This document shows, piece after piece, positions 1-64,000 of a stretch of DNA of 64,000 nt. Within the stretch, counting starts at the first letter, position 1. Each line of letters opens with the position of its first letter. The DNA comes from an uncultured Verrucomicrobiales bacterium (lineage in GTDB: Bacteria; Verrucomicrobiota; Verrucomicrobiia; Verrucomicrobiales; Akkermansiaceae), in NCBI GenBank assembly GCA_937128235.1, contig CAKZMG010000213.1, forward strand, positions 13,255-77,254. Reading direction: 5' to 3'. The translations under genes were made by a program, and so were the position numbers. The notes under the pieces were generated by a model. The model was not told the origin of the DNA. It did no database searches and saw only the letters and a program-made list of their open reading frames with translations.

Positions 1-800
1 TTTGTAACTCCACGCTCTTTGTATTCAATGAACTTTTCAGATAGTTCCTTAATAGAAATTGATGGCGTTAGATCAATTTTAGGTATTTCGGGAACGCCAT
101 CGCATTCACTGAAATAAGGATCGTTCACGTTAGATATTCCCTTTTCGAGAAGTTGCAGTGATTTAGAATAGCTTTCAACATACGCTCGTTGATATAAAGA
201 ACGCATTTCCTTAAACTCTTGTTTATCGACCACATCAGGCTCAATACCTATATCAGCTAAATATGAGGAAAGCATAGCGTCCCAGTCCATCTGTTCATAG
301 CTAGGACTCCCTTGTATAATACCTAGATTCTCCTTGATGTTGTCTTTAGCTTCTTCTTTCTCCACCTCTTCCAGACTATCAAAACGCCATTCATTCGCTT
401 TGTTTTCAAGCTCTAAAAAATGGTTAAGTATGATGTTTCTTCTCTCTGGTGCGGAAAGCGAACTGAATTTTCGAGTCGGTTTAGAATCAGAATTTATACG
501 GCGTATAATTTTATCTTCCTTCACCCCCTCTAGCTCTTGCCTTTTTAGAGCAATCTCGTTTTCAATTTTGAAATTCTCAGTTGCTACAATCCTTCTAGCC
601 TCTTTAGGGTCTTTAGTATGAAGCGAATAAATGAAAACCTCTTTAGGGTTGCCTGCTTTATTTAATCCAAAAGCGACTGCTTCCACTAAATCAGTAGGAA
701 TCCGCTTTTTGAAATAGTAAGTTCCGTCTCTTCTTATTGTATATTGCACCTTGTCAGATTTGGTTTGTGTCACAGTCTTAGGTGTCAAATCGTCTTTCAT
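1..800 (-). CDS. Tyrosine integrase of a second tandem element, N-terminal part only (runs off left edge)
   Basis: Manual translation from ATG at 800: MKDDLTPKTVTQTKSDKVQYTIRRDGTYYFKKRIPTDL...LHTKDPKEARR. This parallels the DUF6538-type N-terminus of the 5755 integrase (WYFRKRVPDKL...LRTTDKHKA). Starts 45 bp from the att repeat. Missing from the ORF track because no stop lies in the window. Confidence 0.85.
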   Translation of the reverse strand, partial: MKDDLTPKTVTQTKSDKVQYTIRRDGTYYFKKRIPTDLVEAVAFGLNKAGNPKEVFIYSLHTKDPKEARRIVATENFKIENEIALKRQELEGVKEDKIIRRINSDSKPTRKFSSLSAPERRNIILNHFLELENKANEWRFDSLEEVEKEEAKDNIKENLGIIQGSPSYEQMDWDAMLSSYLADIGIEPDVVDKQEFKEMRSLYQRAYVESYSKSLQLLEKGISNVNDPYFSECDGVPEIPKIDLTPSISIKELSEKFIEYKERGVT

Positions 801-2366
801 AGGTATTGACCTATCAAGGTTTCTAGGTTTTTCAAGGGTTTTAGAACAACATGGCGGAGAGGGAAGGAAGCTCCCCGAACTCCATTCAAGCCTTATTGCT
901 AAAGGGTTTGATAATTCAGAAGGGACACAATGTGTCTCACTTGTGTGTCGCATAGTTGTAAACTCACTATTCAACTCCGTCAATTCCTTTTCTCCTGTGC
1001 TTGGATAGAATACACCGTTTATAACTCTGACTAATCCTTTTGCCTTAGCCATTCTTAATTTATTCCTATGCTCTCTAGTCACTAGACCTACGCCCCCGCA
1101 AATCCTGCCATTGCTCTTGAGTAAGCTTAGTAAATTTTCTGACTCTGGAGAGCAGCCTAGGTTCTTAAACCATCTACAGGAAAAGTGTGTGGTTTTGGCT
1201 AGTTCTTGGGGAGAGTTTTCGTTCCATAGCTCTACATGCTCAAGAAGGGTATTCACTTTCTCTACTGCTCTTGCTTTTAATGCTTCTAGCTTTTGCCTAA
1301 ACTGTAGGTTTGATTGAGCTACATAGCCCCCATCAATCAGTCCATTTTGTTTAGGTGGCTTGTGTGTAACCTCAATGCGTATCCTATTAGAAAGTTTTGC
1401 ATACACTTTGATTGATTCTCCATTAGTTAAAAATAAAGTTAAGGTCTTTGCGTTTTTATCTATATTGAAATCGACAGCCTGTTCATCATGTATTCTATTT
1501 CTTGAATCTCTTCTAAATGCCAAGACTGGTTCTTTTAATCTATCAAGAAACTCTAAAGAATCATCAACGGTAAATTCCCAATAATGTTCGATCTCTTTTA
1601 GTGCGACTTCTTTCCAACTAAAACTTGTATGTATAGAGCCATTAGAAAAGGCGGTGGCATCGTTTAAACTTCCAACTATAGCATTAGACAATGATTCAAA
1701 ATAAAGCCTCTCACAGCGTTTGTATGAGGCTAACGAAGTATTACTGTGAAGAATATTATTGTTTCCATCAAGACTTACTAAGGCGTTCCTGCGCTCCACT
1801 GGAGCGATGATTTTATCTTTCCATGATTCTTCACTAAGTAATCTTTCAAAGTTCAAGTTGTAAGCTCTTGTCGGATTAGTCTCGATACTAGCAGAGGCGT
1901 CTGAAAGCTCTTGATTCGATTTCTTCAAATTTATTCTACCTGTAAAAAGAGGCACTCCCCACGATCTACCGTTAATGGTTAGTGGTGTTTTACGTATGTC
2001 ATTTGAATAGCTGTTATTCATTCCTGCATATGGGCTATTCCTACACAATAAGCCATATAATCGTATAGAATCTTCTCTGTAATGAGTTGGAGCAGCACCT
2101 AGATACATTCTAGTTTGTTCTAGCTCCTCTGGAGTGCTGATCATGAAGCCTAGATTGATCTTTAATTTCATTTTATCCAACCTAGCAGTATTTCCTGAAA
2201 CTCTTGTCTGTGGAGTGTAGTCTTGAAGTAATAGCGTGTGTGTCTCACTACTTCTCTCTCTTATGTCTCCTCTAGTGCGTTCACTGAAAGCCCTTGGGAT
2301 TACTGTTCGTCTCCTTGGTGGTCTTTGTAGTTGATTACTAGGCGTATTTATTATAGATTCACTCAT
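801..2366 (-). CDS. Uncharacterised ~500-aa protein, possibly a Rep_trans-like replication initiator. No stop codon; reads through att into the integrase frame
   Basis: Codon-by-codon reading from ATG at 2366 finds no stop down to 801 (522 codons) and continues in frame into the 800 ATG. Motifs RLDKMKLKIN and IKVYAKLSNRIRIEV loosely resemble Rep_trans initiators. The ORF is well supported; the function is tentative. Confidence 0.7.
845..869 (-). repeat. att core copy (attR of the 6.8-kb element / attL of the second element)
   Basis: aacaacatggcggagagggaaggaa, identical over 25 bp to 7668-7692, which overlaps the tRNA 3' end. Confidence 0.95.
922..952 (+). repeat. Putative integrase arm-type sites (TGTGTCNCA)
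   Basis: tgtgtctca 931-939 and tgtgtcgca 944-952 (13-bp period) plus inverted gggacaca 922-929. The same motif and period occur at 7589-7610. Confidence 0.65.
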
Positions 2367-2430
2367 ATCAAAGTAAGTTATTCAGCCCAGTAGCAACTCT
2401 CACATAGCTCTGGGCTGACTTGTTTTTAAA

Positions 2431-2787
2431 TCATGGCATTATAGGGTCTAAAGGATCGTTTCTAAATGATTGCTTCCCGCCCCACTCGTTAGGGAATCTT
2501 CTTTCTAATATCCACCCCGCCGCCTTCCAGTCTCCAGCGATGGCGGCGTTATCAATATAGCCAAGGAGGCGAAAGGCAGCCTCTCCGTTTGCTTGCTCGA
2601 ATGCCTTCCAAAACTCTCTTAATTCAGAAGAACTATCCTCTTGAACACCCTCTATCCGCCACCTGTTCAGGGTAGAATAAGAAATGCCAGCATAGGAGGC
2701 GGCTTGCTTGTAGGTGAGTCCACGGCGAATTGCTTCACAAACTCTATCAGCTTTTTCCTGAGTGAATGATAAAGGTCTGCCACTCAT
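2431..2787 (-). CDS. Terminase small subunit-like / HTH DNA-packaging-type protein
   Basis: GRPLSFTQE...LTYKQAASYAGISYSTLNRW HTH and C-terminal DWKAAGWILERRFPNEWG, a pattern typical of phage TerS-like proteins. Confidence 0.55.
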   Translation of the reverse strand: MSGRPLSFTQEKADRVCEAIRRGLTYKQAASYAGISYSTLNRWRIEGVQEDSSSELREFWKAFEQANGEAAFRLLGYIDNAAIAGDWKAAGWILERRFPNEWGGKQSFRNDPLDPIMP

Positions 2788-3134
2788 ACGCCCCCCTTAG
2801 TTAGAGATTTAACTTTTCCTGAAAGAATTTGCTCCAAGATGTCCTCTCCGTATTCAGATTTGATAAAGCCCTGCATTCGTTTATTACGACGCTTGGCTAT
2901 CTTTACCGCTTCCTTCTCTACAAACAGGTTAGCACTCGCCCCCGCCTCTCCCTTGGCTAGTTCAAAAGCTCTCTTGTAGCTGCTGTCAGTTTTCAACCAT
3001 TTATAATGAGTTTGACGACTAACATCTGTAAGGAAGCAGGCTTTAGAAATTATACCGAACGAAGCGATGTAAGCTTGAATAAAAAGCTTTTGATTTTGCT
3101 GTTTAGGGCGTTGCCTTGATAGACTTGGTTTCAT
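2784..3134 (-). CDS. Terminase small subunit-like / HTH protein
   Basis: QKLFIQAY...GIISKACFLTDVSRQTHYKWLKTDSSYKRAFELA. 4-bp ATGA overlap with the next gene. Confidence 0.5.
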   Translation of the reverse strand: MKPSLSRQRPKQQNQKLFIQAYIASFGIISKACFLTDVSRQTHYKWLKTDSSYKRAFELAKGEAGASANLFVEKEAVKIAKRRNKRMQGFIKSEYGEDILEQILSGKVKSLTKGGV

Positions 3135-3226
3135 AAAACCAATGTAACCAAATTGACAACCTTTTCAAGTGCGTAACTCCTTTATTTTAAGTCAAAACCG
3201 ATATTTTGTAAAGTTATTTCAGGCTT

Positions 3227-3523
3227 CTATTTTTTGTGTCGTGCTAAGAGTAATGGAATTGCTTTGTCATTCCAAAATTCAGGACATATTCCACCACTGG
3301 ATATTCCCCCATGACTAAAACGCTCAATCCAAAAGGGTTCTAATTGTGTAATTGATTTTTCCGTTACAGTTAGATATTCGTTTTGAATAAGTTCTAGTAA
3401 TCGACTCTTGGTTTTAGGCATCTCAATTTGTTTAAATCGCTCCTTGAGTTCTTCCCACAAATACGCATCACCTCTAAGCCCCCATTGTCTAGGTTCGCCT
3501 TCAAATATTTCTGAAATATTCAT
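3227..3523 (-). CDS. Hypothetical protein (98 aa)
   Basis: Clean ORF packed 5 bp behind the 3529 gene; PRQWGLRGDAYLW motif. Confidence 0.7.
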   Translation of the reverse strand: MNISEIFEGEPRQWGLRGDAYLWEELKERFKQIEMPKTKSRLLELIQNEYLTVTEKSITQLEPFWIERFSHGGISSGGICPEFWNDKAIPLLLARHKK

Positions 3524-3528
3524 AAATT

Positions 3529-4368
3529 CTATAACTTAAACAACCTCCTAGCATCAAAATGTCTTTCAATGTCCTCTAATGATTTTTTAAACAAATCTCG
3601 ATCTTCTCTTGCTTCATGGATGGCTTTACTCAATTCAGCATATATCATCTTCAAACTTGGAAACTCTTCTTTAAAAGAAGGTTTTAATGTGTCGTTATAA
3701 GCATCACCTAATTCATCACCAGTAGGGCGGTCAATACCAACTGCTAAATTTGAGCTTTTCCAAAACTGCTCAATTAGTGTTCTAAGCATAAATAACCCTT
3801 CTAAAATAGCCCCTGTATTGTAGTCTATTACAGCATCAGAGTAATATTTTCTTACACCCTTTGGAATATATTGGGGAGGAACTACAGTTTCAATAGGGGA
3901 ACGTCCTGAAAGAGTCAGTTTTAAGCCTGAGCGAGTAATTGTGAAATCTACGTTTGCATTAGAACATTTTTGGCAGACGAACGAGACCAAGAAAACTTGT
4001 CGAATTGGTGCTTCAAATACTCTTGAAGAACTTACAACACTAGACTCGGCTCTAAAAGCTTCTCTGGATTTACAACAATGACAAAAAGTTTGAATGTTTG
4101 GCAGGTTTATACTGACTTCACTATTACCAGTATTATGAATAGGTTGGCGACGACTGCAATAAACTGACCAAGGAGTGTTTAGAAGATTATTGATTGATTT
4201 GAGCCGTATTCTATCTTGATCTGATTCATTCTTCTCGTGATAACTTGGAAAAATTTCTTTAAAGGAGGATTCTACGCTTTGATAAAGGTGTTTATCACAT
4301 AGTAGCTTTCTAAGCATGTTCAGAATAATATTTTCTAACTCTTCTCTAGTATTCACAATTTTTACCAT
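3529..4368 (-). CDS. Zn-ribbon plus DUF4145/HEPN-like protein (possible defence cargo)
   Basis: CHCC...CQKC cysteine pairs, then YYSDAVIDYNTGAILEGLFMLRTLIEQ and YAELSKAIH segments resembling DUF4145. Confidence 0.5.
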   Translation of the reverse strand: MVKIVNTREELENIILNMLRKLLCDKHLYQSVESSFKEIFPSYHEKNESDQDRIRLKSINNLLNTPWSVYCSRRQPIHNTGNSEVSINLPNIQTFCHCCKSREAFRAESSVVSSSRVFEAPIRQVFLVSFVCQKCSNANVDFTITRSGLKLTLSGRSPIETVVPPQYIPKGVRKYYSDAVIDYNTGAILEGLFMLRTLIEQFWKSSNLAVGIDRPTGDELGDAYNDTLKPSFKEEFPSLKMIYAELSKAIHEAREDRDLFKKSLEDIERHFDARRLFKL

Positions 4369-4426
4369 GTCATATTATATCCAAGTGTTCCAGTTCAAAC
4401 AAATATAATATGTTCAGAATAGAAAA

Positions 4427-5248
4427 CTACTTTACCCCCACAACTTGACCATACTGAATATAAAACCACTGGTTATGAGTCACAGTAGCTCCCAAGCTGT
4501 TCTTGCCTGAGAATTTAGCCCTTACTACCCAATTCTTGCCTAGTGGTGATAACTTAGACCATTCAAGAAACTTGATAGAGTCCTTATCGGTGGCGTTGTT
4601 TTTCACATAGTCAACAACTACTGGAACGGAGGCATTGAACTCGCTTTGGCTTGGCTTTTCTCCAAGTGCAGAAATATATTTTTGACTGCGATCAATTTCA
4701 TCTTTTATACCTTTGCCCCATACATTGTTTTTAAAGCTATCTTCTTCAACGCCACGCCAAATATTCCTTACATTGGTTTTCTTGTGAGTCATGATCAAAA
4801 CCTTACTAGAACGGGAATACTCAACCACTCTTGGGAAAGTAGTTCCTGAATCAAATTTCTCGATATAGTCCACTCGTAAGCGATCTTGAGAATGGTTTTT
4901 CAATAGCCACCTCATAGCTCCATACTGTGTTGTTTTAGATTTAGGTGTGCCATATCCATCAAGCTTTACTATTCCGATATTCAACACAGCGGAATAGTCA
5001 TCAAAAACTACTGTGTCCCCATTGCTTAAAGTTTTCTTTTGTTGCTCTAGCTTGGGTTTCTCAGAAGGAGGCGTGTCATTCACTGGTTTCATCGTGACTT
5101 TCTTTGCTTCTCCTTGCTCACCAGAAGGTTCATTTTTCACAGCCGAGTTCTCTTTTTCTGAGAGATTATTTATTAAAGCAGCAACAATGAAGATGAACAA
5201 TACGATAGCAATACAGCCGAATTTACTTTTTGATTTTTTCGATGACAT
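4427..5248 (-). CDS. Membrane-anchored hypothetical protein
   Basis: Basic N-terminus plus one hydrophobic helix (FGCIAIVLFIFIVAALI), charged linker, soluble C-terminal domains. Confidence 0.75.
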   Translation of the reverse strand: MSSKKSKSKFGCIAIVLFIFIVAALINNLSEKENSAVKNEPSGEQGEAKKVTMKPVNDTPPSEKPKLEQQKKTLSNGDTVVFDDYSAVLNIGIVKLDGYGTPKSKTTQYGAMRWLLKNHSQDRLRVDYIEKFDSGTTFPRVVEYSRSSKVLIMTHKKTNVRNIWRGVEEDSFKNNVWGKGIKDEIDRSQKYISALGEKPSQSEFNASVPVVVDYVKNNATDKDSIKFLEWSKLSPLGKNWVVRAKFSGKNSLGATVTHNQWFYIQYGQVVGVK

Positions 5249-5290
5249 ACGTCAATACTACTTTGTGTGTATGGATGGTAAAGTCTTAAT

Positions 5291-5548
5291 TTGGAGAATG
5301 GCATTGTGCCAATAGAACCTAATTTAGAGTCAAAAGAACTATCGCAAAACATAGGGCGAGCAATAAGGGCTTTAAGAACTGAGCTTGGAGTGTCACAGGA
5401 AAAGTTTTCTGAAATGACAGGACACCACCCGAACTATATTGGTTTTCTTGAAAGAGGGGAAAGAACGCCAAACATCTACACATTGCTAAGAGTGGCGAAA
5501 GCCCTTAAAATGGAGCTTTCTGAATTACTTCAAAAGGCGGGATACTGA
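5291..5548 (+). CDS. XRE-family HTH transcriptional regulator
   Basis: IGRAIRALRTELGVSQEKFSEMTGHHPNYIGFLERGERTPNIYTL; divergent from the leftward operon. Confidence 0.92.
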   Translation: MENGIVPIEPNLESKELSQNIGRAIRALRTELGVSQEKFSEMTGHHPNYIGFLERGERTPNIYTLLRVAKALKMELSELLQKAGY

Positions 5549-5754
5549 ATCCTCAATGCTATAGGCTCCTAGTAGTTCTTTTGCTTTTTCCCCCGCAAAT
5601 GCTGTAATTGCTGTTTCTTGGCTCATACCATTATTCACGGCTCGTCTGATCGTTTGAAGATCAGACATGGCGTTTCCATTAACATCATTCAGCATTTATT
5701 CATAGAGTGGTGCATCATAGAGCGAGCCATCACTAGCTTTTATTGAATTAGGTT

Positions 5755-7629
5755 TCATTTTGAAAACTTTTCAAACGCCTCCTTGCATCCTTCTAAATCC
5801 AGTCCCTCGTAGGAAACTTTATCAATAGCCTCTTTGCGCTTTGCTATGCTAAACCCTTTTCCATATCCCTTTTCAGAACTTCCCTTACTAGACCAGCCTC
5901 CAAGGGCTTCACGCTCTTCTACGCCTACGCCATGATTCATAAGAGAGTCTTTGAAGCTATGACGTAAAGAGTGCATCGCTTTGCCTCCTCTTTGTATCGG
6001 TTCTCTATTGATTTTCAATCTGTGGTGAGCAAACCATTTGCAAACAGCCTGTGCTTTGTCTCCGTCTTTGCCTACTGTAAGACCACCAAACAAAAGTTTT
6101 CTTCTTCTAGTTTTCTTATCTTGGGCATACTCTAAAAAGCCAATACGCATTAGCTCATCATGGATAGGCAGGACTCGTTTACTACTACTATTTTTAAGCC
6201 TCTTTGTATTGCCTTGTTTATCTTCCCCCGCCTCAATATTTAAACACCAAACACCATCTATTTGAACAATATCAGAGGTGAATAATTGACATGCTTCATT
6301 AGCTCTTAGTCCGTGAAATAAGCATAACAGGGGAACCCAAAATCTAGCAGGTTTTGTATTCACCTGAGCAAGGTAAATTTCCAAGTTGAAGAAGTCCTGC
6401 ATTTCTTCGATACTAAGCATCTGTTTTTTCTTAACTATTATTTCAGGCAGTTGGTCTCTGAGCATTTTCTTTGCAAATGGATTGCGGTTTAATAGCTCTT
6501 TATCGGTGGCGTAGTTAAAAAGGCTTGTTACGTCTATGAATAAATCATTTTGACTTTTAGGACTAAGACGCACCTTAGATTTGTATTTCTTCACATACGC
6601 TTGGAGACTAATCGGACTTTTGCTTTTGAAACCTATGGGAATTTGACTGAGGTAATTTATAAATTTCTCAGCTTTAGTAACTGATATAGAGTCAACTGAA
6701 CTATCTTCACCAAAATAATCGGACACTATGCGACAAGCTCTAATTATTTTATCGTGTGTTTTATTAGTGACTTTGCTCTGTTTGAATTTCAGAAAATCAT
6801 CAATTAACTTTTGAATAGAAAATGAGTCTCTATTATATCTTGGGCTTGTGTTTGCATCTGTGATCTTTCCTGTATCATATCCAAGACCTTTAAAGAAAGG
6901 GTCTCTCTCTGCAAATTTGTTTCCATTGATCGCTTCAACATTCCTCCAATAGCTCTCGATAGTTGCACATTTCAGTTTATCTGAAAATCTCACAAACTTT
7001 TCACACGGATTTTCTAAGTTGATTTCACAGCAATCTATTCTCTCTCCATTAAGCAATGAAATAGCCCCTGAATGCCAATCGATAGGTTCATGATGGATTG
7101 AAGTTCCCTCGTGAACACATAAATCTTCCTTAGCTTCTACCACCGCCGCATAAATCAGCTTATCACACAAACGCCCTCGTTCATCCCTATATTCATGATT
7201 TCTCATAACTTGGAACTGATTTTCTAGTCTTGAGAACTCATTCAAAATAAGCTCTTTGCTTTCTATTTGCGTTAGCTGTTCAAATCGTTTTATAAAGGAG
7301 GCTGTATCATCGACTGATTTCCTCATGCTAGAAGTTTCAGGTTTTTTCCTGTGTTTTCTTTCTTCTAGTTCTTTTCTGAGTTCCTCAAGTTCCATGTTCA
7401 AAGCGTTAAGCTTTGAAACGGCTCTAATACTAGCTTTATGCTTGTCAGTTGTTCTAAGACTGCATTTTACTTCAATCCTACCGTAGGCTTTTACTAGTTT
7501 GTCAGGCACTCTCTTACGAAAATACCAAATACCTGAGTTTTTATCACGAATTTCAATATACTTGTCAATCATTGGGCAATCAGTGCTATGTGTCGCACCT
7601 TTGTGTCCCATGTTATCTTTCTTAGCCAT
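5755..7629 (-). CDS. Tyrosine recombinase/integrase with DUF6538-type N-terminus
   Basis: Catalytic motifs HGLRANE, HSLRHSF, LGGWS and GYG. Likely start is ATG 7629 (MAKK) or 7572 (MIDK), not the 7785 start that runs through the tRNA. Confidence 0.95.
   Translation of the reverse strand: MAKKDNMGHKGATHSTDCPMIDKYIEIRDKNSGIWYFRKRVPDKLVKAYGRIEVKCSLRTTDKHKASIRAVSKLNALNMELEELRKELEERKHRKKPETSSMRKSVDDTASFIKRFEQLTQIESKELILNEFSRLENQFQVMRNHEYRDERGRLCDKLIYAAVVEAKEDLCVHEGTSIHHEPIDWHSGAISLLNGERIDCCEINLENPCEKFVRFSDKLKCATIESYWRNVEAINGNKFAERDPFFKGLGYDTGKITDANTSPRYNRDSFSIQKLIDDFLKFKQSKVTNKTHDKIIRACRIVSDYFGEDSSVDSISVTKAEKFINYLSQIPIGFKSKSPISLQAYVKKYKSKVRLSPKSQNDLFIDVTSLFNYATDKELLNRNPFAKKMLRDQLPEIIVKKKQMLSIEEMQDFFNLEIYLAQVNTKPARFWVPLLCLFHGLRANEACQLFTSDIVQIDGVWCLNIEAGEDKQGNTKRLKNSSSKRVLPIHDELMRIGFLEYAQDKKTRRRKLLFGGLTVGKDGDKAQAVCKWFAHHRLKINREPIQRGGKAMHSLRHSFKDSLMNHGVGVEEREALGGWSSKGSSEKGYGKGFSIAKRKEAIDKVSYEGLDLEGCKEAFEKFSK
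7589..7610 (+). repeat. Putative integrase arm-type sites
   Basis: tgtgtcgca 7589-7597 and tgtgtccca 7602-7610, 13-bp period as at 931/944. Confidence 0.65.
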
Positions 7630-7667
7630 TGTGGAATAAGTAAGTATCTGATTATCAGTAAAAAAGC

Positions 7668-7692
7668 AACAACATGGCGGAGAGGGAAGGAA
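7668..7692 (-). repeat. att core copy at the tRNA 3' end (attL)
   Basis: 25-bp identity with 845-869. Confidence 0.95.
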
Positions 7693-7769
7693 TTGAACCA
7701 ACCCGGGACCATAACAGCCCCACAACGGTTTTGAAGACCGCGGCCACCACCAGGCAAGCATCACTCTCC
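7675..7769 (-). tRNA. selC: tRNA-Sec-like (anticodon UCA), 95 nt, encoded CCA; imperfect T and acceptor stems
   Basis: GGAGAGTG...GCGGT-CTTCAAA-ACCGT anticodon arm, long variable arm TGGGGCTG/TGGTCCCG, GGTTCAATTCC T-loop, GCCA end. Confidence 0.85.
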
Positions 7770-7786
7770 ATGTTGAAGTTGCCAAG

Positions 7787-7815
7787 AAACTAGTGCATCA
7801 TGAGGGCTAGTGCAA
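7787..7815 (-). promoter_or_regulatory. Putative sigma70 promoter of the tRNA
   Basis: TTGCAC-17 nt-TAGTTT on the minus strand, 17 nt upstream of the tRNA 5' end. Confidence 0.6.
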
Positions 7816-7841
7816 GAAACAATTATTGATTTTGTTAGATG

Positions 7842-8120
7842 TTATTTCACCTTCTTCATGAAAGGCTCAGGATTCGCTTCAAAGGCTTTGATGCAACTTG
7901 TACAACAGAATTTCACTTGCTGACCTTTGTAGATTTTGGTGTAGGTTTTCTTGGTCTCGCTGAGAGGTCTCTCGATGACTAGGCAGGTGTCCAGCGGGTA
8001 GGGTTTAGCCGCAGCTAGCTCTTGGGGGCTAGGCTGCGGAATGGAATTAGAAGCGCAGGATGTGACGAATATAGATAGAGCGATTGCTTGTATGAGTTTA
8101 AGTATGAGTTTATTTTTCAT
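7842..8120 (-). CDS. Small lipoprotein with YHS/TRASH-like metal-binding domain
   Basis: Lipobox VTSC; YPLDTC...YKGQQVKFCCTSC. Confidence 0.7.
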   Translation of the reverse strand: MKNKLILKLIQAIALSIFVTSCASNSIPQPSPQELAAAKPYPLDTCLVIERPLSETKKTYTKIYKGQQVKFCCTSCIKAFEANPEPFMKKVK

Positions 8121-8129
8121 AATGTGTGC

Positions 8130-8645
8130 TTAGGTTATGGCGTTAATATACATGAAGATCGACATGATTGCCATCGTTACATTTTCGGTGACGGCTACTG
8201 TGGAGAGCGGGACTTTGAGGGTGGTGCCGAGACAGGCACAGTTAGTGTTAAGTCCGGTGACGAGTGCGCGGATCACCCCGATGGCACCGAAACTCATGAG
8301 GATGAAGGTGGCGATGTAAATCCATAATGCTCCACCTGCTAAGTAACCCAGCGCGAGACCTAGCTCTAGGAATGGGTAGATGAGTCCGTAGGGGCGGCAG
8401 CGCATGGCGAGGAGGTCATATTTGGCGAATCCTTTCGCGAAGCCACTTACGTTAAATAATTTCAACGCTGCGAACTGAAGTAGGAACATCCCCATGAAGA
8501 GATGCATGAGTCGGCTAGTGCTGAAGCCCTCGTAGCGAGAGGTGGCTACAGATCCGAGTGCCGCCAATCCAATGATGGTGATCAGTGGTGCGTATTGATT
8601 TATGTTTTTGCTAAATTTTGAGGAATTCTTATCCATAGTTTTCAT
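8130..8645 (-). CDS. MauE/DoxX-family membrane protein
   Basis: LKLFNVSGF...YDLLA...YPFLELGL...CACLG; multiple TM helices. Confidence 0.8.
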   Translation of the reverse strand: MKTMDKNSSKFSKNINQYAPLITIIGLAALGSVATSRYEGFSTSRLMHLFMGMFLLQFAALKLFNVSGFAKGFAKYDLLAMRCRPYGLIYPFLELGLALGYLAGGALWIYIATFILMSFGAIGVIRALVTGLNTNCACLGTTLKVPLSTVAVTENVTMAIMSIFMYINAIT

Positions 8646-8690
8646 TTTGTTACCATAGATTCATGAAAGATCAAAGCGATTGAGCAGGTA

Positions 8691-9683
8691 TTGGCTAATA
8701 TGTCAGTGTTGAAGAAGCGCATTTTTAAGGTCAGTAGGATTCTGTTTGGGATTCTGCTTATTGGTGGGCTACTGGTAGTCAACTACATGGCGGTACAACT
8801 GGCGTCCCCTGCTCCATCGGACATTCCATCTGGCGCGGCGAAAATAATAGAAAACCCGGAGAGATTTGCACTGAGTGTTAGATCAGTCAATTGTCTAGAG
8901 GGCAAGGTACCAACTCTTGTGGTGGAGCCTACTTCAGGTGTCTCTGTGAAGGGAGAACTAGTGAGAAAACAACTGGCAGACAGAGGCGTAAGTCTAACAG
9001 CACCAGGAGTAATTAGAGGAACGGTGGTGATTTTGCATGGCAGGACGGGGCGTAAAGAAAACGGCTTAGGAATAGCTGAGAGATTTTGCGCTGCGGGGCT
9101 GAGGTGTGTTTTGGTGGATCTTCCCTCACATGGAGAGAGTCCATTAGAACAGGTGAAATTTGGCACCACCGAGTGGGAGCAGGATTTACCCTTTAAGGTT
9201 CTAACAGAGTGCGCGCAGAGGTTTCATTTTAGCACCGAAAATGTAGCGCTCTGGGGAATGTCGATGGGTGGAAGTTTTGCCGTTGCTGCTGCGGCGGATG
9301 CTGAAACTGGAAAAATATGGGATAGTGTTACAATCGTTTGTTCCTTTGATGCATTAGCTCCAGTGATCGAGAAGAAATGCAAATTTAGCTGGTTGCAAAA
9401 ACTTACCTCTAGGCTTTGTGAACTTCATGGTGGTGCGGATATCGATGAGGTGACGCCGGTAAAGTGGGCTGAAAAAGTGACTCAACCCGTTCTTGTGGTG
9501 CATGGGGATAATGATGAGCTCATTCCAACTGCTAGAGGTAAGTTTTTGTATGAGGGCTTTGCTTCTAGTGATAAGAAATGGGTGACTGTGGAGGGTGGAA
9601 ATCATGACAACATCCTGATCACACCAATGCCACTTTATGCTGAGATGGCGGAGTGGATATTGAGACATTTTAAGAGCTACTGA
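8691..9683 (+). CDS. Alpha/beta hydrolase
   Basis: HG oxyanion motif, GMSMGG nucleophile elbow, HGDND, GGNHD. Confidence 0.9.
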   Translation: MANMSVLKKRIFKVSRILFGILLIGGLLVVNYMAVQLASPAPSDIPSGAAKIIENPERFALSVRSVNCLEGKVPTLVVEPTSGVSVKGELVRKQLADRGVSLTAPGVIRGTVVILHGRTGRKENGLGIAERFCAAGLRCVLVDLPSHGESPLEQVKFGTTEWEQDLPFKVLTECAQRFHFSTENVALWGMSMGGSFAVAAAADAETGKIWDSVTIVCSFDALAPVIEKKCKFSWLQKLTSRLCELHGGADIDEVTPVKWAEKVTQPVLVVHGDNDELIPTARGKFLYEGFASSDKKWVTVEGGNHDNILITPMPLYAEMAEWILRHFKSY

Positions 9684-9700
9684 GATGGTTGAATTTTTTA

Positions 9701-9966
9701 TTTTTTTCACCACGAATCTGCACGAATTTTCACGAATGGTGCACGATGAAACCTTGACTGGTGATCTTTTTTGACCACGGAAGACACGGAAAAGACGGAA
9801 CCATTGCTATGAAACGAAACTTGGTTGATGAAACATTGTTTACATATTATCTGCAATAGTTTCTGAACGCGAAGAATAAGTTCCGTGTCTTCTGTGTCTT
9901 CCGTGGTCAAAAAAATGTTTCATCGTGCACCATTCGTGAAATTCGTGCAGATTCGTGGTAAAAAAA
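9701..9966. repeat. Nested inverted-repeat (REP/REPIN-like) element
   Basis: Arm A 9701-9752 pairs with 9917-9966; arm B 9767-9801 pairs with 9880-9915. Internal CACGAAT and CACGGAA submotifs; lies between convergent genes. Confidence 0.9.
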
Positions 9967-9975
9967 CATCCAGCT

Positions 9976-11964
9976 TTATTGCTCGTTGTTAAGGATTTCT
10001 TCAGCGAGTCTTCTGGCTTCGCGGATGAGATCTACGTCGGCTAGGTATTCGATAAAGCGCATGTCGGCTAGTCCGCTTTGATCAGTTCCGAGGACGTCTC
10101 CTGGCCCGCGCATTTTTAGGTCAGCTTCAGAGATTTTGAATCCATCAATGGTGTCCGCTAGAACCTGTAGCTTCTCCAGAGCCTCTGGGTTTTTGGCATT
10201 GGTGACGAGGATACAGTAGCTCTTGTGCTCTCCCCTGCCTATTCTTCCACGGAGCTGATGGAGTTGTGATAAACCGAATCTCTCTGCATCATAGATCACC
10301 ATGACGCTCGCATTTGGAACATCCACTCCCACTTCTATGACTGACGTAGAAACTAGGACTTGGCTGGAATTTTCACGGAAATCTTTCATGACCTGTTCCT
10401 TTTCATCGGCAGACATTTTGCCATGCACTAGTGAGACTTCATATGCTCCTAAACGCTTCTGCCACTTCTCATGCTCCACACTTGCGGCTCCTGCTTTTAG
10501 TGATTCACTCTCTTCCACGAGCGGGTAAACGATGTATGCTTGGCGACCTTCACTGAGCTTTTCTTTGAGGAATTTTGTCACATCACTCACCTTGGCTTTT
10601 GGGCGAACTCCAGTGATGATCTTTCCGCGACCTTTGGGGAGTTCATCGATCACTGAGACATCGAGATCTCCATAGATCGTGAGTGTGAGAGTCCTGGGTA
10701 TAGGTGTGGCGGTCATCACTAGCACATCAGGCATCACGCCTTTACGCACCAGTCTGCCACGCTGTTCTACACCAAATTTATGCTGCTCATCGATAATCAC
10801 TAAGCCCAAATCATCGAACGTATTTTCGCCATAGAGAAGTGCGTGAGTTCCTATGACGATCTGTGGCTTTTTGGACCAACTCATTTCCCCTTGTTCTTCT
10901 CTATCAGAAGTCGTAAGCCCTACTCTCACTTCTAGTGGATCCAGCCATTGGCGGAAGGTCAGGTAATGTTGTTCAGCCAATATCTGAGTGGGTGCCATGA
11001 GGGCGACCTGCGCACCGCTGTCTATGGCTAGCAATGCAGCACAGAGAGCTACGAATGTCTTACCAGATCCTACGTCTCCTTGGAGCATTCGGTTCATAGG
11101 TAGTGAGCTTCGCATGTCGTGGATGATCTCTTTGACGCAGCGTTTCTGAGCATCTGTTAGATCAAATGGCAGGCTCTGATAAAACTCGGTCAACAAATGC
11201 ATTTTCTGAGCCTGCATGCGTCCTTTTTGCTGGTGATATTTCTTCCTCCGTCTGGCTACTTCAAGCTGGAGTCTAACAAATTCCTCAAGCGCAAAATATC
11301 TCCTAGCAGCCTCCACCTGCTCCATCTCTTTTGGGAAGTGGACTTCGCGGTAGGCATCGATCCGTGGATAGCTTTCATCTACGCTAAATTCTCCGTTTAC
11401 AGAATCTGCATTCATTCCCTCTAAAAGCAGAAAAACAATCTCGCGCAATCTCCGCTGAGCGATCCCTGAGATATTTTTATACACTGGCACGATCCTCTCC
11501 ACATGCACACTCTCCCTGCTTTGCTCACCATCCTTGATCACTTCAAATTCTGGATGATCTACTACTAGCTTGCCGTTCACATCCTTCGGTTTCCCATAAA
11601 GGATGATTTCATGCCCCACTGCGAGGATTTTGCTGATGTAGGGCGCATTGAACCATCTGCAGGTGATGCTGTTTTCTCCAAAACCCACTTCATTTCCAGC
11701 CTGGATCACTACTTCATAGACCCCTTTCCTACCACCGAAAAATCTCCTTCCTGCATCCACCACTGTCCCTCGTAAACACACTGCTTCAGTGCTGGCTTGT
11801 GTGGGGAATGCATCGAATCTGCGTCTGTCTTCGTAGCGCTTAGGGACTCTATCTAACAAGTCTGCAACAGTCTCAACAGCTGCCGATGTGAGCGCGATAA
11901 CCTCCTTAGGAGCGAGCGCTCCTATCTCTGCAATCACATCATTCCCAGCCCAGGTCTCCATCAC
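9976..11964 (-). CDS. recG: ATP-dependent DNA helicase RecG
   Basis: OB wedge domain, QGDVGSGKT, DEQHKFG, MTATPIPRT, QLHQLRGRIGRG. Confidence 0.97.
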   Translation of the reverse strand: MMETWAGNDVIAEIGALAPKEVIALTSAAVETVADLLDRVPKRYEDRRRFDAFPTQASTEAVCLRGTVVDAGRRFFGGRKGVYEVVIQAGNEVGFGENSITCRWFNAPYISKILAVGHEIILYGKPKDVNGKLVVDHPEFEVIKDGEQSRESVHVERIVPVYKNISGIAQRRLREIVFLLLEGMNADSVNGEFSVDESYPRIDAYREVHFPKEMEQVEAARRYFALEEFVRLQLEVARRRKKYHQQKGRMQAQKMHLLTEFYQSLPFDLTDAQKRCVKEIIHDMRSSLPMNRMLQGDVGSGKTFVALCAALLAIDSGAQVALMAPTQILAEQHYLTFRQWLDPLEVRVGLTTSDREEQGEMSWSKKPQIVIGTHALLYGENTFDDLGLVIIDEQHKFGVEQRGRLVRKGVMPDVLVMTATPIPRTLTLTIYGDLDVSVIDELPKGRGKIITGVRPKAKVSDVTKFLKEKLSEGRQAYIVYPLVEESESLKAGAASVEHEKWQKRLGAYEVSLVHGKMSADEKEQVMKDFRENSSQVLVSTSVIEVGVDVPNASVMVIYDAERFGLSQLHQLRGRIGRGEHKSYCILVTNAKNPEALEKLQVLADTIDGFKISEADLKMRGPGDVLGTDQSGLADMRFIEYLADVDLIREARRLAEEILNNEQ

Positions 11965-11972
11965 AAATTCAC

Positions 11973-13691
11973 TTATTGAGCTGCTCGTATATCCCGTATT
12001 ACTACCTGGAGTGAGGTCACCCCTCGGAAAGTATTTCTATCGATAGTAAACGCCACATCCCATGGTGGGTCTGGCAAATCTCGCTCACCACCACCGAAGA
12101 AAATAGCATCATGCTCCACGACTCCCTGCCTCATAAATAGCTTCAAGTGTTGGTTCTTGAGCCTACGTGGAGCCTCCGTTAGCCACACTTGTTTACTCAT
12201 GAATAATGGTTGCGGATTCTTGCTGCCGAATGGTTGCAGTAAGTCGTAGCTATCTAAAAATTCTAGTGAAAGCTGCTCGAAATCAATCTCCGCATCCACA
12301 TAGATTCTCGGTGCGCGTTCAGCGGATGAAGTGGTCTCTAGCACATATTTCCCAAAGTCTTCACGAAATGCATCTAACTTAGATTCATCAATACTAAGAC
12401 CCGCTGCCATATCATGTCCACCACCTGTTATAAGATGCTCGTCACAGGCACGGATGGCACCGACTAAGCTCACACCTTCGACTGATCTGCCACTGCCTTT
12501 ACCCACACCATGTTCATCGATGGCTATGATAAATGTTGGTTTGTAGTAGGTCCGCATCAAGCGCGATGCAACAATCCCAACGACTCCTGGATGCCAGTCT
12601 CGCGAGCCAAGAACAATAACAGGATCATTCACTGGGTCAAATTTTTCTAACAACATCGCCATCGCTTCATCTCTGATACGCTTCTCAAATTGTTGTCTCT
12701 CGATGTTGAAATCATTGAGCATAGCACCGAGTTCCTTCGCCTCGTCCACGCTATCAGCCATGAGGAGATTGAGCGCTTGGTCTGGCTGATCCATCCGTCC
12801 AGCGGCATTGAGTCTAGGACCAATTCTGAATCCCACATCCATACTGGTGATCTGCCCCTTGAGGTCTGCTATTTGCTGTAGAGCTTTCAGACCGTAGTTA
12901 CTAGTTTGGGGTAATTTCCTCAGTCCGTGACGTACTAATAACCTGTTCTCAGACACCAATGGAACGATGTCTGAAATGGTCGCAACTGCAACCAGATCCA
13001 GGCATTCTTTGAGGTCGAAATTCTCGATCATCCGTTCTTTCAAAAGCGCATGAGCAAGCTTGAAAACCACTCCTGCAGCGCACAGGTAATGATGATCATC
13101 TCCTAACTTAGGATTCACCACCGCCACACAATCCGGGCTACCTTCTTCGCTCATTTCATGGTGATCCACCACGATGACATCGATCCCCTTTTGATTTAAA
13201 ATTTCTATCTCATGCAACGATGCGGTGCCACAGTCCACCGTGATCACCAGATCCACTCCACCCTTTTCTGGGTTATTATTTTCTATCTCTAACATCCGCT
13301 CGATAGCGAGCTCACTGAGTCCATACCCCTCCTCACCCCGCTTAGGAATGAAGTAGCTGGCATTTAGACCATAGGCAGAAAGCACACGGAGCATTAACGT
13401 CACACTCGTCACTCCATCCACATCATAGTCACCATAGATTAAGATTCTCTGATCCTCATCTACGGCTTGAAATATCCGCTCAACAGCAGCCTTCATATTA
13501 GGTAGATCGTATGGGTCGGAGAGGTTTTGCAGCTTCGGATTTAAGAAATAATCAATATCGTCAGAATCCTGGACTCCTCTCTGAGCTAAGAGATGCAGCA
13601 GGATAGCAGGAACACCAGCATGATCCGTGATCGCGGTCTCTGGGGAATCTTTTAGCATCCATTTTACTTCTGTATCCGTAGTCTCACTCAT
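11973..13691 (-). CDS. recJ: ssDNA-specific exonuclease RecJ
   Basis: GDYDVDG, TVDCG, DHH, GPRLNAAGR, GGGHDMAAG. Confidence 0.97.
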   Translation of the reverse strand: MSETTDTEVKWMLKDSPETAITDHAGVPAILLHLLAQRGVQDSDDIDYFLNPKLQNLSDPYDLPNMKAAVERIFQAVDEDQRILIYGDYDVDGVTSVTLMLRVLSAYGLNASYFIPKRGEEGYGLSELAIERMLEIENNNPEKGGVDLVITVDCGTASLHEIEILNQKGIDVIVVDHHEMSEEGSPDCVAVVNPKLGDDHHYLCAAGVVFKLAHALLKERMIENFDLKECLDLVAVATISDIVPLVSENRLLVRHGLRKLPQTSNYGLKALQQIADLKGQITSMDVGFRIGPRLNAAGRMDQPDQALNLLMADSVDEAKELGAMLNDFNIERQQFEKRIRDEAMAMLLEKFDPVNDPVIVLGSRDWHPGVVGIVASRLMRTYYKPTFIIAIDEHGVGKGSGRSVEGVSLVGAIRACDEHLITGGGHDMAAGLSIDESKLDAFREDFGKYVLETTSSAERAPRIYVDAEIDFEQLSLEFLDSYDLLQPFGSKNPQPLFMSKQVWLTEAPRRLKNQHLKLFMRQGVVEHDAIFFGGGERDLPDPPWDVAFTIDRNTFRGVTSLQVVIRDIRAAQ

Positions 13692-13783
13692 CGTGTTTGA
13701 AATGAGATCACTCTAATTGCTTTCTCATTTGTTAGAACCTAAACAGCATCTCCTCACCACTCAAGACACTTTCTGAAAATACG

Positions 13784-14437
13784 TCATTTAGTGTGTCTCG
13801 CATATTTGGCAGATTCGTAAAAACTTACCCCTAGCACTCCAAAATGTCTAGTTTCTAGCTGCTCCCAGCCTCGCTCTTGTAGATGTGGCTGATAGTTATA
13901 AATGGGGTGTTGCGCATTTCTCACAAACAGACGGAACACTTTGAGTGCGAAGAACCAATTTAGCTTTTGGAGTAATCTAATCAGTCCGTTCCTCTCAGAT
14001 TGATAGATGAAATCACCGATCACTAAGCATCCGCTCGCATTACATTTTTCTAACAGAGCGTCCAACATTTTCAGCATCTGTGGTTCAGGAAATACATTTA
14101 AGAAAAAATTACTCACCACTATATCATAACGCTCTAGGACTTGAGTGATGTCATCTAGGATAATCGTGACTCTTTGTCTTGTGCTGTCTGAAGCTTTATC
14201 TAAATTCTTTTGAAATTCGCCCAGCATACTCTGTGAAACATCCACCACGGTGACTTGCGCTCCCTGCTCAGCGGCGAGGATAGCCTCAGTTCCATGCCCA
14301 GCACCTACAAAACACACGGAAGCATCTGCGGTAATGTTGCTCGTAAAAGCATTCCTACACCTCGGAATCTGCCCAAGACTATAGCATTTACTGAGCAAAT
14401 CGTAATATTTAGAGACTGGTTTGTAGGAATCGGACAT
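13784..14437 (-). CDS. Class I SAM-dependent methyltransferase
   Basis: FVGAGHG motif I, VDVSQSML, YDIVVSNFFLNVF. Confidence 0.85.
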   Translation of the reverse strand: MSDSYKPVSKYYDLLSKCYSLGQIPRCRNAFTSNITADASVCFVGAGHGTEAILAAEQGAQVTVVDVSQSMLGEFQKNLDKASDSTRQRVTIILDDITQVLERYDIVVSNFFLNVFPEPQMLKMLDALLEKCNASGCLVIGDFIYQSERNGLIRLLQKLNWFFALKVFRLFVRNAQHPIYNYQPHLQERGWEQLETRHFGVLGVSFYESAKYARHTK

Positions 14438-14507
14438 CGCGGCGTGTTTAGTTAAGAAACATTTATAACTTGATTAATGGAAATAATCGAGGCAAACTGT
14501 TCACATT

Positions 14508-15506
14508 ATGAAATTGCTAATAATCTGGCTCATCTCATGTCTCACTGTTTTAGCGACCCCTGACTGGGCGAATAAGACGAACGAGACTTATCTCGGATCG
14601 AACGAAAAATTCTATGCCACCTTCGTGACTGATACGGATAACCAGGGTAGCTACTATGAATGGCGTGAGGTTAAGAAGTTTAACGAGTATTCAAAACAAG
14701 ATGGTTCGATCATTAACTCCACCATCATTTCAGACATCCTCTACTCGATCGATGCCAATCACAACAACCCGAACACTCAGCCAAAGATCACAAAGTCGAT
14801 AGAAAAGCAGAACAAAACGGTGCTACTTTCTACTGTGCTTACAAGTTACCACCTACCGCTCATGCCAGCTGAAAAGCGGGAGTGGGTCAATAGGCTAAGC
14901 TGGAATAATGGTAAAATCGTGCTCGATAAAAAGCTGGTTATCGTGAGCAATGAAATTCTTAAAGGACTCAAGATTCCTATGGATCTCATTACTCTGGAGC
15001 CTGTTCAGCAGGCAATTATCCAAGTGCATTCTGATGCAGAAAGTATTTATTTAGTGCTCAAAGTGGACACTGAAACAGACTTCAATACGCATGTGCTTCA
15101 CCTCTCTGAAGATATCACCAAGCAACTTCGTGATCGGATTAATCTACTTGAAGAATACGTATTTATTCAGTCATTCAAATCACTCCAGGATGCTAATGCG
15201 TTCGGGCTAGAGCTTATCAAGCGCTCTCAGGCAAAGAATTTTTATGGTTTAAATCCAGAGATCTGGCTCGCTAAAGAAGGTAAAGCAACTCATTATTACC
15301 TCCTACACCGTCCGTTAGAACTACCGATAGATCCAGAGCAGATTAAACGTCTGGATACGGCGACTGGAATCAATTCATCTACCATGAAGAGCACCCATTT
15401 CGTAGAGAAATGGATACCTTATGACCCCAATGCTAAGCCGCCTGTTAATGATGATGAAGAAGACGAGGAGATGCCAGAGGATCTGTTAGAGAAGCCTCAA
15501 GAGTAA
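14508..15506 (+). CDS. Secreted hypothetical protein with acidic tail
   Basis: N-terminal signal peptide, 332-aa ORF, DDEEDEE tail. Confidence 0.7.
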   Translation: MKLLIIWLISCLTVLATPDWANKTNETYLGSNEKFYATFVTDTDNQGSYYEWREVKKFNEYSKQDGSIINSTIISDILYSIDANHNNPNTQPKITKSIEKQNKTVLLSTVLTSYHLPLMPAEKREWVNRLSWNNGKIVLDKKLVIVSNEILKGLKIPMDLITLEPVQQAIIQVHSDAESIYLVLKVDTETDFNTHVLHLSEDITKQLRDRINLLEEYVFIQSFKSLQDANAFGLELIKRSQAKNFYGLNPEIWLAKEGKATHYYLLHRPLELPIDPEQIKRLDTATGINSSTMKSTHFVEKWIPYDPNAKPPVNDDEEDEEMPEDLLEKPQE

Positions 15507-15708
15507 TTTCTATCGAAGAACTCTAATTTCAAGTCTAGCCAACAATCAATAGAGCTGATTCATAAATCTTAGAATTAGGTGTGTCGCTGTCTTATTTAAG
15601 AGATCGGAGTGTGGTATTTTTGAAATTTTAATACTCTGAGAACTAACTCTAAGGAAGTGTGAAGTTCTGGCTTTTCTCTTCGTAGAAATTACAGAGGATC
15701 ACACCTGT

Positions 15709-18069
15709 ATGACATCAGAAACTATCCATCCTCCAGTCCCAATCATTTCGTCCCCTGCCCAGCCATCACCGCTAGACTTCACCGCTAAAATAGCGAAGGA
15801 GTTAGGAGTTCGAGATCAGCAAGTTGCTGCTACCGCTAAACTTCTCGCAGAAGGTGCCACCGTGCCATTTATATCACGCTATCGCAAGGAAGCCACCGGA
15901 CTACTCGATGAAGTAGCCATCACTCAAATACGTGACAGAATACAGCAACTCGGAGATCTGGAGCGGAGACGTGCCGCTATTATTAAGAGTCTCGATGAAA
16001 GGAAGCTGCTCACTACTGAGCTAAAGAAAAAAGTAGGCGATGCAGAGACCTTGACGCGTTTAGAAGATGTGTTCGCTCCCTTCCGCCCCAAACGCCGCAC
16101 CCGCGCAACGATGGCAAAAGACCGAGGTCTGGAACCTCTGGCTGATCTTATCTGGGAGAACGAAACTGATCCAGAAATGGTGATTAAACAATACGTAGTG
16201 GTGAATGATGACAAAGATGTGGCAGTGCCTACTCCAGAAGATGCTCTTGCTGGAGCGCGCGATATTCTCGCTGAGAGGTTTGCAGATGACGCTGAAGCGA
16301 AGTCTGAGATACGTGGGATTATTCAGAAGACCGGCACTATTTCATCCCGTGTGCTGATGTCCAAGGCGGAAGATCCAGCTGCGCAGAAATTTAAAGACTA
16401 CTTCGAGTGGTCTGAGCCGCTGCGTGATGTCCCCTCTCACAGACTGCTAGCCATGCGTCGCGGTGAGAAAGAAGGCTTCTTGTTTATGAGAATTTCTGCC
16501 GATGAAGAGACCGCGCTCAATGCTCTAAGAGACAGATTTCTCCCTGCATCACCTCTCAATGACCAACTCGAACTCGCTCTAACAGATTGTTATAAGCGAT
16601 TACTCTCGCTCTCACTTGAGACAGAATTTAGAATGCAGACTAAGAAAGATGCAGACGCTGAAGCAGTGCGTGTCTTTGCAGAAAATCTCCGTGAACTCTT
16701 ACTCGCATCCCCACTCGGGCAGAAACGCACATTGGCTATCGATCCAGCATTTAGAACTGGCTGTAAGACCGTGGTGCTAGATGCTCAAGGCACGCTGCTC
16801 TACGATTGTGTGCTCCATCTCACCATGAGCGTGGGACAAGCAAAAGAGTCCATCGCGCAGCTACGTAAGCTTGTGGAGCAGTTCCAGATCGAAGCCATCG
16901 CCATCGGAAATGGCACCGCATCACGCGAAGCGGAAGGCGCGGTGAAACTCGCTAAATTGCCATCCTCTATCCCCATCGTCATCGTGAATGAGTCTGGTGC
17001 ATCTATCTACTCAGCGAGTGAGGTAGCGCGTGAGGAATTCCCAGACAAGGACGTCACCGTGCGCGGTGCAGTATCCATCGGGCGCAGACTCATGGACCCG
17101 CTTTCAGAGTTAGTGAAGCTAGATCCTAAGTCCATCGGAGTAGGTCAGTATCAGCATGATGTGGATCAAAATTCCCTCAAGAGTAGCCTCGATGACACCG
17201 TCATTTCCTGTGTAAATGGAGTGGGTGTAGAAGTCAATACCGCCTCAAAACAACTCCTATCCTATGTCTCAGGATTAAATGCTTCCATCGCTGCTAACCT
17301 CATCGTTTACAGAAATGAAAACGGACCATTCACCTCCAGATCTGAGCTTAAAAAAGTGCCCCGACTTGGTGATAAAGCCTTTGAGCAAGCCGCGGGATTC
17401 CTCCGCATCCGTGGAGCTAAACATCCGCTAGATGCCTCATCCGTGCACCCAGAGCGCTACGCACTGGTAGAAAAAATGGCGAGTGATGCTGGCTGCACCA
17501 TTGAAGACTTACTTAAAAGTGAAGCTGCTAGAAAGAAGATAAATCTTCAAAACTACGTCTCAGAGGAAGTAGGTCTCCCCACGCTCAAAGATATTTTTGA
17601 AGAACTCTCCAAGCCAGGACGCGACCCAAGAAAGCAGTTTGAGTTATTCAGTTTTGCGGATGGAGTGGACAAGCCCTCAGACCTGGAAAAAGGAATGAAG
17701 CTCCCAGGTATCGTCACCAACGTCACCAACTTCGGTGCCTTCGTGGACGTGGGAGTGCATCAGGATGGACTCGTTCATATTTCCCAGCTTGCAGATCACT
17801 ACATCCAAGACCCAGCAGAAGTAGTCAAGGTGGGGCAGAAAGTCCAAGTCACGGTAACTGAGCTAGATCTTCAGAGAAATAGAATTGGGCTCTCAATGAA
17901 AGCAAACCCAGAGACTCAATCAAACTCTAGCAGTTCATCTAACAGAGGTGGTCAAAACAGATCATCTAACAGACCTCATCAGAGACAGAATCATAACCAG
18001 AAACCGCAATCTAACAATAATCAGTTAGGTGGGAATTGGTTCGATAATGCGCTGAAGAAAAACAAGTGA
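15709..18069 (+). CDS. tex: Tex-family RNA-binding transcriptional accessory protein
   Basis: GATVPFISRYRKE, AIDPAFRTGCK YqgF-like domain, HhH, C-terminal S1 (GIVTNVTNFGAFVDVGVHQDGLVHIS). Confidence 0.96.
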   Translation: MTSETIHPPVPIISSPAQPSPLDFTAKIAKELGVRDQQVAATAKLLAEGATVPFISRYRKEATGLLDEVAITQIRDRIQQLGDLERRRAAIIKSLDERKLLTTELKKKVGDAETLTRLEDVFAPFRPKRRTRATMAKDRGLEPLADLIWENETDPEMVIKQYVVVNDDKDVAVPTPEDALAGARDILAERFADDAEAKSEIRGIIQKTGTISSRVLMSKAEDPAAQKFKDYFEWSEPLRDVPSHRLLAMRRGEKEGFLFMRISADEETALNALRDRFLPASPLNDQLELALTDCYKRLLSLSLETEFRMQTKKDADAEAVRVFAENLRELLLASPLGQKRTLAIDPAFRTGCKTVVLDAQGTLLYDCVLHLTMSVGQAKESIAQLRKLVEQFQIEAIAIGNGTASREAEGAVKLAKLPSSIPIVIVNESGASIYSASEVAREEFPDKDVTVRGAVSIGRRLMDPLSELVKLDPKSIGVGQYQHDVDQNSLKSSLDDTVISCVNGVGVEVNTASKQLLSYVSGLNASIAANLIVYRNENGPFTSRSELKKVPRLGDKAFEQAAGFLRIRGAKHPLDASSVHPERYALVEKMASDAGCTIEDLLKSEAARKKINLQNYVSEEVGLPTLKDIFEELSKPGRDPRKQFELFSFADGVDKPSDLEKGMKLPGIVTNVTNFGAFVDVGVHQDGLVHISQLADHYIQDPAEVVKVGQKVQVTVTELDLQRNRIGLSMKANPETQSNSSSSSNRGGQNRSSNRPHQRQNHNQKPQSNNNQLGGNWFDNALKKNK

Positions 18070-18083
18070 TCGGTTCGCTGAAG

Positions 18084-18350
18084 TTAAAATTTCCCTATCA
18101 TCGCTAACACAAAAAAGATGAAACCGAAAATGATCGTGCTTTGACCGAAGCATAGGTTGGCGTAGTCTCTCCAGCTTCCCCAGAATATGATCTGGGGAAC
18201 AACTACGAGGATGCTTAGGATTACCGCAGCCATCATACAGCAAAGGCGGTAGTCGCGGTTCAGCTGAATCACATCACTCAGCAAGTGACCGATCAACCAC
18301 GCGATGGCTACCAGAACGATAATGCAAACTATGTTCCCTAAGAGCTTCAT
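18084..18350 (-). CDS. Small membrane protein
   Basis: Three hydrophobic helices; 15 bp downstream of suhB on the same strand. Confidence 0.6.
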   Translation of the reverse strand: MKLLGNIVCIIVLVAIAWLIGHLLSDVIQLNRDYRLCCMMAAVILSILVVVPQIIFWGSWRDYANLCFGQSTIIFGFIFFVLAMIGKF

Positions 18351-18365
18351 GGAGAAATTCTGATA

Positions 18366-19151
18366 TTACAAATACCCCGATCTAACACAATCTAACAGAT
18401 CGGCATGAACTGAGGGCTGAGCTGCTACCATAAGAGTATCGGTAAACATATTATAGTCTTCACCATTTTCATTTGTCACAATGATGCCATTTTCTTTCAT
18501 CATGACTAATCCAGCGGCAATGTCATAAGGCTGAAGATCTGTTTCCCAGAAACCCTGTATCCACCCTAGACTAAGCTGAGCCACATCCAGTGCGGCACTT
18601 CCTGATCTACGGATGCCTCGCCCCAAATTAAGCACTTTCGCGGCAGTCTTAAAGAATCCCTCTGCTCTTGCTGGAGATCGGTAAGGAAAACCAGTCATGA
18701 AAAGTGCTTCGGATGGATCGCTCACTAATCGTGTTGTGTGAGGCTCGCCATTATAATGAACTCCACTTCCAGATTCAGCTTCGTAGATTTCTTTACTAAA
18801 TGGCTTGTAGATGATGCCGTATATTGACTTTCCATTTTCCACGAGTGCGACTGAGATAGAAAACTGATCCAGCCCGCTTAAGAAATTAGTCGTTCCATCG
18901 AGAGGATCAACAATCCAGACTAGATCCTGCGCTCCAGACTTCCCACTTTCCTCACCGTAGAAACCCGCGCCAGCAACTAAAGGCATTAATCCATTTAGCA
19001 GCATCTTCTCAGACTCTACGTCCACAAAGGAAACTGTTTCTCTGAGAGATTTTACCTCAGTCGAGTCACTTTCCATTGATCTAAAGTATTTCATCTGAAA
19101 CTCCCCCACCTCAGCCACTATTTTACGCACAGTATTCTTATCAAAAATCAT
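18366..19151 (-). CDS. suhB: Inositol monophosphatase family protein
   Basis: WIVDPLDGTTNF, RRSGSAALD, PYDIAAG. Confidence 0.9.
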   Translation of the reverse strand: MIFDKNTVRKIVAEVGEFQMKYFRSMESDSTEVKSLRETVSFVDVESEKMLLNGLMPLVAGAGFYGEESGKSGAQDLVWIVDPLDGTTNFLSGLDQFSISVALVENGKSIYGIIYKPFSKEIYEAESGSGVHYNGEPHTTRLVSDPSEALFMTGFPYRSPARAEGFFKTAAKVLNLGRGIRRSGSAALDVAQLSLGWIQGFWETDLQPYDIAAGLVMMKENGIIVTNENGEDYNMFTDTLMVAAQPSVHADLLDCVRSGYL

Positions 19152-19256
19152 GCTTGATTCTCTCTTAAAATCATTGACCTAACAAGTCTTCAAACTTTTG
19201 CAGAGCAAGTTAATCATGTCGCTAATTTGTGACTCAAAACTTGATCTGCATATTTA

Positions 19257-19416
19257 GGGAACTTCTGGCAACCTCATTTATGCCATCTACTTATTAAAAT
19301 TTCTATTTTCTTCGTTAGAAAAAGAACCATTATCTTTGGATAGCGGGTCTTTTTCCGTCTTGAAAATGAAAATTTTTCCTGCGTATCTGTCATAAAGCAG
19401 GTTGCCAGAAGCTCCC
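19257..19416 (+). mobile_element. 160-bp MITE, copy 1 (IS5-family-like ends)
   Basis: TIR gggaacttctggcaacct / aggttgccagaagctccc (17/18), 4-bp TTTA duplication on both sides, no ORF; inverted copy at 42397-42556. Confidence 0.9.
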
Positions 19417-19534
19417 TTTAGATTAAATTTGAAACTTAATTGCTTATTCTACGTATTCCTAATTTGACATCGCAATAATGAAGTTTTTTCGCTTTACGCA
19501 GGACTCAAGTTGCAATACATTGTATATACTGTAA

Positions 19535-22500
19535 TTGAGTATTATGAAAAACACTTATAAACCTAGAAATCTAAAGCAAGTTATTAATCAAAAAGGGTTT
19601 GCGCTCATTTCAACAATCATGATTATGTCATTGCTGATGATGATCAGCATTTCGATGCTGACTTTTTCCTCAGTGATAACCAGGACCAGCTCTGCGGTAG
19701 ATAGCCGAAATATAGCGGAAGCAAATGCGCGCATGGCGGCTATCATTGCTCTAGGTCAACTACAGGAATACATGGGACCTGATCAGAGAGTTAGCGCAAA
19801 CGCGGCAATCTATGACTCAAATCCTGACACTATAGACATTGATGGAGTCGCTAATCCTCATTGGGTAGGAGTCTATAAGACTACGCACGGGAATAACAAT
19901 GAGTCTCTCATTTACACTGAAGATTCTAAAGGTGGATATTTAGTAGATAAGAGAGGTGAAACAGGAAGTGGTGGATACAACCATAAAGATGAAGTTTTAA
20001 AGTTTCTCGTGAGTGGCACAGTGCCAAATGATAAGGATGAGGCTTTGAAGGCGCATCAAGACCAAGTGCAAATCATCACAGCGGCAAACGATATAGATAA
20101 TGTTTATGTTCCTAAAGTAGATACTGAAAGTGGAGCCTATGCTTTTCATGTTAAAGATTTAGGGCAAACTGCTCCTATCTATCAGTTTAATCCTAATGCT
20201 GGCAGTAATATAGATGACACAGACAAAGGTCATTCTATACTTTATACTGGTTCTCATCGCCCATACGATAGACTATCTGAAACCCAAGGCTCATTTGATC
20301 ACCTCACCAAAACAGCTAGTGTAACAAGTAAAGAAAAAGAGTTTAAAAACCTTACCTTGAATCAAGGAATGATTGAAGCGGCTAACTCAAATGCTATGCG
20401 CCAGTTATTGGAAAAATATGTTCATGATCTAGATATTCCAGCTGAAGCACTTATGGTAGACACTGTCCGTTCAGGATTAAAAATAGATCTTACTCCTTAC
20501 CTCAATCAAAAAGGTAACCCCGCTTCTGGTTCACTTAAAAACGCAGCTGGTGGAACGATCCTCTCGGACTCATCCCCTCTCCTTAGCACTACTAGATCAA
20601 GGTTCAGTGAGTTTTCACCTAAATTTGGAATCCTACGTGACTATGCTAACCTCGGTCAACACATGGATGGTAATAGGAAAATGGATCCACGTCCACCTAT
20701 CATGGGGAGTGGTAGACAGCAAAGTTACCCGAGCTATGATAATTTCATCAAGACTCCGATCCACCCTTACATAACAGAATTTAGTGTTTATATATCTGTA
20801 GTGACAGATACTAGTAGCCCTTCTGGTCTCACTATGCTTTTCTACCCTAGAGTCACTCTTTACAATCCGCATAACGTCACGATTAAGGCGGCAGATTACT
20901 TTGTTCAAATCAACCGCAGACTATATTTCCGACTTGAAGTTCCAGATCAAAATGGTGATGGGCAAAGAAATGTTTACGGATTGACCTCACCCTACTGGGG
21001 TTCTTCTGCTGGAGACCCTGCTGCAGCAAGAAACGGCTACTTAGGATTCTATCTTGATCCAATTGACATAGCCCCAGGTGAAGCGCTAGTCTACACGCCC
21101 AAGCAAGAACTGGTGGAGCTAGGATGGCTCAATGCAGACCTCTCTAATAATGTTCTCAGTGCAACGGTCTCGCCAGATAGCAGACATGCTTTTTCTAAAG
21201 CTATCGGAGGTAGCCCAAAGTACAACAGAGCCAAAGGCGATGGGACTTATACAGTCCAACGCTATTGGAAAAATGGCTATCATGTAGGATACGAAGACAG
21301 TACTTCGGCTAGGTTGAGAATAGACACAAAAGGACAAAGACACTCAAACTATGGGAGTATAAGAGCTAATGCTGACTACCCTATCGTTCACACCTTAGAT
21401 GCTCAGAATTGGAGAAGAGGAAACGAAGGTAAATGGAGAGATATTAACAAAACTCTCCCACTAGGTGACATCAACAACTCTACTTCTGTAAATCCGGTAA
21501 ACAGGACGATGCTAGGATTCCGGATGAAAAATCCAGATGAAGCTTCAGCAAACGTAATCAATGCTCCTAATGGCTTTTGGAAAGAAGCGATCATAAACAA
21601 TTACAATCTACGTGCAGGTATTCATCATCGCACGCCACTTGACCACATTTTTGCAGTGCAAACAGTACTGCATGAATATGCATTTGGTCCATACACGCCT
21701 GATAACCAGGAACAACCGGATTATACATCTGCATTCATGAAGCCATCCTACAGAAATGGTAAGTATAAGTTCTCACCTCTTCTGGGCAGCCAAGGTAATG
21801 GTATAGAAATGCCACTTTTTGATGTTCCTTCGAGGGAATCTGAATTTTTCTCTATTGCTCAATTCCGGTCTGCACCACTCACGCAAGCTTTTGATCAGCC
21901 ATCTATTATCATTGGAGAAAGTATTGCCCCTAGAAATACTCCTAGAGGACAAACCGCTCTAGACTCTTCTGAATATCAGACTACTTGGCAGAACAGTTAT
22001 CATAATGGCAGAGTAGGTACACACGCTACTTGGTGGGACGCAACAATTGATCCTGCCAATCAATATTCTGCTTATGACATCAGATTTGAAACGAATCATG
22101 CGCTCTGGGATACTTACTTCCTCTCAACATATGATGATTCTTCAAGTAGCGGGAGCAAGTTTAAGAACCCTAGACTCGTCCTCTCTGAGGAGGTCATGGA
22201 GAATGCTGCCGACAGAATAGCAGAATACATTAAACTCAAAGGTCACCTTAATGTAAATTCTACAAGTGTTTTAGCATGGAAAGCAATTCTTATGATGAAT
22301 GCTGGTGTAGATATGAATAGTGGCTCATCAGCATCTCCAAAAGAGACTCCTTACCCTGGTTTGCTTGAATCTACTGAAGGCGCAGTAAAAGGTGGTACTA
22401 GCTCTGTAGACAATGGGACGTGGAATGGATACAGAACACTTACTGAAGCGGAAGCAACCACATTAGCAGAAGCTATCGTAGCACAGGTTAAAAAAAGAGC

Positions 22501-23038
22501 TCCATTCATAGGTGTTGCTGATTTTGTGAATAGAAGACTTATTAACACCGCCACTCCCAACAAGGATCCCAGAACTCAGACTGATGAAGAGAAGATGAGT
22601 TATGCAGGAGCAATTGATGTCGCCATCTTGGAGTCTGATATCAACTCAAATCTAAAAGACTATCAGGCAGAATATGATATTTCTAAAATATCAGCTGCGG
22701 CATTTGGGAATCCTACTGCCGACCAAGGAAACCAACCAACTGAACTTTTCAGTGGTGCCGCTGGTCACTTGTCCCAGGGTAAGATTCTCCAGACTATCGG
22801 GGCTAATCTCACAGCTAGATCTGATACTTTTAAAATTAGAGCGTATGGTGAGGCCAAAGGCGATAATGGTCTCGTAGTTGCTACCGCTGTCTGTGAAATC
22901 ATTGTCCAACGTTCCGCTCAGTATGTGGATCCAACTGATTCACCGGAAACTAAATACGATGATTTGACATCTGATATTAATAAAAAGTTTGGTAGAAAAT
23001 TCAAAGTAGTTGGATTTAAATGGTTGACTGAAAAATAG
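19535..23038 (+). CDS. Large verrucomicrobial PilX-like (prepilin-type N-terminus) protein
   Basis: KGFALISTIMIM prepilin-like leader, ALGQLQEYMGPDQRV, C-terminal LTARSDTFKIRAYGEA...FGRKFKVVGFKWL. Confidence 0.8.
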   Translation: MSIMKNTYKPRNLKQVINQKGFALISTIMIMSLLMMISISMLTFSSVITRTSSAVDSRNIAEANARMAAIIALGQLQEYMGPDQRVSANAAIYDSNPDTIDIDGVANPHWVGVYKTTHGNNNESLIYTEDSKGGYLVDKRGETGSGGYNHKDEVLKFLVSGTVPNDKDEALKAHQDQVQIITAANDIDNVYVPKVDTESGAYAFHVKDLGQTAPIYQFNPNAGSNIDDTDKGHSILYTGSHRPYDRLSETQGSFDHLTKTASVTSKEKEFKNLTLNQGMIEAANSNAMRQLLEKYVHDLDIPAEALMVDTVRSGLKIDLTPYLNQKGNPASGSLKNAAGGTILSDSSPLLSTTRSRFSEFSPKFGILRDYANLGQHMDGNRKMDPRPPIMGSGRQQSYPSYDNFIKTPIHPYITEFSVYISVVTDTSSPSGLTMLFYPRVTLYNPHNVTIKAADYFVQINRRLYFRLEVPDQNGDGQRNVYGLTSPYWGSSAGDPAAARNGYLGFYLDPIDIAPGEALVYTPKQELVELGWLNADLSNNVLSATVSPDSRHAFSKAIGGSPKYNRAKGDGTYTVQRYWKNGYHVGYEDSTSARLRIDTKGQRHSNYGSIRANADYPIVHTLDAQNWRRGNEGKWRDINKTLPLGDINNSTSVNPVNRTMLGFRMKNPDEASANVINAPNGFWKEAIINNYNLRAGIHHRTPLDHIFAVQTVLHEYAFGPYTPDNQEQPDYTSAFMKPSYRNGKYKFSPLLGSQGNGIEMPLFDVPSRESEFFSIAQFRSAPLTQAFDQPSIIIGESIAPRNTPRGQTALDSSEYQTTWQNSYHNGRVGTHATWWDATIDPANQYSAYDIRFETNHALWDTYFLSTYDDSSSSGSKFKNPRLVLSEEVMENAADRIAEYIKLKGHLNVNSTSVLAWKAILMMNAGVDMNSGSSASPKETPYPGLLESTEGAVKGGTSSVDNGTWNGYRTLTEAEATTLAEAIVAQVKKRAPFIGVADFVNRRLINTATPNKDPRTQTDEEKMSYAGAIDVAILESDINSNLKDYQAEYDISKISAAAFGNPTADQGNQPTELFSGAAGHLSQGKILQTIGANLTARSDTFKIRAYGEAKGDNGLVVATAVCEIIVQRSAQYVDPTDSPETKYDDLTSDINKKFGRKFKVVGFKWLTEK

Positions 23039-23064
23039 AAACATTTCTAATTCATACACTTATC

Positions 23065-23970
23065 ATGTCTAAAATTTCCCTATATTTTCTCTCTCTCATC
23101 GTACTTTTCCCCTGCACCTCCCTAGCCCAGGGTCAACGTAAAGAGAAGCCTAAGCAACTGATCAAGGCGATAGCTATCGGTGCAAGGAGAACCGCTAAAT
23201 TCAAACGTTCTACCAAGCAATATAAAATAAAGATGGAAGGGCCTGATGGGCAAGAAATAGAAGAAACTATACCGGCAGGTGTCCCTATCGAAATAGCGGG
23301 CAAGGAAAATGAATATGTCCCCTATCAGCTCTACGCTAAAAACAGCGGAAGCAAAGACAAATTGTCTCGATTCTCTTTAGGATTAAATTCATTTTCACCC
23401 GAAGTGAAACTTCCTGCAAAAGAGACTCTAAGCCTCTTCAAGCGAAGAGTGATCCCCGCAGAAGATGGAGGTAAGCCTAAATATAAGCTGGAACCCTACG
23501 CATCAGCTCCATCGCAAGTTGCGGCAAGTCACTCACTCGTGACTATTGTGAAGAATCACAAAGAGCTTGAGGGATGGGCTAAGCCATTAGTCAAAGTTTT
23601 TAACATTAGCCCTGAACGATTCGGTTCCAATAGCTGCCTTGTTTATAATTCATCACCATTCAATATGGTTATTAAATTTGGTGGCTTAGAATTGATCAAT
23701 CTCAGACCATTTACACACAAATATGTGAGTGATCTGAAGAAAGATAAGTATGGCGCAATCCCCTATGAAATCTTTCTGAAGTCTGGTAGCATAGTTGAAA
23801 GACTCCCTTCAGGCGCACTAGTGAGCAGAGATAATTCTAGACACTATATTTTTACATTTGTTGACCCTAGAAAAGGTGTTAAAAGAAGAGGTGATCTCGC
23901 TGTATTTTCTGAAAAAGTGCCTGCTCCGCTCCTTCCTCATGAAGCTGAAGGTAATGAAGGAACTAACTAA
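23065..23970 (+). CDS. Secreted hypothetical partner of the PilX-like protein
   Basis: Signal peptide; 26 bp downstream, co-oriented. Confidence 0.7.
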   Translation: MSKISLYFLSLIVLFPCTSLAQGQRKEKPKQLIKAIAIGARRTAKFKRSTKQYKIKMEGPDGQEIEETIPAGVPIEIAGKENEYVPYQLYAKNSGSKDKLSRFSLGLNSFSPEVKLPAKETLSLFKRRVIPAEDGGKPKYKLEPYASAPSQVAASHSLVTIVKNHKELEGWAKPLVKVFNISPERFGSNSCLVYNSSPFNMVIKFGGLELINLRPFTHKYVSDLKKDKYGAIPYEIFLKSGSIVERLPSGALVSRDNSRHYIFTFVDPRKGVKRRGDLAVFSEKVPAPLLPHEAEGNEGTN

Positions 23971-24064
23971 GGTTGAATCCGCATAGATTACAATCTGTAT
24001 TGCTGTTGCCACATAATGATTGAAATGGCTTGCATCTGAGCATTTCTCTACTAGCCTCTCGCGC

Positions 24065-25180
24065 ATGCTCCAGGCAGGAATAGTAGGATTACCAAATGTA
24101 GGGAAATCAACCCTTTTTAACGCAGTGACTCGCACCCGTAAGGCGGAGGCGGCTAACTACCCATTTTGCACCATCGATCCAAATGTTGGCGTCGTCAGTG
24201 TGCCAGACGAACGCATTGCTGTGCTCAGCGAGCTCTCTGGCTCTAAGAAGCTGATCCCGACTGCGATCGAGTTCGTAGATATTGCAGGTCTGGTAGAAGG
24301 CGCATCTGAAGGTGCTGGTCTGGGTAATAAATTCCTAGCAACAATCCGTGAGGTGGACGCCATTGTTCAGGTGATTCGTTGTTTTGAAAATGATGACATC
24401 ATCCATGAGTTAGGCAGTGTAGATCCTCTACGTGATATTGAGATTATAAATTCTGAGCTCATCTTGGCTGACATTTCTGCCATGGACAAGCGTCTTCAGT
24501 CTCGCTCTAAGAAAGCCAAGAGTGGTGACAAGGAATCTAAAGCAGAAGTAACGCTTATCGAAAGGCTTCTTCCCCATCTCAATGAAGGCAAGCCAGCACT
24601 CACCCTAGAAATGTCTGATGAAGAGCAAACTCTTGTGAAAGACTTCTTCCTGCTTTCCTCTAAAAAATCTATCTTCGCTTGTAATGTCTCTGAAGATGAA
24701 CTCGCAGACGCATTAGAAAATCCGGATGGTCATGATATGGTGGCAAAGGTCCGCAAGTATGCAGCTGAGACTCAAGGTGCTGAAGCAGTGGTCCTCTCAG
24801 CCCAGATCGAGGAAGAACTCTCTGAGTTGTCTCCTGATGAAGCTAAGGAATTTCTAACCGATATGGGTATAGCAGACTCTGGAGCATCCGAGCTGATCAA
24901 GGGAGTGTATCACTTACTAGGTCTCCGCACATACCTAACTACAGGCGTGCAAGAGACACGTGCGTGGACCATCACAGCTGGCGATAAAGCACCTGCTGCT
25001 GCTGGAGTGATTCATACAGATTTTGAGAAGCAGTTCATCCGTGCTGAAGTCATCCACTATGATGACTACGTGAAACACAAAACCGTAGCAGCAGCGCGTG
25101 ATGCAGGGGTGCTCCGAGCAGAAGGTAAGGACTACGAGGTAAAGGATGGCGATGTCATCAACTTCCTCACTGGAGCTTAA
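24065..25180 (+). CDS. ychF: Redox-regulated ATPase YchF
   Basis: GIVGLPNVGKST, ANYPFCTIDPN, TGS domain; start placed at MLQAG (24065). Confidence 0.97.
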   Translation: MLQAGIVGLPNVGKSTLFNAVTRTRKAEAANYPFCTIDPNVGVVSVPDERIAVLSELSGSKKLIPTAIEFVDIAGLVEGASEGAGLGNKFLATIREVDAIVQVIRCFENDDIIHELGSVDPLRDIEIINSELILADISAMDKRLQSRSKKAKSGDKESKAEVTLIERLLPHLNEGKPALTLEMSDEEQTLVKDFFLLSSKKSIFACNVSEDELADALENPDGHDMVAKVRKYAAETQGAEAVVLSAQIEEELSELSPDEAKEFLTDMGIADSGASELIKGVYHLLGLRTYLTTGVQETRAWTITAGDKAPAAAGVIHTDFEKQFIRAEVIHYDDYVKHKTVAAARDAGVLRAEGKDYEVKDGDVINFLTGA

Positions 25181-25210
25181 TGCAGTATAAATTTTATTCC
25201 AATATAAGTC

Positions 25211-26062
25211 ATGGCAGGATTCTTTAAAAAGTTAATTAACAAGATCACCAATACTGCGGAGATTGATTGGGACGAGCTGGAAGCGGATCTTATTTCAGCA
25301 GACTTGGGTGCTAGACTTTCGATGACAATCATTGATGAACTCCAGGATATGGGGCGAAAGATCAGTGCTGATGATGTGGTCACTACCACCAAGAAACACA
25401 TTGCGAGCATTTTGCCTGAAGATATGGCTTCTCTAAAGCCACGCGAAGACGGTAAGCCCCACGTCATTGTGATGGTGGGTGTGAATGGTACTGGTAAGAC
25501 GACTTCAACTGCGAAACTTGCGCATCATTTGAAAGCACAAGGATACAGTGTGATGGTAGCCGCGGCTGACACCTTCCGTGCTGCCGCGGTAGAGCAACTA
25601 CAGGTCTGGGCAGACCGCCTAGCTATCCCTATTACAAAGGGTGCACCAAATGCAGATCCATCGTCGGTCTGCTACACCGCTCACCAAGCATGTATCACGC
25701 AAGGTATCGATTTCCTGATCTGTGATACTGCAGGAAGGCTCCACACGAGGCATAACCTTATGGAAGAGCTCGCTAAGTTAGAGCGCACCATTGGCAAACA
25801 AGACGAGAGTGCTCCACACACTAAGCTCATTGTCGTGGATGCGACTACGGGCTCAAACGCTCTTCAGCAGGCAAAAGAATTTAACAAAGCCATCGAGTTA
25901 GACGGACTAGTCGTCACTAAACTAGATGGTTCTGGTAAGGGAGGCATCATCGTATCCATCTATCAAGAACTCAATATTCCAGCGAGATACATCGGACTAG
26001 GAGAAGAGCCAGAACAGTTCCGAGTGTTTAACAAGGAACAGTTTACAAATGAAATTATGTAA
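25211..26062 (+). CDS. ftsY: SRP receptor FtsY (NG domain only)
   Basis: GVNGTGKTT, DTFRAAA, DTAGR, TKLDGSGKGG. Confidence 0.96.
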   Translation: MAGFFKKLINKITNTAEIDWDELEADLISADLGARLSMTIIDELQDMGRKISADDVVTTTKKHIASILPEDMASLKPREDGKPHVIVMVGVNGTGKTTSTAKLAHHLKAQGYSVMVAAADTFRAAAVEQLQVWADRLAIPITKGAPNADPSSVCYTAHQACITQGIDFLICDTAGRLHTRHNLMEELAKLERTIGKQDESAPHTKLIVVDATTGSNALQQAKEFNKAIELDGLVVTKLDGSGKGGIIVSIYQELNIPARYIGLGEEPEQFRVFNKEQFTNEIM

Positions 26063-26085
26063 TTTTTTTAACACTCTTTGGTGAG

Positions 26086-28746
26086 CTAATTTACGTAGGC
26101 TTTGATATCGTGGATTGACCAATAGTTGCGTTTATTGCCTGCCTTGGTCGTGATCCGGAAGAACTTCGCTTTCTTCGCATCACAATTAATCTCCGTGATG
26201 AAGTAATCACCTTTGATGGCTTTCTGAACCGTTTGCCATATCTTTCCATCGTTAGAAATTTCTGCTATATACTCGGCTGGGAAATCATTAGGACTACCAG
26301 CTGTATCTAATCTAACAGTTTTGAGTTCCACTGCTTCAGGGAACTCTATCTGATACCACATTCCTGGCTTCTGCTGAGTGCCGGAGGTGTAGCGTTTTTT
26401 CTTATTTCCATCGATCGCAAATTTTGCCGCTTTGTTATTGTGGCTTGCGGTCACTTTCCACTGCTTTGTTTCGAGTGCCTTGGGAACTATTTTACTAAGT
26501 TCAACGAGCGTCCATGGTGTTGTTCTGTTCTTAGTTTCTTTTCTAACAGCAGCCACATCTTCCTTGCTTACAAAGCTAGCTCGGTTGCCTAGATCGTTTC
26601 TGATGTAGCTAACTACATCAGCTATCCATTGATCACTCTGGGATTTCATAGAGACCATCGGAGCAGTATAATTCTTTCCGTTAACGGGACCTTCGAGACC
26701 ATGCAGAACGATGTTGATGAACTGGTCACGGTGACCATTCACAGATGCTGAGCCAGCAAGAGGAGGAGCCATCATGGTGCCACCAGCTTTTACACCTTTA
26801 CCATTTTCACCATGACAGGATGAACAGAGTTGCCGGTAGATTACTTTGCCACGTTTGTGTTGGATTCTTTGATCTTTAGTAAGATGATTCAAGCTACCTA
26901 ATTTCACAAAGCCATTGAGTGTTTGTTGTACACCGATTGATTTTATTTCAGTTTCCGCTTTATCTAAAATCTCTTGTCTATTTTTTAACTTCAAATGCTG
27001 AGCACTGAGAATGACCTGCATCGCAACCTCGGGATCAGGGTCAGTGAGTTGATTTGTAATCGCCGTGATGAGAGTCTCGGACGAAGCATCTTTATCTTTA
27101 ATCAATGACTCAGCTGTTCGGATAGCAGCCCGGCGGACTTGTGGGTGCTTGTCTTTAAGCGCGGTTTCAATATGTCCAACCTTGAGTGCTCCTGTGCCTT
27201 CAAGTGTCCAAAGAGCATGAATCTGTGCAAGATGATTTTCGCCTTGAGCATCTCCTTTAGCTAGAACAGTTAACTTGTCCACTACTGATTTATCTCCACG
27301 CAGAACAAGAATTTTCTGAGCAGTATCTCTCCACCATCCGTTTGGGTGACTCAGGTGTTTCACTAATTCCTCAGAGCTAGCTCTAATCATATTTGGCTTA
27401 GGTCCGCGCTTGTGGTCCTTGTGCACGAGACGATATATTCTCCCGTGTTGAATGTTCTTATCAAAGCCATATTTATCAATGATGCTTCTGAGGTATGACT
27501 TAGGCCGCGTCCAGTTTCCTTCTTGGATAATTCCACGATACATATCCACGATGTAGAGAGTCCCGTCAGGTGCTGTGACCATGTTGACTGGGCGAAAATT
27601 TGGATCAGTTGAGCGGATAAATTCGCTCTCCGGGCAGGCATTTCTTAGGAATGTAACCCCATCTTTCACTTCCACTTTAGTGCGGCGAATCAGTCTCCCT
27701 ACAGGTTCTGCAAACAGGAGATCTCCTTGCAGATCTGCGGGGAGTCGGTCTCCACGGAAGATATCCTGACCACAAGTAGCCGTGAAATGATTTAGCACCA
27801 TACCTTCTCCCCCTTTAAGGGGCTTGAGACGTCTAGGTCCACCTTGCACATCTAGTTGTGGGCAGATGGGAAATACTTTTTTAAAGCCTGGTTCTTCCTG
27901 ATTTTTGAAGTGGCGAGACATACCATAGACAATAGGATGCTGATAATTAACAGGTCCTACTTCTCCTCCCGCATTCACAAACCACGGCTTACCATAGTTG
28001 TCCTGAGTAAGCCCCCACTGACCTTGATTAATACCAGTGATCTCGGTTTTTATAAGCTTCTCCGGACCCATTTTATAGCGCTTGGGTGTGTAGGTCGTGT
28101 AGGCCCAGTTATCCATTGACCAAATAAGACCACTAGGCTGGTGCTCCATGTTTCCACCGCGCGGCCCACCTTTATAGTAGAGAGATTTCTTATCAGCTAC
28201 TCCATCGCCATCTGTGTCTTTGTAGAGAAATAGATCGAGTGTATTGGTAATACCTACCACAATGCTATCCTCAAGCGGAAGCACCATTCTAGGTAGCAAA
28301 AGATTATCAATGAAGACGCTATGTTTATCATATTTTCCATCACCATTAGTATCTTCATGCATAGAAATTCTGCTCGTGTGCTCGAACTCTCCCGTTGCAT
28401 CTGCATCTTGCATATAGGTGTTCATCTCTACTACATACATCCGCCCATTTCCATCAAAGACACAGGCTACAGGCTCAGTAATGTATGGCTCAGTGAGAAC
28501 TGGTTCTAGCGAGTATCCTTCGGGAAGTTTTATCTTAGCAATACTTTCCTCAGGGCTGAGCATTTTGATCAGCTTGTAGAGCTCTGGATCAAAAGTAGGC
28601 GCCTTCTCCCGAACAGTAGATTTGGCAGATGCTGGGTTAAGTTTAGGTTTAGCCGTGGGCTGGTGCTTAGCTTGAGCATAAAGTAAACTCTGCAGAGACA
28701 GCACTGTGAGAGAGGCAATTAAACCAGAAATGTATTTAAATTTCAT
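26086..28746 (-). CDS. PVC-type membrane-bound dehydrogenase-like protein with HEAT repeats, cytochrome c and F5/8 type C domain
   Basis: Beta-propeller region (DGTLYIVDMYR), HEAT repeats, CSSCH heme motif, C-terminal discoidin-like domain. Confidence 0.85.
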   Translation of the reverse strand: MKFKYISGLIASLTVLSLQSLLYAQAKHQPTAKPKLNPASAKSTVREKAPTFDPELYKLIKMLSPEESIAKIKLPEGYSLEPVLTEPYITEPVACVFDGNGRMYVVEMNTYMQDADATGEFEHTSRISMHEDTNGDGKYDKHSVFIDNLLLPRMVLPLEDSIVVGITNTLDLFLYKDTDGDGVADKKSLYYKGGPRGGNMEHQPSGLIWSMDNWAYTTYTPKRYKMGPEKLIKTEITGINQGQWGLTQDNYGKPWFVNAGGEVGPVNYQHPIVYGMSRHFKNQEEPGFKKVFPICPQLDVQGGPRRLKPLKGGEGMVLNHFTATCGQDIFRGDRLPADLQGDLLFAEPVGRLIRRTKVEVKDGVTFLRNACPESEFIRSTDPNFRPVNMVTAPDGTLYIVDMYRGIIQEGNWTRPKSYLRSIIDKYGFDKNIQHGRIYRLVHKDHKRGPKPNMIRASSEELVKHLSHPNGWWRDTAQKILVLRGDKSVVDKLTVLAKGDAQGENHLAQIHALWTLEGTGALKVGHIETALKDKHPQVRRAAIRTAESLIKDKDASSETLITAITNQLTDPDPEVAMQVILSAQHLKLKNRQEILDKAETEIKSIGVQQTLNGFVKLGSLNHLTKDQRIQHKRGKVIYRQLCSSCHGENGKGVKAGGTMMAPPLAGSASVNGHRDQFINIVLHGLEGPVNGKNYTAPMVSMKSQSDQWIADVVSYIRNDLGNRASFVSKEDVAAVRKETKNRTTPWTLVELSKIVPKALETKQWKVTASHNNKAAKFAIDGNKKKRYTSGTQQKPGMWYQIEFPEAVELKTVRLDTAGSPNDFPAEYIAEISNDGKIWQTVQKAIKGDYFITEINCDAKKAKFFRITTKAGNKRNYWSIHDIKAYVN

Positions 28747-28828
28747 AAGCTAATGCTCAGCATAATTCTTTAAAAAGCAAGTACTTTTAGAATAGCTCAA
28801 GCAGTATGCTCGGTATAGGTGGGTAATC

Positions 28829-30184
28829 TTATGAATCAGTATTATAAGCCTCTTCACCGTGTTCTGAGAGATTCAGCCCAGTGTGCTCCATATCTTCCGA
28901 CACTCTTAATCCTCCACAGATAGCTTTTGCTATATATATTGCTGCCACTGAAACAGCACCTGACCATAGGATCGTCACTATCACACTTTTAGCTTGTATC
29001 CAAAACTGTAAGAATCCCGGATCTCCAGCACCTTCACGGATGAATATTCCTGAGAGTAACGCACCAACGATTCCTCCAATACCATGCACTCCGAAAACAT
29101 CGAGGCTGTCGTCGTAGTTAAATTTATGTTTCAACTTAGTCGCTCCCAAAAAGCAGACCACACCTGAGATACCACCTATCGCTAACGCTCCCATGACATC
29201 TGTAGTACCTGCTGCGGGGGTGATGGCAACTAGTCCTGCCACAGCTCCAGTGGCGAGCCCCACTGCGGTAACTTTCTTCACTACCATGTATTCTGCTATA
29301 GCCCATGTAATGATGCCAGCTGCGGCTGCGATCTGAGTGACAAGCATCGCCATGCCAGCGGTGCTATCAGCTACTCCAGCACTCCCAGCATTGAATCCGA
29401 ACCAACCAACCCAGAGCAATGCTGCTCCTATGGCTACGAATGGCACGTTGTGCGGAACGAGGCTTGGTCCAGGGAAGCCTTGTCGCTTGCCTATCATTAT
29501 ACATGCTACGAGACCTGCTATACCCGCATTGATGTGAACCACGTTTCCACCTGCGAAATCAATTGCTCCCCAGTGGTGAAATAGTCCTCCACCCCAAGCC
29601 ATATGCCACATTGGGAGATAAGAAAAGATAGTCCAGATGGTGGTAAAAATAATCACTGCTTTGAATTTCATCCGCTCAGCGAAGGCTCCCACCACAATCG
29701 CTGGCGCGATGATAATAAAGGTCATCTGAAACATTACGAAGACACTTTCTGGAATTGATCCACTGAGCAGAGCTATACCTGTTGTACCTGTTTCATGATT
29801 AAATAAATGATTAAGAAAAAGCTTATCAGAACTCCATCCGATTATTCCTCGTAGGCTTTCACCATTTGCCACAGCATAGCCGAACACCATCCAGATAATG
29901 CTCATAAGTCCAGCCATCGCGAAACATTGAACAAACAAACTCAACACATTCTTGCCTCGCACTAAGCCTCCATAAAACAGTGCTAAGCCAGGCAAACACA
30001 TCATTAGCACCAGTATTGATGAGGTTAGCATCCAGGCTGTATCACCAGAGTCTGCTACAGCCTCCTCTCTCACTGCGTCTTGCGCATAAGCACTCATCGT
30101 TCCTAAAAAGAGAATTCCTATCACTATTGCCATTTTATTAATTGATCGCTCCATAACAATGATGTCTAGCAATAAACGTACCAA
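28829..30184 (-). CDS. amtB: Ammonium transporter
   Basis: DTAWML, PGLALFYGG, AERMKF, DFAGGNVVH, WFGFNAGS, DDSLDVFGVHG. Confidence 0.96.
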   Translation of the reverse strand: MVRLLLDIIVMERSINKMAIVIGILFLGTMSAYAQDAVREEAVADSGDTAWMLTSSILVLMMCLPGLALFYGGLVRGKNVLSLFVQCFAMAGLMSIIWMVFGYAVANGESLRGIIGWSSDKLFLNHLFNHETGTTGIALLSGSIPESVFVMFQMTFIIIAPAIVVGAFAERMKFKAVIIFTTIWTIFSYLPMWHMAWGGGLFHHWGAIDFAGGNVVHINAGIAGLVACIMIGKRQGFPGPSLVPHNVPFVAIGAALLWVGWFGFNAGSAGVADSTAGMAMLVTQIAAAAGIITWAIAEYMVVKKVTAVGLATGAVAGLVAITPAAGTTDVMGALAIGGISGVVCFLGATKLKHKFNYDDSLDVFGVHGIGGIVGALLSGIFIREGAGDPGFLQFWIQAKSVIVTILWSGAVSVAAIYIAKAICGGLRVSEDMEHTGLNLSEHGEEAYNTDS

Positions 30185-30196
30185 CCTGTGATCGTT

Positions 30197-31336
30197 TTAA
30201 AAGAGCCTGTTAAAGAACCACACTACTCCAAAGCTAGCAATGACCAAAGCAGTCGTGATTCTAACATAGTTAAACTCTTTTTCTGACCTCGCTTGCCTCA
30301 AGTAGAGCAATAAACTAAAACAACCAATCACAAGTAGTGCTTGGGCTATTTCTATACCAACATTTGCTAGCACCAATGGAATAAGCCAATGATCTGCGCT
30401 GAGAAATTGCAATGTGCTCCCTAGGCTTCCTGCAAAACCGAGACCATGTACAAATCCAAACAGAGCTATCAGCAGACACCGCCATCTCAAATCGGTTTTC
30501 ATAAACAAACTCTCAACAGCAATGAAAGTTATACTAATAGCAATAATAGCTTCGATATAACCAGAGACAGAGTAAGAGTAGACAGGAAATATCTGTGACA
30601 CTACCAAACCCATGCTGAGAGTGTGTGACAAAGTAAAAACTAAGGACTGCCAGAGGAGTTGCTTCACAGTGCTAGCCATCAGACACATGCCTATGATGAA
30701 TAGCACATGATCAAGCCCATCTGGTATCACATGACGGAAACCTAGCACCAATAATTGCCATGTTGATAAACTTACCTCTACGTTTGCTTGCCCTCTACTC
30801 TCAATAGGTGCGATCTCTAACTCTAACATTTCAGATGGCTCTAATGATTGAAATCGAAGTTCTTCCATAACTTTATGCGCGATAACGAGCTTAGGAAACT
30901 CACCTTCTTTCACACGTATTCTTAATGATCCAACCTTTGAAAAAGGAATCAACTCCACATTATAATAGGCTCCACCGTTAAGCAGTTTGGGAAACTCATA
31001 TGGACTAGCCGCGAAGTCAGGAAATTTTATCGCGAAGTCTATCACTTCTCCATCTGACTCAAATTGGATATATTCTCTAAGATAAATATCCGCCTCTTTT
31101 CTCAGAATTGCGTGCCTCTCATCGCTCTGTGCTACTAACCACTCTCTTGATGGCTGGGGAGCGAATTCCAAATCTCTCACTTCTGGCATGGCATAAGCCA
31201 CATCAAAATTCACAATAATAACTCCCCTATCTAGATCATGTTCAGCATAAAATTGTTCAACAACGTGCGCACTTAGCACCGCTACTGAAGCCAAGCTGAA
31301 CAAGAATGGTAAAACAATGGATTTAAACCAAGTCAT
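30197..31336 (-). CDS. HupE/UreJ-family membrane protein with N-terminal periplasmic domain
   Basis: GFRHVIPDGLDHVLF, FTLSHTLS, FGFVHGLGFA. Confidence 0.85.
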   Translation of the reverse strand: MTWFKSIVLPFLFSLASVAVLSAHVVEQFYAEHDLDRGVIIVNFDVAYAMPEVRDLEFAPQPSREWLVAQSDERHAILRKEADIYLREYIQFESDGEVIDFAIKFPDFAASPYEFPKLLNGGAYYNVELIPFSKVGSLRIRVKEGEFPKLVIAHKVMEELRFQSLEPSEMLELEIAPIESRGQANVEVSLSTWQLLVLGFRHVIPDGLDHVLFIIGMCLMASTVKQLLWQSLVFTLSHTLSMGLVVSQIFPVYSYSVSGYIEAIIAISITFIAVESLFMKTDLRWRCLLIALFGFVHGLGFAGSLGSTLQFLSADHWLIPLVLANVGIEIAQALLVIGCFSLLLYLRQARSEKEFNYVRITTALVIASFGVVWFFNRLF

Positions 31337-31357
31337 AGATTAGACTGCTTAGCTATC

Positions 31358-32953
31358 TTATCTAAACTTTATTTTGACGCTACGAGATCTCCACGCTTTT
31401 GATATATCTTCTTCAAGCTGATTATAGGATCTTCCAGCAAGCAGAACTTTTAGAGCATCCTCCCCACGTTTACCGTTATTTAAGGCATCAAGAAAGGCAT
31501 TGATATTCTTCCGATCACCATCATTTTCCATGTGTAGAAAATAATAGGTGATTAGTGCTCCTAGTCCGTAGTTGAAATTTCCGTTGGCTGTAAACTGACC
31601 ATAGCTCATCAACATATATTGCTTAATGTCGGGTGCTGATATTTCCTTCCCAAGGTAACGTCCCCTGCCATCTTTTCTAGACCCCTCAGTCACATAACTT
31701 CTGATATCGTTTAGGTTTCCATTCACCATAAATTTACCACCTCTGTATGAGGTAGCTGCCACATACTCGGCAAGACCTTCAGAGAACCAACCTCGCGCGC
31801 CGGGATTGAAATACTCAATGTTCGTGAGTTGATGTGTGATCTCATGAGGGAGGGTTTTATTGCTGACCTTGTAGTCAAACATATAGCTACTGCCTACCTT
31901 TTTCACCCCTAGCCCAGACAATGGAACCATGATCACACCCGAACCCGGCATGTAAACTCCGGCAGAACCAGGAGGTCCTCCGTTTCGGAAATAGGATGCC
32001 TTTGTTCCGAAAAGTAGAATCTTGTATTTCACCGTATTTTCTGGCATGTGAGCGCGCACCATTGAGATGGGCATTTGTTGACAATAGAGGCGTGTGGACT
32101 CAAATAAAGTAGAGAAGTTCTTGATGATTGTTTTTGAAATTTTCACATCACTAATGAATTCATAGTTAGGACTATGATAAATAAATTTCTTTTCCTCTTC
32201 ACTTTCTTTGACGATGATTATCTCTGGCGAGTCTGTCTTCACCAGCTTCGGCCAACCCGCATCAAAATTCTCTTCTATTTTGTATTTTTTCTGGAGATTT
32301 CGTGTGCTTGCTAGACTTGTTTTGCGTCCACTTAGCTCTGTCGGGCTGTCATCCACTTCTACCTCTTCTTGCGCGATTTCCAGCTTTCCTTCCAGTAATA
32401 ATCTGCTTATTCCATACTCGCGTTCATAACAAATTAGCTCAACCCACTTTTCTTTTTTGTCAGAAATTACCGCTAGAACAATCGTAGAATGATTACCATT
32501 CCACGCGATCCGAGAATAGTTATTTGCTCCTATTTCGAGACTCGGCATCTCTTTACTTTTTTTGTCTAATCTATCGCTTATAATTTTGCGCCAGTTATTC
32601 ACTGCATTACGGAAATCAGCATCAGACAACTTTGCCGATTGCTCTTTATTTATTACTTCAAGAAACAATGCCTGAACCAATTGATTCTCAGCATTGACCT
32701 CTAACTTCAATCCACTCAATGGTTGCCCCCAGAAATTCATTCCATTTTTTGAATAGCGATACACATTCTTCTTATTGGTGTTTTTCCAATAAATATCAGG
32801 AAACCTTTCCTCTAGCTCATCTAAATTAGATATCCACAGATCCGCATTAGCAGTCAGAGGCTCAATGTTTTTGATCTCAGCGACAGCACTTTGAAAAACG
32901 ATCAAAGAAATGATGAATAAATACGGAGTGCGAAAAAGGGCAAAAATTGACAT
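31358..32953 (-). CDS. Secreted protein with C-terminal zincin-like (HEXXH) domain
   Basis: Signal peptide; LPHEITHQL...WFSEGLAEY. Confidence 0.7.
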   Translation of the reverse strand: MSIFALFRTPYLFIISLIVFQSAVAEIKNIEPLTANADLWISNLDELEERFPDIYWKNTNKKNVYRYSKNGMNFWGQPLSGLKLEVNAENQLVQALFLEVINKEQSAKLSDADFRNAVNNWRKIISDRLDKKSKEMPSLEIGANNYSRIAWNGNHSTIVLAVISDKKEKWVELICYEREYGISRLLLEGKLEIAQEEVEVDDSPTELSGRKTSLASTRNLQKKYKIEENFDAGWPKLVKTDSPEIIIVKESEEEKKFIYHSPNYEFISDVKISKTIIKNFSTLFESTRLYCQQMPISMVRAHMPENTVKYKILLFGTKASYFRNGGPPGSAGVYMPGSGVIMVPLSGLGVKKVGSSYMFDYKVSNKTLPHEITHQLTNIEYFNPGARGWFSEGLAEYVAATSYRGGKFMVNGNLNDIRSYVTEGSRKDGRGRYLGKEISAPDIKQYMLMSYGQFTANGNFNYGLGALITYYFLHMENDGDRKNINAFLDALNNGKRGEDALKVLLAGRSYNQLEEDISKAWRSRSVKIKFR

Positions 32954-33001
32954 GACTTATGATGGCAAATTATCAGAAATAGAACAGCCAAAAAAAGAAA
33001 T

Positions 33002-35851
33002 TTACTCCATCGCTCGGAGATGAGATTTCACACACGTAGCTAGACTCTGAACATCATATCCACCCTCTAATAGTGATAGAATTTTACCGTCACAGAACTC
33101 ATCCGCATATTCTCTGACCAGTTTGGTGAGTTTTGAAAAGCCATCTGGAGTGACCTTCAGATCAGCAAGTGGGTCCGCAGCAGCAGCATCGAATCCAGCC
33201 GAGATGATAATCAGATCTGGTTTAAATTTCTTCAGTTGATCATGCAGGGGCTTCCCCCATGCAGCTAAAATTTCATCATCACCAGCACCCGCTTTTAAAG
33301 GAATGTTTAGCGTGGTTCCCCTGCCCTTGCCTTTTCCTTTCTCACTCGCCATACCACTATGGGGAAAGATTCCTTCTTGATGAGTCGAAAAATAAAATAC
33401 AGATCCATCCTCATAGAAAATATCCTGAGTTCCGTTTCCATGATGCACATCCCAGTCTAGGATTGCCACACGTTTGTAGAGGTAAGTTTTTTGCACGTAG
33501 CGAGCCGCGATGGCTGCGTGATTGAAGATACAGAAACCCATACCCTGAGTTGCTGTGGCATGATGTCCAGGTGGGCGAATGGCACAGAATGCTCTACTCC
33601 TTTTTCCTCTCGCACCTGTATCCGTGCCTGCTATTTGATCCACCGCATTCAGAACCGCACCAGTGGCTGCCTGCACTACCTCATAAGAAGCATCACACAC
33701 CGCAGTATCACCTGTCCGAAGTGTCTCAGCGAAGTTTTCAATATCATACTTTGCCAGATCATGATACTCGGGACTATGAGCGAGCAGAAATTCACTCACA
33801 GTCGCGTTCCTTCCTTTCAGTTTATCATGCCTAAATCGTGAGGACTTCAGCATATCCAGAACAGATTGATATCTCTCTATGGATTCCGGATGCATGCTGC
33901 CCGTGTCATGCTCCAGCATTTTTTCAGATTTATAGATCCCTAGTTTATCTAGTTTTTTCTTACGCTTAGTATCATCGCTCTCAGTGCCTCTGTGGCTTTT
34001 TCTACTCGATGCTATCTGCTTGGATTTCTTAATCACGCTCTTAGTATTCATCCAATACTCATCACTATCATCCCCAAAATGAGATTGCTTTTCTGCTCCC
34101 ATTTTAAGGAATAAGGTAGCCATTGATCTATTCTCTTTTAGGACGCTCGCCCAGAATTTCTTAATTCCTCTATCCGTCGCTATCTTAGCCATTTCCCCGA
34201 GTAAATAATTACCCATCCCCCACCTCCGAGTTTTCTCATGAACCAAGAATGACACCTCAGCACTCTCACCATTTTGATCTTGATAAAATCTTCCGGTAGC
34301 ACGCAGAACCTCACGGTATTGACTACGATAAAAGATACCTAATGCAAGATCTTTGTCTTGGGATATACTGGATAAATTATAAGCAGACATTTCATCTAGA
34401 TCTGGCTTAGCGTGCCCGTATCGCAGGCGAATAGTCTCCTGATCTTGAGCATAGAAGAACTCTTGTAGTGACCTAAGATCACTCGGCTGGATAGGTCTCA
34501 CAATATAGTTCACTCCCCCAAATTCCACTTTCTTGTTATCGATCTCCTCTTTCTCTGAATGGACATTTGTAGGCATAAATCCAAACGTCTTAGGAATCCA
34601 CCCTTGCCCACGTGCTCCCTCTAACAATTTTTCTCTGAACTTAGGATGCGCTATTTCTACTAACCTGAGTGCCCTCTGCCGGATCGACTGCCCCACGAGG
34701 TTTGCGACTCCGTATTCGGTCACTACGTAGTGCACATCACCTCGGGATGTGCAGACACCACTACCCGCTGTCAGCCCTGTTACAATACGAGATTGGTCCT
34801 CAGCATCATTGGTAGATGTGAGCACGATGATAGGAAGTCCACCTTTGCTCACTGATGCTCCGCGGATAAAGTCCTGTGTGGCACCTATTCCCCCATAGAA
34901 ATGATGCCCTCGGGAATCTCTAACAACTTGTCCTGTTAGATCAATCTCACGCGCTCCATTGATAGCTACCATTTTCTTTAGTCTGCCAATTCTGTTAGGA
35001 TCATTCGTCCACTCACTCCCATGAAGTTCTATATCAAGATTCTCATTAACGAATTTATATAGCTCCCTTGAGCCGAGGCAATGTGATGCGACAGCCACTC
35101 CTTGCTGATAACTTTTCAGAGAATTATCCACCGCTCCTTTTTTCATCAGACGCATCATCGCATTGGTGAAACAACCTGTATGAATACCTAAATGCTTGTG
35201 TTTATGCAGCATATTGAGAACTGCTTGCGGGCTATTCCCCATGCTTGCCTGAATGGTAGATCCATCCTCGATCAACTGCGCTGCGTACTCTGCCGCTTTT
35301 TTATGCTTATCTTCATAAATCCATTTATCCTGGACTGCTGGTGCGGCTGATTTCTCAATACTGTAATGAATTTTCTTCAGCGAAATGACAGTGTCTCCAC
35401 TAGTTCTAGGGAGCTTCTTGTTAATCTGAGCCACCACGTATTTCGCACACTTCACTGCTGTGCAAATAACATCTGCACTGAGCCCCAAGGAAACCATCCC
35501 ATCTTTATCAGGCTCACTGACTTGAATAATAGCTACATCTAGCGGCAATACTCCACGTGTGAATAATCTTGGTATATCAGAGCTCGGCGATGGCGTGTAG
35601 TCTGCCTGTCCAGTCTCTACAGCTTCACGAATAGAGCGTGACATGAAAAATGAATTCGTCCGGAATGAACCCTTGTATTTAGGATCAATCCAAGGCGTTT
35701 CACCGATCGTATGCACATGGCACAGCTCTACATCCTTAAAATCATCTGCATGGCTTAGCAAATCATTGATAAGCGCGAAAGGAACACAAGCTCCCCCACC
35801 GATAAATGCTCGCCCACCATGCGGTAAAATTTTCTGCCAAGGAATCTCCAT
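33002..35851 (-). CDS. Triple fusion: acetyl-CoA hydrolase/transferase-like + GNAT acetyltransferase + Zn-dependent deacetylase (HDAC/AcuC family)
   Basis: N-term AINGAREIDLTGQV and VHYVVTEYGVA; middle VRPIQPSD...AEVSFLVHEKTRRWGMG; C-term RPPGHHA, GFCIFN, DWDVHHGNGTQ, SAGFDA, LEGGY. Confidence 0.93.
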   Translation of the reverse strand: MEIPWQKILPHGGRAFIGGGACVPFALINDLLSHADDFKDVELCHVHTIGETPWIDPKYKGSFRTNSFFMSRSIREAVETGQADYTPSPSSDIPRLFTRGVLPLDVAIIQVSEPDKDGMVSLGLSADVICTAVKCAKYVVAQINKKLPRTSGDTVISLKKIHYSIEKSAAPAVQDKWIYEDKHKKAAEYAAQLIEDGSTIQASMGNSPQAVLNMLHKHKHLGIHTGCFTNAMMRLMKKGAVDNSLKSYQQGVAVASHCLGSRELYKFVNENLDIELHGSEWTNDPNRIGRLKKMVAINGAREIDLTGQVVRDSRGHHFYGGIGATQDFIRGASVSKGGLPIIVLTSTNDAEDQSRIVTGLTAGSGVCTSRGDVHYVVTEYGVANLVGQSIRQRALRLVEIAHPKFREKLLEGARGQGWIPKTFGFMPTNVHSEKEEIDNKKVEFGGVNYIVRPIQPSDLRSLQEFFYAQDQETIRLRYGHAKPDLDEMSAYNLSSISQDKDLALGIFYRSQYREVLRATGRFYQDQNGESAEVSFLVHEKTRRWGMGNYLLGEMAKIATDRGIKKFWASVLKENRSMATLFLKMGAEKQSHFGDDSDEYWMNTKSVIKKSKQIASSRKSHRGTESDDTKRKKKLDKLGIYKSEKMLEHDTGSMHPESIERYQSVLDMLKSSRFRHDKLKGRNATVSEFLLAHSPEYHDLAKYDIENFAETLRTGDTAVCDASYEVVQAATGAVLNAVDQIAGTDTGARGKRSRAFCAIRPPGHHATATQGMGFCIFNHAAIAARYVQKTYLYKRVAILDWDVHHGNGTQDIFYEDGSVFYFSTHQEGIFPHSGMASEKGKGKGRGTTLNIPLKAGAGDDEILAAWGKPLHDQLKKFKPDLIIISAGFDAAAADPLADLKVTPDGFSKLTKLVREYADEFCDGKILSLLEGGYDVQSLATCVKSHLRAME

Positions 35852-35894
35852 GCTGTTAGACTAAACTAAACAGCACAACAGACTCAAGCATTCA

Positions 35895-36299
35895 TTAATG
35901 TAACCAGTTAACACCTCTCACCATGAATGAACAACCTACAAATCCTAATCCCAACAATGCTGCATGTACAATAACCCACATCAGTAAATACAACAAAAAA
36001 GACCCTCCTGTTGATCTGTGGGAATTAACTGCCGTTAAGACAGCTACAATGAGTGCCAGCAAGGGAACTAAAAGTGCTAGCAGAAAGAAAGCATTCACGC
36101 TCAAAAACATCACCATCCCACAGAATAAACATGCCATCATTGGAGTAAGCGTAACAATACACAATTTTCTGCTCGTCCATCCCTCAGCACTTCGCAGCTT
36201 CTCCCTCTGACCATTCGATGGATTAGTCTTAGGTGACTGATACGGTGACTGCCTTCGCTCCTGCTCTCTATCTCGCTCTTGATTTTGTCCAGACTCCAT
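35895..36299 (-). CDS. Membrane hypothetical protein
   Basis: Polar N-terminus with SPYQSP, then three TM helices. Confidence 0.65.
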   Translation of the reverse strand: MESGQNQERDREQERRQSPYQSPKTNPSNGQREKLRSAEGWTSRKLCIVTLTPMMACLFCGMVMFLSVNAFFLLALLVPLLALIVAVLTAVNSHRSTGGSFLLYLLMWVIVHAALLGLGFVGCSFMVRGVNWLH

Positions 36300-36318
36300 A
36301 GTGTTTAGCTTCTAAAGA

Positions 36319-37026
36319 TTAAAAAGAAGATGCATTACTCTGCCGCATTCTTTTCGAAAACGCAACAATTCCCACCACTATCATGCAAACCGAAATCCAT
36401 TGATAACCAGACAAACCTAACAGAATCCTCGGATTCAAGCGCATAAATTCATGCACAAACCGAAATCCTCCATAAGAAATCAAATACACATGAAATAACT
36501 GGTTTAACAGAATCCCCCGACGATACAAACTGTAACAAACTCCCCAAATCACAACATTAAATGCTATCTCAACAGACACAGCTGGCCAGCTAACACCAGA
36601 CTCTAACAGAACTCCACCACAGCAACCATGAGACATGCACCCCAACCTCCCTACAATCACTCCTACAGGAATAATCAGCGCAAATCGATCACCAGTAGGC
36701 TTACTATAACGAACAAGCTTTTTTACCAACTCCACCATTACAAAACCACCTAGCAAAGCTCCAGTGATAGATTTCCCCACCACCCAGTGTCTCCACGCTC
36801 CCTCTCCTGTATGTAGCCAGCCCTCCGCTATCATGTATGCAAGCTTAGCCCCCACAAATGCCCCCGCCAGCGCACCAAAATAAATCACCACCAAACGCTC
36901 ATCTCCCTTAGACGACCTAAGCCAATACCGAAGACTAACTAGAATGCTTACCACCACAAAAACTGCATACAAAGCATTCCCGTAGCCAGAATCACCACCT
37001 GGGAATAACTGAAAATGATCCTTCAT
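36319..37026 (-). CDS. Prolipoprotein diacylglyceryl transferase-like (divergent Lgt family) protein
   Basis: GKSITGALLGG, GRLGC...GCCGG, YGGFRFVHEFMR; multi-TM. Confidence 0.75.
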   Translation of the reverse strand: MKDHFQLFPGGDSGYGNALYAVFVVVSILVSLRYWLRSSKGDERLVVIYFGALAGAFVGAKLAYMIAEGWLHTGEGAWRHWVVGKSITGALLGGFVMVELVKKLVRYSKPTGDRFALIIPVGVIVGRLGCMSHGCCGGVLLESGVSWPAVSVEIAFNVVIWGVCYSLYRRGILLNQLFHVYLISYGGFRFVHEFMRLNPRILLGLSGYQWISVCMIVVGIVAFSKRMRQSNASSF

Positions 37027-37029
37027 TAG

Positions 37030-38445
37030 CTAGCTCTTAAGATTTGAAAAAGTATCTGGGAAACCAGAATAATATCGACAAAAAGAATCAAGCTTTCCAT
37101 CGGGACGGATCACATGTGTGCAGCAGCGGTCTATCCTGTCCTGATCCCATGTCCAAGCATCCATAAATGGCTTAATGAACAACCGAAACGCATGCTCTTC
37201 CTTCATCTCAAATTGATGCAGTAACTCGCCCAGCTCAGTGTTCTCGCAGCCACAGCTCTGCAAATCAGACAACTCATAACGCACCTTATCCCTCAAAAAA
37301 CCTTGCAACTGGCTAAAGTCAATAAACTCAGAAATACTCTTCACCCCTAATGGCGTTCTCAGCAGATAGCCAATCGTTGCACAGTTCGGGTCTCCGCATG
37401 GCAATGGTGTGAAGTCCTCATACCTGAGCATCTTATCACTCTGCTCTACACAACCAATAATAATATCAGCCGTATTCAGACGCCTCACTGGAGTTCTTGT
37501 ATCATCATTTTCAGGATTCCTCCCACTCAGAAACATTGGTTGCATCGCTACTCCACGGCACACTGCATACTCCAGCCCAAACTCAACAATTTCCCACAAA
37601 TGACTTAAATTATCCTCATTCACCGTAGTTGCCAGAGTCACAGGTATCTGCTCCCTCTCACACCTATTCATCACCTCTTTCTTCAGCTTACGTAGATCCG
37701 CGCCTCGCAGTTCCTTCTGTCCCGCATCCTGAAGGCCGTCAAACTGCAAATAGAGCTGGAAATTTCCCCTCCTCGCTCGTTTCCCTATTTCTGTTAGAAA
37801 ATTATCGTCCTTTGCCAGCATTACCCCATTCGTATTAAGTAAACAATAATCAATCCGCGGCTCTCCATCGATCCAATCTAACAACTCTAATAAATCTGGA
37901 TGCAAGCTAGGTTCACCACCAGACAACTGTAATATCTCAATATTTCCTTTCCTCTTCAATACCCCTTTCACCCGCATAATAATGTCCTCCAGTGGCTTCG
38001 CATCCAGCTTAGCTCCCACTCCCACAGGAGATGCAGCAAAGCACGTGGGGCATGATAAATTACAAGAATCCACTATCTCTATCAACGCCAAGCAAGTGGA
38101 CAAAACCTCCATCACCTCCTCAGGCTGTTTTCCTGCATCTTCACCTACCGCAGCTAGAGCATTTTTACCCAATGTCCCATCCATTCCCAGCGGATCGGCT
38201 GAGCAGGCACACCCCACTCCACAGCCACCATCATCACTCCCCTTAGATAGCCAGTAAAACCTAGCGTCAGAAGCAATGCACACCGTAGTATCCCCATGCT
38301 CAGGACACGATCTACTCAGATATACCTTACTCTTCTCACCCTCACTCTTCCACACCCGCCCCTCGCACTCCTTCAGGCATTCAGGGCAGCGAGATCTAGT
38401 CTCCTTCAGAGTCTCACCAAGCTGTGGGATTTCTAACATAAACAC
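37030..38445 (-). CDS. Radical SAM protein (MJ0619-like, tetraether/pterin-methylase-related family)
   Basis: N-terminal CPEC...CPEH, CNLSCPTC CX3CX2C motif, SGGEPSLHP, YLQFDG, C-terminal RCC. Confidence 0.88.
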   Translation of the reverse strand: MFMLEIPQLGETLKETRSRCPECLKECEGRVWKSEGEKSKVYLSRSCPEHGDTTVCIASDARFYWLSKGSDDGGCGVGCACSADPLGMDGTLGKNALAAVGEDAGKQPEEVMEVLSTCLALIEIVDSCNLSCPTCFAASPVGVGAKLDAKPLEDIIMRVKGVLKRKGNIEILQLSGGEPSLHPDLLELLDWIDGEPRIDYCLLNTNGVMLAKDDNFLTEIGKRARRGNFQLYLQFDGLQDAGQKELRGADLRKLKKEVMNRCEREQIPVTLATTVNEDNLSHLWEIVEFGLEYAVCRGVAMQPMFLSGRNPENDDTRTPVRRLNTADIIIGCVEQSDKMLRYEDFTPLPCGDPNCATIGYLLRTPLGVKSISEFIDFSQLQGFLRDKVRYELSDLQSCGCENTELGELLHQFEMKEEHAFRLFIKPFMDAWTWDQDRIDRCCTHVIRPDGKLDSFCRYYSGFPDTFSNLKS

Positions 38446-38489
38446 ATACTAGCCTAAAAAACCTCCATCTTACAACCACAAGTTTCAAC

Positions 38490-40211
38490 CTACAAATCCC
38501 TATCGCGATATGTAGCGAAGGTTTTCCCTCTGAGTTTTGCTCGTTTAAGGTCTTTGCAAATATTGTCCGCATCACTGTCCTGTACTTGCACTAGGCAATG
38601 CTTAGGGAACATACGGATGCGTCCTAGTGAGCCATTTTTAATGCTGCACTCTGAGTAAATCATCCCAGCGATCTCACCAGGATTCACTCCTAGCTTACTT
38701 CCCAGACCTATGAACAACTGAGTCATGCCTTCCTTCAGCTCTGGATCTCTACGTCGTTCTCCCTCGCGTTTATGGCTGCGCTCTGAGCGCTCTCTTCCTC
38801 TGCCACCACGCTCAAATCTATCGTTTCTATCACCTCGGTCGCGGCGGTCATTTCTGTCCCTGCGATCATTCTTACCTCTATCGCCACCAGGTCTATCTTC
38901 TTGAATTTCCTGTCCTTCTCTGCCCTGTGTGTCACGGAGCTGAGAGAAGAGTGCAGAAGCAATATCTGTAGCAGTGTGACCCTGCTCTAACAGACGGTCG
39001 ATATAATGTTTGTAATCTTTAAATCCACCAGCTTCGATCTTCTCTTTCACGCTCTCGAAAAGTATATCTGCACGCTTACCTTCCACATCTTCCACAGTAG
39101 GGATGCGCTCACGGCGTATTTTCTGTCTAGTGAATCTCTCGATCCCTTGCAGACGATAAACATCTTTCCCAAACACAAAGCTCACCGCCTTACCTTCTCT
39201 CCCGGCACGACCAGTTCTACCCACACGGTGGATGTAGTCTTCAAAATCTTGTGGCAAATCATAGTTAAACACCGCATCCACCTCATCAATATCTAATCCG
39301 CGTGCAGCCACATCCGTAGCCACCAGAACCTCAACCGTGCCATCACGAAATCTCTTCAACACGCGCTCACGCATCTGTTGAGTCACATCACCGTGCAGAC
39401 GATCCGCTGCATAGCCACGAGCGAGAAGTGATTCCGTCACCTCATCCACATTGCGTTTAGTGTTACAGAAAACCACTGCCAGGCGAAGAGTCATCGTATC
39501 TAACAGACGTGAAAGAACTTCCACTTTAGAACGATTACGCACTTCATAATACATCTGATCAATCGCCTCAACCGTCCTAGTCTTTCTCTCCACTTCAACC
39601 GTTGCAGGATTTCTGCCGAACGTTTTGATCAGTCTCTCTACATTACGATTCATCGTAGCAGAGAAGAAAAGTGTTTGGCGTTTGCCTCTGATTTGACCGA
39701 GAATCTCTTCCATATCCTCACGGAATCCCATGTCAAGCATGCGGTCCGCTTCATCCAGAATCACTAATTTAAGATCATCTGTCCTGAGTGTGCCACGACG
39801 CAAATGATCCATCAGGCGTCCAGGAGTTCCCACCACCATTTGTGAACCTCGCAGACCCTTTATCTGACGGTCTATAGGAGCACCACCATAGACAGGCACT
39901 GCTTTCATTGATGGTAAAAGTTTACCAAGTCGCTGCACCTCCTCACATACCTGAACACACAGTTCACGAGTCGGAGAAAGAATGAGCACCTGTGGTTTCG
40001 CAGTCTGGAGGTCGATCATATCGAGTGCCGGCAGAGTAAATGCGGCAGTCTTACCTGATCCAGTCTCAGAGAGACCCACGATGTCTTCTCCATTGAGAAT
40101 GCGTGGGATAGCGAGTTCTTGAATTTGTGATGGATGCTCGAACCCAAGTGAGTTCACAGCATCGAGTAATGGCTTGGAGAGACCTAAGCTCTCAAAGGAT
40201 GTATCGTTCAT
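38490..40211 (-). CDS. deaD: DEAD-box RNA helicase with DbpA-type C-terminal RNA-binding domain
   Basis: Q motif, [25 protein letters not shown]-rich linker, DbpA domain. Confidence 0.9.
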
Positions 40212-40451
40212 AGTATAATAATGTGTCGGTTATTTCCCCTTCAATTCTTCGTAGGGAATTATGCCGCACATGATCTACCTGCACCTTATTTACCAAGATG
40301 ATAACCTATCAATTAGCGGCTCCAGAAGCTCCTCTTGAACCTCTAACAATTCCTCCTTGAGGGCAAAGCACTGAAATTGCAACCTTTATCTAGGTTTTTT
40401 TGATTCTTCTTCCTTCTTGATTCACTTGTCACAGTTTGCCAATATCAATCT

Positions 40452-41990
40452 ATGGCTGGATCCGTTGACCTACATAAAATTTCTAGATTCGCAAATTTAG
40501 CAATCCCCTCTATGGCTGTCTTGTTCTTCTTAGGCGGACATTACCTGAGTTTCTATTTTCATTTTCTAACAGTCACCTTTTTACTCCTCACACTAGTAAA
40601 CCTTTTCTACCTCTTCATTCAGAAAAAACACACCTTACTTCGTAACTTTGGCATCCTCGGTCAGGCTCGCTATATCATAGAGAGCATCGGCCCGGAGATG
40701 AGGCAATACCTCTTCGCGAACGATACCGAGGAACGTCCATTTAACCGCATCGAACGCTCTGAGATTTATCGCAAATCAAAAGGAATCGATGCCGCTTCAG
40801 CATTTGGGTCGCAGCTAAATTTCGACAATGCTGAGGTGAAAATTCGTCACTCAATGTATCCTGTAGATAAAGCGGACATAAAGCCATACTCACTCACTTT
40901 TGGTGAGGAACGCGGACTTGAGAATAGCTACACCATCACTAAGCCATACATGGTCAGCGCGATGAGTTATGGAGCACTCGGAGAGAAGGCAGTGCGTGCG
41001 CTTTCTAGAGGTGCCCGCATGGCTGGCATCGCTATGAACACTGGCGAAGGAGGAACTCCAAAATACCACATGGCAGAAGGTGGCGAGCTGATTTTCCAGA
41101 TGGGGACCGCTAAGTTTGGCGTTAGAAATGATGACGGCTCACTCAATGATGATAAGCTAAGAAAACTCTGCGCAGAGCCCACTATCAAGATGGTAGAAAT
41201 AAAACTCTCTCAAGGTGCCAAGCCAGGCAAAGGCGGATTACTACCCAAAGAAAAAATAACTAAAGAAATCTCTGAGCTGCGCGGAGTGCCTATGGGAAAA
41301 GACGTAGTCTCCCCTGCCCATCACATAGAATGTGTCTGTAAGAAAACCACAGTAGCATTCATTAAACGTGTGCAAGACATCGCTATGATTCCAGTGGGTA
41401 TTAAACTCTGTATCGGCAAGACATCTGACTTCCTTGAAATGGTGTTAGAAATGAAAGCTCAGAATATCTTCCCAGATTTCATCGCGGTCGATGGCGCTGA
41501 AGGCGGCACAGGAGCAGCACCTAAGGCATTTATGGATGGCTACGGAATGCCGCTTTTGCCCGCGCTCTATTCTGTGAATAAAATCCTAGTTCGTGAAGGA
41601 GTGCGGGATAAAACCAAGATCATTGCAGCAGGTAAACTTATTAATTCTAGCAGGCAGTTCATCGCCTTAGCACTTGGAGCAGACGCTATCTACTCCGCCC
41701 GTGGCTTCATGCTCTCACTCGGTTGCATTCAGGCGATGCTCTGTGGCAACAACACCTGCCCGGTAGGCATCACCACCCATGATCCTTCACTTCAGAAAGG
41801 ACTCATTGTAGAAGAAAAAGCAAAACGTATAGCAAATTATGTGCATGGGCTGGAGCACGATTTCTATGAAATGCTTGCCGCATCTGGTATCCGAGACACT
41901 AAGGATATAAAAATAGATCAACTCTACATTCCAGAAGATACAGCCTTAGCTGGACAGATCAAGGCACTGCTCAATAATCCTAACCTCTAA
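40452..41990 (+). CDS. FMN-binding glutamate synthase family protein
   Basis: SAMSYGAL, NTGEGG, EIKLSQGAKPGKGG, DGAEGGTGAAP, CX5CX4CPVG. Confidence 0.92.
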   Translation: MAGSVDLHKISRFANLAIPSMAVLFFLGGHYLSFYFHFLTVTFLLLTLVNLFYLFIQKKHTLLRNFGILGQARYIIESIGPEMRQYLFANDTEERPFNRIERSEIYRKSKGIDAASAFGSQLNFDNAEVKIRHSMYPVDKADIKPYSLTFGEERGLENSYTITKPYMVSAMSYGALGEKAVRALSRGARMAGIAMNTGEGGTPKYHMAEGGELIFQMGTAKFGVRNDDGSLNDDKLRKLCAEPTIKMVEIKLSQGAKPGKGGLLPKEKITKEISELRGVPMGKDVVSPAHHIECVCKKTTVAFIKRVQDIAMIPVGIKLCIGKTSDFLEMVLEMKAQNIFPDFIAVDGAEGGTGAAPKAFMDGYGMPLLPALYSVNKILVREGVRDKTKIIAAGKLINSSRQFIALALGADAIYSARGFMLSLGCIQAMLCGNNTCPVGITTHDPSLQKGLIVEEKAKRIANYVHGLEHDFYEMLAASGIRDTKDIKIDQLYIPEDTALAGQIKALLNNPNL

Positions 41991-42012
41991 ATTCACCTCG
42001 CATAAATTTAAA

Positions 42013-42396
42013 ATGAACCGCTCATCACTCATCATCAGCTGGATTCTTCAGTTAAGCATCGCAGCTATATTTATCCCCACTGCGTATTTTAAACTTACGG
42101 GTAATCCAGAATCTGTCGCATTATTTAGCAAACTAGGAATGGAGCCAACAGGTCGATACGTCATTGGCTTTTTGGAAGCCGCAGCATGTGGACTTTTATT
42201 AAATCCAAATTCAGCCGTCCACGGTGCTATCCTTACCCTTGGCATCATGATGGGTGCAGTGATCGCACACAGTAGTAAAATTGGGTTTTCGGATGGTGTG
42301 TTTGGTTACATCGCCATCGCGCTAGTCATCGTCTCATCAGCGATTATTTTTATTAGACGAAAGCAGATCAAAAGCATCGCCAGAATGCTAAGTTAA
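42013..42396 (+). CDS. DoxX-family membrane protein
   Basis: FKLTGNPES...GRYVIGFLE...MMGAVIAH; four TM helices. Confidence 0.85.
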   Translation: MNRSSLIISWILQLSIAAIFIPTAYFKLTGNPESVALFSKLGMEPTGRYVIGFLEAAACGLLLNPNSAVHGAILTLGIMMGAVIAHSSKIGFSDGVFGYIAIALVIVSSAIIFIRRKQIKSIARMLS

Positions 42397-42556
42397 GGGA
42401 GCTTCTGGCAACCTGCTTTATGACAGATGCGTAGGAGAAATTTTCATTTTCAAGGCGGAAAAAGACCCGCTATCCAAAGATAATGGTTCTTTTTCTAACG
42501 AAGAAAATGGAAATTCTAACAAGTAGATGGCATAAATGAGGTTGCCAGAAATTCCC
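42397..42556 (-). mobile_element. 160-bp MITE, copy 2 (inverted)
   Basis: Reverse-complement near-match to 19257-19416; TTAA duplication on both sides. Confidence 0.9.
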
Positions 42557-42575
42557 TTAATGCTTACATACACGT

Positions 42576-43199
42576 ATGAAATCTGAATCATCATCCCCTG
42601 CATCAACTCGCTTAGGAATGCTACTACTCGTATCTGGACCTTCCGGATCTGGTAAAACAACGTTATGCCGCAGAGCTGCGGATGCAGGACTCGCCAGCTA
42701 CGCCACCTCATGCACCACCCGTGCACCACGCCCGGGAGAAGTCCACGGCACAGACTACTTTTTCCTCAGCACAGATGAATTTAAACAGAAGATCAGCGAT
42801 GACGATCTGTTAGAATACGCAGAAGTTCATGGGAACTTTTATGGAACACTCAAATCAGAAGTATTCACCCACATCGAAGCTGGCACAGATGTCGTGATGG
42901 ACATCGATGTCCAAGGTGCGGAGCAGATCAGAAACTGTGATGACCCGATCATTCAGCAAGCACTCGTGGAGCTATTTGTCATGCCTGGAACTGAGGCAGA
43001 ACTCCGCGCCCGTCTCACTGGCAGAGGCACTGATAGTGACGAGATCATTGAGACAAGAATGAAAAACTCCCTAGAAGAAATGGAACACTGGGACAAATAC
43101 ACCTATCTCCTCCTCTCCAGTGACAGAGAAACCGACTACCAAAAATTCCAAGCCATCCTCAGCGCAGAAGCCCTCAGCGTGAGCAGGTTGTTAGATTAG
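42576..43199 (+). CDS. gmk: Guanylate kinase
   Basis: SGPSGSGKT, TTRAPRPGEVHGTDYFF, EYAEVHGNFYGT. Confidence 0.96.
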   Translation: MKSESSSPASTRLGMLLLVSGPSGSGKTTLCRRAADAGLASYATSCTTRAPRPGEVHGTDYFFLSTDEFKQKISDDDLLEYAEVHGNFYGTLKSEVFTHIEAGTDVVMDIDVQGAEQIRNCDDPIIQQALVELFVMPGTEAELRARLTGRGTDSDEIIETRMKNSLEEMEHWDKYTYLLLSSDRETDYQKFQAILSAEALSVSRLLD

Positions 43200-43207
43200 A
43201 TCACACC

Positions 43208-43540
43208 ATGAACAAAGAAAATATCCCTGCATCTATGGAAATTGCAAAAGATGTAACGGACAGTGAATTTAAAAAAGCCAGATTCCAATCAAGACTGACT
43301 TGGGTCATTACTTTTTCAGTTCCACTAGCTGCATTCTTGTATTGGTTGCTAGTTGACGCCTCTTTTTTCCATTCAAATAATGCTCCCCCTTATAGATTAG
43401 CTATCGTATGGGGTATTCTGGCGAATAGAGTAGCCTATTTCATATTTAAGGATGGACGCAAAATGGGAAGCTTGCGAATGCAACAGTATGTCAAATTAAA
43501 GAAGTTCCGATTAGCCAGAGAAAAGTCTAAATCCTTGTAG
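43208..43540 (+). CDS. Small membrane hypothetical protein
   Basis: Two TM helices; 8 bp after gmk. Confidence 0.55.
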   Translation: MNKENIPASMEIAKDVTDSEFKKARFQSRLTWVITFSVPLAAFLYWLLVDASFFHSNNAPPYRLAIVWGILANRVAYFIFKDGRKMGSLRMQQYVKLKKFRLAREKSKSL

Positions 43541-44270
43541 CCTCAAACAACTTATCCTTCCCTTTGTAGCCCTCAGGATCAACATTATACCACGTGCTGT
43601 CAGCGATGCGTTGTTTATCATACGGTGGTGCGAAAATATCGACTAACTGAGTAAACTCCTTAGCCGCAACTCGGTGAATATTTCTCTCCTTAGCAGTCAG
43701 CGTAGAAACCTTACCCTTAGCTAGCATAGCATGGCTTGTTTGCTTCAGAAGCACGTCCTTCTTATTCTCTTTCTCGGCAAATAAATCATAATTCCAGACC
43801 TCTACCTCACCAGTAGCACACAGCAGCACGCCCGTCATCTCGGGGTGATCATGGTGCAAGATCTCCTCATTTTTCTCAAACTGAACTAGCGTCACATGAT
43901 AATCTATCTGCTTCTCTAGCGGAGCAAAATCCACGCGACCATTACCCACACCTTTTTCCTTCACATTCTTAAATGCCTTAGCCAAGCTCGGATCTTTTAA
44001 GTCCAGTCTGGCCGCAATCGCGGAAGCCTGCTTCACATACTCCAGCTCATTCCAGCTATCCAGATGCTGTTTCTTAGCTTCTATTTCAATAGCAGAGAGA
44101 AACGCGTCCCAATTAATAGAACCATCCGCCTTCAGGCGTCCCTGATACGCATTCGCACGCGTAGCAAAAGCCGTAATCGCAGGCAATGCCATCGAAATCC
44201 CCAGGAAACCAGGAATAGAAGTCTTTATGAAATGTCGTCTGTCATACTCGTCCATGAGATGACTATACAT
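43527..44270 (-). CDS. Tat-signal cupin, PCO/ADO-type thiol dioxygenase-like
   Basis: DRRHFIK twin-arginine leader; HHDHPEMT, NIH and VDIFAPPY match the PCO/ADO signature. Confidence 0.7.
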   Translation of the reverse strand: MYSHLMDEYDRRHFIKTSIPGFLGISMALPAITAFATRANAYQGRLKADGSINWDAFLSAIEIEAKKQHLDSWNELEYVKQASAIAARLDLKDPSLAKAFKNVKEKGVGNGRVDFAPLEKQIDYHVTLVQFEKNEEILHHDHPEMTGVLLCATGEVEVWNYDLFAEKENKKDVLLKQTSHAMLAKGKVSTLTAKERNIHRVAAKEFTQLVDIFAPPYDKQRIADSTWYNVDPEGYKGKDKLFEATRI

Positions 44271-44300
44271 TCCCCTTCACTTCAGAGCAAGGAACATTCA

Positions 44301-45302
44301 TCAGAGCCCAAAGCTCCGCTTCACCGCATCTCGCTTTAGCCCTAGTTCACGCCATTCATTCACTAGACGAGATGCCTCTATCACTCCGCAGCCAGATGGG
44401 ATAGAAATTTCATCACCACCCCAATGAAGCCCACGAATGGTCACTACCGCATGAAATATCCCATCCTCAAACACTCCGAACGGAGCACCAAAATAGGCAG
44501 GGCAATCTAACATTTCTCTCCAGCGGATCAGATCCTCCATCGTCTGTTGCGTTCTGGGTAATGGGCCAAGTGCTGGCGTGGGATGGAGTCTTCTTATCAA
44601 ATCATCGATGTTTTTATCTCCATAAAGAAAGACCTCAATAGGCGTATGGAAATGCACCAGTGAGCCCAGATCTAGAATACTCCGTTCACTCTTAGTCACC
44701 ATCCCGATGTCTGACAACTTGGAAACCAGGGTCTGTGCCACGAACTCATGCTCACGAATCTCCTTCTCATCCACTGAGAACACCTGCTGCTCATCCGCCA
44801 TCGCAGTCCCTGCCAGTGCCATTGTGTTGAGTCTTCCTTTACGTAAATTAAATAAAACCTCCGGAGTCAGTCCGCAGAACCCAGAATCTCCCCGAACCCA
44901 TGCGTAAGGGAAAAATGCTTTTTCTGAGGTATTTAGTGATCCTAGTAAGTTCTTTGGATTTCCAGAAACAATCTCACCCTGCTCAGCTGCCACTGGCACA
45001 GATTTTTCAATTTCACCTTTGCTGATCGCCTGATTTATCTCAGAAAACACCTTCGCAAAGCCAGTCGGAGCGAGTTCTTCCCATGCAACTTTCAGATTAC
45101 CTTCTTCACCAGGAACAGACTCTATTTCTCTTGCTGTATGTGGTATTTTCCAAGGTTTAGGATCAGTCAGAGCGAAATCATTCACATAAAATGCCACACC
45201 ATATTGCGGACAAGACTCCATCTCAGTGAAGGGTCCCTCACCGTAGAGGATCTTTCCATCCGCCTTCTTTAGAATGGCATAATCTGTCGCCGTTGCGCTC
45301 AT
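44301..45302 (-). CDS. Chorismate-binding protein (isochorismate synthase-like)
   Basis: LTPEVLF, MALAGT, KEIREH, LHPTPALG, SGCGV. Confidence 0.8.
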   Translation of the reverse strand: MSATATDYAILKKADGKILYGEGPFTEMESCPQYGVAFYVNDFALTDPKPWKIPHTAREIESVPGEEGNLKVAWEELAPTGFAKVFSEINQAISKGEIEKSVPVAAEQGEIVSGNPKNLLGSLNTSEKAFFPYAWVRGDSGFCGLTPEVLFNLRKGRLNTMALAGTAMADEQQVFSVDEKEIREHEFVAQTLVSKLSDIGMVTKSERSILDLGSLVHFHTPIEVFLYGDKNIDDLIRRLHPTPALGPLPRTQQTMEDLIRWREMLDCPAYFGAPFGVFEDGIFHAVVTIRGLHWGGDEISIPSGCGVIEASRLVNEWRELGLKRDAVKRSFGL

Positions 45303-45464
45303 CGGGTGCTAATAAATCTTACCTCTGGCAAATCTCCAAGCACATTCCAAATTCATTTAGGGTAAACGAAACTGAGCCTGTTGTTGAAGAGAATTTTATT
45401 AATTTTAGTGAAATAACTATATTTGTCTTGATTTATCATCGGTTCTGTCTAGTTTCCGCCTCCC

Positions 45465-45674
45465 ATGGCCAGAAAATCAGGAAAAGCCAAGACACGTAAG
45501 TCAGTAGCAAAACGTTTCAAGGTAACTGGTACTGGTAAATTACTCCGCCGAAAGCAGGGCAAGCGCCACATTCTTCAGAAGAAGAGTTCCAAGCGTAAGC
45601 GCGCTCTAGGTAAAGCAACATTGGCTTCTAAAGCCGATGCTCCAAGAATCAAGGAATCACTTCCTTTCCTCTAG
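45465..45674 (+). CDS. rpmI: 50S ribosomal protein L35
   Basis: [17 protein letters not shown]...GKRH. Confidence 0.97.
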
Positions 45675-45854
45675 GAAGGTCACTAGACCAAGTAATTTAC
45701 TAATGCAGTTACACATGAAACGCTAGTCATCTGACCTAGCGCCCCTGCCCGCGATTCGGGCAGACTCTACACAGCCTTTTCAGCTCAGCTGGAATATTTC
45801 AGACGAGACTGTGGGAGATAGGATAAAAACAGTCTGTTAAAGAAAAATAGAACA

Positions 45855-46223
45855 ATGCCAAGAGCAACAAACAGTCCGGCATCACGCGCCCGCCGCAAGA
45901 GAGTACTTCTCCGTGCTAAGGGTTTCCGTGGTTTCCGTTCAAAGCTATACCGCTACGCGAAAGACGCTGTTATTAAAGCACGTCAATACGAATACCGTGA
46001 CCGCAAAAAGCGTAAGGGACAATTCCGCCGCCTCTGGATTCAGCGTATTTCCGCTGCATCTCGTGCGCAGGAGATCACTTACTCTCGCTTCATGGAAGGT
46101 GTGAAAGCAGCTAACATCGATGTGGATCGCAAGATCCTCGCTGACCTCGCAGTCAACGACATCTCTGCCTTCAACGCCATCGTAGAACTCGCTAAAGGTG
46201 CACTCGAAAAGAAGCACGCGTAA
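45855..46223 (+). CDS. rplT: 50S ribosomal protein L20
   Basis: MPRATN...AKGFRG...DRKKRKGQFRRLWIQRI. Confidence 0.98.
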   Translation: MPRATNSPASRARRKRVLLRAKGFRGFRSKLYRYAKDAVIKARQYEYRDRKKRKGQFRRLWIQRISAASRAQEITYSRFMEGVKAANIDVDRKILADLAVNDISAFNAIVELAKGALEKKHA

Positions 46224-46253
46224 TTAGCTAGACTAAACAACACAATACTTAAG

Positions 46254-46291
46254 AACAGCCGCTCGGAGAAATCCTTGCGGCTGTTTTATTT
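46254..46291 (+). terminator. Rho-independent terminator after rplT
   Basis: aacagccgc / gcggctgtt stem followed by a T-rich tail. Confidence 0.8.
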
Positions 46292-46377
46292 AGGAACGGG
46301 ATATTCGTGCAAAATGACAACACCGTTGATGGGCAAAAAGACAAGTCAAGTTGGGTAGTTTATTTTTGAGTGACTCC

Positions 46378-47250
46378 TTACACCCCTATCTTCCACACCC
46401 CGCGCTCCCAGAAAGCCTCAATGGTCTGGCGGTTCGCCTTGTTGAGAAGATTAGAGTGTGACTGCTTGCTCTGCTTCGCAAAGTCTGCGAGTTTGATGAT
46501 GCTCTTCCCTTCAAGATACGCTAGTCGCTTGTGGTAGCTATTGCTCAGTGCTCTGCCCACAATCTGCTCCATGATTTTTGTATCACCATTCTTATCGAAG
46601 GCATTAAATGCATCATAATATTGGGCACGATCGATAAATTTAATGTTAATTGGCACATGATTGTCACGGATGAGCATGTAGTTATTCAGCACTCTGCCGA
46701 TCCTGCCATTCCCATCTACAAATGGATGAATATGCTCAAACGTGAGATGTAACCTCGCGATACGCTTGATGATATTTTCCTCACTACTCAGCTTGTATTC
46801 AATCACCATTTCCTGAAGCAATCTGACCACATCCTTAGGATCAGCTGCTATATGCGCACCCACGCGCACCCATTCACCGTCATTGCGGAACCTGCCCGCA
46901 ATGTCATCACGAATATTACTAATAAGCATCTGATGCATCAGCATCAACACATCCAGCGTCAGCTCCGCATTCTTCGCCTTCTGATCAATATACTCCACCA
47001 CCCGCGCGAGATTCTTAGCCTCGAAGAGCTCTCGCTCACTGATAAAGCGATCCAGATCAATCTTCTGTAAGATCTTATCCGTCTCATCCAGCGTCAACGT
47101 ACTATTCTCTATCGCATTCGAGTTATACACCTGCTCAGTCACCTCTGACTCATAAATAATCTTCAAAAGGGACTCTTTACCCACACTCGCCTTTAGATAA
47201 CGCTGCTGAAGTCTCTTTATCCTACCCAATACCTGTGTTACATTTGCCAT
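46378..47250 (-). CDS. Fic-family protein (class II-like) with C-terminal HTH-like extension
   Basis: HPFVDGNGRIGR active motif; N-terminal inhibitory SNAIEN. Confidence 0.93.
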   Translation of the reverse strand: MANVTQVLGRIKRLQQRYLKASVGKESLLKIIYESEVTEQVYNSNAIENSTLTLDETDKILQKIDLDRFISERELFEAKNLARVVEYIDQKAKNAELTLDVLMLMHQMLISNIRDDIAGRFRNDGEWVRVGAHIAADPKDVVRLLQEMVIEYKLSSEENIIKRIARLHLTFEHIHPFVDGNGRIGRVLNNYMLIRDNHVPINIKFIDRAQYYDAFNAFDKNGDTKIMEQIVGRALSNSYHKRLAYLEGKSIIKLADFAKQSKQSHSNLLNKANRQTIEAFWERGVWKIGV

Positions 47251-47293
47251 AATTTCTATATCAGACTACCCTATATTCACTTTAAATCAATTC

Positions 47294-47408
47294 AATATCG
47301 TGAAAATATGCATAAAAACACTTCAATTCACGATATTAAACATTATTAAGATGAATATAATGCAATTAAAGCCAAAATTCACGATTATGTCAGATCGTAA
47401 ATACGATC
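47294..47408. promoter_or_regulatory. Operator-like repeats upstream of fic
   Basis: aatatcgtgaa 47294-47304 / ttcacgatatt 47327-47337 perfect 11-bp IR; third near-copy 47378-47388; gatcgta/tacgatc IR 47393-47408. Confidence 0.45.
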
Positions 47409-47612
47409 ACTTAAATCATGCAACTGAAAAGCTCAGACCATCAATAACTAACCTGCAATGATTTAGAAAAATTAGAACATGAAGGAGCAAATGACAAAAC
47501 AAATCGGCAACTTAAAAAGTAAATAATTAGTGAAAGAAATATCATTTTTTGCGTGCCAAATCTGCTAGAATATTGTCTCTAGTTAGTAGTTTATAATTTT
47601 ATCACCTTATAC

Positions 47613-48695
47613 ATGGCAGAAAACCACTTTTACGATCACGTTGACACTTATCTACAGATGGCTGTAGAATATGAAGCGTCAGACATTCACCTCACCACTG
47701 GCTTCCCGCCCGCTTGGCGCAGGCACGGCAACCTCCAGCCTATCTGGGATGATGCTGAGAACCTCACAAATGAACAAGTAGAAGTGCTTATAGATTCATT
47801 TCTAGACGACAAGGGCAAAGAAAAACTTGCTAGAATAGGTGACGCAGACTGCTCTTATGAGAACCAATTTGCTCGTTACCGTTGCTCTGTAGTGCAGCAT
47901 AGGCTAGGGAAAGGTATCGTTTTCCGTATTATTGATACCAATATCCGCACCATGCAAGACCTCAAGCTTCCCGAAGAATATCTTGTTCCCCTCACTCGTT
48001 ATCACAATGGTCTCATCCTCATTACAGGTTCTGTAGGATCTGGTAAATCTACCACCCTTGCAGGCATGGTGGACTTTATTAACAAAGATAGACGTGACCA
48101 CATCCTCAGTCTTGAGGATCCTATCGAATTCGTCCACACCCCACAAGGATGCCACATTAACCAACGTGAAATTGGTGAGCACTCTGAGTCATTCCCACGC
48201 GCTCTCCGCGCGGCACTTCGTGAGGACCCAGACGTCATTGTAGTAGGTGAAATGCGAAACCTAGAAACCATTCAGCTAGCCATCACTGCTGCTGAGACTG
48301 GTCACCTAGTTCTCGGGACCCTCCACACTGGTAACGCTCCTCGTACTCTGGATCGTATTCTTGACGTGTTCCCTATCGACCAACGAGGTCAGATCCGGGT
48401 CATGGTCGCAGAATCTCTGCGCGGCATCATTTCCCAGCAGCTCGTGCCAAATGCAGACGGTACAGGTCGCTGCCTAGCACTAGAAATTCTAGTGAACAGC
48501 CCCGCGGTAGCCGCCACCATTCGTGACGGAAAGACCTTCATGCTCCCAGGCATCATGCAGACAGGTAAAAACATCGGCATGACCACTATGGACGAGTCAC
48601 TGCGGGATCTCTACATATCTGGACAAGTCACAGCAGAAGAAGTACTTCACCGCTGTGAAGACAGATCAGTCATGAGAGATTTCCTCAAATCATAA
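47613..48695 (+). CDS. pilT: Type IV pilus retraction ATPase PilT
   Basis: ASDIHL, GSVGSGKST, EDPIEF, LREDPDVIVVGEMR, GHLVLGTLH. Confidence 0.93.
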   Translation: MAENHFYDHVDTYLQMAVEYEASDIHLTTGFPPAWRRHGNLQPIWDDAENLTNEQVEVLIDSFLDDKGKEKLARIGDADCSYENQFARYRCSVVQHRLGKGIVFRIIDTNIRTMQDLKLPEEYLVPLTRYHNGLILITGSVGSGKSTTLAGMVDFINKDRRDHILSLEDPIEFVHTPQGCHINQREIGEHSESFPRALRAALREDPDVIVVGEMRNLETIQLAITAAETGHLVLGTLHTGNAPRTLDRILDVFPIDQRGQIRVMVAESLRGIISQQLVPNADGTGRCLALEILVNSPAVAATIRDGKTFMLPGIMQTGKNIGMTTMDESLRDLYISGQVTAEEVLHRCEDRSVMRDFLKS

Positions 48696-48737
48696 TTCAT
48701 CCACTTTTAAACTACCCTTATTTAACCACTTTATCCT

Positions 48738-49835
48738 ATGTCTAACAGTATCGACAGACTATTCAAAATCCTTATCGAACAAGGCGGCTCAGACCTCCAC
48801 CTCAGTGAAGGCTACCCACCAAAAATGCGTATCCACGGAGGAGTCTCCCCCATCGAGGGTGAGCCAGTCATGGACCATGAGACCATTAACCAGTATCTCA
48901 TGGGAATTTGTGAAGACGATAACTACGAGAGATTCCTCGAAGAAGGAGACCTTGACTTCGCATACGAAATGGACGTGGAATCCAGATTCCGATGTAATTT
49001 CTACAAACAACAATTTGGTCTAGGTGCCATCTTCCGTCTTATTCCTACAGAAATTGCTACCATCGAGCAACTCGGAATCCCCGAGGTAGTTAAGAATTTT
49101 GCCTCAATTCGTGCCGGGCTAGTCCTCGTGACAGGTCCTACTGGATCTGGTAAGTCCACCACGCTCGCAGCCATCATTGACTACATCAATGACAACTACA
49201 GTAAGCACATCATCACCGTTGAGGAACCTATCGAATTTGTCCACAGAAACAAAAGATGTGTCATCACCCAGCGTGAAGTTCCCACCCACTGTGCCTCCTT
49301 CGCAGATGGTCTCCGTGCCTCACTCCGTGAAGATGCAGAGATCGTGCTAGTGGGAGAGATGCGTGACCTGGAGACTATTTCACTCGCGCTCACGGCAGCG
49401 GAGACAGGAATGCTAGTGTTCGGAACTCTCCACACCAACAACGCGGTGAAGACCATTGACCGTATTATCGACGTTTTCCCTGCGGATCAGCAATCTCAAG
49501 TGCGCACCATGCTCGCGGCATCTATCCAGGGAGTACTCGCTCAGCTGCTCATGAAGCGCTGTGATAAGGTAGGACGAGTGGCGGTAAATGAAATCATGTT
49601 CACCACCCCAGCGGTAGCCGCTATCATCCGTGAAGGTAAAACCCAGAAGCTCAATGATGTCATTACGCAGGGAGCTGAAATGGGCATGCAGTTTATGGAT
49701 GAAGCCATCTGGGATAAGCTTCAAAAAGGAATGGTTTCCCCTGAGGAGGCTTACATGAAAGCGATTGATAAATCCAGATTCAAGAGCTTTCTTCCATCAG
49801 CACTAGCCGCACTAGCAAACTCATCAGGTGGTTAA
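48738..49835 (+). CDS. pilT: Second PilT/PilU-family ATPase
   Basis: GSDLHL, GPTGSGKST, GEMRD, GTLHTN. Confidence 0.9.
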   Translation: MSNSIDRLFKILIEQGGSDLHLSEGYPPKMRIHGGVSPIEGEPVMDHETINQYLMGICEDDNYERFLEEGDLDFAYEMDVESRFRCNFYKQQFGLGAIFRLIPTEIATIEQLGIPEVVKNFASIRAGLVLVTGPTGSGKSTTLAAIIDYINDNYSKHIITVEEPIEFVHRNKRCVITQREVPTHCASFADGLRASLREDAEIVLVGEMRDLETISLALTAAETGMLVFGTLHTNNAVKTIDRIIDVFPADQQSQVRTMLAASIQGVLAQLLMKRCDKVGRVAVNEIMFTTPAVAAIIREGKTQKLNDVITQGAEMGMQFMDEAIWDKLQKGMVSPEEAYMKAIDKSRFKSFLPSALAALANSSGG

Positions 49836-49899
49836 CGATGACCCAAGTCACGATATAAGATTTGTCTATTCACTCATTTCGGGGTAACTTGTAGTAGGT

Positions 49900-50118
49900 A
49901 TGAATACACAAAACGAACAACCTCACCATGAATCTGAGGATCAACTCCGCAGAAGAACCACGCGTTACGTGGGAGCTAAACACTCGCGTAAAAAGAAGTT
50001 TATCGTATTTGTCATTGCTGCTGGAGCATCCGCATTCGGAACTCTTGCTTACCTGAATAAAAGCGCAGACCCCACCACCTGGGAAAGTATGCGGACTGAC
50101 TACAAGAATACTAAATAA
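49900..50118 (+). CDS. Small single-TM hypothetical protein
   Basis: One hydrophobic helix; 11 bp before the DUF4230-like gene. Confidence 0.55.
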   Translation: MNTQNEQPHHESEDQLRRRTTRYVGAKHSRKKKFIVFVIAAGASAFGTLAYLNKSADPTTWESMRTDYKNTK

Positions 50119-50129
50119 TCTCTGTTCAA

Positions 50130-50723
50130 ATGTCAGCAATCAGATTCATCATCCCCCTCGCACTCATCGCTCTGCTCACCATTGGTGGCTTATGGGTGAA
50201 GAAGAATTTCGTAGATGAGCAGAGTTCTACCGTCATCAGTATGGCTCCCACAGTAGAGGAAATAGAATCACTTTCCGAGCTAGTGACAAACCGAATCTAT
50301 GTAGCGGATATCCTCAAAGGATCAAATAAAGACTACGAAGGACTATGGGCAATCAATGGAGACGCTCTCATCACCATCGATCTTTCACAAGCGACCATTT
50401 CAGATAAAAACGAAGAGACAAAAACCGTCACTATCACCCTCCCGCTACCGAAAGTAGTCTCTGCTAGAGTTGATCACGAGCGCACACTGCACGGCGGGAT
50501 CAAAGGAGTCAGATTTGCTCTGCTGAGAAACCCTAAGAACCGGGCAAAAATAGTAGATGATGCGATGAAAGAAGCTCAAGCAGTGATAGAAAAAGCGGCT
50601 AATCGTCCAGAAATTATCGATAATGCCAAGCAACAAGCCAAACTCAATCTTCAGATGCTCTATCTTAAAGTGGGCTGGAACGTCAGCGTGAAATGGCAGG
50701 AATTGGCTGATTTACCTAAGTAA
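50130..50723 (+). CDS. DUF4230-like protein
   Basis: N-terminal TM; ELVT...G...IDLS...ITLPLPKV pattern. Confidence 0.7.
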   Translation: MSAIRFIIPLALIALLTIGGLWVKKNFVDEQSSTVISMAPTVEEIESLSELVTNRIYVADILKGSNKDYEGLWAINGDALITIDLSQATISDKNEETKTVTITLPLPKVVSARVDHERTLHGGIKGVRFALLRNPKNRAKIVDDAMKEAQAVIEKAANRPEIIDNAKQQAKLNLQMLYLKVGWNVSVKWQELADLPK

Positions 50724-50840
50724 ACTTAAAAGTATCTAACTAAAGTTAAAAAAATGTCATTAAAAGGTGGAATCCCCTTGACCTTTTGCCTAGTTGCTGT
50801 ATTTCTTCGCCCCCACAACTAACAAACAATTTTAATAGAT

Positions 50841-51107
50841 ATGGCAAGAGTATGTAGCATTAGAGGTTCCAAGGTCCGCGTAGGACGCAAGATTCACCGT
50901 TCAGGTCTTGCAAAGAAAAAGGGTGGTATTGGACGCCACGTAACTAAGACAGTGAAGCGCAAGGTAACACCAAACCTTCACACTAAAAACATCTTCGTCC
51001 CTGAACTAGGACGCACAGTGAAAGTTAAGCTTAGCGCGAAGGCTCTCAAGACAATCAACAAGAATGGCGCATACGTCACGCTCAAAAAAGCTGGCATCAT
51101 CAAGTAA
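50841..51107 (+). CDS. rpmB: 50S ribosomal protein L28
   Basis: MARVCSIRG...GIGRH...RKVTPNL...VKLSAKALKTI. Confidence 0.96.
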   Translation: MARVCSIRGSKVRVGRKIHRSGLAKKKGGIGRHVTKTVKRKVTPNLHTKNIFVPELGRTVKVKLSAKALKTINKNGAYVTLKKAGIIK

Positions 51108-51133
51108 CCTTTCTTTAGATTAAACAAAATTTC

Positions 51134-51166
51134 AAAACGCAATCTTTAATTAGGTTGCGTTTTTTT
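51134..51166 (+). terminator. Intrinsic terminator after rpmB (possibly bidirectional)
   Basis: aaaacgcaatc / ggttgcgtttt stem followed by a T run. Confidence 0.8.
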
Positions 51167-51170
51167 GTCT

Positions 51171-52460
51171 TTAAAATAACTTCAGTGCAGGATATTTTTC
51201 TGAGATAATTCCCGTAGTCTCTACCTTCAGATATTGCTCCAGTATCGACTTATAAACGGATCTGAAATCAATCTCATAACTAAGTCCTCCGTAGTTTGTG
51301 ATCTTGTCTCCTTTGAGGGCTGGCGGCTTACCAAATATTCCCCCTTTCACCCCTCCTCCGATGACAAACATCGGTGCTGCTGCTCCGTGGTCTGTGCCTT
51401 TCGTGCCGTTCTCGTTGAGCTGGCGACCAAACTCTGAGTAGGTCATCACTGCAACGTCATTAGCTAGCCCGGATGCTTTCATCCTGCCCATGAACGCACG
51501 GAGCGCGTCGGTGATCTCTTTCCATAGTTTCGCATGTTTCGCAGCCTGATTCGAGTGCGTATCGAAGCCACCAATCTTAGCTAGATACACTCTGGTGTCT
51601 CCGCCATTCATGATGAGTTCTGAAATCATGCCTAGTTGCTTTCCTAATCCCGTGCTGGGGAAGCCACCACCACGCTCTTTTACTTCAGCGAGAAACTTCC
51701 TCATCTGATCGGTCGATGTCTGAGTCTCCGCCGCTACATTTCTCACAAAATCAACCTTATTGCCAGACACACCTTTCTGACTTTTCTCAGCCTCCTGCAT
51801 CTTGCGGAATGCAGGATGCATGGACATTTCCTCACCGAGCTTCATAAAGCCAAATGGCTGGCTCTGAAGATCGCTAATACTAGTTCCTGAGAAGGCATTC
51901 CCACGCATCGCGAGCGGGCTACTACCATAATAAGCTCCCACCAGATTACTCTCACCAGCACAATGTTTATCAAAGTATCTTCCCAGCCAACCAGTATGAT
52001 TTCTAATCTCATCTTCACTACCAAGTACCGCATCATCGAGTCCAGACTCCCAGATGGCACCTGATTTAAAATGTGATCTGTTAGGTTGCTCGTAACCAAC
52101 ATTATTGATCACTGCTAAGCTTCCCTCTTGGAAAAGTTCAGTGAAATAATCCATCTCCGTATGGACTCCCAGTCCCTCTGCTGCTTTGACTCCAGTAAAT
52201 TTTAGCACATCAGTTTCCTTGATCGCTATATTTCTGCGAGCCCGATAATACCTGCTATTTCCCCAAGGGACGACCGTATTTAGTCCGTCATTTCCTCCGT
52301 CCAGCTGAATGATGACTAGCGTCTTATGCTTGGCACTAATCCTCGGTAAAAGAGCGGGAGCAGCATTGGCTGAAAAACTTAATAACGAAGGCAGACTGAA
52401 TGAGGCTAACATTCCTGTCTTCATAAATTCTCTGCGGGCTATTTCATTCTTTCTGTTCAT
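51171..52460 (-). CDS. DUF1501-family Tat-signal protein
   Basis: RREFMK leader; LDGGNDGLN, NRSHF, GFDTH, SEFGR, GTDHG. Confidence 0.92.
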   Translation of the reverse strand: MNRKNEIARREFMKTGMLASFSLPSLLSFSANAAPALLPRISAKHKTLVIIQLDGGNDGLNTVVPWGNSRYYRARRNIAIKETDVLKFTGVKAAEGLGVHTEMDYFTELFQEGSLAVINNVGYEQPNRSHFKSGAIWESGLDDAVLGSEDEIRNHTGWLGRYFDKHCAGESNLVGAYYGSSPLAMRGNAFSGTSISDLQSQPFGFMKLGEEMSMHPAFRKMQEAEKSQKGVSGNKVDFVRNVAAETQTSTDQMRKFLAEVKERGGGFPSTGLGKQLGMISELIMNGGDTRVYLAKIGGFDTHSNQAAKHAKLWKEITDALRAFMGRMKASGLANDVAVMTYSEFGRQLNENGTKGTDHGAAAPMFVIGGGVKGGIFGKPPALKGDKITNYGGLSYEIDFRSVYKSILEQYLKVETTGIISEKYPALKLF

Positions 52461-52473
52461 CGGTTTATCCTCT

Positions 52474-53868
52474 CTAACACATTTGGTATTCTGGGGTGCA
52501 CATCATGTAGAGTATAAAAATTTCTACATGTTCTTCACTCTTTACTCTCTTAGCCATCGCTGTGAATAAGTCTGTCTTCTCAGTACTAAGCGATGTACCA
52601 TTAAAATTTTTAATTAACTCATCAAGCCCGCTGTCACTATTCTTACTTAATAAGGAATAGAAATGCTTACTAGCGGAAGCATCCTGAGCTCTCATGACAC
52701 TGTTCATTATCGATGACAACTCATACCTAGCTGAGAGCGTTGTTCCATTGATCCAGGTCATCCCAGCCGACCAACCTGACACATTGGGCGGGTTAAATAA
52801 TGATTGCCCTAAGTTCTGCATCGCATAATAACTCGCCTGTGGATGAATTATCGGTGCTCCTGTTTCTTTGTGAGCTTGCACTAGAAATTGGACTGGAGAT
52901 TTAATTTGCTGCCCCATCACTGATCGATCGTAGAACGCCTTGCTCTGAAAAATATCTTCTAATACATCAGCAACTTTCCATTCAGATTTTCTAAGCTTAT
53001 GAGCCAATAGCTTCACTCTGTCTTCATCAACTATATCCTCACTGACGTAAAATTTCCACAATCGTCTGACCAAAAGCTCTCCACAAACTGGCATATCAAA
53101 GATTGAATCGATCAACTTAGATAATCGCTTTTTCTGATCCGCAAACCCAGAGTTTGCCTCCATTCCCTTGAGGTCTATCTCTTCATATGGCAGTTTATCC
53201 TCTCTGCGTCTGAGCTTAAGTCCTACGATATCGCGAGCAATTTTTTTGATTAATTTAGAAGGGTAATTCCCCTCGCCCAGTGTGAACATCTCTAACAACT
53301 CACGCGCAAAGTTCTCATTCGGATTAATGCGCTTGTTTTTATCAATGTCTAAATACACGACCATCGCAGGATCTAACAAGACACGTTTCACAAGCTCCCG
53401 ATAATCTCCAAATGCAAACTCTCGGAATAACTGATTCTGACGAACCATAAATCCTGCCGACTGCACCTTTGTGTATGAGCTAGTCAACATTCCGTGCCAA
53501 AACAGCACCATTTTTTCCAATGGTCCTCCCCCATCTAGCATTCGCTGCAACCAATGCAACTGGAGCGTAAAGAGCTTCTGCTGATGTCGTTTAAAAAACG
53601 TATCATTCTTCCTTCCTGAGTCAGACTGCTCATTGGGTGATGTCGGAATCTTTTCTAAAAACTGAGGCTCAATTCTTTTTCTAACAGGAGCTGAAGAACT
53701 TCCAGGCTGACGACCATTCAGAATAAGATTCACTGAGGCTTTCAGACCTATATGAAAACATTCCTCTATCTCTTGCCTAGAACCGGAGAATGAAGCACGC
53801 TTGAGCAGATGAGCCGCGTGTTGCCGCGTCCATTCCTTTTTAGTTAATCTCTCCATATCTGTACTCAT
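52474..53868 (-). CDS. DUF1800-family protein
   Basis: AAHLLKRASF, MVLFWH, PNENFARELLEMFTLG, PPNVSGW. Confidence 0.92.
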   Translation of the reverse strand: MSTDMERLTKKEWTRQHAAHLLKRASFSGSRQEIEECFHIGLKASVNLILNGRQPGSSSAPVRKRIEPQFLEKIPTSPNEQSDSGRKNDTFFKRHQQKLFTLQLHWLQRMLDGGGPLEKMVLFWHGMLTSSYTKVQSAGFMVRQNQLFREFAFGDYRELVKRVLLDPAMVVYLDIDKNKRINPNENFARELLEMFTLGEGNYPSKLIKKIARDIVGLKLRRREDKLPYEEIDLKGMEANSGFADQKKRLSKLIDSIFDMPVCGELLVRRLWKFYVSEDIVDEDRVKLLAHKLRKSEWKVADVLEDIFQSKAFYDRSVMGQQIKSPVQFLVQAHKETGAPIIHPQASYYAMQNLGQSLFNPPNVSGWSAGMTWINGTTLSARYELSSIMNSVMRAQDASASKHFYSLLSKNSDSGLDELIKNFNGTSLSTEKTDLFTAMAKRVKSEEHVEIFILYMMCTPEYQMC

Positions 53869-53948
53869 CGGTTTACTCTCACCTACATTATACGCCTATT
53901 CCCTAGAGAGGTTACAAGCAATAATCGGAGCGAAATGAGCCAGATCGA

Positions 53949-54614
53949 CTATTTCTGTGCCTCAATGACAGTCTTTACGGTCTCAGATGAGTCTCCATTC
54001 AGCCCTTCTTGACGATGTAAAATCTTGCCCTTCTTATCTAACACAACAATCACATTGGAATGCGCGAAATCTTTAGGAGTAGTCTTGCGGTATTTTACTC
54101 CCAAGACCACAGCGAGCTCCTGAACCGCATCAGCTTCACCTGAGAGTAATGTCCAGTGCTTAGGATTTAGCTCATTCTCTTTTTCATACTCAGCAAGTCT
54201 CGCAGGTGTATCTACCTCTGGATCTATAGACACAAAGGTAAATCCCACTCTACTCCGTATTTCTGCGGGTAATTCTGATTTAATTTTCAACATATCAGCG
54301 AGCAGTTTAGGACACGCAAATTTGCACGTTGAGTAACCCATTGTCAGCACCTGAACACGTCCACCTAGAGCAGCGAGTTTTTGGTCTTTTCCACGAGCAT
54401 TTCTCCAATCTGACTTTAATTGGTAAATCGAGTCTTCACTAGCTTCCACTGCTTTTGGAGCTTCGCCATGGCAGCAAGGCGGCTCTTTTTCCTCGGCAAC
54501 AATTTCTGCTTTCTCATTATTTGTTTGATCTGCTTTCTTGTCACATGAGTTCAGAAATGCGAAGCATAACATGCTAGAACGAATAGTGATGTTTATTACT
54601 GATTTGTATTTCAT
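53949..54614 (-). CDS. SCO-family copper chaperone
   Basis: CKFACP CxxxC motif, SIDPEVDT, FAHS. Confidence 0.9.
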   Translation of the reverse strand: MKYKSVINITIRSSMLCFAFLNSCDKKADQTNNEKAEIVAEEKEPPCCHGEAPKAVEASEDSIYQLKSDWRNARGKDQKLAALGGRVQVLTMGYSTCKFACPKLLADMLKIKSELPAEIRSRVGFTFVSIDPEVDTPARLAEYEKENELNPKHWTLLSGEADAVQELAVVLGVKYRKTTPKDFAHSNVIVVLDKKGKILHRQEGLNGDSSETVKTVIEAQK

Positions 54615-54618
54615 GTTT

Positions 54619-55446
54619 CTATTGAGTTGTTGATTTTTCTATATCTCTAGCGCAGCGGAATCCTAAGCTAGAGGTGGTGTAGGATCCTTTAAGTGACGAG
54701 CGAAATGCAAAGCGCATGAACGCAGCGTAGTTTCTAACATCTGTAGAACTGACCGCACCTCCTGCACAAAAAAGGTTTCGCTCTAACCCAGAATCACCAC
54801 GAGATTCGCCCGTTACCATCGCATTATTAAAGTCATCATTCCACTCCCATATCAATCCATGCATGGCATATATTCCATAGACGTTTGGCTTAAAAGTAGT
54901 GGCTGAAGGTAAGGTTTTGGGAGCTTTGGCGGCATACCAATTTAAGATCACTTGGGTGTATTTTTCATCTTTGGTTGCGTCTGTTAGAGATTCATTGGCT
55001 CGTGCTACATACTCCCACTCATCCACTGTAGGCAGTCGTTTATTGTGAAATTTAGCGAACGCTCTGGCTGCGAACCATGAAACATTTGTAACTGGACCAT
55101 CGAGTCTAACATTTTTACCCGGGCTCAAATCAGAATCCCAATTTTTCAGATAAGATTTGTCTGCAAATAGCTTAGAAACTTTTGATTTTTGCCAGCGTGG
55201 GTGCTGTTTTACGAACGCTAGATACTGTCGATTCGTGACTGGTAATTTATCGAGCAGAAAAGTAGCCACTTTACGTGGTGTTTTATTCGTTGTGTAAAGA
55301 GGCACATAAGATCCAGCAGGGATTTTTGCCATCTCATCATTGAGGGTGTCCGTTTGAGTAGAATTTTCAGTAGAAAACAACTCCACACTCAACAGCATAA
55401 ATAAGCCGTAAATTAAAAATGCTGAGTGAATGTGAAGTGATTTCAT
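54619..55446 (-). CDS. Formylglycine-generating enzyme (SUMF1)/NirV-like protein
   Basis: PVTNVSWFAA, KRLPTVDEWEY, PNVYG...MHGLIWEW, GFRCA. Confidence 0.88.
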   Translation of the reverse strand: MKSLHIHSAFLIYGLFMLLSVELFSTENSTQTDTLNDEMAKIPAGSYVPLYTTNKTPRKVATFLLDKLPVTNRQYLAFVKQHPRWQKSKVSKLFADKSYLKNWDSDLSPGKNVRLDGPVTNVSWFAARAFAKFHNKRLPTVDEWEYVARANESLTDATKDEKYTQVILNWYAAKAPKTLPSATTFKPNVYGIYAMHGLIWEWNDDFNNAMVTGESRGDSGLERNLFCAGGAVSSTDVRNYAAFMRFAFRSSLKGSYTTSSLGFRCARDIEKSTTQ

Positions 55447-55485
55447 CGTTATGGTTATAGTTTGGATTAGATTTTGATACTATGC

Positions 55486-56994
55486 TTAGTGTCCTCCATC
55501 AGGAGCTTTCACGTCCATAGCGCGTACTTTTTTAACTTCATCTGGGGTTACTTCTGAGCCGTTGTTGCCCCACATGCTGTAAACATAAGTGAGAACATTC
55601 GCCACATCCTCATCGTTGAGTCCTAAGCTAGGCATGATGCTGTTATATTTCTCGCCATTGACAGTGACCTCACCAGATAATCCATGCACCACAGCACTAA
55701 TGGATTTCTCTTTGCTGCCATTGAGGTAATCTGATTTAGCTAGTGGTGGGAATGCAGCGGGAATACCAGCTCCGTTTGCCTGATGACATGCACTGCATAC
55801 TGCAACGTACTTGGTTTTTCCTCTGGCAATACGCTCCTCTTTTGTAGCAGCAGGAGCAGGCTTGCTAGAGTCCTGAGCTATCTCTTGAATCGCTCCACCT
55901 TCTGGTTGATAGATGCGGTCATCAGTCTTACCTGAATAGACTATTTTGTTTTGCTCAGCATCTCCTCCAGTAGCTTTAATCATTCCGATTGCTCCTTTAT
56001 TAAAGGCTCGGAAGATAGAGTGATCTACTAAAATAAATGTGCCTTCAGTGTCTAGAGTAAACTCACACACAGCGCTACCTCCAGCAGGTACAAGTGTGGT
56101 CTGCACATGTTTGTTTGGTGATCCCCAGCCACCTTCGGTGAAGACATTGTCAAAGATCTCACCGATCACGTGGAAGGAAGAAACTAAATTTGGTCCTCCG
56201 TTTCCTACGAAAAGTCTCACCTTGTCACCTACTTCAGCTTGCAGAGCATTGTCACCTGTTAGGGCTCCTACAGAACCATTGAATACAACATAATCTGCAT
56301 CTTCTCTGATCGCTTTCTCCATGCTAAATGGCTGTAATCCTGCCTCACCATATTTTCCTTTAGTATAGAAATCACCCTGCATCACATAGAATTCTTTATC
56401 TACTTTGGGTAAGCCTTCCTTGGGCTCTACTAAAATGAGACCATACATTCCGTTAGCAATGTGCATTCCCACAGGAGCTGTCGCACAGTGATAAACATAG
56501 ATTCCAGGGTTAAGCGCAGTGAATGAAAATACTGACTCGTGTCCCGGCGTAGTGAATGATGCCGCTGCACCACCACCTGGACCAGTCACCGCGTGAAGGT
56601 CAATATTATGTGGCATTTTACTGTCAGGATGGTTCGCAAGATGAAATTCGACTAGATCTCCCTCACGGACACGGATGAACTTTCCAGGAACACTCCCTCC
56701 AAATGTCCAGAATGTGTAGTCCACTCCATCAGCCATTTTCTTCACAACCTCAGTCACCTCCATATTCACAATCACTTTAGTGCGGTGCCTACGCGTGATC
56801 TGTGGTGGAACTTTTGGTGCATCTGTTAGAATAGCAATTTCTTCTCCTTTGATCGGCTCATCAAGGATATTGACCTCTTTTGCAGGAGTCTTCTCTTCTG
56901 ATTTCTTCTGACCTACTGCATCCTCACATGAGACAGGAATCAAGGCTGTCGCTGTAAGTAGAGCTATGCCTAGTAGCTTTTTTGTATGTTTCAT
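55486..56994 (-). CDS. nirK: Copper-containing nitrite reductase with C-terminal cytochrome c domain (lipoprotein)
   Basis: [37 protein letters not shown]; C-terminal CSACH; lipobox PVSC. Confidence 0.95.
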
Positions 56995-57031
56995 AATAAT
57001 TGTAGTTTATGGTTCGTTTGTGTTTGTTGGT

Positions 57032-58309
57032 TTAAAATGAGTAATTTATTTCTATTGATGCCCGAGTAATGTCTGCTTGACCGTTATCGCCCATAAGATG
57101 AGCTAGTTTCAAAATACCTTTAGAAGACTTGCAGAGTTGCTTACTGGCTACGTAATCTAACTCCCAACCAATGCTTGAGCTTAGTTCTTCAGATTGGTAA
57201 TTATGCAAGGACAGCTTGTGGTTTATTCCATACGTCTCGGTTCCTATCCATGCATAGGTATCAATTAATCCATTAGTTGGAGTCGTGAGAAATGCATCTG
57301 CAAATCCGTTGAACTTATGATTCGTCCCTAGGGGAAACAAAAATCTACCACTACCGTCACTTGTCATCATTTCAGATCCTAGACCAAAATGGTAAGCATC
57401 GCGTTTAACAGCCACTTGTCCGCGGAGATAGTAAGCTTGATAATCAACGGGATTGTTTGCGGCATCTTTTTGCACTGCGGCTGTGAAAATATATTGAAGA
57501 TCTCCAATACAGGATTCACTTGATCCGGTTAGCTCCATTCCATAAGTGTTAGATGAGTTGGCAGCAGAGTTAGAAAAATCTAACAGGTAGCTGAACACCT
57601 TTAATTTATGATTTTCAATTCCAGAATATTCCAACTCAAAAAGATGACTATCGCTATCCCATTTCTGCAATCCACGAGATGGTGCCTTCGCTCCAAAAAT
57701 ACGATTAACCTGTGCTAGATAGGCATAGTTGAACTTTAGATTATCGAGTGACGAGTTTTCAAATCTAATCGCATCATAGGTCTGATCATTCTGCCTCCAT
57801 CCTACGTTACCAATGAATCTGTGATCACCGTAATGAATAAGCTGCCGACCAACAGTGAGTTTACTTTGGAATGCTTCTGACTCGTAGCTTAGTTGAACTC
57901 GGTTCAATTGGATATTTTCAGGATCTGCAATGACAGTTCTATTGGATGGTGGATAGCCTGGATATGGTCGATATTTATCACGATCTGTTAGAATGTAAGT
58001 ATTCTCACCCTCCACAAGAAGACTGAATCCACTAAGACTTCTAGTCATGAGACCAACTCTAGTGCGGATTGATCCTAATGTTGATTTATCGAAGCCATTT
58101 GTATCACCTAAATCGTATCGAGCCCGGATTGAGCCAAATGGCTGAAGAAAATCAGCTCGCTCAACTCCAGAAGCGGTTAGATTTTTAGCCGTAATATCCG
58201 CGACTTCACCTGCAGACAACAGAGCAGGAATGAATGCTAGCGTCAGTGTTAATTTACATAACAAATGTTCTGCTCCAACGTGACTTTGGAAATTGTTTTT
58301 CATGATCAC
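57032..58309 (-). CDS. Alginate-export-family outer-membrane beta-barrel
   Basis: VGRQ...RFIGNVGWRQNDQTYDA, GTNHKFNGFAD, C-terminal YSF. Confidence 0.8.
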   Translation of the reverse strand: MIMKNNFQSHVGAEHLLCKLTLTLAFIPALLSAGEVADITAKNLTASGVERADFLQPFGSIRARYDLGDTNGFDKSTLGSIRTRVGLMTRSLSGFSLLVEGENTYILTDRDKYRPYPGYPPSNRTVIADPENIQLNRVQLSYESEAFQSKLTVGRQLIHYGDHRFIGNVGWRQNDQTYDAIRFENSSLDNLKFNYAYLAQVNRIFGAKAPSRGLQKWDSDSHLFELEYSGIENHKLKVFSYLLDFSNSAANSSNTYGMELTGSSESCIGDLQYIFTAAVQKDAANNPVDYQAYYLRGQVAVKRDAYHFGLGSEMMTSDGSGRFLFPLGTNHKFNGFADAFLTTPTNGLIDTYAWIGTETYGINHKLSLHNYQSEELSSSIGWELDYVASKQLCKSSKGILKLAHLMGDNGQADITRASIEINYSF

Positions 58310-58422
58310 ACCCTAGATAAATCTCTTTTCTAAGTAGTGAAAGATAAAACATGTTGGTCACTCACATCCTGCAAAAATAGGCACAAAATATGCGTAAATG
58401 GAAAGGCATTTGTTACGACTCT

Positions 58423-59763
58423 TCATTTAGTCACTTTACTAGTCACCGAGCCTTCTTGGAATTTGGTCGTGATGGTATCGTTGACTGCAACCTTCTTGGC
58501 ATCTTTAATGATGTTTCCATCTGAGTCTAACGTCACTGAGAAGCCGCGAGCAAACACGCTCTCTGGGCCTAACGTTCTGAGCATGGCAGAGAGTTCTGTG
58601 ACATGAGTCTCGTGCTGATTCACTTTATCAACAGCAACAGAGGTAAGTTTTTGCTTCAAATTCTTAAGCTTATCAAACCTACGATCAAGAACCGCCTCAG
58701 GTCTCTGAGCAATCATTCGTAAATAAAGTTCTTGAAGATTACTCGCTCTAGAGCTTACTGACTGGATAACGGCATCATCCATATCTCGTCTGGCTAAAAT
58801 TAGTCTCTGCAGAGGCTCACGCAATACGCGATCAGGCGAACGCGATAAAGCACCCCTACCCATCGCTTGAAGAATGGCATCATGTTTCTCAATCTTAGAA
58901 CTAACAATTCGACTCATCGAGACTGATAATCTTTCTAATTTGTTAGAGAGAGCCTCACCATCTGGAACAACAAGCTCAGCAGCCGCACTTGGAGTGGGTG
59001 CACGCATGTCAGCTACAAAGTCAGAGATGGTGAAATCAATCTCATGTCCTACAGCGGAAACGATAGGAATTTCACAATCATAAATCGCCCTCGCCACCAC
59101 TTCTTCATTAAAATTCCACAGATCTTCGAGTGACCCACCTCCCCTACCAATGATGATGACATCAACATCTGGTAATCCATTTTCGTCCCAGTTCGACCAT
59201 TCATTAATGGCGTGTGCGATTCCCTTCTCCGCACCTTTGCCCTGAACCTGGACAGGATAAAGAATCGGTTGCACCCATGGTGCTCGGCGGGAGAGAACAT
59301 TGAGCATGTCTTGCAATGCAGCACCCGTACCTGATGTGATGAGTCCCACTTTTTTAGGGAATTTGGGAATGGGTAATTTATTATCCTCATCAAATAAGCC
59401 TTCATCTTTGAGCTTAGTTTTAAGTCGATCAAACTTCGCTTGCAGCTCGCCTTCACCAGCCGCTTCTACTTTTCTAACAATAAGCTGCACTGATCCACGA
59501 GCCTCATAAACACTAATTTCTCCAAACAGCTTCACCTGCATTCCATTATCAGGCTGAACTTTCGCATACCTAGCGTTGCCTTTGAATAGCACACAGCTGA
59601 TCTGCGCACCTGCATCTTTTAAAGTAAAATACACATGACCACTAGCTTGTCTCCGGAGATTAGAAATCTCACCTTCCACCCATAATTCACCCAGCTCAAT
59701 CTCTAACAGATTGCGCATTCGTCTAACAAGACGCGTTACAGAAAGTGTTTTCGAGTCACTCAT
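58423..59763 (-). CDS. xseA: Exodeoxyribonuclease VII large subunit
   Basis: VEGEISN...SGHVYFTLKD, GRGGGSLEDLW, GHEIDFT, APTPSAAAE. Confidence 0.97.
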   Translation of the reverse strand: MSDSKTLSVTRLVRRMRNLLEIELGELWVEGEISNLRRQASGHVYFTLKDAGAQISCVLFKGNARYAKVQPDNGMQVKLFGEISVYEARGSVQLIVRKVEAAGEGELQAKFDRLKTKLKDEGLFDEDNKLPIPKFPKKVGLITSGTGAALQDMLNVLSRRAPWVQPILYPVQVQGKGAEKGIAHAINEWSNWDENGLPDVDVIIIGRGGGSLEDLWNFNEEVVARAIYDCEIPIVSAVGHEIDFTISDFVADMRAPTPSAAAELVVPDGEALSNKLERLSVSMSRIVSSKIEKHDAILQAMGRGALSRSPDRVLREPLQRLILARRDMDDAVIQSVSSRASNLQELYLRMIAQRPEAVLDRRFDKLKNLKQKLTSVAVDKVNQHETHVTELSAMLRTLGPESVFARGFSVTLDSDGNIIKDAKKVAVNDTITTKFQEGSVTSKVTK

Positions 59764-60771
59764 TTAGACTAACGAACGCGCTTTAGAATAATCTTCTTCT
59801 GTGAGACAACAAGGATCCGCCGCAACCCAATGGCCAGTTTCAATTTCCACTAAAGGCATATCCAGACCGATTGTTTCTTCGTACTTCGGATGATCAATAC
59901 GGTGTCCAAACGCACTGCCCTCTGGCGGATTGATCGGTGATGGTATCTCGCCCTGAAGGATGACACGTTCTTTCTTCCTCGTAGGGTCTGCCATGGGGAT
60001 AGCGGACAAGAGAGCCTTGGTATAAGCGTGTTTTGGATCTCGGTAAATTTTATCTGCATCTGCAAGCTCTACTATTTTACCCAAGTACATCACAGCAACG
60101 CGATCCGAAACATGTTTCACAACTGCTAAATCATGAGCGATGAATACATACGCCATATTTAACTCTTTCTGAAGTTCTACTAAAAGATTTAGAACCTGAG
60201 ACTGCACGGATACATCCAGCGCAGACACTGGCTCATCCAGCACAAGTAGCTCAGGATTCAGCGCTATCGCACGGGCTATTCCTATCCGTTGCCGCTGACC
60301 GCCAGAAAACTCATTAGGAAATTTATTCACCGCATTAGCTGGAAGTCCCACTTTTTCTAATAACTCCAATACTCGCGTTTCGCGTTCTTTCCGCGTTCCA
60401 ATGCCCTGAATATCTAACGGCTCACGTATGATCTGCCGCACAGAAAATCTCGCGTTCAAGGAATCTGCTGGATCTTGAAACATCATCTGAAAATGCCGTC
60501 TAACAGGGCGCAAGCTCGCCATTGAAGCATGTGTGATGTCATTCCCTTGAAACGATATTTTACCCGCTGTAGGATCATAAAGCCTTACTAGACATTTCCC
60601 TAATGTAGATTTTCCACAGCCAGATTCCCCGACAAGGCCCAGAGTCTCACCTGGTTTCACAAATAGTGAAATGCCATCCACAGCCTTCACATCACCTACG
60701 TGCTTCATGGTGACTCCCCCTCTAACAGGGAAGTACATTTTTAAGTTTTCAACTTCTAACAGATTTGACAT
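59764..60771 (-). CDS. oppF: Peptide ABC transporter ATP-binding protein (OppF/DppF-like)
   Basis: GESGCGKST, FSGGQRQR, DEPVSALD. Confidence 0.9.
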   Translation of the reverse strand: MSNLLEVENLKMYFPVRGGVTMKHVGDVKAVDGISLFVKPGETLGLVGESGCGKSTLGKCLVRLYDPTAGKISFQGNDITHASMASLRPVRRHFQMMFQDPADSLNARFSVRQIIREPLDIQGIGTRKERETRVLELLEKVGLPANAVNKFPNEFSGGQRQRIGIARAIALNPELLVLDEPVSALDVSVQSQVLNLLVELQKELNMAYVFIAHDLAVVKHVSDRVAVMYLGKIVELADADKIYRDPKHAYTKALLSAIPMADPTRKKERVILQGEIPSPINPPEGSAFGHRIDHPKYEETIGLDMPLVEIETGHWVAADPCCLTEEDYSKARSLV

Positions 60772-60782
60772 GTTTTTAGTGA

Positions 60783-61787
60783 TTAAATAGTAGATTTAGT
60801 TTGTTCATTATGGTGATTGCACACTGGGCAGTCCTCAACCCAATGGTTAGGAGCTACCTCAATGAAATCTGGACGTGTTTTCAAAGTATCTCCCTCCCTA
60901 CCCATGCGTTGGCAGAAACGGCAACCTGTCACGAACTCAGTGATCGATGCTACAGTTCCAGGTATCGTTGTTAGCTCAGATTTACGTTCATGTTCTAATG
61001 TGGGAATGGAAGACAAAAGCGCACGAGTGTAAGCATGGGTTGGTTTAGTGAAAATGTCCATCACGCTGCCTCTTTCCACTACACGCCCAGCATACATTAC
61101 CACCACTTCATCACATGACTCCGCTATCACACCTAAGTCATGCGTGATCAAAATCACAGACATCCCTAACTCATTCTGCATATCCTCCATGAGCTCCAAA
61201 ATCTGTGCCTGGACAGTAACATCCAGTGCCGTAGTTGGCTCATCTGCAATAACGAGGTCAGGTTTACATGCCAGAGCTATTGCTATCACCACACGCTGCC
61301 TCATCCCTCCAGAGAGCTGATGCGGATATTCCTTCACACGTCTTTCAGGCGATGGTATCCCCACTTTATCCAGAATGTCTATTGCACGTTGCCACGCCTC
61401 CTCCTTAGTCACATCACGGTGTTGTAATATCACCTCGGTCAGCTGTTTCCCAACCCTGTGCACAGGATTAAGAGCGGTCATAGGTTCTTGGAAAATAACT
61501 CCTATTTCACCACCTCTAATCTTATAAAATTCATCATGATCAACTTTTCTGAGATCTCGTCCTTTAAAAACAATCTCACCACCATTCACACAGCCCATTG
61601 GCTTAGGGAGTAGATCTACAATAGACATAGCGGTCACTGACTTGCCACATCCTGACTCACCGACTATTCCTACCGTCTTGCCCTTAGGAACATTAAAGTT
61701 CACACCATCTACAGCCCGTAACCAGCCAGTGTCCGTCTTAAATTCTGTGACGAGATCTCTTACTTCGAGTATATTTTCTGATGACAT
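60783..61787 (-). CDS. oppD: Peptide ABC transporter ATP-binding protein (OppD/DppD-like)
   Basis: GESGCGKS, YPHQLSGGMRQR, DEPTTALD. Confidence 0.9.
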   Translation of the reverse strand: MSSENILEVRDLVTEFKTDTGWLRAVDGVNFNVPKGKTVGIVGESGCGKSVTAMSIVDLLPKPMGCVNGGEIVFKGRDLRKVDHDEFYKIRGGEIGVIFQEPMTALNPVHRVGKQLTEVILQHRDVTKEEAWQRAIDILDKVGIPSPERRVKEYPHQLSGGMRQRVVIAIALACKPDLVIADEPTTALDVTVQAQILELMEDMQNELGMSVILITHDLGVIAESCDEVVVMYAGRVVERGSVMDIFTKPTHAYTRALLSSIPTLEHERKSELTTIPGTVASITEFVTGCRFCQRMGREGDTLKTRPDFIEVAPNHWVEDCPVCNHHNEQTKSTI

Positions 61788-61792
61788 GTTGA

Positions 61793-63919
61793 TTAAAATT
61801 TCTTTAGTTCACGGTTTTCAAGCTCTTCAACACTCGGTATGCCATTTCTGTACAGTTCAAAGGTGTATTCTTTCTCAGGAAATTTCTTCCCCTCTCTGCG
61901 AGCTTTCAGAGTTTCTTTTTTCACATCCTCATCTATCCAGTAGAGATAGTTTTCGATGGGGATATAGACGATGGGACTAGAAAATTCATATTGCTTGGTA
62001 TTTGGCCACTTCAGCCACTGCCAATAAGCCGTGCGTGTGTAACTAGTTTTTAAACCAGGTATAAATAACGCCTGATCATGCACAATCTGCTGAACACGAT
62101 GTGATGCTTTTTCTATTTCATCCTCAGTCCTAGCACCACGCACTTTTTCCGTTAAGCTATCTAGTTCTGGATCCACATAGAGATTCATATTATTAGTCTG
62201 AGGCTTAGGGTTCCCTTTCTCGTCAAATGCATTCATCGAGTGGAAGAACTGGTAATATCTAGGAAATGGTGGAGTCACTCCCCATCCGGAGTATGCCATC
62301 ACATGCTGTTTCTGAAGCATTTTTCTAAATGCATTAGTCGGCTGTTGCTTATCTAAGCTCAGTTTTAATCCAGCCTTTTTAGCCTCCTCTGCAAGTAGAT
62401 TCATCATACTATCTATAAGCGGATGCGCTCCCCAGTTCACTTCTACAGAAAGTACTTTTCCTTTATCATTCATGAGATACCCGTCTTGATTTTGCTTCGT
62501 GAAGCCAGCTTTGGAAAAGTATTCCCGCGCTTTACTGATAGAGAACTTATTCGCTTCAATATCAGGATTAGAATATCTCCCGAACCCTTCACTAAAGTGC
62601 TCCAGCCGCTCGCCATCACCACGGAAAAGTATCGTATTCACTTTCTTAAAATTTACTGCATGAGAAATCCCCAGGCGAACATTCAAATCTTTAATGATAG
62701 GCTGATGCACATTGAGGTAAAATCCGCGTGGAACACGTGGATACACATTGTAAAATTGAGATTTCGTGATGTAACCATTAAAGTAGGGTTTGATGTCCAT
62801 TTTCTCATACCAATACTCTGGCTGACCAAGTGGGAAGTAATCGATCTCGCCAATCTTAAATAACTCAAATGCCTTGTTTTGTTCCGCAATGACCAGATAC
62901 TTTATGTTATCTACATTACACGTGTATTTTTTAAATTTTTTATCCTTAGCCCACCAGTCCTTCACCCGAGAGAGGGTGATACTTCTTCCTGGTCGGATGT
63001 CCTTTTTCTTCACTGTGTAAGCACCAGTAGTAGGAGGAATCCGCCATTGATAACGCTCAGCATAATCTGGTCCATACTCATTATAAAAGTGTGGTGCTGC
63101 TGGAGATAGACTTGCGAAGAAAGGCATCAGCGGCTTAGGTGTCTTCAGCGTAACGGAGAGTAAATGGTCTCCATACACTGTCACATTAGCAAACTGTTCA
63201 CGGTAATACTGCTTCTGAAATGGCGCACTAATGTTGTCAGATAACCTAATGTATAGAAAAAACATATAATCCTTCGCCTTCACCTTCACTCCGTCACTAT
63301 AAGTAGCTGCTGGGTCTAAACGATAATACACCGTTCGGCCGTCCTCACTCACTGCCCACTCATTAGCTAATGATGGGATGATCTTCTGAGTGATCGGGTG
63401 TAAGCCCACTAGGCTGAGCTCTATCTCATCATAAACCTTACCTCTGAATGAGCTATTCGCATTAGGTCCAATTGGCCGCAAAGTAGGCGGATAGTCAGGT
63501 ATAAAGTATCTCAGAGTCCCGCCTTTCTTCGCTCTTGGGTCACCTATCTCTGGCTCATCTGCACCGTCCTGCCATTCTATGTCTTTGGGGATATCTTCCT
63601 CAGTTTTAAATGAGAAAAAACCCTCCATTTCCTGCCGTAAAATGTAGTTGTTTTTATTTTCTACGAGAGACGCCAGCTTCTTCTCTAACTGCGCTTTTTT
63701 CTCTAAGTCCGCCTCACCTGCTATCTCTTCTTCCACCTTTTTCTGTGATGCTTCCAGGCTGGTTACCTGCTTATCTAACCAGTCCGCAATGTATAAATTA
63801 TACTCTTTCACAAAGTGATCAAACCCTGAACTGCGCTTCACCGCTACCTCATCATCGCCACATGAGCTGATCAATAAGGCGAGTAATCCTAAACTAAATG
63901 ATAATATGCTTTTTAACAT
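61793..63919 (-). CDS. Family 5 extracellular solute-binding lipoprotein (YejA-like)
   Basis: Lipobox ISSC; AKKGGTL, LANEWAVSEDG, TTGAY, WWAKD. Confidence 0.88.
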   Translation of the reverse strand: MLKSILSFSLGLLALLISSCGDDEVAVKRSSGFDHFVKEYNLYIADWLDKQVTSLEASQKKVEEEIAGEADLEKKAQLEKKLASLVENKNNYILRQEMEGFFSFKTEEDIPKDIEWQDGADEPEIGDPRAKKGGTLRYFIPDYPPTLRPIGPNANSSFRGKVYDEIELSLVGLHPITQKIIPSLANEWAVSEDGRTVYYRLDPAATYSDGVKVKAKDYMFFLYIRLSDNISAPFQKQYYREQFANVTVYGDHLLSVTLKTPKPLMPFFASLSPAAPHFYNEYGPDYAERYQWRIPPTTGAYTVKKKDIRPGRSITLSRVKDWWAKDKKFKKYTCNVDNIKYLVIAEQNKAFELFKIGEIDYFPLGQPEYWYEKMDIKPYFNGYITKSQFYNVYPRVPRGFYLNVHQPIIKDLNVRLGISHAVNFKKVNTILFRGDGERLEHFSEGFGRYSNPDIEANKFSISKAREYFSKAGFTKQNQDGYLMNDKGKVLSVEVNWGAHPLIDSMMNLLAEEAKKAGLKLSLDKQQPTNAFRKMLQKQHVMAYSGWGVTPPFPRYYQFFHSMNAFDEKGNPKPQTNNMNLYVDPELDSLTEKVRGARTEDEIEKASHRVQQIVHDQALFIPGLKTSYTRTAYWQWLKWPNTKQYEFSSPIVYIPIENYLYWIDEDVKKETLKARREGKKFPEKEYTFELYRNGIPSVEELENRELKKF

Positions 63920-63930
63920 CGTATTTGCTT

Positions 63931-64000
63931 CTATTTGTATGTGCTAAATTTCTTAGGGTCAAATGCATCACGTATCGCCTCACCCACAAATGTGACAAGA
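63931..64000 (-). CDS. C-terminus of peptide ABC permease (OppC/YejE-like), partial
   Basis: LVTFVGEAIRDAFDPKKFSTYK* at the window edge. Confidence 0.8.
   Translation of the reverse strand, partial: LVTFVGEAIRDAFDPKKFSTYK

Follow-up and report, generated by a model that had tools for sequence, protein, structure and literature searches.

At the start of the window, the 64,000-nt stretch of DNA analysed here, two elements are integrated in tandem at one tRNA gene. Element 1 (845-7692), an integrative element of 6.8 kb at tRNA-Sec, is delimited by two copies of a 25-nt exact direct repeat, AACAACATGGCGGAGAGGGAAGGAA, spaced 6823 nt apart (Table 1). The tRNA-Sec gene is also matched by the Rfam model RF01852 (7678-7770; 62.3 bits against a gathering score of 47) and the G+C content of the island is lower than that of the host. 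Integrase 1, listed as a 624-aa protein in a public collection, is composed of a DUF6538 N-terminal domain, a SAM-like domain and a tyrosine recombinase catalytic domain. The integrase 2 gene runs past the window start; its whole 618-aa part is found in L001, a metagenome contig carrying the same DNA (10300-12156), and shares 31% identity with integrase 1 and 46% with the L002 integrase. The protein encoded at 2431-2787 is the product of a conserved partner gene placed just 5' of the terminal gene, shares 47-55% identity with the product of the same-position gene in five other loci (L005, L006, L007, L087 and L186), and has a homologue in L187 that exceeds the Pfam Sf6_terminase threshold. None of the three cargo ORFs has a match in Pfam or PADLOC, and the 279-aa ORF weakly matches PHROG 1305, a 'DNA binding protein'. 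A clear ribosome-binding site is missing from most island genes, which makes that feature uninformative. By the libraries searched, element 1 belongs to a previously undescribed family, the core of which comprises a DUF6538-type tyrosine integrase, a small HTH protein and the terminal-gene protein, a polypeptide of ~450 residues and unknown fold that is here named Fam.

Table 1. Features of the tandem elements and of their attachment sites in the window.
Feature	Position	Strand	Remarks
Integrase 2 (element 2), N-terminal 266 codons	1-800	-	ATG 800; Pfam DUF6538 E=5e-14
Spacer, att copy to integrase 2 ATG	801-844	-	45 nt counting base 845; open, in frame; translation SKTLEKPRNLDRSIP
att copy	845-869	.	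attR of element 1 = attL of element 2
Terminal gene (Fam), 499 codons	870-2366	-	Stop-free up to att
Disordered, non-conserved tail of Fam, residues 456-499	870-1001	-	Carries attP P arm; pLDDT ~40
P-arm GACACA pair, 13 nt apart, CGACACACAAGTGAGACACA	931-949	-	66 nt before core; putative arm-type integrase site
Third GTGAGACACA copy, near 5' end of terminal gene	2239-2244	-	Border between disordered N-terminus and fold
Small HTH protein resembling terminase small subunit	2431-2787	-	PHROG 4102 E=7e-28
Promoter-like site TTTAGA-17-TATAAT, upstream of terminal gene	2438-2466	-	Consensus scan only
Second small HTH / small-terminase-like protein	2784-3134	-	PHROG 4044 E=7e-6
Three cargo ORFs (98, 279, 273 aa), unknown function	3227-5248	-	
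Cro/CI-type HTH regulator, divergent from other island genes	5291-5548	+	Pfam HTH_3 E=2e-14
Integrase 1, 624 aa	5755-7629	-	ATG 7629; Pfam PF20172 + PF00589; PHROG 1 E=8e-32
P'-arm GACACA pair, 13 nt apart, GGACACAAAGGTGCGACACA	7589-7607	-	69 nt after core; in integrase 1 leader (G-H-K-G-A-T-H)
Spacer, att core to integrase 1 ATG	7630-7667	-	39 nt counting base 7668; open, in frame; translation CFFTDNQILTYST
att copy	7668-7692	.	attL of element 1; overlaps tRNA-Sec 3' end
tRNA-Sec, integration target	7675-7769	-	ARAGORN

A phmmer search identified 213 relatives of the terminal protein. Structure prediction with AF2 and an alignment (pLDDT 82.8, pTM 0.78) places residues ~41-460 in a folded domain, followed by the tail that carries the P arm; the predicted disorder of this tail (461-499) would suit a linker. 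The protein has no match in Pfam, PHROGs, NCBIfam, a PDB profile search or Foldseek, and the term 'Rep-like', applied to it in an earlier note on this DNA, is unsupported as the fold matches no known family. In a copy ~87% identical from run X6, 17 of the 32 listed differences in the terminal gene fall at third codon positions, and those within the tail show no such bias (3/8). Among homologues the linker that separates the fold from the P site differs in length with the frame kept, and several close members of the family stop 3-7 residues past the fold, with no adjoining attP.

On the minus strand, the ORF beginning at ATG 2366 is stop-free to base 1. It crosses the att copy, which translates as F-L-P-S-P-P-C-C, and reads ...SSGSFLPSPPCCSKTLEKPRNLDRSIP-MKDD into integrase 2. 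At the tRNA-side copy this frame also continues without a stop into integrase 1 (FLPSPPCC-CFFTDNQILTYST-MAKK), and the earlier note was thus right on both crossings, as on the spacers of 45 and 39 nt that each maintain the frame. Joining the ends of element 1 likewise reproduces the 6823-bp circle it had described, with one 3435-nt ORF of 1144 aa and a single terminal stop. The chimera expected of tandem insertion, the domain of element 1 plus integrase 2, is real as an ORF, a gene caller having reported it in L001 as a single 1140-aa protein. Among the best 150 of the 213 relatives this long fusion, the window's own, is the only one, and neither the circle nor an attP junction was found among assembled contigs. 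That two related islands were mis-joined at their shared 25-bp repeat is highly improbable, even allowing that repeats in metagenome data can cause chimeric joins and that the probable source run has a low depth (~2-7x). The junction recurs in L001 and, identically, in public run X2, where a 155-nt contig matches 780-932 at 100% identity; as X2 is an independent run, a sequencing error, which the note had considered as a source of the open frame, is also unlikely. Furthermore, single-element states occur separately in X3, where an element with an integrase 2-like gene lies directly at the tRNA (joint 844/7668), and in X6, as expected of a real tandem insertion, and the frame is also present in lone elements (L006, L186, L157 and L074), hence independently of the tandem join.

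The attachment site itself has a rigid layout, consisting in every lineage of an arm site, 66 nt, the core, 69 nt and a second arm site. The P-arm pair translates as R-H-T-S-E-T-H, and across eight lineages Thr is encoded at this site by ACA and Gln by CAA without exception, whereas the His upstream is encoded by CAC in 6/8. Such invariance of the ACA and CAA codons implies conservation at the DNA level. At the position equivalent to the third copy, homologues have an E/D/G-T-Q/H motif. On the integrase side, the 23-codon distance from core to P' is common to integrase 2, L002, L003, L006, L157, L074, L186 and L176, whilst the integrase ATG varies in position within the fixed 69 nt, at 39-63 nt from the core. 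L003 and L095, both with a closed frame, have this geometry too. Being in frame is therefore an inherited architecture, and the two frame matches cannot serve as the independent evidence that they were proposed to be, since 66 and 69 nt separate the core from the arm sites in every lineage; only the avoidance of stops is independent evidence.

The closest clade extends this picture: its Fam ORF usually continues in the same frame across an att core derived from tRNA-Ser, tRNA-Sec or tRNA-Cys. At least 15 homologues (25-37% identity) end in an att-encoded PPSPP or PPCPP in this frame, exactly 22 residues after an H-x-x-E-T-Q motif. In a scan for 'site + 66 nt + core' that was blind to ORFs, ~7 lineages read through and 2-3 did not, the site lying inside a long Fam ORF in L001, L006, L157, L074, L073, L007, L008/L054, L016, L068, L186 and L187. 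Rebuilt attP sites are stop-free into a DUF6538 integrase in L006, L157 and L074 (tRNA-Ser) and L186 (tRNA-Cys), which represent two deeply diverged lineages, complete rebuilt elements being confined to three deep lineages; the integrase spacers of L002 (tRNA-Sec) and L176 are also open. On the sequences compared, the att-spanning frame is a family trait rather than a one-off. The earlier expectations that the terminal ORF always lacks a stop before att and that the att-to-integrase frame is conserved hold in part. The first is borne out in the ~7 read-through lineages and fails in L095, where the ORF ends ahead of the P site and lies in another frame, with a stop within the inter-site stretch, and in L062, where the site lies ~900 nt beyond the Fam stop. 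The second holds for the 23-codon distance and for the spacers open in 6/7 lineages, and fails in L003, the spacer of which contains two stops. Read-through is thus dispensable in some lineages (L095, L062 and L003).

These exceptions lend weight to the unlikely view that read-through is incidental, the open frame of a DNA-constrained attP abutting Fam being a by-product of constraint, ancestry and chance from which nothing relevant is made. The fixed 66/69-nt geometry and the invariant ACA and CAA codons, as signs of selection on DNA, fit such a view, as do the tail and spacers, which are not conserved as protein (the X6 tail differences included), and the ease with which any short spacer is open by chance (0.2-0.5; in same-composition shuffles, 0.47 for 39 nt and 0.37 for 45 nt). 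However, the stretches between the sites are free to vary and yet have almost no stops in the ORF frame: the 66-nt stretch, at loci that were picked for read-through, has 0 against 16 and 10 in the other frames, and the 69-nt stretch has 2, both in L003, against 11 and 23. The window's non-conserved 44-codon tail is open in only 0.04 of same-composition shuffles, and the frame is kept despite variable linkers in lineages ~30% identical. In the blind scan, lineages with read-through outnumber those without, and the 6/7 open integrase lineages, for a shuffling expectation of 0.18-0.47 per spacer, give p ~0.005, or ~0.02 leaving out the window's two junctions. The att-spanning composite gene is thus real and has probably been selected.

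The preferred explanation, given an even chance of being correct, is that the attP of this clade sits within a Fam-integrase composite frame that is split by integration and rejoined, by excision or tandem insertion, into a ~1140-aa product. Fam itself is without a stop codon: the P arm, with two GACACA sites, encodes its disordered C-terminal tail, which continues for 66 nt into the tRNA-derived core (translated as P-S-P-P), and the P' arm supplies a further 69 nt up to the second GACACA pair, already within integrase coding sequence. Integration into a tRNA-Sec, tRNA-Ser or tRNA-Cys gene splits the frame, leaving Fam to end at a stop in the host flank (one codon past att in a lone copy, up to ~70 codons in relatives) and the integrase to be made from its own ATG beside the tRNA. 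Excision, or tandem insertion of a second element as in the window, rejoins the frame and would allow the Fam promoter to drive a ~1140-aa Fam-linker-integrase product, which is presumed to be translated and relevant. One possibility is that integrase is supplied or tethered by this product while the element is circular and at no other time, which would provide a read-out of integration state.

Alternatively, the open frame may serve only coupled expression, a possible though rather doubtful scenario in which transcription of the Fam operon and its ribosomes cross attP into int, the fused polypeptide being a tolerated or processed by-product, and a burst of integrase, free of premature termination or polarity, follows excision or transfer. 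The topology is that of the rep-attP-int operon of integration-dependent immunity, in which one promoter serves both genes (PMC3694055). A promoter-like site upstream of Fam, the lack of any minus-strand terminator-like site between the terminal gene and att in a scan of the window sequence, the own ATG retained by integrases at a variable 39-63 nt from the core and the existence of lineages without read-through are all in keeping with this scenario. Nevertheless, a stop near the int ATG would do equally well, yet is absent in 6/7 lineages. In addition, three complete genes (P0037, P0038 and P0184) encode the family domain joined by a short linker to DUF6538 and one helix, and arose independently, as the relatives closest to them (46-47% identity) are of the att-spanning form; these permanent fusions suggest that the covalent link itself is useful.

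The composite arrangement shares features with several known systems. The integrase gene of SSV1/pTN3-type archaeal elements contains attP, and integration cuts the integrase into N and C parts, disabling it. In both cases a frame that takes in the integrase is broken and restored through recombination at attP; the island integrase, in contrast, stays whole (DUF6538, SAM-like and catalytic domains, with its own ATG) and only an N-terminal partner is detached. In ICEclc, the outward-facing promoter Pcirc drives integrase expression exclusively when the element is circular. As in the island, joining the ends places int downstream of the expression signals of the other end, such that integrase supply depends on excision, but the ICEclc junction is purely transcriptional whereas that of the island is a continuous codon frame. 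Lambda-type islands that target tRNA genes also have an integrase beside the tRNA 3' end, a tRNA-end repeat, tandem arrays and low G+C, and differ in the N-domain of the integrase, which is P4-type DUF4102 rather than DUF6538. No described family in the libraries searched matched the core gene set of Fam and the small TerS-like HTH protein. Small size, an int at one end, a Cro/CI-type regulator and terminase-small-subunit-like genes recall the PICIs and PICMIs. However, the latter are defined by int, alpA and a primase (PMC10803314), and alpA and primase were not detected in the island, which also has no recognisable capsid-remodelling or replication genes and no known helper phage. A parallel in topology is found with mycobacteriophages of the BPs, Brujita and Charlie type, in which attP lies within a coding sequence upstream of int and in the same direction, and integration alters the C-terminus of the upstream protein so that the products of the element report its integration state (PMC3694055). 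The island similarly has attP in the gene just upstream of a co-directional int. In the phages, the upstream product is the repressor, which in the viral form is extended by a short degradation tag that ends before int, and their integrase is described as having no arm-type sites (PMC3694055). The island, in contrast, has an upstream protein of 500 residues and unknown fold, an extension that is stop-free into a full-length integrase predicted to bind arm sites, and arm-type repeats on both sides of attP. The composite gene is a variation on the attP-inside-a-gene switches, with a switch function that is putative here.

Within the window, an exact 25-nt direct repeat occurs in two copies, the right of which overlaps the 3' end of a tRNA-Sec gene. 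This tRNA gene lies 45 nt upstream of, and co-oriented with, the start codon of int1, which encodes a tyrosine recombinase (PF00589, PHROG 1). The 6823-bp island has a G+C content of ~36-42%, compared with 45-49% beyond 7700, and thereby combines the marks of a tRNA island: an adjacent tyrosine integrase, a tRNA-derived repeat at the far end and a deviating composition. A joint between positions 844 and 7668 in the public sequencing run X3 shows that recombination takes place at this repeat (att). No defence-system match was detected in the cargo with PADLOC.

The terminal ORF of the island has no stop, is read across the repeat as F-L-P-S-P-P-C-C and runs on in the same frame into int2, the integrase gene of a second element; at the tRNA-side repeat copy, the same frame is open into int1. 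Joining the island ends in silico yields a single 3435-nt ORF of 1144 aa, with a predicted circle junction of ...GGGGAGC-TTCCTTCCCTCTCCGCCATGTTGTT-GCTTTTTTACTG and predicted junction peptides SGSFLPSPPCCCFFTDNQILTYSTMAKK for the circle and SGSFLPSPPCCSKTLEKPRNLDRSIPMKDD for the tandem arrangement. A public contig of the same DNA (L001) reaches 4.2 kb further, and its tandem junction is gene-called as a single 1140-aa protein, whilst an identical 155-nt contig spanning the junction is found in run X2. In run X3 an int2-like element sits directly at the tRNA, and run X6 contains a lone copy of the int1-bearing element, ~87% identical, in which two 1-nt indels cancel out and so preserve the frame, the ORF ending at a TGA one codon past att that is formed by the host flank. 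These public records show that the sequence facts of the earlier note, namely the repeat, the open junctions and the 1144-aa circle ORF, are sound. One tRNA-Sec gene thus has two different elements inserted in tandem, whose integrases are 31% identical. Besides int2, element 2 carries 326-aa and 182-aa ORFs, a Cro/CI-type helix-turn-helix gene, a membrane-like ORF of 261 aa and a resolvase. The far end of this element lies beyond the DNA covered by L001 and the window.

Coordinates of features in the window and in related loci (L numbers, database contigs), with the minus-strand gene order of the island under remarks
Feature	Sequence	Position	Strand	Remark
tRNA-Sec	window	7675-7769	minus	first in order; ARAGORN; Rfam 62.3 bits vs threshold 47
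att repeat, right copy	window	7668-7692
GACACA pair, P' side	window	7589-7607		within int1 leader; 13 nt apart
int1	window	7629-5755	minus	second in order; followed by a small ORF
HTH_3 regulator (Cro/CI-type)	window	5291-5548		divergent from other island genes; separate from the terminal gene; followed by three unknown ORFs and two TerS-like small helix-turn-helix proteins
Promoter-like site	window	2438-2466
Terminal ORF	window	ATG 2366	minus	last in order; 499 codons
Third GTGAGACACA copy	window	2239-2244		5' part of terminal gene
GACACA pair, P side	window	931-949		13 nt apart
Inverted repeat GGGACACAATGTGTCTC	window	922-938	plus
att repeat, left copy	window	845-869
int2	window	ATG 800
Tandem of elements 1 and 2	window; L001	1-7692; 8734-15345
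Resolvase	L001	15154-15345
Fusion gene	L005	823-2598
Fusion gene	L087	3174-4886
Fusion gene	L088	148-1818
Fusion gene	L089	151-1821
Integrase in two frames	L074	1800-3829
att-spanning member and sel genes	L187	11557-16882
KwaA/KwaB island	L004	80-5000
Distant integrase-family pair	L190	10001-12382
Distant integrase-family pair	L188	79-5355
ORF with ETQ-motif tail	L067	6217-7899	minus

The protein encoded by the terminal gene belongs to a family, here Fam, that has no match in Pfam, PHROGs, NCBIfam or PADLOC. Queried with the 499-aa protein or a 32-sequence alignment, word-index homologue searches returned nothing; scanning genome and viral contigs with a single protein gave no relatives, and the family was found by exhaustive phmmer alone, which retrieved 213 relatives (21 with E<1e-30), mostly of 410-590 aa. 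Family loci were gathered with a degenerate DNA pattern written by hand to match YAKxxxRxRFEV, yielding about 140 members in genome and metagenome contigs; Verrucomicrobiota and Alphaproteobacteria account for the majority of sources. An AlphaFold model built with an alignment of 32 relatives reached a pLDDT of 82.8 and a pTM of 0.78, compared with a pLDDT of 30 for AF2 from the single sequence. In this model residues 41-460 are folded and residues 1-40 and 461-507 disordered, the ~420-residue fold being predicted to comprise two beta-sheet-plus-helix modules followed by a winged-helix-like C-terminal unit. Five residues (E260, Y322, K324, R330 and E332) are invariant in the alignment, which suggests an active site or a DNA-binding site. 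A profile search of the PDB gave nothing under E=0.2 and Foldseek of the model against the PDB nothing convincing (best E=1e-3, TM <0.15); against the BFVD viral models only weak matches were obtained (best E=5e-6, TM 0.30), the next of which include TBP/TFIID-like giant-virus proteins. The initial description of the terminal protein as Rep-like is therefore unsupported, no likeness to a Rep, primase or relaxase having emerged from Pfam, PHROG, NCBIfam, the PDB profile search or Foldseek. Three further identities were rejected: an HUH relaxase (TrwC ranked 20 at best, with E=0.12, and the conserved histidines are absent), a large terminase, an idea taken from the TerS-like neighbour (no terminase-family match in Pfam or PHROGs), and a repressor role for the split gene (no repressor-type domain match).

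The surroundings of the att core are rigidly organized. In the window a pair of GACACA repeats in the tail of the Fam gene (P side) has an equivalent pair in the int1 leader (P' side), and across all lineages, including L003 and L176, the geometry is fixed as site, 66 nt, core, 69 nt, site, whilst the integrase ATG differs in place, lying 39, 45, 51 or 63 nt into the 69-nt stretch. Among eight lineages the motif is encoded with Thr always as ACA and Gln always as CAA, and the upstream His as CAC in six. The invariance of synonymous positions in the repeated H-K-x-E-T-Q implies conservation at the DNA level, and its reading as a polyprotein cleavage site was accordingly set aside. Judged by these codons, the motif ahead of att is a DNA element, and the GACACA repeats are most simply read as putative arm-type integrase sites. 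Because the 66-nt and 69-nt distances are fixed, the frame matches are inherited architecture, and the two matches cannot be counted as independent events, as had originally been argued; for the same reason, the observation that spacer lengths are all multiples of three was discarded as a statistic. Flagged as terminator-like on the plus strand only, the inverted repeat GGGACACAATGTGTCTC coincides in part with the second GACACA site of the P arm. Towards the other end of the gene, homologue N-termini (alignment A1, columns 80-95) contain an E/D/G-T-Q/H motif at the place matching the third GTGAGACACA copy, and in several of them basic (A/P)(V/I)RKR units recur in this region, pointing to DNA repeats within the 5' end of the Fam gene.

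Read-through of att extends to relatives. At least 15 homologues (25-37% identity) end in (R)(V/I)-P-P-S/C-P-P, the translated 3' end of a tRNA-Ser, tRNA-Sec or tRNA-Cys in the frame used in the window, and this ending falls exactly 22 residues past an H-x-S/T-E/D-T-Q/H motif; homologues keep the frame although the stretch linking fold and P site differs in length from one to another. Where both att copies were located and attP rebuilt (L006, L157 and L074 at tRNA-Ser, L186 at tRNA-Cys), the Fam frame is stop-free into the integrase in four of four cases, with an additional frameshift further within the L074 integrase. The first three of these are mutually related (68% identity between the integrases of L006 and L157), whereas the L186 integrase and both window integrases are 27-37% identical to that group and among themselves. 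The attP core thus lies inside the gene upstream of int in the window, in these four loci and in others, and the L002 integrase (tRNA-Sec) has a frame open from the core. The integrase of L074, a 4.5-kb Luteolibacter element, is spread over two frames, reflecting either a frameshift or a genome-bin assembly error. In L067 the tail has the ETQ motif, but the tRNA-derived core is apparently read in another frame, as G-M-E-S-H-P-L-C; this locus would then break with the otherwise fixed P-S-P-P frame.

Other loci depart from this pattern. L095 has the full geometry, yet its Fam gene stops just past the fold and is out of frame with the sites, and a stop falls in the stretch between them; in L062 the site lies ~900 nt beyond the Fam stop, and L003 has two spacer stops and no Fam gene within 10 kb. 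Four close members (L026, L036, L052 and L084) end 3-7 residues past the fold with no such attP adjoining, and more distant DUF6538 integrases (L004, L104, L114 and L154) show random frames or stops. A set of more distant elements termed group B (L104, L114 and L176) provides no contrast, since att sites were not located beside the family gene. The expectation that homologous terminal ORFs lack a stop before att consequently holds as the usual state of the nearest clade but not as a rule, with L095 and L062 as exceptions; on these comparisons, read-through is a trait of the clade that is frequent and non-random, yet not obligatory.

Selection on the open frame is supported by the avoidance of stops, by the frame kept across linkers of variable length and by natural fusions. 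Over the freely variable 66-nt stretch in 12 loci, which had been chosen for read-through, there are no stops in the ORF frame as against 16 and 10 in the other frames, and over the 69-nt stretch in nine loci there are two (both in L003) as against 11 and 23. An ORF-blind scan for the geometry placed the site inside a long Fam ORF in ~7 lineages; in 2-3 others (L095, L062 and perhaps L166) it lay outside. By shuffling, individual spacers would be open by chance with frequencies of 0.18-0.47, and the 44-codon tail in the window with 0.04; six of seven integrase lineages are open, for which we calculate from these chances p ~0.005, or ~0.02 when the two window junctions are left out. Incidental read-through is considered unlikely, and slightly less probable than the coupled expression discussed below. 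Three natural fusions exist as complete genes (P0037 in L005, P0038 in L087 and P0184 in L088-L089), each consisting of Fam, a short linker, DUF6538, one helix and a stop, with no att core and with the catalytic domain absent downstream. They arose independently, because their nearest relatives are att-spanning forms (46-47% identity), and in L005 the linker looks as if the DNA separating the P and P' sites had been deleted.

We propose a mechanism in which attP would lie within a composite gene. On integration this gene would be parted into Fam, whose tail then depends on the host, and a complete integrase that has a start of its own. Excision or tandem insertion would rejoin the halves, so that the Fam promoter could yield a Fam-linker-integrase product; a promoter-like site precedes the Fam gene, and none terminator-like was noted ahead of att. 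That att recombination splits and rejoins Fam and integrase in this manner is given an even chance of being correct. The same promoter arrangement would serve coupled expression in which the fusion itself has no role, a reading that would not need a stop-free spacer and that we consider unlikely. More tentatively, and at less than even confidence, a fused product made from the circle or tandem may act unlike the free integrase, with recombination toggling a fused and a split recombinase; the fused form might integrate yet not excise, or be tethered via Fam to the GACACA arm sites. If so, the toggle would constitute a protein-level memory of integration state, and the permanent Fam-DUF6538 fusions a frozen fused state.

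These elements form a family of 4.5-7 kb with a conserved three-gene core. In the nearest clade a small TerS-like helix-turn-helix gene, 47-55% identical to the 118-aa ORF of the window, stands directly upstream of Fam, and a DUF6538 integrase occupies the opposite element end in L006, L074, L157 and L186. PICMI satellites, defined by int, alpA and primase (PMC10803314), were rejected as an identity, no AlpA or primase family match being found in any island ORF. Resolvase (serine recombinase) genes are recurrent cargo (L006, L007, L008, L186, L187 and L001). The tRNA-Sec locus seems to be a recurrent target, as an att-spanning member in L187 lies directly beside selD, selA and selB of the selenocysteine machinery. 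In L004, a DUF6538-integrase island includes a DNA methyltransferase together with KwaA/KwaB of the Kiwa anti-phage defence, and is followed by another integrase plus a distant member of the family. The integrase-Fam pairing reaches beyond the att-spanning clade, since in L190 and L188 (IMG/VR) a distant DUF6538 integrase is followed by a distant Fam member directly or within 2 kb. This large family, its three-gene core and its rigid attP architecture are missed by annotation pipelines, in which the product is either labelled as an "integrase" of 1140 aa or cut short.

To our knowledge, few forms of integration-altered gene products have been described, namely the repressor tags of some mycobacteriophages and the split integrases of archaeal viruses. 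In the present case each recombination would add a 500-residue partner to a bacterial integrase of full length, or take it away, in a layout kept in Verrucomicrobiota-type and other hosts; were the fusion functional, it would offer built-in control of recombination direction without a separate excisionase and a ready design for recombination-state reporters. Among known systems, the integration-dependent immunity of mycobacteriophages comes closest; there attP falls within the ORF of the repressor, upstream of int, and a single promoter is shared (PMC3694055). The island likewise has its attP core inside coding sequence upstream of int; however, its partner is not a repressor, and its stop-free extension is a whole integrase rather than a degradation tag. 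In SSV-type elements the integrase itself is split, whereas int1 stays whole past att, with DUF6538, SAM-like and catalytic domains and its own ATG. In ICEclc a promoter is joined to int across the element ends, whilst in the island it is the codon frame that is continuous across them. Were the GACACA pairs on either side of the core bound as arm sites by the DUF6538 N-domain, the layout would be that of a lambda-type attP.
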